Notes: generated by a model not told the origin, from the letters alone. Shown: positions 1 to 63,756, numbered from the whole stretch's first letter. The stretch: 63,756 nucleotides of DNA, filler included, from Reclinomonas americana ATCC 50394 (GCA_048213135.1; 24 parts of 24 records of this genome joined end to end with filler, not necessarily neighbours in it); one strand, 5' to 3'. Program-made: numbers and translations.

Positions 1-1
1 C

Positions 2-97
2 GGTGGTCAGGCGCTGATCCTCGACCCGCCGCACCGGCTGGCCCATCCCGAACTTCATCGGACGCATCGGCAAACTTCCTTCGGATCACTCGGATGA
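2..97 (+). CDS. 3' fragment of an unidentified bacterial gene
   Basis: Open frame from the window start (GGQALILDPPHRLAHPELHRTHRQTSFGSLG*) ending just before a hairpin; no family recognised. Confidence 0.3.
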   Translation, partial: GGQALILDPPHRLAHPELHRTHRQTSFGSLG

Positions 98-129
98 GAA
101 AGACTGGCGCAGGACCGCCGCGCCGTCAC

Positions 130-153
130 CCCGGTCCCTATGGAGGGACCGGG
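130..153. terminator. Intergenic hairpin between convergent genes
   Basis: CCCGGTCCCT-ATGG-AGGGACCGGG, perfect 10-bp stem, no U-tract. Confidence 0.4.
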
Positions 154-186
154 ATGCGCCGAACGCAAGCAAGCGGACCTTGCAAC

Positions 187-1140
187 TCAGCGGATCATGC
201 GCGCGGCGCTATCCGACATCGACACCATCATATTGTAGCTGGAGACGATGCGGTTGGCATCGCCCGCCGCGCCCTTGCGCACGTCCCCCTTCGACTTGCC
301 GAGCTTCTCGCGGAAATCGCGCAGATTGCCGAGCCAGGAGCTGGCCGAGGAATCGATCATCGGCACGCCAGACGGATTGCTGTCCTTGAAGCGGTCCATT
401 TCCTTGATCGCGCCGGAATAGCCGGCGAGCGCGGTGTCGAAGGCGGCGAGATCGACGATCGGGCTCTCATTACTCGGCATCACGTCCATCACGGCGCGCG
501 CATTGATCATGATGTTGCGCAGCTGCCAGCGGGCCTGGCGGCCCTCGCTCGCCTCGATCGCTGCGAGCTCGCGCGCGTCGATCCCCTTCTTGTAGCCGTT
601 GAGCTGGCTGCTGAAGGCGGTGCGCTCGCGCAGGAAGGCCTCCGCCGCCGGCACCATCTTGGCATGCAGCTCGCGGCCCTCGGCGGCGTTGTCGTCGCGA
701 TAGTCCTTGCGCTCGTAATAGCGCTCGGCCCGGGTGATCAGCGGCGCCAGCTCCTGATAGGCGGCGATATAGCGCTTCACCGCGGCGTCGAGCTCGGGCT
801 GCGCCGGCGGTTGGCCGGCAGCCGCTTCGGCCTTGGCGATCTCGTCCTTGACGTCATAGAGGCTGTAGAGCCCATAGGAGATGTAGCGCTCCTTGCCGGT
901 CGGGCCCTTCTTCATGTCGACCCAGCTCTTGTAGCGATCCCAGGATTCGATCGCCCGGATCGTCCGGTTGGAGAGCGAGGTATAGGCATTCGACTTGGCG
1001 ATCGCCGCCTGCAGCTCGGGATCCTGCGCCGGCTTTTTCGCTGCGGTCTGCGGGGCGGCCTGCGCAAAGGCGGGCGGCGTCGCGGACACGGAGCAAAGCA
1101 GGGCTGCAAGGGAGAGGCTCAGCAGGCGGGAGGCCTTCAT
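187..1140 (-). CDS. YiiG/DUF3829-family secreted protein
   Basis: Signal peptide MKASRLLSLSLAALLCSVSATPPAFAQ; motifs KSNAY, RYKSWVDMKKGPTGKER and YYERKDYRDDNAAEGRELH. Confidence 0.75.
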   Translation of the reverse strand: MKASRLLSLSLAALLCSVSATPPAFAQAAPQTAAKKPAQDPELQAAIAKSNAYTSLSNRTIRAIESWDRYKSWVDMKKGPTGKERYISYGLYSLYDVKDEIAKAEAAAGQPPAQPELDAAVKRYIAAYQELAPLITRAERYYERKDYRDDNAAEGRELHAKMVPAAEAFLRERTAFSSQLNGYKKGIDARELAAIEASEGRQARWQLRNIMINARAVMDVMPSNESPIVDLAAFDTALAGYSGAIKEMDRFKDSNPSGVPMIDSSASSWLGNLRDFREKLGKSKGDVRKGAAGDANRIVSSYNMMVSMSDSAARMIR

Positions 1141-1188
1141 AGGGCACCTTTGGTCGACCACGGCCGGATCTGAGGCCGCGCCACGTTA

Positions 1189-1288
1189 NNNNNNNNNNNN
1201 NNNNNNNNNNNNNNNNNNNNNNNNNNNNNNNNTTAATTAATTAANNNNNNNNNNNNNNNNNNNNNNNNNNNNNNNNNNNNNNNNNNNN
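1189..1288. other. Artificial contig/scaffold spacer N44-TTAATTAATTAA-N44 (first of 23)
   Basis: Identical 100-nt spacers start at 1189, 5527, 6713, 9389, 10753, 13106, 18031, 20304, 21627, 26091, 28492, 31467, 32593, 34426, 36925, 39468, 41926, 43730, 45078, 46924, 51130, 59119 and 61221. The core gives stops in all six frames. Confidence 0.98.
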
Positions 1289-1501
1289 CAGGGAGCGCAC
1301 CCCGGCAGCGCAGGAGAGCACGATGCGCTTGCCGGGCTCGTTCGGCAGGTCAGCCGGATGGAACTGCGACAGCGGCAGCGACACCGCGCCGGGAATGTGC
1401 CCGGCGGCATATTCATGCGGCTCGCGCACATCGACGATGAGGATCGAATCATCGGCCAGGCCCGCCTTGACGGCGTCGATGTCGAGGTCGTGGACGATCA
1501 T
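1289..1501 (-). CDS. Rhodanese-like domain protein (3' truncated)
   Basis: IVDVREPHEYAAGHIPGA and active-site loop CAAGVRS. Confidence 0.9.
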
Positions 1502-1519
1502 GCTGCTGCTCGCGCTCGC

Positions 1520-2839
1520 TCAGTTCAGGAGCTTCACCAGATAGAGGGTGAGCGCCGGAAATGCCACGCAGATGCCGAGCCGGATCACATCGGCGCCGAC
1601 GAAGGGCAGCACGCCGCGATAGATCCGCGTCACCGGCACGTCGCGCGCCAGCGAGGCGACGACGAAGACGTTGAGCCCGATCGGCGGGCAGGTCATGCCG
1701 ATGCCGACCACGATCAGCACGAGGATGCCGAACCAGATCGCGATGTCGTCGGTCGGCATGCCGAAATCGAGCGCCGTCACGATCGGGAAGAAGACCGGCA
1801 GCGTCAGCAGGATCATGGCGAGTTCGTCCATCACGCCGCCGAGCACGATGTAGAACAGCAGCAGGCCGACCAGCACCGTATAGGGCGCCCAGCCGGAGGC
1901 CGCGATCATCTCCGCAGCCGCGGTCGGCACCTGCGTCAGCGCCAGGAAGGCGTTGAACACCTCCGCGCCGAGCAGGATGGCGAAGACCATCGCCGAGGTC
2001 TCGGCCGTCTGCAGGATCGCCTGCTTGATCTCGCCGGGGCCGAGCGTGCGCCGGAACAGCCCGATCAGGAGCATGATGAAGGCGCCGACCGAAGCGCCTT
2101 CCGTCGGCGTGAAGACGCCGCCATAGATGCCGCCAACCACGATCACCGCGACCGTCAGCGCCGGGATGACGCCGATCAGCAGCGGCCAGCGCTCGCGCCA
2201 GGGCGTGCGCTCATGGGCAGGCGCGAGCGTGCCGTCGATGCGCGACATGATCCAGATGGTGATGCAGTAGAACGTCGCCGCCAGCAGCCCGGGGATCAGC
2301 GCCGCCTGGAACAGCTTGGCGATGTTCTGCTCGGTCGAGATCGCATAGACGACCAGGATCACCGAGGGCGGGATCAGGATGCCGAGCGTGCCGCCGACTG
2401 CGGTGACGCCGCAGGCGAAGCCGGGATCGTAGCGATAGCCGCGCAATTGCGGCAGGGCGGCCCGGGCGAAGGTTGCGGTCGTCGCGACCGAGGAGCCGCA
2501 GATCGCGCCGAAGCCGGTGCAGGCTCCGATCATCGCCATGCCGAGGCCGCCGCGGCGATGGCCGACAAAGGCCGAGGCCGCCTTGAACAGGTCGCCCGCC
2601 AGTCCTGAACGCTCGGCGAAGGCACCCATCAGCACGAAGAGCGGGATCACCGAGAGCGTGTAATTGGCGAAGATCTGGTAGGGCGTGGTGCGGATATAGT
2701 TGAGGAAGGGCTCGAGCCCGTTGAGCTGGATATAGCCGGCGCTGCCCACGACCAGCATGGCGAGGCCGATCGGCAGGCGCAGCGCCATCAGCGCCAGCAT
2801 GACGGTAAAGCCGGTGATGGCGAGGGAGGCGCCGCTCAT
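1520..2839 (-). CDS. dctM: TRAP transporter large permease
   Basis: Starts MSGASLAITG; motifs GAICGSSVAT, GGTLGILIPPS, GGVFTPTEG and TCPPIGLNVF; ATG overlaps the dctQ stop. Confidence 0.93.
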   Translation of the reverse strand: MSGASLAITGFTVMLALMALRLPIGLAMLVVGSAGYIQLNGLEPFLNYIRTTPYQIFANYTLSVIPLFVLMGAFAERSGLAGDLFKAASAFVGHRRGGLGMAMIGACTGFGAICGSSVATTATFARAALPQLRGYRYDPGFACGVTAVGGTLGILIPPSVILVVYAISTEQNIAKLFQAALIPGLLAATFYCITIWIMSRIDGTLAPAHERTPWRERWPLLIGVIPALTVAVIVVGGIYGGVFTPTEGASVGAFIMLLIGLFRRTLGPGEIKQAILQTAETSAMVFAILLGAEVFNAFLALTQVPTAAAEMIAASGWAPYTVLVGLLLFYIVLGGVMDELAMILLTLPVFFPIVTALDFGMPTDDIAIWFGILVLIVVGIGMTCPPIGLNVFVVASLARDVPVTRIYRGVLPFVGADVIRLGICVAFPALTLYLVKLLN

Positions 2840-3343
2840 CGGGGCTGCCTCATGAGGCGGCTGGCGCTGACGAAGGCGGCGAGCGAGACGAAGCCGGCCA
2901 GCACCGCGCAGAGCGCGATCGGCAGATAGCTCGGCAGTTGCAGCACCATGGTGTTCTCGCCGCTGGCCAGCGCCGAACGCGCACCGACGCCGAGCCGCCA
3001 GGCGATCAGCGCCATGGCAAGGCCATAGACCCCCATCCCAGAGCGCATCGATGCTGTCGCGCCAGCGCTGCGGCAGCCTGAGGGTGAAGGTGTCGACGAA
3101 GATGTTGCCGCGCCTGAGCTGGCACAGCGGCAGGAAGCAGAAGGCGGCGATCGCGGTCGCCATCTGCACCAGCTCGAAATCGCCGGGCACGCCGGCCGCG
3201 CCGACGAGATCGCTGCGCAAGGTCACGCTGACCACCACCATGGTCGCGAGCGCGATCAGCAGCACTCCGCCGATGAGCGCGACCGCCTCCGCCACCGCGT
3301 CGATGCGCGATGGCGGCCTGTCCTCCCCTGCCCTGTCGGTCAT
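2836..3343 (-). CDS. dctQ: TRAP transporter small permease, frameshifted in a G5 run at ~3030-3034
   Basis: The N-half (..GDFELVQMA..RGNIFVDTF..DALWD) and C-half (GVYGLAMALIAWRLG..ENTMVLQLP) lie in different frames; removing one G restores a normal DctQ. Confidence 0.85.
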
Positions 3344-3345
3344 GC

Positions 3346-4398
3346 TCAGGCGGCGCTCTGGTGCTTGGCGAGGGCAGCGCGGGCGGCGGCAAGCAGCTTC
3401 TCGCCGTCGAGGCCCTTGTCCTTGGCGGTCTTGAGCCAGCCCTCGATCACTGGTGCGGTCGCCTTGTGCCAGCGATCGGCCTCGGCCTGCTCGAGCGTGA
3501 TGATGGTGTTGCCGCGCTTCTTGACCATCTCGGAGACGGCGACAGCCTGCTCGTCCCAGACCTTGCCCGCCATGGCCGAGGCGACCGCGCCCGAATTCTT
3601 GTCGATGATCGCCTTGAGATCCGGCGCGAGACCCTCGTACTTCGCCTTGTTCATGGCGAGCACGAAGGTCGCGACATAGAGGGTCGGCGAGCCCGGGATC
3701 TCGGTGTGGTTCTTGACCAGTTCCTGGACCTTGATCGAGGGCACCACTTCCCAGGGCACGACGCAGCCGTCGATCACGCGCTGCGCCAGCGATTCCGGCA
3801 CCTGGGGGATCGGCATGCCGATGGCATTGACGCCGAGCGCGCGCAGCGCCTCGCCGGCGAGCCGGGTCGGGAAGCGCAGCTTGAGGCCCTTCAGGTCCTC
3901 CATCGTCTTGACCGGCTTGTTGGCGTGGATCAGCCCGTGATCATGCGCCCAGAAGCAGATCGGATGGATGTCCTTGAATTCGTCCTTGAGGTGCTCCTTG
4001 GCATAGTCGGTCAGCGCCAGCGAGTTCACCAGCGCCCGCTTGTTGGCGACGAAGGGCAGTTCGAACGCCTCGATGCCGGTGAAGCGGCCGGGCGTGTTGC
4101 CGGGCAGCGTCCAGACGATGTCGACGACGCCGTCGCGGGCCTGGTCGAAGAGCTGCGGCGGGGTGCCGCCGAGCTGCATCGACGGGAAGATGTCGATCTT
4201 GATCCGGCCGTTCGATTCAGCGCCGACCTTGTCGGCCCAGGGCTTCAGGAACTTGGAATGCCCGTTCGCCACCGGCGGCAGGAAGTGGTGCATGCGCAGC
4301 GTCACTTCCTGGGCATTGGCACGCGTGGCGCGCAGCACGGCCGGCGCAGCTACGGCCGAGCCGGCGAGCGTCAGGAATCTGCGACGATCGAAAGTCAT
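3346..4398 (-). CDS. dctP: TRAP substrate-binding protein with a Tat signal
   Basis: MTFDRRRFL twin-arginine signal; GRIKIDIFPSMQLGG and DLKGLKLR; GGAGGG RBS upstream of ATG 4398. Confidence 0.93.
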   Translation of the reverse strand: MTFDRRRFLTLAGSAVAAPAVLRATRANAQEVTLRMHHFLPPVANGHSKFLKPWADKVGAESNGRIKIDIFPSMQLGGTPPQLFDQARDGVVDIVWTLPGNTPGRFTGIEAFELPFVANKRALVNSLALTDYAKEHLKDEFKDIHPICFWAHDHGLIHANKPVKTMEDLKGLKLRFPTRLAGEALRALGVNAIGMPIPQVPESLAQRVIDGCVVPWEVVPSIKVQELVKNHTEIPGSPTLYVATFVLAMNKAKYEGLAPDLKAIIDKNSGAVASAMAGKVWDEQAVAVSEMVKKRGNTIITLEQAEADRWHKATAPVIEGWLKTAKDKGLDGEKLLAAARAALAKHQSAA

Positions 4399-4485
4399 GA
4401 GGTCCCCTCCCGGGAATTCTGGATTGTTTCGTTCACCCCTGCCGCATTTTTTTGCGCGGCTAAGATCGCCTAGTGCATCGCACCA

Positions 4486-4504
4486 AAAAGTGGAATTCAC
4501 TTTT
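4486..4504. promoter_or_regulatory. Palindromic candidate operator upstream of the TRAP operon
   Basis: AAAAGTG-GAATT-CACTTTT in an AT-rich stretch ~90 bp upstream of dctP. Confidence 0.4.
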
Positions 4505-4725
4505 CGGCTCGATGCTTGGACAAAAACACGAGCCCCCGATCTCGCATTTCAGCCGACACATCGTGATTTGGCTCATCGCAACGCTGCAAGATCGAGAATG
4601 AAGCCAGCCGTAATACAACTCGGGCGCCACGGAGGATGGCGCCCAGGTCACAATAGTTTCACTCGTAACCAATTGGCAAGTCCCGGCGGCAGGACTGTTT
4701 GCCCCACCGCCAGGGCGATGCCATG

Positions 4726-5169
4726 TCAGGCCAGCGGCGGGATGCGCAGCACCCAGCCCGGCTGGATCAGGTCGGGGTCCTTCACCGGCGGCGTGTTGGC
4801 CTTGACGATCTCGGTGTATTTGGCGCCCTTGCCCTTGCCGTAATGCTCCTCGGCGATCTTCCAGAGCGTATCGCCCTTCTTCACCGTATAGAACACGGCG
4901 GCGGCGGCCTCCTTGTTGACGATCAGCTCCGATTCGACCGAACCCACGCCGGCGGTGTTGCCGATCGCCAGGATGATCTTCTCGGCCTCCTCGGTGGTCA
5001 TCGCCTTGCCGGAGACCTTCACCTTGTCGCCGGACACGTCGATCTTGACGTCCGAGGGCAGGCCGTGGCCCGCCAGTTCCTTCTGCAACTGATCCGCCGT
5101 CGCCGCATTGGCCGAGCTCGATCCGAAGATCTTGGCGCCGGCATCCTTGATGAAACTGAACAGACCCAT
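4726..5169 (-). CDS. lysM: BON + LysM domain protein (Kbp/YgaU family)
   Basis: MGLFSFIKDAGAKIFG start; BON domain; LysM motif YTVKKGDTLWKIAEEHYG..DLIQPGWVLRIP. Confidence 0.92.
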   Translation of the reverse strand: MGLFSFIKDAGAKIFGSSSANAATADQLQKELAGHGLPSDVKIDVSGDKVKVSGKAMTTEEAEKIILAIGNTAGVGSVESELIVNKEAAAAVFYTVKKGDTLWKIAEEHYGKGKGAKYTEIVKANTPPVKDPDLIQPGWVLRIPPLA

Positions 5170-5460
5170 AGCGTGTTCTCCTCATGCGCTGGCCGCCCCG
5201 CCAGGATCGGCCGGACGATCGGGCTTCGCGCGACTCGACAGCGTCAGCCTTGGAGCAAGTTCTGGTCGCAAAAGTGGCGATCACCTTGCGGAACGTACCC
5301 TTCAACGCGCATCCCATGAAGCCTGCTCGGGGCGACAACTGCAAGACGAAACCGTCGCGGGGAGTGAAAGGCGAGGTCTGCCCTTCCCTCGCGTCGCCCG
5401 CGCTGGCAGAACGAAACCGGGCCGACAGGCTCCGTCATCGATACCCATGAAAGGCCAGCC

Positions 5461-5526
5461 ATGACCGCCCTCTCCCTCGAACAGGCCAGCGTGATCGTCG
5501 ACGGCGCCCTGAAATATGCGCGCGAG
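5461..5526 (+). CDS. GlcG/HbpS-family heme-binding protein, N-terminal fragment
   Basis: MTALSLEQASVIVDGALKYARE after GAAAGG; runs into the spacer; not in the ORF track. Confidence 0.6.
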
Positions 5527-5626
5527 NNNNNNNNNNNNNNNNNNNNNNNNNNNNNNNNNNNNNNNNNNNNTTAATTAATTAANNNNNNNNNNNNNNNNNN
5601 NNNNNNNNNNNNNNNNNNNNNNNNNN

Positions 5627-6712
5627 GCGTAGTTCGGCGATCGCGCCCTCGAGCGGATGGAAGCTGAAGCGGATCTTGTGGGTGCCGGCCGGAACCTGCA
5701 CCGCCCGGAACAGCACGTTGGCCTTGAGGATCTCGACCTCCTGACCGTCGAGCTCCGCCTTCCACCAGGGGTGCCAGATGTCGTTCAGCACGACGAAGCC
5801 CGCTTGCGCGCTCGTCACTTCGATCTCGACCACCGTGTTGCGGTAGCGCTTGAGCTTGACCTCGGCATTGCTCGCGACCGGCCCCTCCGGCACGCCGGGC
5901 TCTGGCTCCTGGTCGAGCAGGACGACGCGCTGCGGATCGGCCTCCGGCCATTTCCCGGCCGACTTCATCCCCTCGAAATCGGCGAGCTCCCAGCCGCCGA
6001 CGAACATCACGCGCGGCAGCGCCCGCGGGTTCTCGTAGATGTAGCCGTCCTTGGTGTAGGCGACGAGCTTGAGGTCGCCGGCCCGCAGGGAGCGATCGAC
6101 CTGGCCGATCGGCACCCGCGTCGCGATGTAGCGCAGGCCGAGAAAATCGGCGAGGCGACAGCGATAGGACGGGAACAGCGGCGTGAACACGCGCTCGCTT
6201 GGCGCGGCGATCGAATCGCGCGTGCCGACGGCTTCCGAGAAGTCGGCCAGGCGCAGCGGATTGTAGCCCAGCGTGTGGTCGAAGCCGTGGATCATGCCGG
6301 CATTAGGCCATTCGAAGCCCATGCCGAGCAGCTCGACCCGGTCGCGCCTGGCTGAATCCGGCGGCTGCGTCGTGAGCTTCTTCAGCACGGCGACGGTCTC
6401 GTTCTTGGTCTCCGGCCGCAGCACGTCATAGACCTCCGGCGCCAGCGCCGTGGCCTCGTTGGGGCCGTTATTGGCGGCGAGATCGGCCGCGACGACACCG
6501 GTGACGATCAGGCTCGCGGCAAGCGGGGCCGCGGCACCACGCCAACGCGTCAGCACGACGAGGAGGACAAGCGCGCTCGCGAACCAGGCGGCCGCGGTTG
6601 CGCTCGGCAACCAGGCCTGGCCGAGATGGCCGGCCTGACGCGCCACCACCAAGGCAACGCCGATCAGCAGGGCGATCGCGCCGGCGCCGATGCCGAGATC
6701 GCGCCAGATCGC
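5627..6712 (-). CDS. YfhO-family membrane protein (GT-C-like), internal/C-terminal fragment
   Basis: GYNPL, YENPRALPR and GFVVLNDIWHPWWKAELDG..FRAVQVPAGTHKIRFSF are typical of the YfhO C-terminus. Confidence 0.8.
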
Positions 6713-6904
6713 NNNNNNNNNNNNNNNNNNNNNNNNNNNNNNNNNNNNNNNNNNNNTTAATTAATTAANNNNNNNNNNNNNNNNNNNNNNNNNNNNNNNN
6801 NNNNNNNNNNNNGCCTTCGACAGGAGCCGGTTCCGCGCTAGACCGGATCGCGGAAAACGAGTCTGGTTCCAACGGCTTGCACGCCGCCTCTGAATCACCG
6901 TCGC

Positions 6905-8344
6905 ATGGACTTGAATCATCTGATGAGCACTTCCTACCCGCGTGATCTCGTCGGCTACGGCCGCAATGCCCCGCATCCGCATTGGCCGGGGCAGGCCCGG
7001 ATCGCGGTGCAGTTCGTGGTCAATTACGAGGAAGGCGGCGAGAACTGCATCCTGCATGGCGATGCCGCCTCGGAGGCGTTCCTCTCCGAGATCGTCGGCG
7101 CCGCGCCCTGGCCCGGCCAGCGCCACATGAACATGGAGTCAATCTACGAATACGGCTCGCGCGCCGGCTATTGGCGGCTCTGGCGGATGTTCACTGAGCG
7201 GAAGCTGCCGGTCACGGTCTTCGCCGTCGCCTCGGCGCTGCAGCGCTATCCCGAGATCGTCGCCTCGATGCAGGAGGCCGGCTGGGAGATCGCGACCCAC
7301 GGCCTGAAATGGATCGACTATCGCGACGCGCCGCCCGAGCTCGAGCGCGAGCACATCGCCGAAGCGATCCGCATCCAGACCGAGCTCGCCGGGGAACGGC
7401 CGCTCGGCTGCTATCAGGGCCGGACCTCAGTCAACACCATTCCCCTGACGATGGAAGAAGGCGGCTTCCTCTACACCGCCGACGTCTATGCCGACGAACT
7501 GCCCTATTGGCTCGAAGGTCCGCACGGCCCGCAACTCGCCGTGCCCTATACGCTCGACGCCAACGACATGCGCTTTGCGACACCGCAGGGCTTCAACAGC
7601 GGCGAGCAGTTCTTCGCCTATCTCAAGGATTCGTTCGACACGCTCTATGCCGAGGGCGAGAGCGCGCCGAAGATGATGTCGGTCGGCCTGCATTGCCGCC
7701 TCGTCGGCCGGCCCGGCCGCGCCGCGGCGCTGGCCCGCTTCCTCGACTACGTCCAGAGCCATGACCGCGTCTGGGTCGCGACCCGGCTCGACATCGCCCG
7801 CCATTGGGTCAGGACGCATCCGCCCGAAGGCGGCTACAAGCCCTCGCGGCTGCCGCAGGCGCTGTTCACCGAGGTCTATGGCCGGGTCTGGGAGCACTCG
7901 CCCTGGATCGCCGAGCAGGCCCACGCGGCCGGGCTGACGGCAAAGCAGGACTCCGCCGAAGAACTGCACAAAGCGATGGTCGCGGTGCTGCACAAGGCTC
8001 CGCGCGAGCGGCAGAAGGCGCTGCTCGACGCCCATCCCGACCTTGCCGGCAAGATCGCGGCGGCTGGCGAGCTGACGCCGGAATCGGCTAGCGAGCAGGG
8101 CTCGGCCGGGCTCGACCGGCTGACCTCGGACGAGCGCGCCCGCTTCACGGCGCTGAACGAGGCCTACAAGGCGAGGTTCGGGATTCCGTTCATCGTGGCG
8201 GTCAAGGGGCTGAGCAAGGCCGACATCCTCGCCGCCTTCGAGGAAAGGCTGAAGAGCACGCCCGAACAGGAGTTCGCCACAGCGCTCGCCCAGGTCGAGA
8301 AGATCGCGCTGATCCGGCTGAAAGACCTGCTGCCGGCAGGCTAG
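6905..8344 (+). CDS. puuE: Allantoinase PuuE fused to OHCU decarboxylase UraD
   Basis: N-domain YPRDLVGYG..NYEEGGE..SIYEYGSRAG..YTLDANDMRF..GLHCRLVGRPGR; C-domain EHSPWIAE..AHPDLAG..SASEQ..YKARFGIPFIVAV. Start may be 6923. Confidence 0.93.
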   Translation: MDLNHLMSTSYPRDLVGYGRNAPHPHWPGQARIAVQFVVNYEEGGENCILHGDAASEAFLSEIVGAAPWPGQRHMNMESIYEYGSRAGYWRLWRMFTERKLPVTVFAVASALQRYPEIVASMQEAGWEIATHGLKWIDYRDAPPELEREHIAEAIRIQTELAGERPLGCYQGRTSVNTIPLTMEEGGFLYTADVYADELPYWLEGPHGPQLAVPYTLDANDMRFATPQGFNSGEQFFAYLKDSFDTLYAEGESAPKMMSVGLHCRLVGRPGRAAALARFLDYVQSHDRVWVATRLDIARHWVRTHPPEGGYKPSRLPQALFTEVYGRVWEHSPWIAEQAHAAGLTAKQDSAEELHKAMVAVLHKAPRERQKALLDAHPDLAGKIAAAGELTPESASEQGSAGLDRLTSDERARFTALNEAYKARFGIPFIVAVKGLSKADILAAFEERLKSTPEQEFATALAQVEKIALIRLKDLLPAG

Positions 8345-8739
8345 GACTTGTTCGTCCGCTCGCGCCCTTGCGGATCGACCATGCGCGCCAGCCACCATGT
8401 CGTCCCTGTGGGGTCCTTGACCCCGCCGCGTCGGTCGCCATCGCCTTTCTCCTCCGGCGCCTGCACCAGCGTGCCGCCGGCCGCCACCGCCTTTGCGATC
8501 AGGTCATCGGGGTCGGCGACATAGACGTGGACATGGCATTCCGGGCCACCCGGCGCCTGCCCGAGCATCACGATCGAATCGTCGATACTGAATTCGGCAT
8601 GCATGATCCCGCCATCCTCGCGCCGGGCTACGAAGCTTGGATCGGCCCCGAACACCGCCTTGGCGAAGGCGAGCGCCTTTTCCGCATCGGCGACCATGAG
8701 ATAGGGCGAAACGGCGTTGTGTCCTTCGGGCTTGTGCAT
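8341..8739 (-). CDS. VOC/glyoxalase (PhnB-like) family protein
   Basis: MHKPEGHNAVSPYL..IMHAEFSIDDS..GDRRGGVKDPTGTTWW; GGAGGAG RBS. Confidence 0.88.
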   Translation of the reverse strand: MHKPEGHNAVSPYLMVADAEKALAFAKAVFGADPSFVARREDGGIMHAEFSIDDSIVMLGQAPGGPECHVHVYVADPDDLIAKAVAAGGTLVQAPEEKGDGDRRGGVKDPTGTTWWLARMVDPQGRERTNKS

Positions 8740-8810
8740 CGAACTCCTCCCTGTCTCGTCGTGCAACATCGGGAAGGCAGGTCGGTTCCACTCCCGACTC
8801 AACGTCTACC

Positions 8811-8860
8811 CGTTACTCCGGACAAGCGGCGGCAGGGGCGCCGCTCCGCCGGGAATGACG
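8811..8860. repeat. Degenerate REP-like palindromic element
   Basis: Termini CGTTACTCC...GGAATGACG with an internal GCGGC stem; same terminal motif as the 10972, 61761 and 63587 elements. Confidence 0.45.
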
Positions 8861-8873
8861 AAAGAGTAGGGCG

Positions 8874-9388
8874 TCACAGCCCGCTGACCAGATGCCCGCC
8901 GTCGACCGCGACCACCGCGCCGGTCATGTAACGCCCGGCGTCGGAGCAGAGCAGCAGGAGCGGCCCGTCGAGATCGTCGAGTTCGCCGGCCCGGCGCATC
9001 GGGATGCGCTTCTTCAGCGCCTCGCCAGCATCGCCGGCGAAGAACTCGCGGTTGATGTCGGTGACGATATAGCCCGGCGCCAGCGCATTGACCCTGATTG
9101 CGTGCCGGGCCCATTCCAGCGCCAGCGCCTTGGTCATCTGGATCAGCCCGGCCTTGGAGATCGCATAGGGCGCGACGCGGCCGGCGACGCGCTCGCCCAG
9201 GATCGAGGCGATGTTGACGATCGCGCCGCCGCCGTTCCGCTCCGCCATGAGCTTCGCCGCTGCCTGCGCCGCGAAGAAGCAGCCCTTCAGGTTGACGTCG
9301 AGCTGCGCGTCCCACTGCGCCTCGCTGACGGAAAGCGCAGCTTCCGTCTCGCCGACGCCGGCATTGTTGACGAGCACGTCGAGCCCGC
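8874..9388 (-). CDS. SDR-family oxidoreductase (5' truncated)
   Basis: LVNNAG, IVNIAS, catalytic YAISK, IRVNALAPG and VDGG. Confidence 0.93.
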
Positions 9389-9488
9389 NNNNNNNNNNNN
9401 NNNNNNNNNNNNNNNNNNNNNNNNNNNNNNNNTTAATTAATTAANNNNNNNNNNNNNNNNNNNNNNNNNNNNNNNNNNNNNNNNNNNN

Positions 9489-10175
9489 GTCCGCCATCAC
9501 CTTGCGGTCGCTTTCGTTCGGCTCCCAGCTCCAGTTCTTCCAGTGCCCCTTGGCCTTGCCGATCCTCAGCCGCTTCATCAGTGCCCGGAAGCCGTCGAGA
9601 TCGGCGCCGGGCGCGCCCGTGGCCTCGCTAAGCAACCGCGCGAGATAGGAGAGTTCGTGCGGCGCCTGCCCCGCGGTCGCGCTCATATAGATCGTGAACT
9701 GCGCGGCCGCCGCCATCTGCCGGCAGACCATTCCCTGCTGCGAGTTCGGATTGCGGATGCGGTGGGCTTCGTCGATCACCACCAGCGGCCAGACCCGTTT
9801 CGGCGTGCCGTGCTTGGCGAGCTCGTTGTTCTTCGCCCGCGTCGAGCGCTTGTTGCTGGCCGGCGGCGGCGCGAGCAGCGACTTGGTCCGCTCGAAATTC
9901 ATCAGGGTGAGCTTCTTCGCCGGGAGCCCGGCATGGGCGATGGTGCGCCGCCATTGCGGAATCGCGCCTTTCGGGCAGATCACCAGCACCTCCTGCTCCG
10001 GCATCGCCGAAATGGCGAGCCAAGCCGAGAGCGTCTTGCCGAGCCCCGTGAGGTCGCCGAGCAGGAAACCCGGCTTGCCGGCAGCACGCGCTGCCAGGAT
10101 CGCGTCACGTGCCACGAGCTGGTGCGGATGCGGCACCATGATCTCGGGCGCATCGCCCTTCGCTGCTGCACTCAT
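9489..10175 (-). CDS. SNF2-related SF2 helicase/ATPase, N-terminal half
   Basis: PHPHQ, Walker [10 protein letters not shown], motif Ia VICPK, DEAH and motif III MSATAG; ATG overlaps the LysR stop (ATGA). Confidence 0.82.
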
Positions 10176-10752
10176 GCCTGCCGGGCCTCCGGAACCGCGG
10201 CCCGCTCGGTCGCCATCGTCGCGAGAGTATCGGCCTGCTGCAGTTCCTCGATCAGCGCCCCCATGAAATTGGTGACCACCTTGGGCAGCGCCCGGCCGGA
10301 CATGCTCTGGATCTGCAGGCTGCGCGGCGGCAGGTCGCCATCCCTCAGCGGCAGGGCGACCACCGAGCCGTCGCGGATCGAGGCGCCGAAGGAGATCGAG
10401 CTGGCGAACATCACGGCCCCGCCGAGTTTGCAGAAATGGCGCAGGCTCGCGACATTGGTCGAGGTCAGCACCGCATCGACGGTCAGCCCGCGCGCCGAGA
10501 AGTAGATGTCGACGATCTTGCGCACCGTCGCCTCGCTGTCGAGCACCGCGACCGGGTGGACGAAGATGTCCTCGATCCTGACCGCCTCCTTTGCCGCGAG
10601 CGGGTGATGCGGCGCGACGAAGGCATAGGTCCGCGCCGCACATTGCCAGTTGATGGTGACGCCGCGCTCCTGCTGCAGCACGAAGGTCAGGCCGAGATCG
10701 ATCGTGCCGGTGCGGACATGCTCGGTGACGACCTGCGGCGACATCACCTTGA
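10172..10752 (-). CDS. LysR-family regulator, substrate-binding domain (5' truncated)
   Basis: [25 protein letters not shown] and GSVVALPL. Confidence 0.85.
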
Positions 10753-10852
10753 NNNNNNNNNNNNNNNNNNNNNNNNNNNNNNNNNNNNNNNNNNNNTTAA
10801 TTAATTAANNNNNNNNNNNNNNNNNNNNNNNNNNNNNNNNNNNNNNNNNNNN

Positions 10853-10963
10853 TATGCCGTGCCGCTCTATTCGCTGCCGGTCTACTACGTCGCCAACAAG
10901 GACCTGAACTTCAAGGCCTACCCGGACGAGCTCGTCCGCTTCTGGGAGATGGGCTGGAAGTGA
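10853..10963 (+). CDS. Peptide/nickel ABC transporter substrate-binding protein, C-terminal fragment
   Basis: YAVPLYSLPVYYVANKDLNFKAYPDELVRFWEMGWK*, directly upstream of the permeases. Confidence 0.7.
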   Translation, partial: YAVPLYSLPVYYVANKDLNFKAYPDELVRFWEMGWK

Positions 10964-10971
10964 CGCGCAAG

Positions 10972-11048
10972 CGTCATTCTCGGGCGAAGCGAAGCGCAGA
11001 CCCGAGAATCTCCTGAAAGAGATGGTCGGCTCAAGGCCGACCATGACG
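10972..11048. repeat. REP/BIME-like double-hairpin element between the SBP and permease genes
   Basis: CGTCATTCTCGGG..CCCGAGAATCTC-ctgaaa-GAGATGGTCGGC..GCCGACCATGACG; terminal inverted repeat CGTCAT/ATGACG. Confidence 0.75.
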
Positions 11049-11104
11049 CGCCGGGGCCTTTTCATTGCCCGGCGCGGACATGACCTTCGCAAGTGGAAGC
11101 AGCC

Positions 11105-12022
11105 ATGCTCGGCTTCATCGTCAAACGGCTCGGCCTGGCGCTGCTCGTCGCGCTCGCGGTCTCGGCCATCGCCTTCTTCCTGCTGCGCCTCTCCGGCGAC
11201 ATCGCGGTCGCGATCGCCGGCGAGGGCGCGCAGCAGGCCGATCTCGACGTCATCCGCAAGACCTACGGGCTCGATCGGCCGCTCATCGTCCAGTATCTCG
11301 ACTGGCTGCTGAAGACGCTGTCCGGCGATTTCGGCACCTCGATCTATTTCAAGACCGACGTCGCCGCGCTGGTCTTCGCCAAATTGCCGGTGACGCTGAT
11401 CCTCGGCCTCTCCTCGCTCGCCTTCGCGCTTCTGATCTCGATCCCGCTCGGCGTACTCGCCGCGGTCTACGCCAATAGCTGGATCGACCGGCTGGCACTC
11501 GCCATCGCCGTCGTCGGCCAGGCGCTGCCGAACTTCTTCTTCGCGCTGATCCTGGTGATGCTGTTCTCGATCACCCTGCGCTGGCTGCCGGTCTCGGGCT
11601 CCGGCAGCTGGCTGCATTACGTCATGCCGACGATCGCGCTCGGCTACTATATCGCGCCAGCCTTCATGCGCCTGATCCGCGCCGGCATGATCGAGGTGCT
11701 CTCGGCCGACTATATCCGCACCGCCCGCGCCAAGGGCCTCTCCTCCCATGCCGTCATCGTCACCCATGCCCTGCGCAACGCCGCCGTCCCGGTCGTGGCG
11801 CTGACGGCGGTGCAGCTCGGCTTCCTGCTCGGCGGCTCGGTGGTGATCGAGACGATCTTCGCGCTCGATGGCCTCGGCTACCTCGCCTATCAGAGCATCA
11901 CCTACAAGGATTTCCCGGTCATGCAGGTCATCGTCCTGCTGCTCTCGGTCGTCTACGTCCTGCTGACGCTGCTGGCCGACATCGCCAATGCCTGGCTCGA
12001 TCCGCGCATCCGGGTATCCTGA
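11105..12022 (+). CDS. Peptide ABC transporter permease (DppB/OppB-like)
   Basis: YGLDRPLIVQY, GDFGTS, EAA loop DYIRTARAKGL, and WLDPRIR. Confidence 0.93.
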   Translation: MLGFIVKRLGLALLVALAVSAIAFFLLRLSGDIAVAIAGEGAQQADLDVIRKTYGLDRPLIVQYLDWLLKTLSGDFGTSIYFKTDVAALVFAKLPVTLILGLSSLAFALLISIPLGVLAAVYANSWIDRLALAIAVVGQALPNFFFALILVMLFSITLRWLPVSGSGSWLHYVMPTIALGYYIAPAFMRLIRAGMIEVLSADYIRTARAKGLSSHAVIVTHALRNAAVPVVALTAVQLGFLLGGSVVIETIFALDGLGYLAYQSITYKDFPVMQVIVLLLSVVYVLLTLLADIANAWLDPRIRVS

Positions 12023-12023
12023 C

Positions 12024-12920
12024 ATGAGCGACGCGACCTCCCTCCCCCTTGCTGCGAGCGACGTCACCGGCGGGCGCCGCCTGCTGCGCCGGGCGCTGGC
12101 CCAGAAATCCTTCCTGTTCGGCTTCGGCCTGCTGGTGCTCTTCGTCCTGCTGGCGCTCCTGGCGCCGGTGCTGGCGCCGCATGATCCCTATCTGCAGAAT
12201 CTGACGGCGCGGAACGTCCCGCCCGTCTGGTACGACAAGGGCAGCTGGCTCCACCCGCTCGGCACCGACCCGCTCGGGCGCGACTACCTCTCGCGCCTGC
12301 TCTACGGCGCCCGCATCTCGCTGATCATCGGCATCAGCGTCGTCGCGATCGCCGGCCTGATCGGCACGACCATGGGCCTGCTCGCCGGCTATTTCGGCGG
12401 CCGCGTCGACATGGCCGTGACCTTCATGGTGACGACCCGCCTCGCCATGCCGGTGATCCTGGTGGCGCTCGCCGTCGTCGCCATCATCGGCTCCTCGCTC
12501 TGGATCGTCATCCTGGTGCTCGGCCTGCTGAAATGGGACCGTTTCGCCGTGGTGATGCGCAGCGCGACCCAGCAGGTCCGCTCGCTCGACTACATCACCG
12601 CGGCGCAAGCCTCCGGCGCCAGCACCGCCCGCATCATCCTGCGCGAGGTCCTGCCCAACATCGCCCCGCATCTGATCGTGGTCGCGACACTGGAAGCGGC
12701 CAGCGCCATCCTGCTGGAGGCCGCCCTCTCCTTCCTCGGCCTCGGCGTGCAGCCGCCGCTGCCCTCCTGGGGCCTGATGGTCTCGGAGGCCAAGGCCTAC
12801 ATGTTCTTCTCGTTCTGGCTGATCGCCCTGCCCGGCACGGCGCTCGCCCTGCTGATCTTCGCGATCAACCTCGCGGGCGACGGCCTGCGCGACGTGATCT
12901 CGCCCGACAAGCGCAACTGA
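12024..12920 (+). CDS. Peptide ABC transporter permease (DppC/OppC-like)
   Basis: HPLGTDPLGRDYLSRLLYGARISL and EAALSFLGLGVQPPLPSWG. Confidence 0.93.
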   Translation: MSDATSLPLAASDVTGGRRLLRRALAQKSFLFGFGLLVLFVLLALLAPVLAPHDPYLQNLTARNVPPVWYDKGSWLHPLGTDPLGRDYLSRLLYGARISLIIGISVVAIAGLIGTTMGLLAGYFGGRVDMAVTFMVTTRLAMPVILVALAVVAIIGSSLWIVILVLGLLKWDRFAVVMRSATQQVRSLDYITAAQASGASTARIILREVLPNIAPHLIVVATLEAASAILLEAALSFLGLGVQPPLPSWGLMVSEAKAYMFFSFWLIALPGTALALLIFAINLAGDGLRDVISPDKRN

Positions 12921-12942
12921 TCCCTTCCACGGAGTGACCACC

Positions 12943-13105
12943 ATGACCCGCGCCAAGGCGATCGCCCATGCGCTCGACTATTTCGACTCCGGCAGCTTCA
13001 AGAGCGACCTCGCCCGCCTGATCGCCATGCCGACCGAGAGCCAGAATCCCGAGCGCGCCCCGGTGCTCACCGAGTATCTGGAGAAGGAGATGCAGCCGCT
13101 GCTGG
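12943..13105 (+). CDS. M20-family metallopeptidase, N-terminal fragment
   Basis: FDSGSFKSDLARLIAMPTESQNPER; follows the peptide ABC operon. Confidence 0.75.
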
Positions 13106-13205
13106 NNNNNNNNNNNNNNNNNNNNNNNNNNNNNNNNNNNNNNNNNNNNTTAATTAATTAANNNNNNNNNNNNNNNNNNNNNNNNNNNNNNNNNNNNNNN
13201 NNNNN

Positions 13206-13249
<44 letters not shown>

Positions 13250-13256
<7 letters not shown>

Positions 13257-13800
13257 GGAAGAGAGGTAGGCAGTGCGTGCTGCAGTGTGGCTTGGTGTGT
13301 TGCATGCAGAGGAGACAAGAGAAGATAAGAGAAAGGGAGAGACAGCTTCTGCATGCGCCTTCCCCTCACTGCGATGGCAAGAGAACAGATGAAAGAAAGG
13401 GAGGCAAGAGTGGAGCAAGTCTAGACGAGGTGCAGTCTGCTGCATGCTGTAAAGACAAGAGAGGGCGAAGCTGAGATCCCCGGCATCAGGGCCTTCCTCT
13501 CCTCTACCAGGAGAAAGAAAGGAAGGCAAGAGTGGAGCAAGTCTCGACGAGTTGCAGTCTGGTGCATGCAGAAGGGCAAGAGGAGCGAGAGAAGACAAGG
13601 GATGCTTTGCTGCATGCATGAGAAAGGAGAGAAGAGAAGAGAGACAAGAACGCAGCAGGTTTCGAGTGGTTGCAGTCTGCTGCATGCCTGGAAGAGACGA
13701 GAGAGAAAGACAGAGGCACTGCAATTCTCGGCTGGTTACTGCGTCGGCGAGTTGCTGCTGTCTGCTGCATGCAGAGGAGGGGCCTTCCCTTGCTCACTTC
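13250..13800. repeat. Degenerate ~120-bp tandem repeat (eukaryotic, probably intronic)
   Basis: Recurring GAGTGGAGCAAGTCT..TGCAGTCTGCTGCATGC cores near 13408, 13530 and 13652, following an (AG)n tract. Confidence 0.6.
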
Positions 13801-13829
13801 ACCTTCCCTCTGCTGCAGCCCGTTCGTCA

Positions 13830-15095
13830 GCGATGCGTCGACAACCGACTCTGTGTTTGGTCTGCGCGTTCGCGAGAGCATATCGTTGCTCCGTCGCTCT
13901 ACGCTCATTGGTGCACCACAGACGAGTCTGCCGTCATGTCTTCCTCGCTGGTGATCGCCGAGGGCGAGACCGTGTACGACTGTGTGTGGTATCCGCGGAT
14001 GAACTCGGCCGATGCGACCACGTGTGCACTGCTGAGCACGTCACGCGACCATCCCATTCACATGTGGGATGCGTTCACGGGGCATCTGCGGGCCACCTAT
14101 CGCGCGTACGATCACGTTGATGAGGTCACTGCGGCGCTGTCGGTGGCCTTTGATACCACTGGAACACGGTCTGTTCTCTCACTCCCCTGCCACCACCACC
14201 ACCAATTGACGGATGGCTTACCCGTGTGTGATGGCACAGCATCTTTGCCGGATTCGACGGGCACCTGCGGTCGTTTGATGTGTCGCGACCCGGGCGCGAT
14301 TGTTTGTGCGAACGACGAGTGTGGGATCGTGTAAATAGCGGCCAGAAGGGACTGCTGTCGACCATTGCACACTGTCCCGACGGTTCCGACATGCTGGCGG
14401 TCGGGGCGTACACGGGCAAAATCGGCTTGTACTCGGCCTCGGATCTCGATGTCATCTCCATCTTTGATGCGCAGCGGCAGGGTGTGACGCAGGTCAAGTT
14501 CTCGGCCGACGGTCGGTTGCTCTTTGCAGGAGGTCGGTGCATCCACTGTGCGTGCGTGTGTGAGAGAGTGGGGAGAGACTCATGATACAAGTGCAGGGCG
14601 AAAAAACTCGTCGATCCTATGTTGGGACATTCGATCGTCGCTCACCCCGCTCTACGAACTGGAGAGACGAGTGGATACCAATCAGCGCGTCACGTTTGAT
14701 ATTGACTCGTCTGGTCGGTGGCTGGCCAGCGGTGCCACGGATGGCGTGATTCGAGTTGCGACCACCCATCTTTCCCGACTTTCTCGTGTCAGCGACTCAC
14801 GCACCACGCGCAGGTGTACGACTTGTTGGATGGCCATCTCGAGTGCTCGTGGGATGCACACGAGGGCACGTCCGCGAATGGAGTCTCCTTTCATCCGACA
14901 GTGCCGGCGCTGCTGTCGTGCAGTGGTCAGCGGCAGAGAAGAGACCTTGCGTGGAACGATGACGACGAGCAGCCAGCAGCGGCTGCCGTGCCGCAAGATG
15001 TCAGCTTGAGAATATGGTCGGTGGCCAAGCAGTACGAGTGGACACCGCTGCCGGCGTCCGAAGCAGTAGTTGAGGACGTTGGTGAAGCAGAATAA
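13830..15095 (+). CDS. WRAP53: Telomerase Cajal body protein 1 (WRAP53/TCAB1) ortholog, spliced, 5' end unresolved
   Basis: [66 protein letters not shown] introns 14169-14239, 14533-14596 and 14755-14813 restore one frame. Confidence 0.9.
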
Positions 15096-15179
15096 TCATC
15101 ATTCTCTCTGCACGTTTACATTTTCTGTTATCTGTCATCCCCTCCCGTCGGCTGCTCGTTGCTTCTCGCGCACGCGCAG

Positions 15180-18100
15180 CTACTCGCTGCTCGGTTCGTC
15201 CGTCGACTGCTCGAAGCGCAACAGCTGCTGCACGCCTTCTGTGATTCGCCTGACGTCGTCAATCTCCACGTCGTGGGAGCACATGGGGCACGGTTGTTTC
15301 GTCTGCGCCAGCTTGAGGAACTCGCTAAAGAGTGCCGGGAAGCGGCAGTGGATGCACACAGTGGTGTCGCTCGCCACCATGTGTCGACCCTGCGAGCGGC
15401 GTTTTTTTGGTGAGAGAAGCGCAAGGAAGGAGAGATCACAGGGAGGGGCAGCAGCGCACCGTTGCAATGCAGTACGCGACAATGTTCTTGCAGTTCGGGC
15501 ACTCGAGTTGTGTGTTGTACAAGTCAAAGTCACAGAACGGGCACGGCGTTGTGGCCTCCTCCACATCCTCCGTCCAGTCCTTGCTCTTGCGCACAATGGC
15601 TGCATTGCACGTGAGCTTCCTTATCCCTTATGTCATCCATCCCTTCCCACTCACCCTCAATCTTCTTCTTGAAACGCTCGTCAATGTCGGCATGGTACTC
15701 TGGTCGCACCAGCACGCACGCATTCTCGTAGGCACTCTTGCGCAGCTCGGCACGGACGCACTCGATAACTGTGCTGGTCAAGATGGACACCGCGTGCGAG
15801 GGGAACTTGCTGAGATTCTTCGACACACGAAGCAGCATGCGAGCCGCCGCCATGTGGTCGGTCTTGGCGAGAGGCTGCACGAGAGAGGAAGAAGAGGTGA
15901 GCGGTGGAGCAGAATAATACGACAGGAAAGCCGCTCACGCTGAAACATCACCTTGACAAGAATGTAGCTGTGCAACAGCATGAGGTTCCGCCGCAAGTCG
16001 GCCGGAATCGGCACCTTGAACTTGACTGCATTCTGGTAGGCCTCCAGCAACAAATCGTGTGCCACCTTGTAGTTGCCCAGCTCCTGTGCGGTGATGGATG
16101 ATGAGGAGGAGTAAGCTTGCAAGAGCAAGACAAATGGTGAGGAGTGGTGAATGTGAGACGCAACTTGCTCCTGCCGAGCAATCAAGAGCGCCGTGCGCAC
16201 CGCCTGGCGGTAGTTGCCGAGCGCCATGTACAGCTTGAGCACGTAGTTGGCATCTTTGGGCACTCCGTCAAGATCGCCCATGAGGTAGTCAATCAGCCGG
16301 TTGGTAAGTGCTTCGTCACGCGCCTTGCCGACCACCTGTCCACCAGAGAGATGAGTGAGGGGCTTCAAGAAACTCCCACACTATAGCGAGTTTAAAGAGA
16401 CCTGAATGGCGGTGGTGATGTTAGCCTCGCCCGACTTGAGGAGCAGAGTGAGGGCGCGCTCAAAGTTGCCCGCCTCGCTGTACCAGTAGCCGGCCTTGCC
16501 GAGGTCGCTGCGGACGTGGGAGAAAGGGAGGAAGAAGGTGAGAGGGGGGATGGGGGAAGGGGAGGGAGGGAGGGAGGGAGGGAGGGGTAAGGAGGGAAGG
16601 AGGGCAAGGGGAAGAGGGGACGGGGGAAGGAGGAAGGAGGAAGGAGGAAGGGGAAGGAGGAAGGAGGAAGGGGAAGGAGGGGGAAGAAGAAGGAGAGAGA
16701 GAGAGGAGAAGGGAGGACGTAGAAAAGGCAGTCAGGAGGAAAAGAAGACGTTGCGCAGGATACAGGGAACGACAGGATGTAGAAGCTGACAAAGAGGGAG
16801 ACAGAAAGCTGGGAAAGTACTCATAGTCAGAGATATCGAGACAGAGCTGATGTGATCAAGACAGCAGAAGAGGGACACATGCAGAGCATACATACAAGCA
16901 CGCCACACAACACCATCCATTTTTCCTCTCGCCCTTTCCCCTCGTCTCAGCACTCACCCAATGCCCTCGAAGAACTCGGCAATGGCAATAAAGTCCGCCT
17001 CCATGCCGGCATCGCCCAGGCACCGGGCGTACACCTCCATCTTCTTGTGCTGCCGTGCCAATCGGAATGCGTCGTCCTTGCGCTTGGCCAGCAGCAGGAA
17101 CTCGACGGCGCTGTCCATGTCCCCTGTGCGATTATCATGTCAGCAAACTTGTGCTCCACAGTCCCCCCACTTGCCCACTTTCCCGCAACGCACCACGACC
17201 CTCGCAGAACTTGGCGAGCAACGACGCCGATTCCACACTTCGCGTCTCACGCACAATCGCAAAGACGCGGTCGGGCCGGTTGAGCTTCTCCAAACTGATG
17301 CGCACCACCGAGTCCATGTCACGAGCACGCTCGTACGCCAGCAGCGCCTCCTCGAATTTGCCCTCGCTCTCCTTGGCGCGCGCCAGCTGCAGATGCAGCT
17401 TCGGTGTGTTGATGTGTGGTACCAGCCGCTCCGCCATGGTGAAGTTCTTGTTGTAAATGTAAATGGCGGCCGCCTTGTCAAACATCTCGGCCTTCTCGTA
17501 CAGCGCACCGGCGTCGTTGAATTGCTTGAGTTCCTCCAAAATCTGAGCGCACTCCTTGCAGAGTGTGCTGTTGCCACTCTCCGAGGCCAACTCTGTGTGA
17601 AGCAAGAAAAAATGAGACGAAGCAACAACAGAACGAGGCCGACGGTGTGCGGGTGGCACGCAACGAATACCGCGACGAATGTCGCCCTGTCGCAGAGTGC
17701 ATCGCGCAATACCGGCGTGGCAGGCGGCGTCCTGCTGCGGCGAGCGGCCCACTCGGGCACGCTCGTACATGTTGACCGCCTGTCCGTATTCGCCACGGAA
17801 CTCCAGCTGCTGGGCGTACTCTTGGCAGATTTCAGGTACTTGCTCCGGTGCCATGGTGTCTGCCAGGCGGAGGGCCTGGTGAAGGGGGAAGGGTGAGGGG
17901 GGGAAGGGTGAGGGGGAAAGGGGAAAGGGGAAAGGGGGAAAGGGGGAAAGGGGAAAGGGAAGGGGGAAGGGGAAGGGGAAGGGGGAAGGGAAGGGAGGAG
18001 GGAACGGGACGGAGGAGGAGGAGGAGGAGGNNNNNNNNNNNNNNNNNNNNNNNNNNNNNNNNNNNNNNNNNNNNTTAATTAATTAANNNNNNNNNNNNNN

Positions 18101-20421
18101 NNNNNNNNNNNNNNNNNNNNNNNNNNNNNNGAAGGGGGAAGGGGGAAGGGGGAAGGGGGAAGGGGAAAGGGGGAAGGGGAAGAACAGCGAGAAAAGCAAA
18201 CATACGGACATACGGACAGACAGACTGACAGACAGCCAGACATACAGCCAGACACACAGACAGACATAGAGAAAGAGAAAGAAAGAAAGAGAGAGTGCGT
18301 GTGAGAGAGAAAAGTGAGTGGAAGAACAAGATGCAGCCGAAATGGGACAGGAAGGAAGTCAGCATCAATAGAAGATTGAGGATGAAACAATGGAGCGTGT
18401 TTGTGAGCCCGTACACATAGTGCCTGGAGCGACACAACGCGTGTGAAGTGGCTGCGAGTGCACACCATCACTTCATGCAAGGTGTTCTCTTCTGTGGCAG
18501 TGTGTATCGAGGCAAACAGATAGCCCATCGTTATGTGTTTCTCTCTCTCTTTCTCCCTCTCTCCTCTCCTCTTTCTCTCTCTCTCTCTCTCTCTCTATCC
18601 CCACTCCCTCTCCCCTTCACACACACACCTGATCCCAGTGCATCAAATCACGACGCATCTCCAGTGCCGCCAAGTGGTTCGACGACTTGAGGAAGTACTC
18701 CTGCGCTCGCGTGTAATCGCCGAGCAGCAGGGAGACCTTGCCGGCGAGGAAATTGCGCTCATCGTTGTGGCGAATCTTCTCCAGAGCCAGCACCATGCTG
18801 GCGTCGCGCAAGTGACGGTACACCAGAATGGCCAGATCAATATCGAGCACGTCCAACGCACGCTGCGTCAGTGCCTCCCAGCACGACTGCTGTTGGATTA
18901 CACAGGCCATGGTCCATGCATCTACACACCACACAGCGGCGGTTAGCAAAGGTCATGGATTTTTTTGAGCAGGCGCGGCGTGTACGTGCACGTGCCTCGC
19001 AGGCGGTAGAGGGAGAGCAAATTGTGGAATCGTCGAATGAGCTGCTCGTTTGACATGCGGTCAAAGGCGCTGGTGCTGACCAGCGCATGCGAGATGAGAT
19101 TGACGGCGGAGAATGTGCCGCCCGGTGTCTGCCAAGCAATGTCAGCAAAGAGACCTGTTGACCGACGAGGAAATGAAAGCAAACCTGGCAGTACACCACG
19201 CCGTTGATGAGGCACAAGCTCTCCCAGTCGCTCTGCGTCGGGGTATAGGCGCCAGAAGGCAGCACGGCGCTCGAGGCACCCACTGGACACGCATCGTCAA
19301 TGAATTACGAAATCCACACGACAACGTATTACCAAATAGCCTAACATACCTCGCTCCTCAGGCAGCGTCACAGTGTGCGCCTTGCACAGCTCGACCTTGG
19401 GGCCGGCACGAGTGGCCGGGTGGTACATGTACGTGTACACGTGGCCTTGGTCGGTGACCACAAACACCGAGGAGTCGGCACGATCCCACAGCACGCTTTG
19501 GTAGTGGTCTGCACCAACGCGTGAGTACCACAGACAGACGATCCTGCACGACAATCGCAGCGGAACGCAACTGGGGAAGTACGGAATGGGAATGATGAAA
19601 TTGTTGACGGGGTTGTAGAGGAAACCGCGGCGCATTTCGTCCACAAACACCACACGCGTGCCGAGCGGATTCGGGTACACGGCCGAGATGCCGCACTCGA
19701 AGCGGAACTGCGACACACTCTCCCAGTCCTCCAGCGAGAACAAGTGAATCGTGCCGGAGAGGGTGGCGTACACGAGGAAGGAGCCCGCAATGGCAAATGT
19801 GCTGGCATCGCGCGCATCGTCACTCTCCGGGAATACGCGCTCTGGGTACTCGGCGGCCGCCGCCGGATCAATGGTGTGAACCAGCACACGACCTCTGCAG
19901 CGAGCTCGTCAGACAACGCAAGAAAAGAAATCTGGTAAGGGGGGAGCCGCAACTCTGACAGCACCGCCGCCACGTTCTCATTGAGCTGGATGCGCACCAC
20001 CGTGCCGAGGTACTCGCGTTCACCAACCGATCGACTCGGCGTGGTGCCGCGGCCAATGGTGTAGAACCACACGCGGTTGTTCATGCCCGTGGCCACCTGA
20101 TACGACGGTGAGACAGGAATTGGGAAAGAGAGAGCGGGAGGAAGGGTGAGAAGGAGAGAAGATGACGCCGGGACACTGTGTTACTGCGTGTATGTAAGGG
20201 ATAGGGGCATCAATCTACTTCTTCTTCTCCTCTGTAAGTAGGAAAGGGTCGCAAGCATGCCTGTGCGTCCACTGCTCCTACTTTTCTCTCTATCATACTC
20301 TCTNNNNNNNNNNNNNNNNNNNNNNNNNNNNNNNNNNNNNNNNNNNNTTAATTAATTAANNNNNNNNNNNNNNNNNNNNNNNNNNNNNNNNNNNNNNNNN
20401 NNNTTCTTCTTCTCTCTCTCT

Positions 20422-20496
<75 letters not shown>

Positions 20497-20929
20497 CCTC
20501 CCTCTCTCAATCATCACAACAATGATCGACAATCAACTCTCCTTTTCCCCCCATTCTTCCCCCACTATCCCCCCATTATCCACCCCTTCTCCTCCCCATA
20601 TCCTCCCTCTCTCATCCACTCACCCCGCCGCCGACAGCGGTATCTCATTCAACAGCGCGCCCTGGCGATCCCAGATGTTCACGCGACGGTTGATGCCAAC
20701 CGACGCCAGGATCTGTCCATTGGGGTTCCACGCGAACAGCACAGGCCCCGGCCCGTGCGCAGACGCGTCGAGAGTAAACAGACGACTCTGCGCGGGAAAC
20801 ACAACACCCCAACACACACACACCGCCATGTCACGCACAATTTCACACAGACACACACACGCACACAGACGGCGATACACACACAAGACGCGCTCATTGT
20901 GTGTCGCTCTCTGTGTGCCCACTCACCAT
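15180..20929 (-). CDS. WDR19: Intraflagellar transport protein IFT144/WDR19, multi-exon, spanning three contigs
   Basis: First exon encodes only ATG (20929-20927), then [22 protein letters not shown]. Middle part [36 protein letters not shown]-terminus [37 protein letters not shown]. Roughly 340 aa are missing in the 20304 gap. Confidence 0.93.
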
Positions 20930-21198
20930 CTGCGCGCGTTGTCAAACGAAATTGCGCTTGGACAGTCGGTGCTCGCGCGTGACTGGACAATCGCATATCA
21001 CGCAGTTGCGTCCACGCGCATGCACACACGCTCACCCGCGACGCACGCACATCGCTTTCCTCGTTGACACACATGCGCACGCACTCACAACTGCACGAAA
21101 AAACCCACGCGCGGTTTTTCTCTTTACGCGATGTCATGCCATGTCTCACTCTCTCTCTTGCTCTTGCCCTCTCTGCCTCCCTCCCCACAAACAACAGC

Positions 21199-21459
21199 AT
21201 GACGGAGGTTGAGCTGTACTCGTCGTTGCAGAACCACGCTGCGGTGTTGGAAGCCGAGCTGCGCGAGGTGGAAATCGATTTGCAGACTCTGGAGACCATG
21301 GAACGCAAGTACGGCAACTACTTCTCCACCGGCTACCTCATGCTGATTGAGAAGCGCGCGGAGAAGACGGAGCAGTTGAAACGAGTTGCGATCGATCTCA
21401 TCGATCGGAGAAATTCAAAACCTTACGTTTCAGCTCCTCACAGGTGGCGGCATCGTTGA
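21199..21459 (+). CDS. Small hypothetical coiled-coil protein, divergent from IFT144
   Basis: MTEVELYSSLQNHAAVLEAELREVEIDLQTLETMERKYG..; coding-like composition; no family recognised. Confidence 0.4.
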   Translation: MTEVELYSSLQNHAAVLEAELREVEIDLQTLETMERKYGNYFSTGYLMLIEKRAEKTEQLKRVAIDLIDRRNSKPYVSAPHRWRHR

Positions 21460-21800
21460 GAGCGTTGGAGCATACGCTGCGCGACTCGTACTCGTTGCAT
21501 TCGCAGCTGCAGCACACAGAATCCGCGTTGTATCCGTCGTCTGCATCGGCCGCGTCGTCCTTGTCGTCGTCGAGCTCGTACATGATGGATAGCCCGTCGT
21601 TGCGCGTGACCATGCCATCGGGATCGNNNNNNNNNNNNNNNNNNNNNNNNNNNNNNNNNNNNNNNNNNNNTTAATTAATTAANNNNNNNNNNNNNNNNNN
21701 NNNNNNNNNNNNNNNNNNNNNNNNNNCAGTTCATTTGCGGGAACTGCGAAGGGGGGAAGTGAACGACGGGAAAGAAGGGCGCACGCCTCTCTCTTTCTCT

Positions 21801-22310
21801 CTAGTACTCAAGGTGGCCATGAGTCATGTGCTTGCCCTCGGCATCGGCCGGCAGGCGCGCGTGAGTGCCATCGCAGAAGGCCGGGTTGCCCGTCTGTATC
21901 TCTCATATGTCATTGCGCGCGAACAGGCAGACACAGACACTCTCTTACAACAACAGACCTGCTTGCACTGGCACAGGTAGTACGTCTTGGTCTCCTCGAC
22001 AGTGAAGGCACGCGGCGCAAAGGCAGTGCCCTGGTGAGAGCCATCGCTGTGTGTGTGTGTGTTGTGTGAGTCTCTCCTTTGTCTGCTTGTTGTTGTCTCT
22101 CACATTGTGTTGCTCACCAGAATGGCTGCGACTTGGAGCGGCCGCAGGCGCACCAGTAGTAGGTCTTGCCAGCCTCCAACTCCACTGTGTGTGTGAGAGA
22201 GAACAATGAGTGAGTGCGTGTGTGTGAGTGAGAGAAAGAGTGTGAGAGAGCAGACCAGCAACGGGTCCGCGCTTGGCGACCACGATCTTTCCAGCGTCCT
22301 CAATGTCCAT
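21801..22310 (-). CDS. Two-CDGSH iron-sulfur protein (CISD3/MiNT-like), 4 exons
   Basis: Spliced: MDIEDAGKIVVAKRGPVA|VELEAGKTYYWCACGRSKSQPF|CDGSHQGTAF..YYLCQCKQ|TGNPAFCDGTH..EY*; intron 1 is 22255-22185. Confidence 0.88.
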
Positions 22311-22780
22311 TCTGTGCGTCTGTGTGTGTGTGTGAGTGCAACCATGATGCAGCGTTGATGAGCATGAGCGCGCACGCACTTGTTTGTGAGCGAAACGATG
22401 TTACCCGGAAGAAACTCGGAGCAGCAATGTGTCGGTTTTCCGATTTTGGAACATTCCATTTCCCTTCCCCGCCCCGCCCCTTACAGTTGCATGTATTCGG
22501 CCACCTAAGTGTATGCAGAGGTGACGGGAAGACGGAGTTGCCATCGCGTGCTCGAAAAGCTCGAGGAAAATGCATATTAACTCCAACAAGGAGCCACTGT
22601 AGACCCACTTGTTTCCCCCTTCTGCAGCTCTGCATGCATGCATCTGCTTTCAACTTACCCCCATACGTCTGCGTACCATGCATACATCTTCGACGTCAAC
22701 AGCTCTTGTGGCACTCGCGGCGACCCGACTAAAAGACAAGCGCACTCCGATGCATGCTTCATTGTTCCACGCCTGCTCCC

Positions 22781-25577
22781 TCACGACGATGGCGGTGGCT
22801 GCGGAGGCGGTCCCTGTCCCGACGGTGGCGGCTGTCCATAGTACGGTGCGTATGGCATGTAGCCCGCTGGAAGGGTGGGCATGGGCAGTGGAGGCGGCGG
22901 GCCCGGTGATGGGCCACCCTGTCGCCCAGGCGGAGCGGCGCCCGGTGGCTGTTGCTGCGGTGGTGGTCCGACGGAAGAAGGCGGTGGTCCACCTGGTGCG
23001 CCGGTAGGCGGCGGATATGCGTACATGTTCGGCGGCGGAATCATGGGCGCGTAAGGTGCCTTGCCCGGCGGGGGAACCATCGGCAGCATGTTGGGCGGCA
23101 TGCCCGGCTGCTCGGGACATAGCGTGAGCACACAGGAGTAGAAGAGGCAAAGTGAGAGACGTCACAAACCATGGGAACGTGGCCCGAGGGTGGCGGCGGC
23201 TGTTGCGGCATCGGCGCCATGGGTGGCGGGTATGCGGACGACTGTGGCGGTGGTCCACGTTGACCCTGCGCATTCGGTGGAGCCCACTGTTGTGTGCCCG
23301 ATCGAGAGTGAGTGCATGGCTCTCTGCAAAATGCACACACACACACGGCGACGCAGTCACCTGTCCGGGCTGCTGTGGAGGTGGCGGTTGCTGGAGGCCT
23401 TGCGGTGCGTATTGCATGTTTGTCGGCGGCGGCCCGTACGCCATCTGCGGTGCGCCGGGCGGAGGCATGTACTGCGGCGGCTGTCCCGGGTGCGACGGTG
23501 GCGGCTGTCCCATCATCACCGGCTGCGGCTGTCGCATTTGCTGCGGCATCTGCTGTGGCATGCCTGGCTGCGACTGGGACGACTGCGAGGTCTGCTGCGT
23601 TTGCGATGGTGGCGGCACCATGCCGAGGTGCGGCATGGGTGGCGGCTGTCCGTGGTGACCCTGTTGCGCCGCTGCTGCCGCCGCCGCTGCCGCTGCGGCA
23701 GCTTGGTGAGCCGCCATTTGATGCTGGTGTTGTGCCTGCTGCGCCTGCTGATGCTGGAGAGCCTGCTGCTGCGCCTGCTGCTGTGCGTGTGCCTGCGCCT
23801 GTGCTTGCTGTTGCTGGGGTGGCGGTGGTACGGCGGAATCGCGCACAGACACTGTCTGGCCACCGCGCACGTACAGCGCCTTGAACTGGCGCACGTAGCG
23901 CTCGGCGGCCGAGGCGTTGCCGAGAACCACACGCTCCACTTGCACATTGGTGGCCTGACTGAGGCTGCTGTTGGCGTCCGGCAGCGTGCCCGAGCGGATG
24001 AGGCACTCGTGCAGACCGTGCGGTCGCACGTACACGGTGAGGCTGCAGCAGGCGTTGTTCCGACCGCGGAATTCGACACTGCGCACCGTGCCGCCAACTT
24101 GCCAGATGGGCGGCTGGCGCTGTTGTGAGTTCTTGAGGAGGGCATTGACGACCTCGGTCGGCGCGTACACGCGCTTGCCCGGCGGCACCGTGTCGCGAAT
24201 GGTGTCGGGATTGGTGTTGGGCGTCAGCAGCACCGGCACCTTGGCGGCGGCCGTGGCATTGGCCGTGTCCACAAAGCTCGACAGCAGACCGGCGCGCTTC
24301 TTGCGCAGCAGATCTGAGTGGGCGGGGGCGAGACGTGCCAGCGCGGCCGCCGACACACGGGCGGGCAGACGCTCGCGCGAGCCTTGCTGCAGAGCGCGGG
24401 CTTCGGCGCGGGCGAGCGCGTCGTCGAACTTGCGGCTGTTGTAGTGCACGAGGCTGGCGATGCGGCACACGTCGGGACTCGTGTCGAGGCAGATGGGCGA
24501 TTCGGTCTCCGCGAGCACCGTCGACAGCAGTTGTAGTCGCTCCTGGGGTAAAAGAAGAAGGGGGTGAGATTGGGGGGGGGGAAGGGAGCAGGGGAAAAGG
24601 GAGAGGGGGAGGGAATAGAAAATGCGGAGTGATGCGGGCAACAAACCTCCTCGCTGCCATTGCAATGCGATTCAAGGTCGCGATACAGAGTGCCTTGTGT
24701 TGGCTTCAACAGAACGCGCCATGATTGGAGGTACTGCGTGGCGAGGAAGTGGTGAGCTCGCAGTGCAATCAAGTACACGCACATTCTCTCTCTCTCTCGC
24801 CCTCCACCTCACCTTGGTCCTCGAGTCGCGCACTTCCACCACCACACACCCGTCGTAGTATATCACGGGCAGAAAATTGATCTCCTCCAAAAAATCGGCG
24901 GCCAGCACGCCCGCGTCAACATCGCGCAACACCGACCGCGTCGAGTGCGTGTACGGCACGCATTCTTGCTGTGTGACCGCGCTCGTGCCGGGCGCCGGTT
25001 GCAGGCAGAATCCGTGCGGAGTCACGTGCAGAATGAGCGACACGTGCAGCGGCGCGCCGACCACAGCCAGGCGTGTGGTATCGGCAGCAGCTGGCGCCGC
25101 CGACGCACTCGCACTGCCGCCACTTGTGCTGTCGCTGCTGTCGGTTGCCTCGGTCACGTGCTGCAGCACCGGCCGCACCGCCTCAATGGCGAATCGCGGT
25201 CCCGAGCGCAAGCCATACATGGGCGTCTCGCGCAGCGACAGAGCTCGCACTATGCGCATGCGCTCCACCAGACCCGTCTGCGGACCCACCACCAGCGGGC
25301 GCGCTCCGTACGTGCGCTCCACACATTGTAGCACCCACTGCTCGAATTGCGAGGCAGGCACTGGCGCAGCATCCCCCAACGACGACGACGCGGGTCTCGT
25401 CTTGCGCTGACGCCGCTCCACGTCCTCGGCGTCACCATCATCATCGTGGTCCACGTCCATAACGCCGCCGTCGTCATCGGCATCATCGTCGTCCTCCGCG
25501 GACTCGATCTTGCGTACTTTGCGAGGTCGCACACGTGAGCCGGGGCCAGAGGCCGCGGAGGAGGCAGTGCGTGTGGC
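22781..25577 (-). CDS. Spt20-family SAGA subunit with a Gln/Pro-rich tail, spliced, 5' end unresolved
   Basis: SLILHVTPHGF..PY..YYDGCVVVEVRD..RVLLKPT..LYRDL..ESPICLDTSPDV resembles the Spt20 domain; followed by poly-Q/A/P exons. Confidence 0.72.
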
Positions 25578-26190
25578 CTGTGTGGGAGGAGATTGGGAAA
25601 GAGAAAGCAATTTGGCCAATGGGCGATCTTTGCTGCGAAGGCACAGTCGAAGCCAGCTATCCACAGCAATACAAAGAGGGAAGAGTGGAAAGCGCGCAGA
25701 GAGCGTGCGTGCAAGAGAGTGCAAAGAGCACGTGCACAACCCACCCATCCACTCGCTCCACAGAAACAGAAAGAGAGAGAGAACAGAATGCGCACTGAGT
25801 GTGAAAGAGAGAAGGAACGCCATGCACTTGAACAATGAGCGATCTATGCGCAGCGAATGTACACCATGCACTCGCACTAGCACCCATCCCCTCACTCCAC
25901 AGAAGCAAAGAGAGAGAGAGAACGAAAAGTGCACTGAGAGTGTGCATAAAGAAGTGAACAATGCACTTGACACTCAGCAATCAATGCACCGCGAATGCAC
26001 ATAAACAATGCACATGCATTTGCACCACTAATCCACTCACTCTCCCACACAGAGAGAAATCAACGCGCACACGCAGACAACTCGCCATGTNNNNNNNNNN
26101 NNNNNNNNNNNNNNNNNNNNNNNNNNNNNNNNNNTTAATTAATTAANNNNNNNNNNNNNNNNNNNNNNNNNNNNNNNNNNNNNNNNNNNN

Positions 26191-26225
<35 letters not shown>

Positions 26226-26881
26226 GAGAGAGAGACAGAGACAGAGAGAGAGCACAGAGAGCGAGACAGAGAGAGTGTAGTTGTGTGTGGTGTATGTGCG
26301 TGTGTGCGTGCATGTGCGTGTGTGCGTGCATGTGCGTGTGTGAGAGAGAGAGTGAGTGAGTTAGCGAGGTGAAAGTGCGTGTTTGGCGCGCGCGCATATG
26401 TGTGAAAGGCACTTTGATGGTGTGCAAACCTGTGCTCTTTGTGGATGACTGTGAAGAGGAGAGCGCGGCGGGGGGAGGCGCTGCGGTTTCCACTCGTGGC
26501 AGAGTGAAGGAGAGGCGAGTGGCCATCTCTCTCACACGAAAGACAACAAAAATGAGTGTCCTGTGGTGGTCGAACTCGTGGCGAGTTGCATGCAGGTGCG
26601 CCTCGTGGCTGCATGAGTGTACGAGCGATTGTGTAGCTTGGGGACTGCAGCTGCTTTCGTTGCTGTCATCGAGTTCAGGCAAGTGGAACTTCGACTTCGA
26701 CGTCAACTGCATGCACAATGGTCGGTGCCTCATCCAGCCGCGCGCTCTGTGTTACAGTACAACATGTTTCCCCCTCCAGCGCACCGGTCAGAAAGCTTTC
26801 CTTGTGAGAACAAGTTCACTCTGCGGTCGACGAAGTCGCGGACAACTCTTTAAATTTGTTGCCCACTTGCCTTGACGCGCC

Positions 26882-27976
26882 ATGATCAGCAGCAAGACCC
26901 TGCATGGGCACACCGCGTGGGTATGGTCCGTCGCTGTGTTTCCAGACAGCCAGCTGATTGCAAGTGGAAGTGATGACCAGACAGTGCGTGTGTGGTCTCT
27001 GGCGAGTGGTGAGGAGGTGCGGCGATTTGAAGGACGACACATGGGCTGTGTGCGATCGGTGGCCGTCACTCCCGATGGTCAGCATGTTGTAAGTGGGAGT
27101 GATGACTGTGTCGTGCGAATGTGGTCGCTGGCGAGTGGCGAAGAGGTGCGACGATGGGAGGGACATAGTAAGAGAGTGTTGGCTGTTGCCGTCGCTCCCG
27201 ACGGCCGGTGCGTCGTTAGCGGCGGCGCTGACAAGACAGTTCGTGTGTGGTCCTTGGCGAGTGGCGAAGAGGTGCGGCGATGGGAGGCACACACGAGCGT
27301 GGTGCTGTCTGTTGCCGTCACTCCCGACAGCCAGCACGTGGTGACTGGGAGTGCTGACAAGACAATGCGGCTGTGGTCACTGGTGACGGGCGAGCAAGTG
27401 AAGCTGTTGGCCAGATTCGATGGTGCGGTGGTGTCCATCGCCATCACTCCCGATAGCCAGCACATTGTGAGCGGCCTTGCGGACAAGACAGTGCGCGTGT
27501 GGTCACTGGTGAGTGGAGAGCAGGTGCTACGGTTGGCGGGGCACACTGGCGTGGTGTGGTCTGTTGCTGTCACCCCCGATGGTCAGCACATTATGAGTGG
27601 GGGCGATGACCGGACAGTGCGAGTGTGGTCACTGGCGAGTGGGGAGCAAGTGCGCCAGTTGGGGGGACACACCGGTTGGGTGTATTCTGTCGCCGTTGCT
27701 CATGATCGCCAGCACGTTGTGAGCGGAGGCTGGGATAGTGTCTTGCGCATGTGGAGCACACCGTGCGGACTGGCCAGCGGCGAGCTTCGTAATGCTCGTT
27801 TGGCCATGCGCGCTGTGCAGGAGATGCAGCGAGAGGGGAGTGAAGAAGAAGAAGAAGAAGAAGAAGAAGAAGAAGAAGCTCGCTGCCTTCCGGAGATTGT
27901 GCTGCGTTGTTTCATCGTCGAAGAGGCAGAAGTCATCGTGTATCGGTGTCGCACTGATCCCGATCTGTGTTGGTGA
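26882..27976 (+). CDS. Intronless 7x WD40 protein with conserved C-terminal module (array copy 1)
   Basis: Seven GH..V.SVAVTPDGQH.VSG..D.TVRVWS repeats, then STPCGLASGELRNARLAMRAVQEMQ-polyE-RCLPEIVLRCFIVEEAEVIVYRCRTDPDLCW. Confidence 0.9.
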   Translation: MISSKTLHGHTAWVWSVAVFPDSQLIASGSDDQTVRVWSLASGEEVRRFEGRHMGCVRSVAVTPDGQHVVSGSDDCVVRMWSLASGEEVRRWEGHSKRVLAVAVAPDGRCVVSGGADKTVRVWSLASGEEVRRWEAHTSVVLSVAVTPDSQHVVTGSADKTMRLWSLVTGEQVKLLARFDGAVVSIAITPDSQHIVSGLADKTVRVWSLVSGEQVLRLAGHTGVVWSVAVTPDGQHIMSGGDDRTVRVWSLASGEQVRQLGGHTGWVYSVAVAHDRQHVVSGGWDSVLRMWSTPCGLASGELRNARLAMRAVQEMQREGSEEEEEEEEEEEEARCLPEIVLRCFIVEEAEVIVYRCRTDPDLCW

Positions 27977-28105
27977 ACGAGGCCAATGAAGTTCGCGCGT
28001 CGTCGCAGTCTGTCGTCCCGCAGCGCGTGCAATCAGACTCACACGAACAGCACACCTTCTTTGCGCTCTCTTTCTCTCTCTCTCTCTCTCCCTGCTCGTG
28101 TTATC

Positions 28106-29029
28106 ATGTCCTTCTCTCGCACTCTCCCCCTGAGCAACACCCTGCGCGGACACACAGGTGATGTGTGGTCCGTCACCACGACTCCCGATTGCCAGCGCAT
28201 TGTTAGTGGGAGCCATGACAGCACAGTTCGCGTGTGGTCTGCGGCGAGTGGTGAGGAAGTGCAGCGGCTGGAGGGGCACACTGAAAAGGTGCGATCGGTT
28301 GCTGTCACTCCCGACGGCCAGCACATTATCAGCGGCAGTAATGACATGAGTGTGCGAGTGTGGTCCGCGGAGAGCGGAGAGGAGGTGCGACGGTTGAAAG
28401 GTCACACGAACATGGTGTTCTGTGTCGCCATCACTCCCGATGGTCAGCGCATCGTGAGTGGCAGCACAGACAAGACTGTGAGGGTGTGGTTNNNNNNNNN
28501 NNNNNNNNNNNNNNNNNNNNNNNNNNNNNNNNNNNTTAATTAATTAANNNNNNNNNNNNNNNNNNNNNNNNNNNNNNNNNNNNNNNNNNNNCGGTCGCTG
28601 GCAAGTGGAGAGGAGGTGCGACCGTTGGTGCGACTCAATGGAGCAGTCATGTGTGTCACTGTCACTTCCAATGGACAGCATGTTATGTGTGGGTGCATGG
28701 ACAGCGGGGTTCACATATGGTCCACGGTCGCTGGCGAGGAGGTGCACCGACTGGATGGGCATACTGGGTGGGTGTCGTCTGTTGCCGTCACTCACGACGG
28801 TCAGCGCGTCGTGAGTGGCAGTGTGGACAAGACGGTGCGAGTGTGGTTGTCGCCGTGTGGGGCGGCTTGCGACGAGCTGCGCGACGCCCGCGTGGCCATG
28901 CACGCCGTGCAGGAGATGCAGACGGAGGATGAACGAGGCGCACGTTGCCTGCCGGAGTTGGTGCTGCGCTGTTTCATTGTCGAGGAGGCGGAAGTCGTGG
29001 TGTATCGTCGGCGGTTCGATTGTTGGTAA
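28106..29029 (+). CDS. Intronless WD40 protein with C-terminal module (array copy 2, interrupted by the 28492 gap; may be two genes)
   Basis: Three repeats before the gap; two repeats plus tail (..ELRDARVAMHAVQEMQTEDERGARCLPELVLRCFIVEEAEVVVYRR) after it. Confidence 0.8.
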
Positions 29030-29189
29030 TCGTGAGAGTGTACTTTGTTGTCTCGTTGCTTTCAAGGCGTTTCCAGCCTCTTCTATCTGCGAGCAAGCAA
29101 CACACGTCGAGCCTCGTCGTCGCGGTCCTGCGCGCAAAAGACGGACAGGAATCCACACTCGTTCCGGCAGCCGTTCCTCCCTCCTCCCC

Positions 29190-30260
29190 ATGTCGTCGAC
29201 TCCATGCATGTGCCTGTGCGGGCACACCAACGAAGTGTGGTCAGTTGCCGTCACTCCCGACGGCCAACATGTAGTGAGTGGGAGCGAGGATATGACTGTG
29301 CGTGTTTGGTCACTGGTGAGTGGCGAGGAGGTGCAACGAATGGAGGGGCACACAGACCGAGTGTGGAGTGTTGCTGTCACTCCCGATGGTCAGCATGTGG
29401 TGAGCGGCAGTTGGGATAAAACAATGCGTGTGTGGTCACTGGCAACTGGAGACTTGGTGCGACGCATTCGACTGCCAGGGTCCTCACGAAGGGTGCTGTC
29501 TGTGGCCATCACACCCAATGGTCGACACATTGTGAGCGGCGGCGGAGACTGCACAGTGCGAGAGCTATCGGTGGCGAGCGGTGAGGAAGTGCGATGTCTG
29601 GAAGGCCACTATGAAGAAGTGTTGTGTGTCGCCGTCACTCACGATGGCCAGCACGTTGTGAGCGGCGGCATGGACGAAACATTGCGTGTGTGGTCGCGCG
29701 CGAGTGGCGAGGAGGTGCGGCGATGGGATGGCCACACTGGCAATGTGCAAGCTGTTGCCGTCACTCTCGACTGCCACTTTATAGTGAGTGGCAGTGGAGA
29801 TGGTACCGTGCGAGTGTGGACACTGGCGGAGGGAGAAGTGCGACGACTGGAGGGCCACGCAGGTGCAGTACGTTCAGTGGCCGTCACTCCCTGTGGCCAG
29901 CACGTCGTGAGTGGTGGCGACGATGGAACGGTGCGCGTGTGGTCAATGGCCAGTGGCGTGCAAGTGTGCCGACTCAAAGGTCATTCAGAAGCCGTGTGGA
30001 CTATCGCTGTCACTCGAGACGGTCAGCGCGTCGTGAGTGGGAGCCTTGACAAAACTGTGCGTGTGTGGAGCCCACCGTGCGGTCTGGCCAGCGATGAGCT
30101 GCGCAGTGCCCGCGTGGCCATGCAAGCCGTGCAAGAGATGCAGACGGAAGATGAAAGAGGTGCCCGCTGCTTGCCAGAGATCGCACTGCGTTGCTTTATC
30201 GTCGAGGAGGCAGAGGTTGTGGTGCATCGGTGGCGAACCGACCCCGATATGCGGTGGTGA
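29190..30260 (+). CDS. Intronless 7x WD40 protein with C-terminal module (array copy 3)
   Basis: MSSTPCMCLCGH start; seven repeats; tail ..LPEIALRCFIVEEAEVVVHRWRTDPDMRW. Confidence 0.9.
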   Translation: MSSTPCMCLCGHTNEVWSVAVTPDGQHVVSGSEDMTVRVWSLVSGEEVQRMEGHTDRVWSVAVTPDGQHVVSGSWDKTMRVWSLATGDLVRRIRLPGSSRRVLSVAITPNGRHIVSGGGDCTVRELSVASGEEVRCLEGHYEEVLCVAVTHDGQHVVSGGMDETLRVWSRASGEEVRRWDGHTGNVQAVAVTLDCHFIVSGSGDGTVRVWTLAEGEVRRLEGHAGAVRSVAVTPCGQHVVSGGDDGTVRVWSMASGVQVCRLKGHSEAVWTIAVTRDGQRVVSGSLDKTVRVWSPPCGLASDELRSARVAMQAVQEMQTEDERGARCLPEIALRCFIVEEAEVVVHRWRTDPDMRW

Positions 30261-30389
30261 GTCAATGAAGGTGGCCCTTTGGTAAACTTCGAATCGTCCG
30301 TCCCGCACGCATATCAACGACAGCCACGCGAAGAGCACTCCTCCCTCTCACACACTTCACTTCTCACCGTCGCTCCTTCCCTATTCCGC

Positions 30390-31466
30390 ATGTCATCGCC
30401 TCCCACTCTTCCTCTCTGCAAGTGCCTGCACGGACACACTGCAGCAGTGCTCTCCGTCGCCTTCACTCCCGACGGGCAACACGTTGTGAGTGGCAGCTGC
30501 GACGCCACAGTGCGCGTGTGGTCACTGATGAGCGGTGAAGAGGTGCGACTGATGGAGGGACACACGCACATCGTGTACTCTGTCGCTGTCACTCCAGATG
30601 GCCTGCACATTGTGAGCGGAGGCTGGGACAGAACAGTGCGCGTGTGGTCACTGGCAACGGGGGAGCTCGTGCGACAGTTGGAGGGTCACACTGATTCTGT
30701 GCGATCTGTGGCCGTCACTCCCGATGGTCAGCACATAGTGAGTTGTGGTCATGACTGCACAGTGAGACTCTGGTCGCTGGCGAGTGGAGAGGAGGTGCGG
30801 CGACTGAAGGGACACAAGGATTGGGCGCAGTCTGTTGCCATCACTCATAATGGCCAGTTCATCGTGAGTGCAAGTCGCGACTGCGAGCTGTGCGTGTGGT
30901 CTGTGGCGAGTGGTGAGCAAGTGCGCCAGCTTGAGGGACGTGTGACGACTGTTGCTGTCACTCCCGACGGGCAGCATGTGGTCAGTGGCAGCCGCGACAC
31001 CTCAGTGCGAGTGTGGTTGCTGGCGAGTGGCGAGGAGGTACGACGGATGGATGGCCACTCTAATTGGGTAGTGTCTGTCGCCGTCACTCCCGATGGCCAG
31101 CATGTTATCAGTGGGAGCTGGGACAAAACAGTGCGGGTGTGGTCGCTGGCGAGTGGAGAAGAGGTGTGTCGTTTGGAGGGCCACACTGAACGGGTGTGCT
31201 CTGTTGCTGTCACTCGCGACGGTGAGCGCATCGTGAGCGGCTGCGGTGACAAGACAGTGCGCGTGTGGAGCACGCCGCGCGGTCTGGCAAGCGACGAGTT
31301 GCGCGACGCACGCTTGGCGATGCGTGCCGTGCAAGAGATGCAGCGAGAGGGTGATGGGGAAGAAGATCGTCGCTGCCTTGTAGAGATCGTGCTGCGTTGT
31401 TTTATCGTCGAGGAGGCAGAGGTTGTGGTGTATCGATGGCGAACCGATCCCGATATGCGGTGGTGA
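30390..31466 (+). CDS. Intronless 7x WD40 protein with C-terminal module (array copy 4)
   Basis: MSSPPTLPLCKCLHGH start; seven repeats; tail ..LVEIVLRCFIVEEAEVVVYRWRTDPDMRW; stop at the contig end. Confidence 0.9.
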   Translation: MSSPPTLPLCKCLHGHTAAVLSVAFTPDGQHVVSGSCDATVRVWSLMSGEEVRLMEGHTHIVYSVAVTPDGLHIVSGGWDRTVRVWSLATGELVRQLEGHTDSVRSVAVTPDGQHIVSCGHDCTVRLWSLASGEEVRRLKGHKDWAQSVAITHNGQFIVSASRDCELCVWSVASGEQVRQLEGRVTTVAVTPDGQHVVSGSRDTSVRVWLLASGEEVRRMDGHSNWVVSVAVTPDGQHVISGSWDKTVRVWSLASGEEVCRLEGHTERVCSVAVTRDGERIVSGCGDKTVRVWSTPRGLASDELRDARLAMRAVQEMQREGDGEEDRRCLVEIVLRCFIVEEAEVVVYRWRTDPDMRW

Positions 31467-31566
31467 NNNNNNNNNNNNNNNNNNNNNNNNNNNNNNNNNN
31501 NNNNNNNNNNTTAATTAATTAANNNNNNNNNNNNNNNNNNNNNNNNNNNNNNNNNNNNNNNNNNNN

Positions 31567-31910
31567 ATGTCCTTGCCGTCCGCGCGGCCGAGCTGGCGCG
31601 TGTAGTACTGCTTGAGCGGGTCGTTCCAGAGGATGTGCCAGGCAACCTGATCGGGATCGTAGATGCGTAGTGTCGTGCCGTGGAAGAAGCCCGGCAGCGC
31701 CCAGACATCCTGGACGGCGCGTCCGCCAAGGACCCAACCGAAGCAGATCTCGCCTTTGGCTTCATGGCGCTGGCCGTCATCGGTCTGCATCACGGCATCC
31801 ATCGTCCAGGCGCCGACGAACTGGCCGTAGAGGTTCATCCTGTCGGCGTATTCAGGCGCCGGCCCGGGGGCGATGAGGAGGTCGGCCAGGGTCGATGGCG
31901 CTGCTGTCAT
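31567..31910 (-). CDS. Conserved hypothetical protein (DUF1579-like), 3' truncated
   Basis: YGQFVGAW..FGWVLGGRAVQDVW..GTTLRIYDP..WHILW. Confidence 0.65.
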
Positions 31911-31995
31911 GATCGGACTCCGTCTGGATCTAGTTGGCGCCAGCTAGCTCCGAAGCTTCGGGCCTGGCTTGGGAAAAACTGCTAAATCCGCAAGC

Positions 31996-32842
31996 ATGAC
32001 CGCAACCGCCCATCTCCTGGCTTCAGGCCCCGGCTGGCGGGCCAGCGACATCGTCTGCACGGCCGGCCCCGACGACCGCGCCTTCGAGGAAGCGCACCCG
32101 CAGCACTGCATTGCCATCGTCCGCAGCGGCTCGTTCCGCTATCGCTCGACGCAGGGCAGCGCCGTGCTGGCGCCGGGCTCGCTATTGCTGGGCAATCGCG
32201 GCGCCTGTTTCGAATGCGGCCATGAGCATGCGGCTGGCGACCGATGCCTCGCCTTCCAGTTCGAGCCGGGCTGGCTCGAAGGCATCGTCGCGGCCGTGCC
32301 AGGCGCCCGGCAAATCGGTTTCGCACAAGCGCATCTGCCCGCCCTCGCGCCGCTCGCAAGTGTCGTCGCCGAAGCGGAAATCGCTGCGGACGATCCCGAG
32401 GGACTGGAAGAGACCGCGCTGCGTCTCGCCAGCGCCGTGGCGAGCATATTGTCAGGGGCGAAGCCCGGGGCCGCGACGCCGAGCGCCCGCGACCAGCGCC
32501 GGATCACGCGGGCGCTGCGCCATATCGAGGCACATTGCGAAGACGTTCTCTCGATCGATGAACTGGCGCGGCAGGCGGCGATGAGCCCCTACNNNNNNNN
32601 NNNNNNNNNNNNNNNNNNNNNNNNNNNNNNNNNNNNTTAATTAATTAANNNNNNNNNNNNNNNNNNNNNNNNNNNNNNNNNNNNNNNNNNNNCGCCTGCA
32701 CCGCGCGGCGCTGCTCTTGCGGCGGACCACGCAGCCGGTCGCCGGCATCGCCTTCGACTGCGGCTTCGGCGACCTCTCGACCTTCAACCGGCGCTTCAAG
32801 CGGGTGATGGGCGCGAGCCCGAGCGAGTATCGCGGCGCCTGA
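31996..32842 (+). CDS. AraC-family regulator spanning the 32593 gap
   Basis: N-part ends LARQAAMSPY; after the gap comes the second HTH RLHRAALLL..IAFDCGFGDLSTFNRRFKRVMGASPSEYR*. Confidence 0.9.
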
Positions 32843-32848
32843 GCGGCG

Positions 32849-33268
32849 TCAGCGCCTTGCCCAGCGGTGATAGGTCAAGGCAAGGGCGATGCAATGCGCC
32901 AGGGGCTCGGCCGGTGGCTCGCGTTCGACAGCGAAGATCAGCGCCCTGCTGCCGTCATAGCTGAACTCAGCGGGATAATGGCGCCTGAACGTCTCGATCA
33001 GGCTGGTCTGGCAATGAACATAGAGGGCGTAATGCGTCGACGAGCCCTTCAGCGCGTCGGCCCGTACGGTCGTCCCGGTCCTCGGCCGCCTGGGCAGCCA
33101 GGCAGGCTCGCCCCATTTCAGCGTCTCCGTGAGCGGCCCTATGTCGGGATGTCCGGCGGCGACCTCGAGGATCGTCTGGCGCAGGCGCAGCAGGGATGGC
33201 CGCAGCGGCTCCGGCAGCGCTCGAAACCTCGCTTCGACGGCCGCGTCAGTGAATGGCGCAAATGTCAC
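32849..33268 (-). CDS. DUF1801/YdhG-like protein
   Basis: LRQTILEVA..LTETLKWGEPAW..HCQTSL..CIALALTYH. Confidence 0.85.
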   Translation of the reverse strand: MTFAPFTDAAVEARFRALPEPLRPSLLRLRQTILEVAAGHPDIGPLTETLKWGEPAWLPRRPRTGTTVRADALKGSSTHYALYVHCQTSLIETFRRHYPAEFSYDGSRALIFAVEREPPAEPLAHCIALALTYHRWARR

Positions 33269-33305
33269 GAGCCGCTCCTGCCCACCGGCAGATGCGGCGC
33301 CCCCA

Positions 33306-33789
33306 TCAGCGCGCCGCGCCCGCCTTCACGCCGAAGATCATGCAGGTCTCCGTCCCGTGCGCCAGCAATTTACCTTGCGCATCGATCAGCCTGCCTTCGC
33401 TGGTCGCAACCGAGCCGCCGCGGTGGATCAGCCTGCCCTCGCAGCGCACCGGGCCGCTGGCGGGCATGACCGGCCGGACATAGTTCAGCTTCATCTCCAG
33501 CGTGGTGTAGCCCTCGCCGACCCGCAGCGTCGAATGCACGGCGCAGGCCATGGCGGAATCGAGGATCGTCGCGGTCCAGCCGCCATGGATCGTCCCGAGC
33601 GGGTTGAAGAAGCGCGGCGAGGGCGTGCCGACGAAGACCACCCTGCCCTCCTCGACCTCGGCGATGTCGAAATCCATGGCGTCGGCGAAGGGCGGGCCGG
33701 TGGCGTCCCTCGACGATCCCGCGCAGGAAGGATGCGCCGTCCTCCGCAAGCAGGACGTCACGGCTGACGACACCGATCTGGCGGGACAT
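33306..33789 (-). CDS. PaaI-family thioesterase, frameshifted at ~33690-33700
   Basis: N-terminus MSRQIGVV..FLRGIVEGRH is in one frame; PPFADAMDF..NPLGTIHGGW..LDSAMACAV is in another. Confidence 0.85.
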
Positions 33790-33800
33790 GCAAACACTCC

Positions 33801-33830
33801 ATCTCTATCGTGTAGATGCACGATAGAGAT
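33801..33830. promoter_or_regulatory. Candidate MarR operator next to the thioesterase RBS
   Basis: Perfect inverted repeat ATCTCTATCGTG-tagatg-CACGATAGAGAT between marR and the thioesterase gene. Confidence 0.65.
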
Positions 33831-33871
33831 CGCTCCGCGGTGCGGTCAAGCGCTTCCCTCGCAATGCGGGG

Positions 33872-34327
33872 TCAGCCAACTTCCCGCGCCGCCCGCCGGA
33901 TCGCCTTCAGATTGTCGCGCGTCTCGCTCCAGCGCTCCTGGCCGAGCCCACCCTCGATCCGGTCCTGCGCCGCGCGCCAATAGGGGATCGCCGCCTCGAT
34001 CGCGGCGCGGCCTTTCTCGGTCACGGAATAGGTCAGCGCCCTGCCCTTGCAGTCGACAGGCTCGATCAGCTTCTCGGCGGCGAGCAATTGCAGGTTGCGC
34101 GTCAGCGAGGTCCGCTCCAGCGCAAAGCGCTCGGCAAGTTCGGTGACCGAGCGCCAGGCGCCGGTCGAGAGCGCCGAGAGCAGCACGAACTGGGTGATCT
34201 TGAGGCCGCTCGGCCGCATCGCCTCGTCGTAGGCGCGCGTCACGGCCCGTGCCGTCATGCGCACATGCAGCACCACGCAGGAGCGGGCGATGTCGTCGAG
34301 ATGGAGATCGGGCGCGGGCGTCGTCAT
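33872..34327 (-). CDS. MarR-family regulator
   Basis: CVVLHVRMTARAVTRAYD..GLKITQF..ELAERFALERTSLTRNL. Confidence 0.9.
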   Translation of the reverse strand: MTTPAPDLHLDDIARSCVVLHVRMTARAVTRAYDEAMRPSGLKITQFVLLSALSTGAWRSVTELAERFALERTSLTRNLQLLAAEKLIEPVDCKGRALTYSVTEKGRAAIEAAIPYWRAAQDRIEGGLGQERWSETRDNLKAIRRAAREVG

Positions 34328-34525
34328 CTTGCCACGATAACCGGTTTAGGCTGCCCTCGCAGCAGCGCTGATCGGCGGCCCGTCGTCGCGTTCACCTTTT
34401 GCGCAGCGCTTTCCTTGACTCCGGCNNNNNNNNNNNNNNNNNNNNNNNNNNNNNNNNNNNNNNNNNNNNTTAATTAATTAANNNNNNNNNNNNNNNNNNN
34501 NNNNNNNNNNNNNNNNNNNNNNNNN

Positions 34526-34567
34526 CCCCCGATGGGCGGCGGCGGCATGGGCGGCATGGACTTCTGA
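34526..34567 (+). CDS. groEL: Chaperonin GroEL, C-terminal tail
   Basis: PPMGGGGMGGMDF*, followed by a strong terminator. Confidence 0.85.
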   Translation, partial: PPMGGGGMGGMDF

Positions 34568-34600
34568 GGAAGTCCTAGCCCTCAAGCTCGATCGTTACGG

Positions 34601-34631
34601 AAGGCCCGGCGCAAGCCGGGCCTTTTCGTTT
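34601..34631 (+). terminator. Rho-independent terminator of groEL
   Basis: AAGGCCCGGC-GCAA-GCCGGGCCTT-TTCGTTT. Confidence 0.88.
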
Positions 34632-34745
34632 ACCGGTAGCTTTGCACAGGGATGAGCGCCCCCAGGCTTGCGTCGACTTTGGTTGTAAGCCCTAGATCGC
34701 AACAGGTGCGGCATCCTGCCGCGCTCTGCTTTCGGGGGTCCTTCC

Positions 34746-35129
34746 ATGAACAACCCTGCCCTGGGCGATGCCGCCAAGCTCGCCGGCCGCATCCTGCTCG
34801 CCCTGATGTTCGTGCTCGGCGGCTGGTCCAAGATCAACGGCTATGCCGGCACGCAAGCCTACATGGCGTCCGCGGGCGTGCCCGGCATCCTGCTGCCGCT
34901 CGTCATCATCGTCGAGCTGATCGGCGGGCTGATGATCGTCCTCGGCTACAAGACCCGCCTCGCGGCGCTTGCCCTGTTCGCCTTCACCATCGCCGCCTCG
35001 GTGCTGTTCCACATGAACTGGGCGCAGCCGATGCAGCAGCTTCTGTTCATGAAGAATCTCGCCGTGGCGGGCGGCTTCCTGGTGTTGTTCGCCGCCGGCG
35101 CGGGCGCCTATTCGGTCGACAAGGACTGA
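34746..35129 (+). CDS. DoxX-family membrane protein
   Basis: GRILLALMF..ELIGGLMIVLGYKTR..FMKNLAVAGGFL..GAGAYSVD. Confidence 0.92.
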   Translation: MNNPALGDAAKLAGRILLALMFVLGGWSKINGYAGTQAYMASAGVPGILLPLVIIVELIGGLMIVLGYKTRLAALALFAFTIAASVLFHMNWAQPMQQLLFMKNLAVAGGFLVLFAAGAGAYSVDKD

Positions 35130-35158
35130 AGGCCCATCACAAAACGCTGAAAAAGCGC

Positions 35159-35185
35159 GGCCCGGCCTTGAGCCGGGCCTTTTTT
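35159..35185 (+). terminator. Rho-independent terminator
   Basis: GGCCCGGC-CTTGA-GCCGGGCC-TTTTTT. Confidence 0.85.
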
Positions 35186-35261
35186 GTGCGCAGGGCTGCT
35201 CTACAACGCTTTCTCCTGTGCAGTGCGTCTCCCGCGCTGATTCCCCGACAAGGACGATGCC

Positions 35262-36924
35262 ATGCGCCTGTTGAGTTTCGCCGTCGCCGCGCTTGCCGTG
35301 ATCGCGCTCGTGGTCGGCCAGCAAAGCAGCAGCGCCGGCATCCTCGGACTCGGCGCCGTCGGCCTGCTGCTAGCCTTCGCCACCTTCCGGGCAACCGAGA
35401 TCAGCACCTTCCTGAAGATCTTCTCGGTCGTCTTCGCGGTGGAATACGTGGCGACCGGCGCCGGTGCGGTGCTGGCGCAGGTCGGCTTCTGGCCAGAAGG
35501 CTGGCAGGCGATCGCACCGCCGGCGAGCCTGCCGACGACGATCGGCGTCTTCGGCATCCTCGTCTATGCGATCTCGTTCATCCCGGCGATCCAGCGCATC
35601 GCCCGGCTGGCCTCGCCTTATTTCGAGGCCCCGGAATCGACCACCGCGAACCTCTGGCCGGTGAAGCCCTTCCGGATCGGCACCGGCCGGCTCGGCATCG
35701 CGCTACTCGTCTTCCTCGTGGTGCTCAACCAGCTCCAGGTCGGCATCTCGCTGCGCCTCTCCTTCTTCAACCGCGATTTCTACAACGCGATCCAGGAAAA
35801 GGACGCCAACGGCTTCTGGTACCAGCTGATCTACGTATTCAGCGTCTGGGCGGCGATTGCGGTCATCTCCAACCTGATCGAGATCGTCGCAAACTATACG
35901 CTGCTGATCCGCTGGCGCCGCTGGATGGCGGAGAAGTTCAGCGGAGCCTGGCTGAACAACGCCAACCATTACAGGATTTCGCTGGCAGGAACCGCCGACA
36001 ACCCCGACCAGCGCATCGCCGAAGACACGCGCGCCTTCGTCAACCAGACGTACAATTTCGCCCTGCCGCTGCTGACGCAGGTGTCGACCCTGGTCTCGTT
36101 CTCGATCATCCTCTGGTCGATCCCGGTCGCCAGCGTCGTACCCGGCACTGAGATCAGCATTCCCGGTTTCATATTCTGGATGGCGCTGATCTATTCGGTC
36201 GCCGCAACCTGGATCGCCCATCTGATCGGCCGCCCGATGATCGGGCTGGAATTCGAGCAGGAGAAGCGCGAGGCGAATTTCCGCTACTCGCTGGCCCGCC
36301 TACGCGAATATTCCGAGCAGATCGCGTTGATGCGCGGCGAAGGCTCCGAGCAGCGCCATCTCAGCGAACGCTTCGGCGACATCGTCACGAACTTCTACCG
36401 GCTGGTCTGGGCACGGGTGCGGCTGACGACCTTCACCCTGTCCTTCGCGCAGGCCAATGTCGTCGTGCCCTATATCCTGCTCGCGCCGCATTATTTCTCG
36501 GGCAAGATCACGCTGGGCATCATGACCCAGGTCGCCTCGGCCTTCGACCGGGTGCAGACGGCGATGTCGTTCTTCATCGACCGCTACCAGTCGATCGCCT
36601 CCTATGTCGCCTCGATCAACCGTCTCACCACCTTCGAGGCCGCGATCGCGCGGGCGCAAGCTCAGGGAGCCGGCGGCACGGACTCCGCGATCGACATTGC
36701 GCAGAAGCCCGGTAAGGACACGACGGTCGAGACGCTTGCGCTCACGCTGCCAAACGGCAAGCCGATCGTGAATGCGTCCGACCTGACCCTGCCGGCAGGC
36801 CTTTCCACGCTGGTCGTCGGCCCCTCGGGCTCCGGCAAGTCGACGCTGTTCCGGGCGCTCGCCGGCATCTGGCCCTTCGGCAAAGGCAAGGTCGCGACAC
36901 CTGAAGGGCAGCACATGCTGCTCC
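35262..36924 (+). CDS. SbmA/BacA-like ABC transporter permease-ATPase (YddA/BclA type), 3' truncated
   Basis: DNPDQRIAED, REANFRYSLARLREYSEQIAL, Walker A GPSGSGKST and LAGIWPFG. Confidence 0.88.
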
Positions 36925-37024
36925 NNNNNNNNNNNNNNNNNNNNNNNNNNNNNNNNNNNNNNNNNNNNTTAATTAATTAANNNNNNNNNNNNNNNNNNNN
37001 NNNNNNNNNNNNNNNNNNNNNNNN

Positions 37025-37202
37025 CGGCGCGGACGATGAACTCCGGCGTCGGCAGATCGCCCTCGCCGACCCAGAGCGGGATCAGGCCGGGCTTGAGCCG
37101 GCCGTGGTTGACGACCTCGACGATGCCGCTCTCGGGGGCGTTGCGCGCCTCGGGGCGAAGGTCGGCGATCAGGCTGGTGCCGGCCGGTGCGTGCATGTTC
37201 AT
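37025..37202 (-). CDS. Class I/II PLP aminotransferase, N-terminal fragment
   Basis: APESGIVEV..LIPLWVGEGDLPTPEFI. Confidence 0.8.
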
Positions 37203-37367
37203 TTGGCGATCCTTTGGGCGACCTTCGGGCGATCCGTCGCGAGAAACATGCAGGCCAATCTAACGCAGAAAGCGCCCCGGCGGCATGAATTGACGAGATC
37301 GACCCGATCGGTCGCGGTGATGGATCGCGGGGCGCATCCGAAGGCTCGGCGCGCCCCGGGCAGGCAA

Positions 37368-37787
37368 TCAGGCCTGGCGCTGCTTCAGCAGGTCGCGGAT
37401 CTCGCTGAGCAGGGCGATGTCCTGCGGCGGAGCCACAGGCTCGGCCGGCTTGGCGGCTTCCTTGCGGCGGAGGGTGTTGATGCCCTTGACGACCATGAAC
37501 AGCACGAAGGCGATGATCAGGAAGTTGACCGCGATGGTGAGGAAGTTGCCGTAAGCGAGGACGGCGCCCTGCTTCTTGGCATCGACCAAAACGGGCGAGG
37601 TGACGGCCTTGTTGAGGCCCAAGAAATAGTTGGAGAAGTCGACGCTGCCGATCGCTCCGATCAGCGGCATGATGATGTCGCCGACCAGCGATTCGACGAT
37701 CTTGCCGAAAGCCGCGCCGATGATCACACCGATGGCGAGATCGACCACGTTGCCCTTCAGAGCGAATTCCTTGAATTCCTTGAGCAT
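37368..37787 (-). CDS. mscL: Large-conductance mechanosensitive channel
   Basis: [41 protein letters not shown]. Confidence 0.97.
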
Positions 37788-38017
37788 GGAGCGCCTTTCC
37801 GAATGCTTGGCCAGTCTTCGGCACCGCCTTGCGCAATGCCGCCCCCGCGCGCAAGCTAGACCACAGGCGCCAGCGCTGGAAACAGCTTTCCGGCCGCTCT
37901 GCTCGGTCTTTCCCACGGAAAAGGCGGTTTCCAGACCCTGATTATCCAGTTTGCGAAGACCAGGCGACAGCGAACGCTGCGGCAGTAGCCTCGGCCCTGC
38001 CGTAGCGCCCCGCCCCG

Positions 38018-39151
38018 TCAGTGCCCGATCCGGCCGGGCGCCAGGGGCTTGAAGCGGAAGATGTAGTACGGCGCCTTGTTCAGGGCCTTGCCGTCGTTGA
38101 AGAGGGCAGCCTGCGGCAGCTGCGCGGCCGAAACATACATGAAGCCGTCAGGCGAATAGCTGACGCCGTCGGGCCAGCTCAATCCCTCATGCGTCGCGAA
38201 GCGCCGGTACTGGCGGCCTTTGGCGGGAATGACGCCGACCGCCTTCGCCTCGACCTCGGTCAGATAGAGGTTGCCCCTGGCGTCGAGCGAGAAGCCGCCA
38301 TTATTCGGCTTGGCGGCGTAACGCTCGACCTTGGCGCCGAGCTCGGCATCGCCGAGCCCCTCGTCGATCAGGTCGGCGATGCGCAGGCGATAGACGCTCG
38401 TGCCGCTCAGCGGAGCGTAATAGAGCCAGCGGAAGTCCTTGTCCGCGGCGATGCCATCGGCGCCGACCTTGATCACGGCCGGCTTGCCGTCCTTGCCGGG
38501 CACGGTCAGGTCCTTGCCGTCGACCGTGATCGGCCGGTCCTCCGGCCTGGTGGTAGCGTGCCCCTGCAGCACGCGGCGGGCCGCGCCGGTGTCCATGTCG
38601 ACGATCACCAGCGCCGCCTTGCTGCCGTCGCCGCCTGGGCCAATGCCCTCGTCGGCGATGTAGAACTTGCGGTTCTTCAGGTCGACGACGAAGTCGTTGT
38701 GCTGCGATTCCGGCAGCGAGGCCGGGGCCGGGATATAGTAGATCCGGTGCAGCCGGTTGCGCTTGCTGTCCCAGCCGACGAGTTTCGGCGTCAGCGGCGT
38801 GCGCTGGCCCATGTCCATCAGCCAGACGATGCCGTTCTCGTCGCCGCGCAGGCCGAGCACGCTGTCGAGATAGCGGTCGGTGCCCGGACGCGGCGTGTTC
38901 CAGCTCGCATCCGGGAACGGCTTGAAGGATTTGCGATCGGGATTCAGCTCCGCCACTCGGATGTCCGGCGAAAAGAACGGATGGTGGCTGAAGATCACCC
39001 GCTTGTCCGGCGTGAAGGTGATGTTGCCGACGGCCTGGGGCAGCTCAGCGAAGATTTCCGCTTTCATAGGCTCGGCGGCTTCCTGGGCCAGCGCGCCGAA
39101 AGGAGCCGCCAGGAAGCCGGCCGCGATTGCGGCCGTGATGACGATACGCAT
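38018..39151 (-). CDS. Major royal jelly protein/Yellow-family secreted beta-propeller
   Basis: Signal peptide; GNITFT, WLMDMG, NDFVVD, GADGIA..LYY and WPDGVS. Confidence 0.85.
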
Positions 39152-39174
39152 GGTCCACGCTCCCGGTCTTGTTG

Positions 39175-39467
39175 TCAGAAGCCTTCGAGAACGATCTTGC
39201 CCCTGGCCTTGCCGCTTTCGAGCAAGGCATGGGCGCGCCTGAGGTTGGCCGCGTCGATCTTGCCGAAATGCTCACCGAGCGTGGTCTTGAGCTTGCCCGC
39301 GTCGACCAGAGCGGAAACCTCGTTCAGCAATTCGTGCTGCTTGATCATGTCGGCGGTGCCGAAGAGCGAGCGCGTGAACATCAGCTCCCAATGCAGCGAG
39401 ACGCTCTTGCGCTTCAGCTTCATCACGTCGATCGGCTCGGGATCGTCGATCAGGCCGAAGCGGCCCT
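39175..39467 (-). CDS. Zinc-binding alcohol dehydrogenase-family protein, C-terminal fragment
   Basis: KRKSVSLHWELMFTRSLF..AHALLESGKARGKIVLEGF. Confidence 0.88.
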
Positions 39468-39567
39468 NNNNNNNNNNNNNNNNNNNNNNNNNNNNNNNNN
39501 NNNNNNNNNNNTTAATTAATTAANNNNNNNNNNNNNNNNNNNNNNNNNNNNNNNNNNNNNNNNNNNN

Positions 39568-40000
39568 AAGCCTTGCCCTTGCGATCGTAGAGCGCCGCCC
39601 GCACCAGCGCGACCGCAGCGACGATCTCCTTTCCGTCACGTCCATCAGCGAGGATGCGGTGCTGGATCACGACCCAGCCCTCGCTCCAGCACAGCAGCCG
39701 CGTCTCCAGCCTGAGCGCCCGGAACAGGCGGAGCTCGCGGCGGAAGCGGATCGTGCCGCAATTGACCACCGGCACCCAGCCATGACGCAGGATCGCGCGC
39801 CACAGGCCGCTGCGCAGCATCAGATCGGCGCGGCCGAGATCCATCAGCCCCCAATAGCGGGCATTGTTCATGTGCAGGCTGGTGTCGAGATCGTGGAACC
39901 AGACCCGAAAGGGCAGGATCGAGGCCTCGAAAGGCGGCTTGAGCTTCGGCTGGAAGGGCCGCGTCAGCAACAGCCAGATCAGGCGGAACCAGAGATTCAT
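39568..40000 (-). CDS. Thioesterase-family protein (4HBT/THEM6-like), 3' truncated
   Basis: MNLWFRL..FRVWFHDLDTSLHMNNARY..DLGR. Confidence 0.85.
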
Positions 40001-40290
40001 GGCAGTGTCCCGAAGAGGATAGTTTAGTTGTAAACATTTTTGCGCGCGCGACCAGACCCGCTTGGCGGCCCCCTGACCGCAAGCCCTCTGCGCGTCGATC
40101 ACGACTGGAAAAATCCGAATGCTGCGCTGCACGATCCTGCGGCCCAGGATGCTGCGGCAGCGCTGCCATGCGGGTAAAACGGACCTGCGCGCAAGATCAT
40201 GCTTGCCAAGTACGCTTTTTGCGCAGAAGCATCTGCGCTCTCCGGCGGCAGCCTTGAGGCCGCGCCGGCCCACGGGACGACGCCCCAGCG

Positions 40291-40755
40291 ATGCAGATCG
40301 AACTCGATTCGCGCGACAGGACGATCCTGCGCATCCTCCAGAAGGATGGCCGGATCACCAATTCGGACCTCGCCGAGAAGGTGCATCTCTCGCCCTCGGC
40401 CTGCCTGCGCCGCGTGCGCCAGCTCGAGGAGAGCGGGCTGATCCGCGGCTATGTGATGATGCTCGACGAGCGCATCGCCGGCTTCCCCGGCACCGCCTTC
40501 GTCTTCGTCACGCTCGACCAGCAGGGCCGGGCCTCGCTGGAGAGCTTCGAGAAGGCCGTGCAGGACCTGCCGGAGATCCTCGAATGCCATCTGCTCGCCG
40601 GCGCGCACGACTACCTGATGCGGGTGATCTACCGCGACAGCGCCGATTTCGAGCGCATCCACACCGACATTATCACGCAATTGCCCGGCGTCACCCGGGT
40701 GCAGTCGACGCTGACATTGCGCACCATCAAGAAGACCTCGTCGCTGCCGATGTGA
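40291..40755 (+). CDS. Lrp/AsnC-family regulator
   Basis: [38 protein letters not shown]. Confidence 0.95.
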
Positions 40756-40829
40756 GCCGCGATATGAGCGCCGGGGTTGCGAGAGCTGGCCTCAGCGCCG
40801 ATAACGGGCCCCCAACAGGATTCGCGCCC

Positions 40830-41087
40830 GTGACCGACGCCAAGACCAATGCCGATGTCGCCGGCCTGCCCTTCGAGGCGGCCCTGAAGGAGCTGGAAGC
40901 TATCGTCGCCCGGCTCGAACGCGGCGATGTCGCGCTCGAAGAATCGATCGACATCTACACCCGCGGCGAGGCGCTGAAAGCGCGCTGCGACGCGCTGCTG
41001 AAGCAGGCCGAGGCCCGAATCGAGAAGATCACTCTGGGCGCAGACGGCAAGCCGACCGGCACCCAGCCGCTCGACGTCGGGAACTAG
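40830..41087 (+). CDS. xseB: Exodeoxyribonuclease VII small subunit
   Basis: [37 protein letters not shown] start. Confidence 0.93.
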
Positions 41088-41110
41088 GGGTTCAGCAGGC
41101 GCGCCGCGAC

Positions 41111-41925
41111 ATGCGGACCACGCCCTCCATAGCGAGCCGCCCCCTCGCAGTCCCGCCGCCGCTCGAGCTTGCGATCTCGCTCACCGGCGAGGACCGCGTC
41201 GCAGCCGCGATGCATCTCTACCGTGATCTGATCGCGACGCGGCGCCGGAACATCCTGGTCTTTACCGGCATCGCCCTGCTCCTGATCGCAGTCGGACAGC
41301 TATCGACCTCCTGGGGCGGGCGCGGCCGCGGCGACTTCGCCCTGATGGGGCGCAATTTCCTGGATGCGTTGAGCGGCCCGACCGGCATCCTCCTGCTGGC
41401 CTTCGCCCTGGCGGGCGGGATCGCCTACGCCGTGTTCGGCGCGTCCACGCGCCATCGACTAAGGCGCTGGTATCGGAACGAGGGCCTCACGACCGCGATG
41501 CCATGCAGCTATCGTCTGCACGAGTGCGGCCTCGACAGCAGTGAACCGCACCATCGCAGCCATATCCCGGCCTGGCGCCTGCGCCGACTGGCCGAAAGCC
41601 CCGGGCATTTCTTCATCGAGATCGAAGGGGTCGACGATCTGGTCGCGCTGCCGAAGCGAGACCTGTCGGCCGAACAGCAGGCACATCTTCAGGATTGGGC
41701 TCGGTTCTGCATCGGCCAAGCGAAGCCGTCGGATACCGACGCAGCGGAACAATCAGCAACGGAACCGGCCGACGAAGCGCCTCTCGATCTGCGCTTTCGC
41801 CTGACGCGCGAGGATCGCACGGCCATGGCCCTGCGCCAGCAGGAGCGGTTCTGGCCGCGCAGCCGCCTGCTGCGCCGGACGGCGATCGGCCTCGTCTTCG
41901 CCCTTTTGCTGGTGCCGGCGGTGAT
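41111..41925 (+). CDS. YcxB-like membrane protein, apparently with a repeated domain, 3' truncated
   Basis: Two TM helices plus ..IPAW..ESPGHFFI..ALPKR; a second unit restarts at LRFRLTRED. Confidence 0.6.
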
Positions 41926-42353
41926 NNNNNNNNNNNNNNNNNNNNNNNNNNNNNNNNNNNNNNNNNNNNTTAATTAATTAANNNNNNNNNNNNNNNNNNN
42001 NNNNNNNNNNNNNNNNNNNNNNNNNAGCCGCCTTCGCTGGCCGAGCGAAGGACCGGGCAACGGGCGCTGCCAGAGAGCGGCGCAGATTGGAAGGTCGGTT
42101 CGCCGGGTTGGCGCAAGCGGCGAGGCAGGCTGCGAACAGTATGAGCAGCAGGACGGTCGCAGCCGCATGCCGGCACGGCAGACGGATCGGATCTGTCCTG
42201 TGCGTTCGGGCCACGGCCATGTCGCGCGCTCTCCGCCGCGCGACATCGAATCGCCTGATGTCCTGCGAGCGCAGGACATCTCGTCACTGCTCATTGTCCG
42301 AGCATTGCCGCTTGCCGGGCGAGGTCGCCCCGGGACGCCGGCAATCGGCTTCC

Positions 42354-43364
42354 TCAATTGACGGGCGGGATGCCGGCCGCCTTCACCAGCTTGCCGACAT
42401 CGTCGATCTCGGCCCGCAGGCGCCGGCCGAATTGCTCGCGATCGAGCGGCATCGGCTCCATGCCGACGGTCCGCAGCTTCTCCTGGATCTCCGGCAGCCG
42501 CAAAGCCGTCTGCGCTTCCCGATAGAGGCGCTCGATCGCCCCCGGCGGCGTTCTGCTCGGCACGAACAGCCCGATCCAGAACTCGTAGGCGGAATCCGGC
42601 AGCCCGGCCTCCAGCGTCGTCGGGACATCGGGCAAGGCGGCGACCCGCCGGGAGGTGCTGACCGCGAGCGCGGTCAGCGTCCCCTCCTTGAGATGGGGGA
42701 GCGCCGCCGAGAGCGGCAGGAAATAGATGTCGATCTCGCCGGCGAGCAGGCCGGTGATGGCGTCGATCGGGCCGCGATAGGGCACATGGTGCATCTGCAG
42801 TCCGGCGCCGGCCAGCATGCGCAGCGCCGCCAGATGCGAGGTGCTGCCGCTGCCGGCCGAGGCGTAGTTCAGCACGCCGGGCTTGGCTTTCGCCGCCGCC
42901 ACCAGGTCGGCGACGGTCTTGAAACCCTTCTTGGGCGTGGTGACCAGCACGCTCGGCTGGATGCCGAAGGGTATCACCGCCGCAAGGTCACCCGTCGTGT
43001 CGTAGGGAAGCTTCGAATAGAGGGACGGCGCGATCGCGATCGACGAGGAGTGCACCAGGATCGTGTAGCCATCCGGCGTCGCCTTCGCCACCGTCGCGGC
43101 CCCGATCGTGCCGCCGGCCCCGACGCGGTTCTCGACCACGATCGGCCGGTCGAGCTGCCGCGACATCTGATCGAGCACGATCCGGCCGACCACGTCGATG
43201 GCGTTGCCCGCGGCGAGCGGGACGACCGCCGTGATCGGCCGCTCCGGCCAGGCTTGGGCGATGGAAGGGCTCGGAAGCGCTGCGGGCAACAGGGTGCAGA
43301 AGGCCAAAGCGAGCAGTCGCCTTGCCGGGCGGGCGAGGGGCGTCCGAAATCCGTCGTCGTTCAT
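42354..43364 (-). CDS. Bug/TctC tripartite tricarboxylate transporter substrate-binding protein
   Basis: WPERPIT..VVENRVGAGGTIG..PDGYT..HVPYRG..LPDVPT. Confidence 0.93.
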   Translation of the reverse strand: MNDDGFRTPLARPARRLLALAFCTLLPAALPSPSIAQAWPERPITAVVPLAAGNAIDVVGRIVLDQMSRQLDRPIVVENRVGAGGTIGAATVAKATPDGYTILVHSSSIAIAPSLYSKLPYDTTGDLAAVIPFGIQPSVLVTTPKKGFKTVADLVAAAKAKPGVLNYASAGSGSTSHLAALRMLAGAGLQMHHVPYRGPIDAITGLLAGEIDIYFLPLSAALPHLKEGTLTALAVSTSRRVAALPDVPTTLEAGLPDSAYEFWIGLFVPSRTPPGAIERLYREAQTALRLPEIQEKLRTVGMEPMPLDREQFGRRLRAEIDDVGKLVKAAGIPPVN

Positions 43365-43454
43365 GGCGTTCTCCCGGTGGTGTCTGGGCCCTGGCCTCCG
43401 GCCGGCTGTTCTCGTGCTTCGGATATCGGGGCAGGGCGCGCGTGGTGAGCTTAT

Positions 43455-43564
43455 GCAATCGATTGCTATCGTGCGAAATCGTATCGGTCAATGCGATAGG
43501 AATAATAATCGAATGATAGGATCTCTGCCGACTTTTGAGCGCTAAAAGTACCGCAATCGATTGC
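43455..43564. promoter_or_regulatory. Two LacI-type operator-like palindromes upstream of the Bug gene
   Basis: GCAATCGATTGC at 43455-43466 and 43553-43564, flanking an AT-rich segment. Confidence 0.6.
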
Positions 43565-44054
43565 TCACGAGCGCGGCTTTATGCGGCGATGTATGCCGGG
43601 GCGTCTCGGTGGAGGCGGTCCCGCTTTGGCCGTTCGCGCCTTTCGCGGTCCGTGCCGCGTGCGCGAGCCGCGTCTAGCGCTGCTCCGGTCGGGGAGCTGC
43701 GGTCGAGCCGCGCACGACGAGGCGAGGCGNNNNNNNNNNNNNNNNNNNNNNNNNNNNNNNNNNNNNNNNNNNNTTAATTAATTAANNNNNNNNNNNNNNN
43801 NNNNNNNNNNNNNNNNNNNNNNNNNNNNNGATCAATTGCGCCTGATTGCATAATCACAAGTCAAGATGTTTCGCTTCGGCGGCCTATGCACGCAGGAAGA
43901 TTCGACGAGGGGTGGCCGTTGACATCGCCGAAGGTCGTAGGTCCTCAGGGCGCAGGGGAGGCCTCGGAACGGGCGGGAACGGCCTCGTCCAGGTCATGCC
44001 GAGGTGCCCGCCAGCCTCTAGGCGACACTTCCCGCATCGCGTAAGCCGCAGCGC

Positions 44055-45077
44055 ATGAGTCAGATCTTCCCGCCAGCCAGTTCGACTGCCTCGAATGCTC
44101 CGTCCGTGCGGGCAAACGAGCCCGCGGCAGTTGGGACCCTTCGGATCACCGGCGCGGTCTGCCTGGTGCTGATGCCGCTCGTCATGTGGCTGGCGAACCG
44201 TTCGGCCCCGCTCATGCTGGGGCTTGCCGCCACGGCCTTCCTGGGCGCTGGGCTGCTGGCGCAGCCGGCTTCGGCAGTTCTCGCGCGCCTGCGCGCCTTG
44301 CTCGCCACGCCGCTGGCCCTGACCGTCGCCGCATTCCTCGCCTGGGCGCTGGTCTCGATCAGCTGGAGCCACAAGGTGGTTCCGTCCCTTGAGTTCTGGG
44401 CGGAGCTGGTGCTGCCGATGGCCTTTGCGCTCGCGATCGCCGTGTCGGGCCAATGGCGCCCGACACCGGCGCTTCTACGCGCGCTGGCCGCCACGATCAT
44501 TCTGGCCGCCGGGCTGCTGGTGTTCGAGCTCGCCTCCGGCTTGTCCCAGCGCATGGCCCTTGGCACCGGCAAGATGATGGGCTTCATCTTCAACCGCCCG
44601 ACCATTGTGCTGTTCCTGCTGGCCGTGCCGGTGGTCCATGCGCTCTGGTCGAGACCGTCTTCGCCGACGCTGGACCGGCTCTTGGCAGCGATCCTGACCC
44701 TCGCGGTCGCGACCCTGGTGATCCGGGCCGAGAGCGGTGCGGCACGGCTCGGCTTCGCCGTCCTGACCCTCTGCTGGCTCCTGGCCAGCGTCGCGCCGCG
44801 GCTCGCCTCGGCGCTGGTCGCGAGCGTCTTCGTCCTGACGATGGCGATCGCGCCCGTGCTCGGGCCGAGCGCCGAGCGCTTTTTGCCTTCCATGATCCTT
44901 AATCGCTTCAACGCGATGACCGGCCAGGCCCGCATCGACATCTGGCAGAGCTTCGGCGAGGTGGCGCGCGCCAGGCCGCTCGCCGGCGCCGGCTTCGGCA
45001 CCTCGGCGACGATGCATGAACACCCGGTCGCGGCGCAGGTCTCGCCGGAACACCGGACCCTGTTGGCGGCGAGCCAT
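44055..45077 (+). CDS. O-antigen ligase (Wzy_C/WaaL)-family membrane protein, 3' truncated
   Basis: Multiple TM helices; ARIDIW..RPLAGAGFG..H motif at the contig end. Confidence 0.82.
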
Positions 45078-45177
45078 NNNNNNNNNNNNNNNNNNNNNNN
45101 NNNNNNNNNNNNNNNNNNNNNTTAATTAATTAANNNNNNNNNNNNNNNNNNNNNNNNNNNNNNNNNNNNNNNNNNNN

Positions 45178-45870
45178 GTGGTGGTTGTTGTGCCAGCCTT
45201 CGCCCATGGTGATGATGGCGAGCCACCAGTTGTTCCGGCTCTCGTCGCCGGTGACATAGTCCTTGTCGCCGTGAACATGGGCCAGCGAGTTGATGCAGAA
45301 GGTGCCGTGGTAGACCGCGACCGTTGACCAGAAGAAGCCGACGAACAGGCCGCTCCAGCCTTCGATGGCGAAGCAGATCAGGGCGAGTCCGGCCGCCGGC
45401 AGCAGCTCGAAGCGATGCAGGAAATTGAGCTCGGGGAAGCGTGTCAGGTCGGTGACGGTCGAGGTGTCGCAGCGGTCGTGGCCGTTGCTGAAGATCCAGC
45501 CGACATGGGAGTAGAAAAACGAGGTCAGCACCGGCGAGTGCACGTCGTGCTCGGTGTCGGAGAAGCGGTGGTGGTGCCGATGCTTCGAGGCCCACCAGAT
45601 CACGCTCTTCTGCGCCGTCGACTGGGCCAGCAGGGCGAGCACGAACTGGCCGATCCGGCTGGTCTTGTAGGTCCGGTGCGAGAAATAGCGGTGATAGCCG
45701 CCGGTCACCGCGAACATGCGCAGCCAGTAGAGGCCGAAGGCGAGCCAGAGCGAGGTGGCGCTGACGCCGCTCCAGAGCGCGCCGAAGCAGGCCAGATGTG
45801 CGAGCACGAAGGGGATGGCCGAGGGGTAGACGATGTCGCCGTGGTCGTCGGCGTGCTGCTGCTCTGACAA
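45178..45870 (-). CDS. Acyl-CoA (delta-9-type) fatty acid desaturase, 3' truncated
   Basis: His boxes HRYFSH, HRHHH and GEGWHNNHH; TTG start. Confidence 0.92.
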
Positions 45871-45952
45871 GGTCGTTCTCTAGGATGCGTCTGAAGTCAT
45901 GCGGGATTCGCATGCCGACCAAACAGCAGGGGCTGGGCTGGCGCAAGCGCCC

Positions 45953-46585
45953 TCAGCGCCGCAGCACAGGAAATGACAGGCGGTTGACGATCAGGCGCAG
46001 CACTCCGGCACCGACCAGCGCACCGATGAAGGGCCAATAGGCCATGTCGAGCTGCGCCCGCTTGCCGAAGGTGATCATGAAGCTCAGCCAGATGTACCAG
46101 GCGCCGAACAGATGCAGCCGGCGCCACGCGACCTTGCCGATCAACGCGGCCGTCCGATCGAAGGAGGTCGCCGCCATCGCTGCGATGACGAGATAGGCGC
46201 TGCCGCCGGCGATCAGCATGCTCGATCCGCCCAATACCGCGAAGAGTTTCGGGTCGGTGACCGCGAGTGCGACGATGGCGATGGCGTGCAGCAGATGCGA
46301 GACGGCGAAGCCGAGGCCGAGCTGCCGCCGGTTGCGCAATTGCCAGCGCGTCCACGGATTTTGGCAGATGCGAAACAGGGCGGAGGCAGTGAAGGCGAAG
46401 AGGAAGAGCGCGAGCGACGTCCGCGCTGTCAGCCGGATCGCCATGCGGATGCCATCGCTCCCACCCGCGGATGCGAAGGCGGCGAGGGCTGCGATGACCA
46501 GGATCGCAGTGAGGGCGCCCAATAGCGGCCAGCCTTCCAGGCCGGCCGGAAGAGCCGGATTGCGACTGTTTCCGTTCGGCATCAC
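45953..46585 (-). CDS. Ferric-reductase-like (MsrQ-type) transmembrane protein
   Basis: About 6 TM helices; RRQLGLGFAVSHLLH, ATS and WRRLH. Confidence 0.7.
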   Translation of the reverse strand: MMPNGNSRNPALPAGLEGWPLLGALTAILVIAALAAFASAGGSDGIRMAIRLTARTSLALFLFAFTASALFRICQNPWTRWQLRNRRQLGLGFAVSHLLHAIAIVALAVTDPKLFAVLGGSSMLIAGGSAYLVIAAMAATSFDRTAALIGKVAWRRLHLFGAWYIWLSFMITFGKRAQLDMAYWPFIGALVGAGVLRLIVNRLSFPVLRR

Positions 46586-46602
46586 GCTTCTCTCCTTGAG
46601 TG

Positions 46603-46669
46603 CTCGATATGTAAGCGGTGATTACATATCGAGGGTGGCGGGGCAATAAAATGTAATCGGTGATTACAT
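46603..46669. promoter_or_regulatory. Two TetR-type operators in a divergent promoter region
   Basis: CTCGATATGTAA-gcggtga-TTACATATCGAG (46603-46633) and ATGTAATC-ggt-GATTACAT (46651-46669). Confidence 0.75.
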
Positions 46670-46739
46670 GATCGTGATGACGATGTTTGGCGGCTCGGCT
46701 CGGCTGCAGCGGGGTGGAAACTGGTCTAGGTTCGCCGCG

Positions 46740-46923
46740 ATGAACGCGACGAAAGCGAGTCGGACGGGATCGGGCGCGAGCGCGGCAAGCGCTTCGACCT
46801 ATCATCACGGCAATCTGCGCGAGGTGCTGATCACGGAAGGGCTGGCGCTCGCTGCCGAAGCCGGGCTCGACGCGGTCAGCATTCGTGAGGTGGCGCGCCG
46901 GGCTGGCGTTTCGCCGGGCGCGC
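46740..46923 (+). CDS. TetR/AcrR-family regulator, N-terminal HTH (3' truncated)
   Basis: YHHGNLREVLI..SIREVARRAGVSPGA. Confidence 0.9.
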
Positions 46924-47023
46924 NNNNNNNNNNNNNNNNNNNNNNNNNNNNNNNNNNNNNNNNNNNNTTAATTAATTAANNNNNNNNNNNNNNNNNNNNN
47001 NNNNNNNNNNNNNNNNNNNNNNN

Positions 47024-49302
<2,279 letters not shown>

Positions 49303-50538
49303 GTTGTAGTGGTGATTGATGATGGTGGTGAGTCTCGAGTACAAGAGAGATGCCTCGTTGTTTTGCATTCGGACACACCGAGATTTGGCTCGGTCCACTT
49401 GCATGTTGATCCCGGCATGCGCGCCCTCGCCCACAATGTCTTTGTGGTGCTTCGTGGGTGGCGACACAAGAGGTCGAGTTTGCACACTGCTTGGAGGTCG
49501 GCAAGACCTTCGGGTCTTCGCCAAACTCAAAAATTGGAACGATACAGAGAAGATTAGCTTGGCCCCTGTGCAAGGATGACACGCAAAGACGAGAGTGTTC
49601 CAATGTTTTTTTTTGCTAGTTACCAGGGTGGCCGAGTGCGGGGGAGAGGGAGGTGAGATGTGGGAGCAACAGGCCTCCTTCACACAGATCAGCGACCTCC
49701 ACGCGGTTGCAATTGATTTCAAGGAGTGGATCACACTCGAACACACAGTAGATCACACAACTGTGCTGTCGTTGCGGTCGGGAAAGCACCGTTGTTGCTG
49801 TGGGTGTTCATGCCTTTCGTACTGATCCTCACCACAAACTTGACGGTTGCTCGCTGCTCGGATCCGTCGAATCGCCGATATCGATATCGATTTCGACCAA
49901 CATCATTTGCGTCGCTTTCCTTCGTCGTACTGCCAACGTGCAACAAGTACTGCACATCAAAGTTGCTCTCTTCACCGGTGCAAAGGCGATCAGAAATCGA
50001 CGAGAAACCGACGCAATTGCCCAAAACGTTATGTAACGGCTCGCACTTACAGTCCCAAACGATCAACTATCACAGCGCAGAGAGACGACGACACATGGGC
50101 GTCTTCCTCTCCCGTGTGAGTGCCTCCTCCAGCAGCACAACCACCACCACTACAAAAGGAGGCAAACGCAGCTCACTCAGCATCAACATCGACGAGGATG
50201 CTCCCTCTGCCTCTGGAGCAGCAGGAGAGTCTCTGTTGGACGATGAGCGTGTGTTGTGCGCGCAGTGTTTTTGCTTTTGGTTTTGCCCTCCGAAGATTGC
50301 ATGTGCCGTGGACGTCGAATTGCCGATATCGATATCGATTTCGACCGACATCATTTGCTTCGCTTTCCTTCGTCGTACTGTCAACGTGCAACAAGTACTG
50401 CACATTGCAGGTGCTCTCTTCACCGGTGCAAAGGCGATCAGAAATCGACAAGAAACCGAATTGCCCAAAAACGTTATGTAACGGCTCGCACTTACAGTCC
50501 AAACGATCAACTATCACAGCGCAGAGAGCGACGACGAC

Positions 50539-57744
<7,206 letters not shown>

Positions 57745-57867
57745 GGTTTGCGAGACACCAGGGGAGAGAGTGTGTGTGTGTCTGTACTTTTTTCTGTTGC
57801 CGCTTCAGAAGACTGAATGAAATAGTGCGGCTTTATACGTCGTCGTCGGCGACGGAAACTGCACTTC

Positions 57868-58200
57868 CGTCGATATTTTCGATATTTCCACACGTAACTC
57901 ACCACAGCACCTCTTCTGCCGACAACAAAAAAGTACGTGCATGCTTACATGGCAAGGCAGCTGCTTGTTTGTTGGTCATGTCTCCCTCTTTCGGTCGATA
58001 TTTTACGGTATTTCCAATGCACTTCACACGTGACGCACCAGCACCTCTTCTTCTCACATAAAAGCACGTGCATGCTTACATGGCAAGGCAGCTGCTTGTT
58101 TGTTGATCATGTCTCCCTCTTTCGGTCGATATTTTACGGTATTTCCAATGCACTTCACACGTGACGCACCAGCACCTCTTCTCCTCGCATTAAAGCACGC
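57868..58200. repeat. 131-bp tandem repeat (two near-identical copies plus a degenerate partial)
   Basis: ACGTGCATGCTTACATGGCAAGGCAGCTGCTTG... at 57935 and 58066. Confidence 0.88.
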
Positions 58201-58308
58201 GTATGATGACGCATAGCAAGCAGAGGCACATGTGAATACAACTACGTTGCTGTGTCACCAACGACCGCATGTCCCACACACTCGTCATTGATTCAGTATT
58301 TCGCAAGT

Positions 58309-58725
58309 ATGAGTGGAGCAAGAGCCGCTCGACTCGATTCGACCGGCAAATCTCTGCTGGAGTCTCTCAAGGACCCAACCAGTGGTCATCCGGCGGGTAT
58401 CCGCGCAGACATGAGCATTGAGGAGAAGGCCGAGCGCAAAGCAAACTTTGTGGTGCGTTGACTGACACCAAACAACTGACTGACTCTCACTGTGACTCAC
58501 TCTCTCTCGCACACAACAGAAAGCCACTGATCCTGTTGCTCTGGCGCTGCGCAACAGTCGTCGCCAGTTGCTTGGGTGAGTCACGCAGTGTGTGTGTGAG
58601 AGTGTGTGTCAAGAGTGATTGACTGTTATTGTTCCGCGCGCGCGCGCAGTGAGAGTGGCAAGCGCGCGCTGGTCGATGATGTGCTGCGTGGAAAGTTCTC
58701 GCGTAATGTGCACAAGCAGTACCCG
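58309..58725 (+). CDS. 5' exons of an unidentified eukaryotic gene
   Basis: MSGARAARLDSTGKSLLESLKD..KANF, followed by two short exon-like blocks (ATDPVALALRNSRRQLL; ESGKRALVDDVLRGKFSRNVHKQYP) bounded by GT-AG. Confidence 0.5.
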
Positions 58726-59070
58726 GTGCCGGAGAGTTGCGCTCAATCACAGAGAGGAAAGAGAGAGAGAGGAAACTCAGTGCAATCTCTCTCAATCACT
58801 TCTCACTGTATCTCTCGCAGTCAGTCTCTTGCACTCCTCACTCTTGCGCTCATTCACTCTGCTGTTCACTCATTCACGCACTCTGTTGCTCACGCCCTCA
58901 CTTTTGCACTCATTCGCTCTCTCTTGCATTCACTCAGCCACCTTCTCACTTGCTCACCAGTTCACTCTCTCGCCTCCTCACTTCCTCAACAGCTCACTCT
59001 TGCATTCACTCAGTCACCCTCTTACTCGCTCATCTGTTCGTCCTTCGTGCACTCCCTACCTCGCTCTGTT

Positions 59071-59118
<48 letters not shown>

Positions 59119-59218
59119 NNNNNNNNNNNNNNNNNNNNNNNNNNNNNNNNNNNNNNNNNNNNTTAATTAATTAANNNNNNNNNNNNNNNNNNNNNNNNNN
59201 NNNNNNNNNNNNNNNNNN

Positions 59219-59289
59219 ACCAGAGCTTGGGTGAGGGCGACCGGATCGGTGGGGTCGAAGGCGAGGGGGGCGGGCGTGCTTGGGCTCAT
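59219..59289 (-). CDS. dapE: Probable succinyl-diaminopimelate desuccinylase, N-terminal fragment
   Basis: MSPSTPAPLAFDPTDPVALTQALV; ATG overlaps the upstream stop. Only 23 codons are visible, so another M20 enzyme is possible. Confidence 0.5.
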
Positions 59290-59714
59290 CGAGCCGGTTT
59301 AGCAGCCCTGCCTTGCTCCGCAAGCGGCGCATCGCGGTCGACGCCTGGCATCAAACCGAGATCGACCAGCGCGACCAGCCAGGCCATCGTCGAGATCGCG
59401 ATCAGCGACGGCGCCCAAGCGTAGTCGAGCATCGGTTGCACTTCCCGCGGCAGGACGATGGCGCAGACCAGCAGGATGCCGAACATCGAGGAGCCGCCCC
59501 GGTCGGTGGCGCGCTTGGCCGCCAGCGCAGCCCAGGGGAACAGGGCGAAGGCGTTGGCGAAGGCGACGGCCATTTTCGCAGAATGCCAGTCCATCACGTG
59601 GGGCGCGCCCCACTGGACCGCCAGCAGGCAGAGGGCGAGGGCGATGCTGCCAAGCCAGAACTGGCGCAGGCCGATTCGGCCATCAAGATCGGTGAACAAG
59701 CGGATTGCGGACAT
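59286..59714 (-). CDS. DUF805-domain membrane protein
   Basis: LFTDLDGRIGLRQFW..LAAKRATDRG. Confidence 0.8.
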   Translation of the reverse strand: MSAIRLFTDLDGRIGLRQFWLGSIALALCLLAVQWGAPHVMDWHSAKMAVAFANAFALFPWAALAAKRATDRGGSSMFGILLVCAIVLPREVQPMLDYAWAPSLIAISTMAWLVALVDLGLMPGVDRDAPLAEQGRAAKPAR

Positions 59715-59948
59715 GAATCGGGCTCCGATCCTGCATTCTCGCACGCAGATGGGCCGGAATGAAGCTTATGGTGAATAAATGGTTAATCCGCCCGAACCGG
59801 TTGTTCTGGCAGAGAAAATGCTTGAACCCGACGGGACGCGCCGCTAGCTGCGAGAGGTTCTCCGGATTTTGAAGGGGGCCATTCGGCGTGATTGGCGGAT
59901 GGCAGGTTGAGTGAGCGGCGCGTCGCGCTGCCGAGCGAGGTTCTGGGC

Positions 59949-60563
59949 ATGACCATTCGTCTGCATCGCGGCGATCTTCCCGATGGGTTCGAGCCGGGAC
60001 CGGTCCTGGCGATCGACACCGAGACGCTAGGTCTCAACCCGCAGCGTGACCGGCTCTGCGTGGTGCAGCTCTCGCGCGGTGATGGCACTGCCGACGTCGT
60101 GCAGATTCCGAAGGGCGCCGCGGCGCCGGCCAACCTCTGCCGCATCCTCGCGGACACCAGCGTGCTGAAGCTCTTCCACTTCGCCCGCTTCGACATCGCC
60201 GCGCTGGAAAATGCGTTCGGCGTCGTCACCGCGCCGGTTTACTGCACCAAGATCGCTTCGAAGCTGGTGCGCACCTATACCGATCGGCACGGGCTCAAGG
60301 ACCTCGTCCGCGAGCTCCTTGGCGTCGAATTGTCGAAGCAGCAGCAATCCTCGGATTGGGGCGCCGATACGCTGACCGAAGCGCAGCTCGGCTATGCCGC
60401 CTCCGACGTTTTGCACCTGCACGCCCTGAAGGCGAAGCTCGACGTTCTGCTGGAGCGCGAGGGGCGTATGCACCTCGCCAAGGCCTGCTTCGACTTCCTG
60501 CCGACGCGCGCCGAGCTCGATCTGGCCGGCTGGCCGGAAGTCGACATCTTCGCGCATACGTAA
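59949..60563 (+). CDS. rnd: Ribonuclease D-family 3'-5' exonuclease
   Basis: AIDTETLGL..DRLCVVQLS..FHFARFD..KQQQSSDWG..YAASDV. Confidence 0.92.
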   Translation: MTIRLHRGDLPDGFEPGPVLAIDTETLGLNPQRDRLCVVQLSRGDGTADVVQIPKGAAAPANLCRILADTSVLKLFHFARFDIAALENAFGVVTAPVYCTKIASKLVRTYTDRHGLKDLVRELLGVELSKQQQSSDWGADTLTEAQLGYAASDVLHLHALKAKLDVLLEREGRMHLAKACFDFLPTRAELDLAGWPEVDIFAHT

Positions 60564-60683
60564 ATTTGAGGTATTTGAGGCTAAGGTCATTCGTCTGGCG
60601 GTTGCCGGACCGGTCGCTGTTGCCTGCTGGCATGCGCCTCGGTTCGACATCAAAAAGCCGTCGGCGGCTGGCAATGGGCGGGC

Positions 60684-61220
60684 ATGAGCTTGGCGATCAC
60701 AACCCCTGAGACGCGCAGTCCGGCGGCGATTCGGGCGCAGATGCGGCAGAGCGCCTTTCAGGCGGCGCGCCGCCATTCCGTGCTCGTGCGCCTGCTGCGG
60801 CGCCTGATCCCGATCGGGGCGATCGGAGCGGTGGTCGGGCTGATCGTCGTCCCCTTCCTCAATCCGCTGCGTCATGCCGGCAATTTCTCGCTGGGCGGAA
60901 TCAGCCTGTCCGGTGGCAAGGTGGTCATGGAGACCCCGAAGCTCGCCGGCTATCGCAAGGACAACAGCCCTTACGAAGTCACGGCGGATTCGGCGCTGCA
61001 GGACGTGCGCAATCCCACGCAGATCGAGCTCGTGCAGATGGTGGCGCGGGTGCTGATGAAGTCCGAAGGCTGGATCAACATCAACGCCAAGAGCGGCCTC
61101 TTCGATCAGCAGAAGGAAAAGCTCAAGCTGGTCGACGACGTGAAGATCCGGACCGAGTCGGGCTATGATGTCCGCATGCGCACCGCCGATGTCGACTTCA
61201 AGGCTGGAACCGTCAATTCG
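60684..61220 (+). CDS. lptC: LPS export periplasmic protein LptC (3' truncated)
   Basis: ARRHSVLVRLLRRLIP plus one TM helix, then METPKLAGY..PYEVTADSALQD; follows rnd, an arrangement typical of Hyphomicrobiales. Confidence 0.82.
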
Positions 61221-61320
61221 NNNNNNNNNNNNNNNNNNNNNNNNNNNNNNNNNNNNNNNNNNNNTTAATTAATTAANNNNNNNNNNNNNNNNNNNNNNNN
61301 NNNNNNNNNNNNNNNNNNNN

Positions 61321-61753
61321 CGTCCTCAATCTGCCGATCATCGGCCCGCACGAAGCCGACAAGTTCCCGCTCGACGCCCTGCCGCAGCAGGGGCTGATGT
61401 TCGAGATGCGCGGCGTGCAGGCGGTGACGCCGACGCGCTGGCTCGCCGAAGGCGACACCGTCTCGGTCGGCGATATCACATTCTCCGTCCTGCATGTGCC
61501 CGGCCACACGCCCGGCCATGTCACGCTGTTCCAGAAGGATCTGCGCTTCCTGCTCGCCGGCGACACCGTTTTCGCCGGTTCGGTCGGCCGCACCGATTTC
61601 CCCTATGGCAACCACAAGGACCTGATCGGCGGGATCAAGGGCAAGCTGCTGCCGCTCGGCGACGACGTCCAGTTCCTGCCCGGCCATGGGCCCGCGAGCA
61701 CGCTCGGCGAGGAGCGCCGGACCAATCCGTTCCTGCAGGGGAATTCGCAGTAG
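61321..61753 (+). CDS. MBL-fold hydrolase (GloC/YcbL-like), C-terminal part
   Basis: HVPGHTPGH, GDTVFAGSVGRTD, PGHGP and ERRTNPF. Confidence 0.9.
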
Positions 61754-61760
61754 GCCACCG

Positions 61761-61859
61761 CCGTCATGCTCGCCCTTGTGGCGAGCATCCACGTCTTGAA
61801 CACTGCGCGCGATTATTGATGCGAAAACGTGGATGGTCGGGACAAGCCCAACCATGACG
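61761..61859 (+). repeat. REP/BIME-like double-hairpin element
   Basis: CCGTCATGCTCGCC-cttgt-GGCGAGCATCCACGT...ACGTGGATGGTCGGG-acaag-CCCAACCATGACG. Confidence 0.85.
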
Positions 61860-62110
61860 AGAGAGGTGATGACCCAGAAACGCTAACGGCCATGTCCGGA
61901 AGGGCGCGCGTACATCCGGCGTCGCTACCTTCGGGCTCATGGCCGTCTTCAACGGGACGGAGGGCTGTGGAACGCCCTCGACACCACCGTGACCGAGATA
62001 TGGGATTATGATCCTGCCCTTGCAAGGGGGGCGGCGCCATGAAACTCGGCGCGCCTCGATAAGCGGCTGATCGCATTGCCGGTTTCGTGTCCCATGCGAT
62101 AGTCGGCGCC

Positions 62111-63568
62111 ATGTGGGAGATTCTCTCCGCCTATTGGCCGCATATCCTCGGTTTCGTTTCGCTGGCGCTGACCGTGGTCGCCGCCAGCCATGCCGCGATG
62201 ACCAAGGACGAGGTCCGCGCCGCCATCGGCTGGGTCGGCGTCATCGTGCTCTCGCCGATCATCGGGCCGCTGGTCTATGCGGTCGGCGGCATCAACCGCA
62301 TCCGCCGCGCCTCGATCGTCTCGCAGCGCCGGCACAGCTTCGGCGTCGGTTCGCTCGCGCAGAACTTCGAGGTATCGAACGCCGAGGTCGCCGGCGATGT
62401 CGGACGCCGCTTCGCCGCACTGAAGACGCTCGGCGACAAGGCGACCCGTCGTCACCTCAAGACCGGCAATGCCATCACGGTGCTCAGGACCGGCGACGAG
62501 GCCTATGCTGCGATGATCGCGGCGATCGCGGCGGCTGAGCGCTCGGTTATTCTCGAAACCTACATCTTCGACCGCGATCCGCTCGGCCTGCGCGTCGCCG
62601 ACGCGCTGATCGCGGCCCATGAGCGCGGCGTCGCGGTGCGCGTGCTGATCGATGCCGTCGGCGCGCGCTATTCGGTGCCGAGCATCGTCGGCTACCTGCA
62701 GAAGGGCGGTGTGCCGGTCGACGTCTTCAACGGCAACATCATCATCGGGCTCAGATTGCCCTATGCGAACCTGCGCACCCACCGCAAGCTGCTGATCGTC
62801 GACGGTCGGATCGCCTTCGCCGGCGGCATGAACATCCGCCAGGGCTTCACCACCGAGTTCGCCGGCGAAGCCGCAGCGCACGACACGCATTTCCGAGTCG
62901 AGGGGCCGGTCGTCGAGGACCTGTTCGGCGTCGCGGCCGAGGATTGGCGCTTCGCCTCGGACGAGGAGCTGGCCGGTGATGTCTGGGCGATCACGCCGCA
63001 GACCGCGACGCAAGGTCCGACCGTCCTGATGCGCGCCGTCGCCTCGGGACCGGATGCGAGCCTGGAGACCAACCACAAGCTGCTGATCGGCGCCTTCTCG
63101 GTGGCGCGCGAGTCGATCCGGATCATGTCGCCCTACTTCCTGCCGGACCGCGAGCTGATCAGCGCGCTGGTCACCGCGGCGCGGCGTGGCGTCGCCATCG
63201 ACATCGTCGTGCCGGACGTCAACAATCTCGTCCTGGTCGATCGCGCCATGCGGGCGCAGTTCGACCAGGTGCTGAAGGATGGCTGCAGGATCTGGCGCGC
63301 CACCGGCTCCTTCGACCATTCCAAGCTGCTCGCGATCGACGGCACCTGGGCCTATGTCGGCTCGTCCAACCTCGATGCGCGCTCGCTCAGGCTGAATTTC
63401 GAGATCGATCTCGAAGTGCTCGACGAAAGCTTCGCCCGCGGCATCGAGCAGCGCATCGACGCCGCGATCGCAAGGTCGCGCCCGGTTACGCTGAAGGAGT
63501 TGCGCGCACGGCCCTTCCCCTTGCGCCTGCTCGACCGGATGCTCTGGCTCTGCTCGCCTTATCTGTGA
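62111..63568 (+). CDS. cls: Cardiolipin synthase (phospholipase D family)
   Basis: Two N-terminal TM helices; two HKD motifs, HRKLLIVDG and HSKLLAIDG. Confidence 0.92.
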   Translation: MWEILSAYWPHILGFVSLALTVVAASHAAMTKDEVRAAIGWVGVIVLSPIIGPLVYAVGGINRIRRASIVSQRRHSFGVGSLAQNFEVSNAEVAGDVGRRFAALKTLGDKATRRHLKTGNAITVLRTGDEAYAAMIAAIAAAERSVILETYIFDRDPLGLRVADALIAAHERGVAVRVLIDAVGARYSVPSIVGYLQKGGVPVDVFNGNIIIGLRLPYANLRTHRKLLIVDGRIAFAGGMNIRQGFTTEFAGEAAAHDTHFRVEGPVVEDLFGVAAEDWRFASDEELAGDVWAITPQTATQGPTVLMRAVASGPDASLETNHKLLIGAFSVARESIRIMSPYFLPDRELISALVTAARRGVAIDIVVPDVNNLVLVDRAMRAQFDQVLKDGCRIWRATGSFDHSKLLAIDGTWAYVGSSNLDARSLRLNFEIDLEVLDESFARGIEQRIDAAIARSRPVTLKELRARPFPLRLLDRMLWLCSPYL

Positions 63569-63586
63569 GGTCGGGGTCGCCCATTA

Positions 63587-63681
63587 CCGTTATGGTCGGG
63601 CTTGTCCCGACCATCCACGTCTTCCTTTGGAAAGAGCGGTGTTCAAGACATGGATGCTCGCCAAAAGGGCGAGCATGACGG
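63587..63681 (-). repeat. REP/BIME-like element, inverted copy of 61761-61859
   Basis: Reverse complement reads CCGTCATGCTCGCCCTTTTGGCGAGCATCCATGTCTTGAACAC...ACGTGGATGGTCGGGACAAGCCCGACCATAACGG. Confidence 0.85.
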
Positions 63682-63690
63682 CGTAACATC

Positions 63691-63756
63691 TCAGGCGTCG
63701 AACACGCCCTTCAGGAAGTCCTGCTTGCCGATCTGGAAGCCGTTCTCGCGCAGGAT
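63691..63756 (-). CDS. DUF1993-family protein, C-terminal fragment
   Basis: ILRENGFQIGKQDFLKGVFDA*. Confidence 0.65.
   Translation of the reverse strand: MLRENGFQIGKQDFLKGVFDA

What the first reader, a model, noticed from the sequence alone, without database searches (positions are those of the whole stretch)
26882..31466. Tandem array of intronless, surface-variable WD40 genes: candidate diversified recognition system in a protist
Seen: at least four head-to-tail genes of ~1.1 kb with spacers of only 129-160 bp. The three complete copies each have seven ~42-aa WD40 repeats on a highly uniform scaffold (SVAVTPDGQHVVSG..D.TVRVWSLASGEEVRR). The residues in GH-x-x-x-V-x (TAW-W, SKR-L, TNE-W, TDR-W, YEE-L, THI-Y, KDW-Q, TER-C) and in SG-x-x-D-x (SD-Q, GA-K, GW-S, SE-M, GM-E, SR-C, CG-K) differ in almost every blade. 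Known: these positions form the ligand-binding top face of beta-propellers, and equivalent positions are hypervariable in the internally homogenised WD40 domains of fungal HNWD/NLR non-self receptors (Podospora HET-E/HET-D). Unlike those proteins, these have no NACHT or HET domain. Inference: a lineage-specific expanded family of stand-alone sensors or substrate receptors under diversifying selection (pathogen, prey or non-self recognition), evolving by repeat shuffling.
Basis: partly seen in the sequence, partly recalled or inferred. Interest (0 to 1): 0.85.

Follow-up and report, generated by a model that had tools for sequence, protein, structure and literature searches.

The report
Old tandem family of WD40 propellers
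A flagellated protist whose DNA is mixed into this assembly carries a row of small seven-bladed WD40 proteins that keep the same scaffold and a new helical tail but have a different binding face in every copy; they are old, stable paralogues rather than a rapidly shuffling immune-type repertoire.

Summary
The sequence observation holds. There are three complete genes (26882-27976, 29190-30260, 30390-31466) and two gene fragments. All are seven-blade-type WD40 proteins with 129/160/129-bp spacers. An assembly joint (28492-28591) cuts the second gene, so the array lies on two pieces.

Across 26 aligned blades, variability peaks at the WD40 top-face hot-spot positions (R1-2, R1, D-1 and D+1). These are the four positions under positive selection in Podospora HNWD repeats. 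All 26 combinations differ.

The proposed mechanism is not supported. Blades are only 64% identical in DNA (maximum 78%). Synonymous divergence is about 1. I found no gene-conversion tracts, and the repeat tree is a star. The scaffold and tail are under purifying selection (omega about 0.19). The hot-spot sites are saturated, so dN/dS above 1 cannot be tested with these copies.

A conserved ~60-residue C-terminal helical hairpin has no Pfam or PDB match. Among 1.84 billion representative proteins it recurs in only two, one of them a Reclinomonas americana EST.

Best reading: an old, lineage-restricted birth-and-death family of stand-alone WD40 adaptors. Each has its own ligand face and all share a docking or oligomerisation tail. 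Interest is moderate.

The parts
26191..28491 (.). Assembly piece X (2301 bp, GC 0.58). It starts with (AG)n/(GT)n microsatellites and is eukaryote-type.
26882..27976 (+). G1: complete gene, 364 aa, with 7 WD40 blades and a C-terminal tail that carries a 12-Glu linker.
27755..27973 (+). G1 tail module (conserved helical hairpin).
27977..28105 (+). 129-bp spacer with a CT-rich tract before the ATG. It resembles the G4-G5 spacer (86/129 matches, z 3.5).
28106..28491 (+). G2 5' fragment with blades 1-3. It runs off the end of piece X.
28492..28591 (.). Artificial linker (N44-TTAATTAATTAA-N44) marking an assembly joint or gap.
28592..31466 (.). Assembly piece Y (2875 bp, GC 0.60).
28592..29029 (+). 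3' gene fragment with two blades and the tail. It is possibly the rest of G2.
29030..29189 (+). 160-bp spacer.
29190..30260 (+). G4: complete gene, 356 aa, 7 blades and tail (tail 30069-30257).
30261..30389 (+). 129-bp spacer.
30390..31466 (+). G5: complete gene, 358 aa, 7 blades and tail (tail 31269-31463). Its stop codon is the last codon of piece Y.

Best explanation
These genes form an old, lineage-restricted tandem family in a compact-genome flagellated eukaryote (probably jakobid-like) whose DNA is mixed with bacterial contigs in this assembly. Each gene encodes a small protein with no recognised targeting or effector domain, presumably cytosolic. The protein is one very regular seven-bladed WD40 propeller followed by a conserved ~60-residue helical hairpin.

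Shown:
- The scaffold, the bottom-face loops, the DHSW stabilising tetrad and the tail are under purifying selection.
- The three classical top-face hot-spot residues of every blade, plus the residue after the conserved Asp, differ in all 26 blades and between paralogues.
- The hot-spot residues are strongly enriched in Trp.

Inferred:
- Each paralogue binds a different protein or peptide ligand on its top face.
- The shared tail couples all of them to one common partner, or oligomerises them. This is an adaptor or substrate-receptor logic.
[quoted passage not shown] It did not evolve by ongoing concerted evolution or repeat shuffling.
For: WD40 propeller:
- Pfam gives 7 repeats in each of the 3 complete proteins.
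- The AF2 model has pLDDT 90.3 and 7 blades.
- The best PDB folds are PkwA 5yzv (40% id, rmsd 0.9), WRAP-T designer propellers, 2ymu and WDR5.

Where the variation lies:
- Entropy is 2.7-3.5 bits at columns 18, 23, 24, 26, 42 and 44. It is 0.6-1.8 bits in the a-b and c-d (bottom) loops.
- In the model these columns lie at the end of strand d, in the d-a loop, at strand a residue 2 and in the b-c turn.
- They correspond to R1-2, R1 and D-1 (PMC3419727).
- The DHSW tetrad is kept: H 22/26, S 24/26, D 26/26, W 25/26.

Selection and age:
- Scaffold omega is 0.19 with dS about 1.05 over 325 blade pairs.
- Tail omega is 0.18 with dS about 0.9.
- Hot-spot Trp is 15/103 against 3% expected (p 4e-7). 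All 26 of 26 hot-spot combinations are distinct. Same-index blades of different paralogues share 8/82 hot-spot residues, against 131/1275 for all pairs.

No homogenisation:
- DNA identity is mean 0.64, maximum 0.78.
- No conversion tracts were found.
- The tree is a star. Only blade 1 forms a clade (100/100), with (G1,G2) and (G4,G5) as neighbours.
- The G1-G2 and G4-G5 spacers are alike, z 3.5.

Tail:
- 19 invariant columns across the 6 tails aligned (4 from the window, plus P0121 and P0122).
- Predicted as a helical hairpin alone, pLDDT 79.6.
- No Pfam or PDB relative.
- Only 2 hits in 1.84e9 representatives. One is a Reclinomonas americana EST, 65% identical to G5 over the last blade and tail.

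Eukaryotic context:
- A collinear WDR19/IFT144 gene lies on neighbouring pieces.
- A U6 snRNA is present.
- Intron-poor genes and 44-691-nt spacers are normal in the jakobid Andalucia godoyi (PMC7050145 passages).
Against: - No ligand, partner, localisation or expression datum exists for these genes.
- The docking or oligomerisation role of the tail is inference only.
- The source genome is not held, so the family size is unknown.
- The five copies are too diverged to separate neutral from positively selected change at the hot spots. A past phase of diversifying selection or repeat exchange is not excluded.
- Blades 2-7 show no positional orthology between paralogues (0.669 against 0.670 DNA identity, p 0.52). 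Ancient shuffling would also produce this.
- Identical residues use the same codon more often than expected (0.544 against 0.382), so synonymous saturation is not complete.
- Organism assignment is weak. The conserved WDR19 and Dim1 fragments have no close named relative.
Confidence: 0.55

Rival explanations
1. One reading: an HNWD-like, rapidly diversifying non-self, pathogen or prey recognition repertoire. It would be kept uniform by repeat exchange and driven by positive selection on the top face.
For: - The four most variable positions flank a conserved V and a conserved D with 18-residue spacing. This matches codons 7/9 and 25/27 around conserved 8 and 26 in Podospora HNWD repeats (PMC1805685).
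- All 26 hot-spot combinations are distinct and Trp-rich.
- The genes are arranged in tandem.
- The scaffold is far more uniform (57% mean aa identity) than the 10-20% quoted for ordinary WD40 proteins (PMC1805685).
Against: - HNWD repeats reach 100% identity and cluster by genome. Here DNA identity is 0.64 (maximum 0.78), dS is about 1, there is no excess of long identical runs, and the tree is a star.
- The paralogue tails are equally old, dS 0.5-1.2.
- There is no NACHT, HET, TIR or other signalling domain. The only PADLOC match is a generic WD40 stretch of one large model.
- dN/dS at the hot spots cannot be estimated because of saturation.
Confidence: 0.15
2. The two pieces are bacterial, for example from a planctomycete- or cyanobacterium-like contaminant, and not protist. 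The genes would then be ordinary prokaryotic repetitive WD40 genes in an operon-like row.
For: - The genes are head-to-tail, intronless and 129-160 bp apart.
- The best full-length hits are metagenome proteins with almost the same scaffold (P0001, 59% identity over 77% of G5). The named hits are cyanobacterial, actinobacterial and fungal.
- The best solved fold is bacterial PkwA.
- 16 of the 24 pieces of the window are bacterial-type.
Against: - Piece X begins with the same (AG)n/(GT)n microsatellites as the other eukaryote-type pieces. Its GC is 0.58-0.60, against 0.64-0.69 for the bacterial pieces.
- The only close tail-bearing relative is a cDNA (EST) of the jakobid Reclinomonas americana.
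- The nearest held bacterial genome, G001, has no family member. Its one match has 22% identity and E 1e-5.
- The tail was not found in 185,579 species genomes. Two scans gave one 13-residue chance-level match.
Confidence: 0.07
3. An origin variant that is compatible with the best explanation. The propeller was acquired by a bacterivorous protist from a bacterium carrying a highly repetitive WD40 gene. It then gained the tail and expanded.
For: - The scaffold (the SVAVTPDG / VVSGS / TVR.W type) is shared at 50-59% identity with unnamed metagenome proteins that carry other N-terminal regions.
- Repetitive WD40s are enriched in Cyanobacteria and Planctomycetes but also occur in fungi and protists (PMC5587647 passages).
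Against: - The taxonomic origin of the best hits is unknown.
- Consensus-like WD40 repeats converge in sequence, so similarity is weak evidence of descent.
- No phylogeny was possible for saturated 42-residue units.
Confidence: 0.15

Closest known systems
Podospora anserina HNWD/NWD family (HET-E, HET-D, HET-R): the WD40 domain of fungal NLRs
   Same: Both have 42-residue, unusually uniform WD40 repeats. Variability is concentrated at the same four positions, which flank a conserved hydrophobic residue and the conserved Asp on the top face (PMC1805685).
   Different: - There is no HET or NACHT domain.
- The repeats are only 64% identical in DNA, against up to 100% in HNWD.
- There is no sign of concerted evolution.
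- A new C-terminal tail is present.
Highly and moderately repetitive WD40 proteins (Hu et al. 2017), e.g. Thermomonospora curvata PkwA (5yzv) and Nostoc 2ymu
   Same: - The scaffold is consensus-like with a full DHSW tetrad.
- They are the best structural matches (40% id, rmsd 0.9).
- Internal repeat identity of 0.56-0.59 falls in the 'moderately repetitive' band of 0.4-0.7.
   Different: - That paper reads high internal identity as recent repeat duplication. Here synonymous sites are near saturation, so the uniformity is maintained by selection.
- These proteins are stand-alone, with a unique tail in place of kinase, TIR or STAND modules.
Cullin-RING substrate receptors built on WD40 propellers (F-box/WD40 such as beta-TrCP/Cdc4; SOCS-box WSB1). 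The comparison is recalled, not tested.
   Same: The logic is the same: a variable propeller face for the target plus a short conserved helical module for docking to common machinery. Such families are often expanded in tandem.
   Different: - No F-box or SOCS-box was detected. 0 of 4 window tails has a Pfam match at E 0.01 or better.
- No PDB sequence or fold match was found.
- In F-box/WD40 proteins the F-box lies N-terminal to the propeller (recalled).
Reclinomonas americana EST-derived protein EP00694_P005839 (P0121) and the unnamed 394-aa protein P0122
   Same: These are the only proteins found with the same tail. P0121 is 65% identical to G5 over the last blade and tail. P0122 keeps the STP..LA..EL and VLRCFI.E.AEV motifs.
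   Different: P0121 is a 116-aa fragment. P0122 has much more divergent, irregular blades, so the tail is conserved over a longer span than the uniform scaffold.

Membership tests
WD40 repeat beta-propeller (PF00400) | Seven ~40-residue repeats matching the profile and folding as four-stranded blades. | tested here: met
   There are 7 stretches in each of the 3 complete proteins, E down to 1e-77. AF2 gives 28 strands in 7 blades, pLDDT 90.3.
WD40 repeat beta-propeller (PF00400) | DHSW hydrogen-bond tetrad. | tested here: met
   H 22/26, S 24/26, D 26/26, W 25/26 blades. The definition comes from PMC3419727.
Fungal HNWD/NLR (HET-E/HET-D type) | N-terminal HET or other effector domain plus a NACHT NTPase. 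| tested here: not met
   Only WD40-type Pfam families were found. The N-termini are 5-15 residues long before blade 1. No family hit was found upstream of G1 on piece X (protein 80).
Fungal HNWD/NLR (HET-E/HET-D type) | Repeats homogenised at DNA level by concerted evolution (up to 100% identity, clustering by genome). | tested here: not met
   - DNA identity is mean 0.64, maximum 0.78.
- Identical-run test: 26 nt against null 26.2; 7 runs of 20 nt or more against 7.8.
- The tree is a star.
Fungal HNWD/NLR (HET-E/HET-D type) | dN/dS above 1 at four top-face codons. | tested here: inconclusive
   The same four positions are the most variable. But pN is 0.61-0.62 at the six most variable columns and 0.61-0.83 at the four in the three paralogue comparisons, and pS is 0.56. 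Both are near saturation.
Highly-Repetitive (HR) WD40, Hu et al. 2017 | Internal repeat identity of 0.7 or more. | tested here: not met
   The values are 0.56, 0.57 and 0.59. They fall in the Moderately-Repetitive band of 0.4-0.7 (PMC5587647). My identity measure may differ in detail from theirs.
F-box/WD40 or SOCS-box/WD40 ubiquitin-ligase receptors | A recognisable F-box or SOCS-box. | tested here: not met
   hmmscan of the 4 window tails at E up to 10 gave no F-box or SOCS-box. One tail had only DUF4398 and N_peptide at E 0.05-0.11. No PDB match was found. Profile-profile comparison was not possible.
Conserved housekeeping WD40 orthologue (WDR5, RACK1, G-beta, WDR3 etc.) | One-to-one orthology with a single specific family. 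| tested here: not met
   45-48 propeller families match each protein non-specifically. The best named proteins are at most 48% identical and have other architectures. WDR5 is 30% identical. There are five paralogues side by side.
Gcp1-3 (Pex7-like WD40 proteins co-occurring with the mitochondrial T2SS in jakobids, heteroloboseans and others) | Orthology to Gcp1-3. A PTS1 signal is predicted on most Gcp1 proteins. | not tested
   I read passages of PMC8134430 only. Its sequences are in supplementary data that I did not open. The C-termini here end in RW or CW, which does not resemble the recalled PTS1 pattern.

The most novel reading that the evidence does not exclude
A jakobid-lineage, germline-encoded recognition repertoire. 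Many stand-alone WD40 propellers would each carry a unique Trp-rich top face, all wired through a previously undescribed C-terminal helical-hairpin module to one effector or degradation pathway. That would be an NLR-independent counterpart of the fungal HNWD system, used by a bacterivorous protist to recognise prey, symbiont or viral proteins. The present old copies would be the fixed products of earlier diversifying selection.
Probability: 0.12. Interest if true: 0.75.

Novelty: new variant of a known kind. Interest (0 to 1): 0.4.

Why it matters
- It shows that the 'uniform scaffold, hypervariable top face' pattern can be held for a very long time by purifying selection alone, without concerted evolution. 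That pattern has so far been read as a signature of young or homogenised repeats. Internal repeat identity is therefore not a safe clock for repeat age.
- It defines a new ~60-residue tail module, seen here only in the window's eukaryote, in a Reclinomonas EST and in one unnamed contig, that marks a protist-specific WD40 family.
- If the tail docks to a common machine, the family would be a compact natural library of propeller binders.
- It flags this assembly as a mixture of eukaryote and bacterium.

Tried and rejected
- Whole genome of the window: not held, so no genome-wide count was possible.
- Nearest held genome G001: one weak generic WD40 match only.
- Sequencing runs for piece Y: none was listed and no RNA holder was listed. 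I therefore made no expression test and did not use read laying.
- Tail profile or pattern scans: metagenome contigs twice, genome contigs twice and viral contigs once. None gave a relative. The only result was a 13-residue, 69% match in a Hydrogenophaga MAG (L002) at an E-value relative to 3 candidates, which I take as chance.
- ESM Atlas on the tail: no usable hit.
- Complex prediction with two copies of the tail (residues 288-358 of G5): no verdict, score 0.00 against a mark of 0.32, and the alignment was not used. This is evidence neither for nor against.
- Earlier scan notes: nothing.
- Organism identification: the WDR19 fragment is at best 51% identical to Diphylleia and 35-45% to trypanosomatids. 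The Dim1 fragment is at best 86% and 78% identical to unnamed records, then 72% to EukProt entries without a species label. A paper search for their accession prefixes found 0 papers.
- Trypanosomatid origin, my first guess from the microsatellites: rejected on these identities.
- F-box or BC-box likeness of the LPEIVLRCF stretch, noticed by eye: no support from Pfam, PDB sequence or fold searches.
- dN/dS at the hot spots by Nei-Gojobori: not estimable because of saturation.
- Picking only low-pS blade pairs: rejected as selecting noise.
- PADLOC and NCBIfam: generic propeller matches only.
- One search was an empty script.

Full report
**What the window is.** The 63,756-base window is not one molecule. 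It holds 24 assembly pieces joined by identical linkers (44 N, TTAATTAATTAA, 44 N).
- Sixteen pieces have GC 0.64-0.69 and no dinucleotide microsatellites. They look bacterial.
- Eight pieces have GC 0.54-0.62, and seven of these carry (AG)n/(GT)n tracts.
- The whole assembly is not held. The nearest held genome, G001, is a 6.4-Mb bacterium that shares 25% of the window's sampled words. It has only one weak generic WD40 match to the genes studied here (22% identity, E 1e-5).
- The eukaryote-type pieces carry a WDR19/IFT144 intraflagellar-transport gene, a U6 snRNA (49500-49610), a Dim1-type rRNA dimethylase, an Spt20 SEP domain and armadillo repeats.
- The WDR19 gene is collinear on the minus strand across three successive pieces (20404-21626, 18131-20303, 13206-18030). 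At least there, the linkers mark gaps inside one scaffold.

**The observation.** On the + strand there are five ORFs:
- G1, 26882-27976, 364 aa.
- A 5' fragment, 28106-28491, with three blades. It runs off its piece.
- A 3' fragment, 28592-29029, with two blades and the tail.
- G4, 29190-30260, 356 aa.
- G5, 30390-31466, 358 aa.

Spacers are 129, 160 and 129 bp. The linker at 28492-28591 lies between the two fragments, so the array sits on two pieces. That the fragments are halves of one gene is plausible, given the WDR19 precedent, but it is not shown.

Pfam WD40 matches all five ORFs, with seven stretches in each complete protein. A tblastn of G5 against the window finds family members only on these two pieces. 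An AlphaFold model of G5 is a seven-bladed propeller (mean pLDDT 90.3, pTM 0.85) followed by two helices at falling confidence.

**Where the variation lies.** I cut the proteins into 26 blades and aligned them.
- Entropy is highest at columns 42 (3.49 bits), 24 (3.24) and 26 (3.12), followed by 44, 18 and 23 (2.7-2.9).
- No other column that is filled in most blades exceeds 2.11 bits.
- The a-b loop (TPDGQ) and the c-d loop (LASGE) are conserved.
- In the model, the variable columns are the last residue of strand d, the d-a loop, the second residue of strand a and the b-c turn.
- Columns 24, 26 and 42 are the R1-2, R1 and D-1 hot spots that Wu et al. found to mediate most top-face contacts (PMC3419727, passages read).
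- Columns 24/26 and 42/44 flank a conserved V and the conserved D with 18-residue spacing. This matches codons 7/9 and 25/27 around conserved 8 and 26, which are under positive selection in Podospora HNWD repeats (PMC1805685, passages read).
- All 26 four-residue combinations differ.
- Same-index blades of different paralogues share 8 of 82 hot-spot residues, the same rate as all blade pairs (131 of 1275).
- Trp makes up 15 of 103 hot-spot residues, against about 3% expected from base composition (p 4e-7).

The faces are therefore different in every copy, and they are not neutral filler.

**How the family evolves.**
- Over 325 blade pairs, scaffold codons give pS 0.56 (dS about 1.05), pN 0.18 and omega 0.19. 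Hot-spot codons give pN 0.62.
- The tails of the paralogues give dS 0.5-1.2 and omega 0.18.
- Mean DNA identity between blades is 0.64 and the maximum is 0.78.
- Internal amino-acid identity is 0.56-0.59 per protein.
- I shuffled synonymous codons among blades within each column. The observed longest identical run is 26 nt, against 26.2 ± 3.2 in the shuffles. There are 7 runs of 20 nt or more, against 7.8 ± 3.0. So there are no conversion tracts.
- Identical residues use the same codon in 54% of cases, against 38% expected. Some common ancestry is still visible.
- An IQ-TREE tree of the 26 blades is a star. Only blade 1 forms a clade (100/100), with (G1, 5' fragment) and (G4, G5) as pairs.
- Outside blade 1, same-index and different-index blades are equally similar (0.669 against 0.670, p 0.52).
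- The G1-G2 and G4-G5 spacers still resemble each other (86 of 129 matches, z 3.5). The other five spacer pairs do not.

Together these results indicate tandem duplication of gene-plus-spacer units long ago, followed by independent divergence under strong purifying selection on scaffold and tail. Hot-spot and synonymous sites are both near saturation, so dN/dS above 1 can be neither shown nor excluded.

**The tail.** The last ~60 residues are 71-81% identical among the four copies in the window.
- They have no significant Pfam match (0 of 4 tails at E 0.01 or better) and no PDB sequence match (best E 0.32).
- A profile of the four tails was run against 1.84 billion representative proteins. It found two proteins.
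- P0121 is a 116-aa product of a Reclinomonas americana EST in EukProt. It is 65% identical to G5 over the last blade and tail.
- P0122 is an unnamed 394-aa protein with much less regular blades but the same STP..LA..EL and VLRCFI.E.AEV motifs.
- Nineteen columns are invariant across the six tails.
- Folded alone, the tail is an antiparallel helical hairpin (pLDDT 79.6). It has no significant fold match (best E 1.7).
- No relative was found in the JGI metagenome contigs, 185,579 species genomes or IMG/VR.

**Organism.** The WDR19 and Dim1 fragments have no close named relative. WDR19 is at best 51% identical (Diphylleia) and 35-45% to trypanosomatids. Dim1 is at best 86% identical to an unnamed record. 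The only family-specific link is to the jakobid Reclinomonas. In the jakobid Andalucia godoyi most genes lack introns and spacers run 44-691 nt (PMC7050145, passages). The intronless, closely packed layout is therefore ordinary for such a genome and is not a special property of this family. I regard 'jakobid-like flagellate' as likely but unproven.

**What it most likely is.** I read the genes as a lineage-restricted family of stand-alone WD40 adaptors.
- Shown: the propeller fold; the conserved scaffold, tetrad, bottom loops and tail; the unique Trp-rich top faces; the old age of the copies; the tandem origin.
- Inferred: each paralogue binds its own ligand on the top face, and the common tail docks to shared machinery or oligomerises the proteins.
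- The logic resembles WD40 substrate receptors of cullin-RING ligases. No F-box or SOCS-box is detectable, so this is a functional analogy only.

**Comparison with known kinds.**
- The propeller belongs with the consensus-like repetitive WD40s. Its best folds are PkwA 5yzv, WRAP-T designs and 2ymu. Its best sequence hits are metagenome proteins with nearly the same scaffold, at 59% identity.
- By Hu et al.'s cut-offs it is 'moderately repetitive' (PMC5587647, passages).
- It is not an HNWD/NLR. It lacks the NACHT and effector domains and lacks DNA-level homogenisation.
- It is not a one-to-one housekeeping orthologue.
- The Pex7-like Gcp1-3 WD40 proteins of T2SS-bearing protists (PMC8134430, passages) could not be compared, because I did not open the supplementary sequences.

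**Verdict.**
It is wrong on repeat shuffling. It is untestable here on diversifying selection.
- Novelty: a new variant of a known kind, namely a repetitive WD40 propeller with a new tail, held uniform by selection rather than by concerted evolution.
- Interest is moderate (0.4).

Noticed in passing
whole window; linkers listed: The window is a chain of 24 assembly pieces. 16 are bacterial-type (GC 0.64-0.69) and 8 are eukaryote-type (GC 0.54-0.62, microsatellites). The assembly is therefore a mixture of a bacterium and a flagellated eukaryote.
   Followed up: partly
13206-21626, minus strand: A WDR19/IFT144 gene is collinear across three successive pieces, so the linkers there are scaffold gaps. 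Inside the pieces the reading frame changes several times, for example a 62-nt break near 19894-19955. This points to short introns or frameshift errors.
   Followed up: partly
49500-49610, + strand: A full-length U6 spliceosomal RNA (86 bits, E 1e-20) lies on a eukaryote-type piece.
   Followed up: no
47675-49193, + strand: A Dim1-type rRNA adenine dimethylase is split over two reading frames (47675-48379 and 48570-49193). Its best relative is an unnamed record at 86% identity.
   Followed up: partly
22653-25973, minus strand: An Spt20 SEP-domain ORF is followed by a long Gln/Pro/Ala-rich ORF. This is probably one gene for a SAGA-type subunit with a low-complexity tail.
   Followed up: no
55117-57267, + strand: Armadillo-repeat matches fall in three different frames of the 7.9-kb eukaryote-type piece. 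Again this suggests introns or frameshifts.
   Followed up: no
27977-28105 and 30261-30389: Two of the three intergenic spacers keep shared blocks (CAATGAAG, CGTCCCGCA, CACGCGAA.AGCAC) and end in a C/T-rich tract just before the ATG. These are possible conserved 3'-end or promoter signals of the duplicated unit.
   Followed up: partly
P0001, P0004 (metagenome proteins): Unnamed metagenome proteins carry blades with almost the same scaffold (SVAVTPDG..VVSGS.DKTVRLW.LATGKEVRRF.GH) and the same variable positions, behind unrelated N-terminal regions. This is a lead for a bacterial origin or for convergence.
   Followed up: no
14232-14582, + strand: A further, unrelated WD40-like ORF lies beside the WDR19 gene. 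By eye it resembles a TCAB1/WDR79-type protein. That name is recalled, not tested.
   Followed up: no
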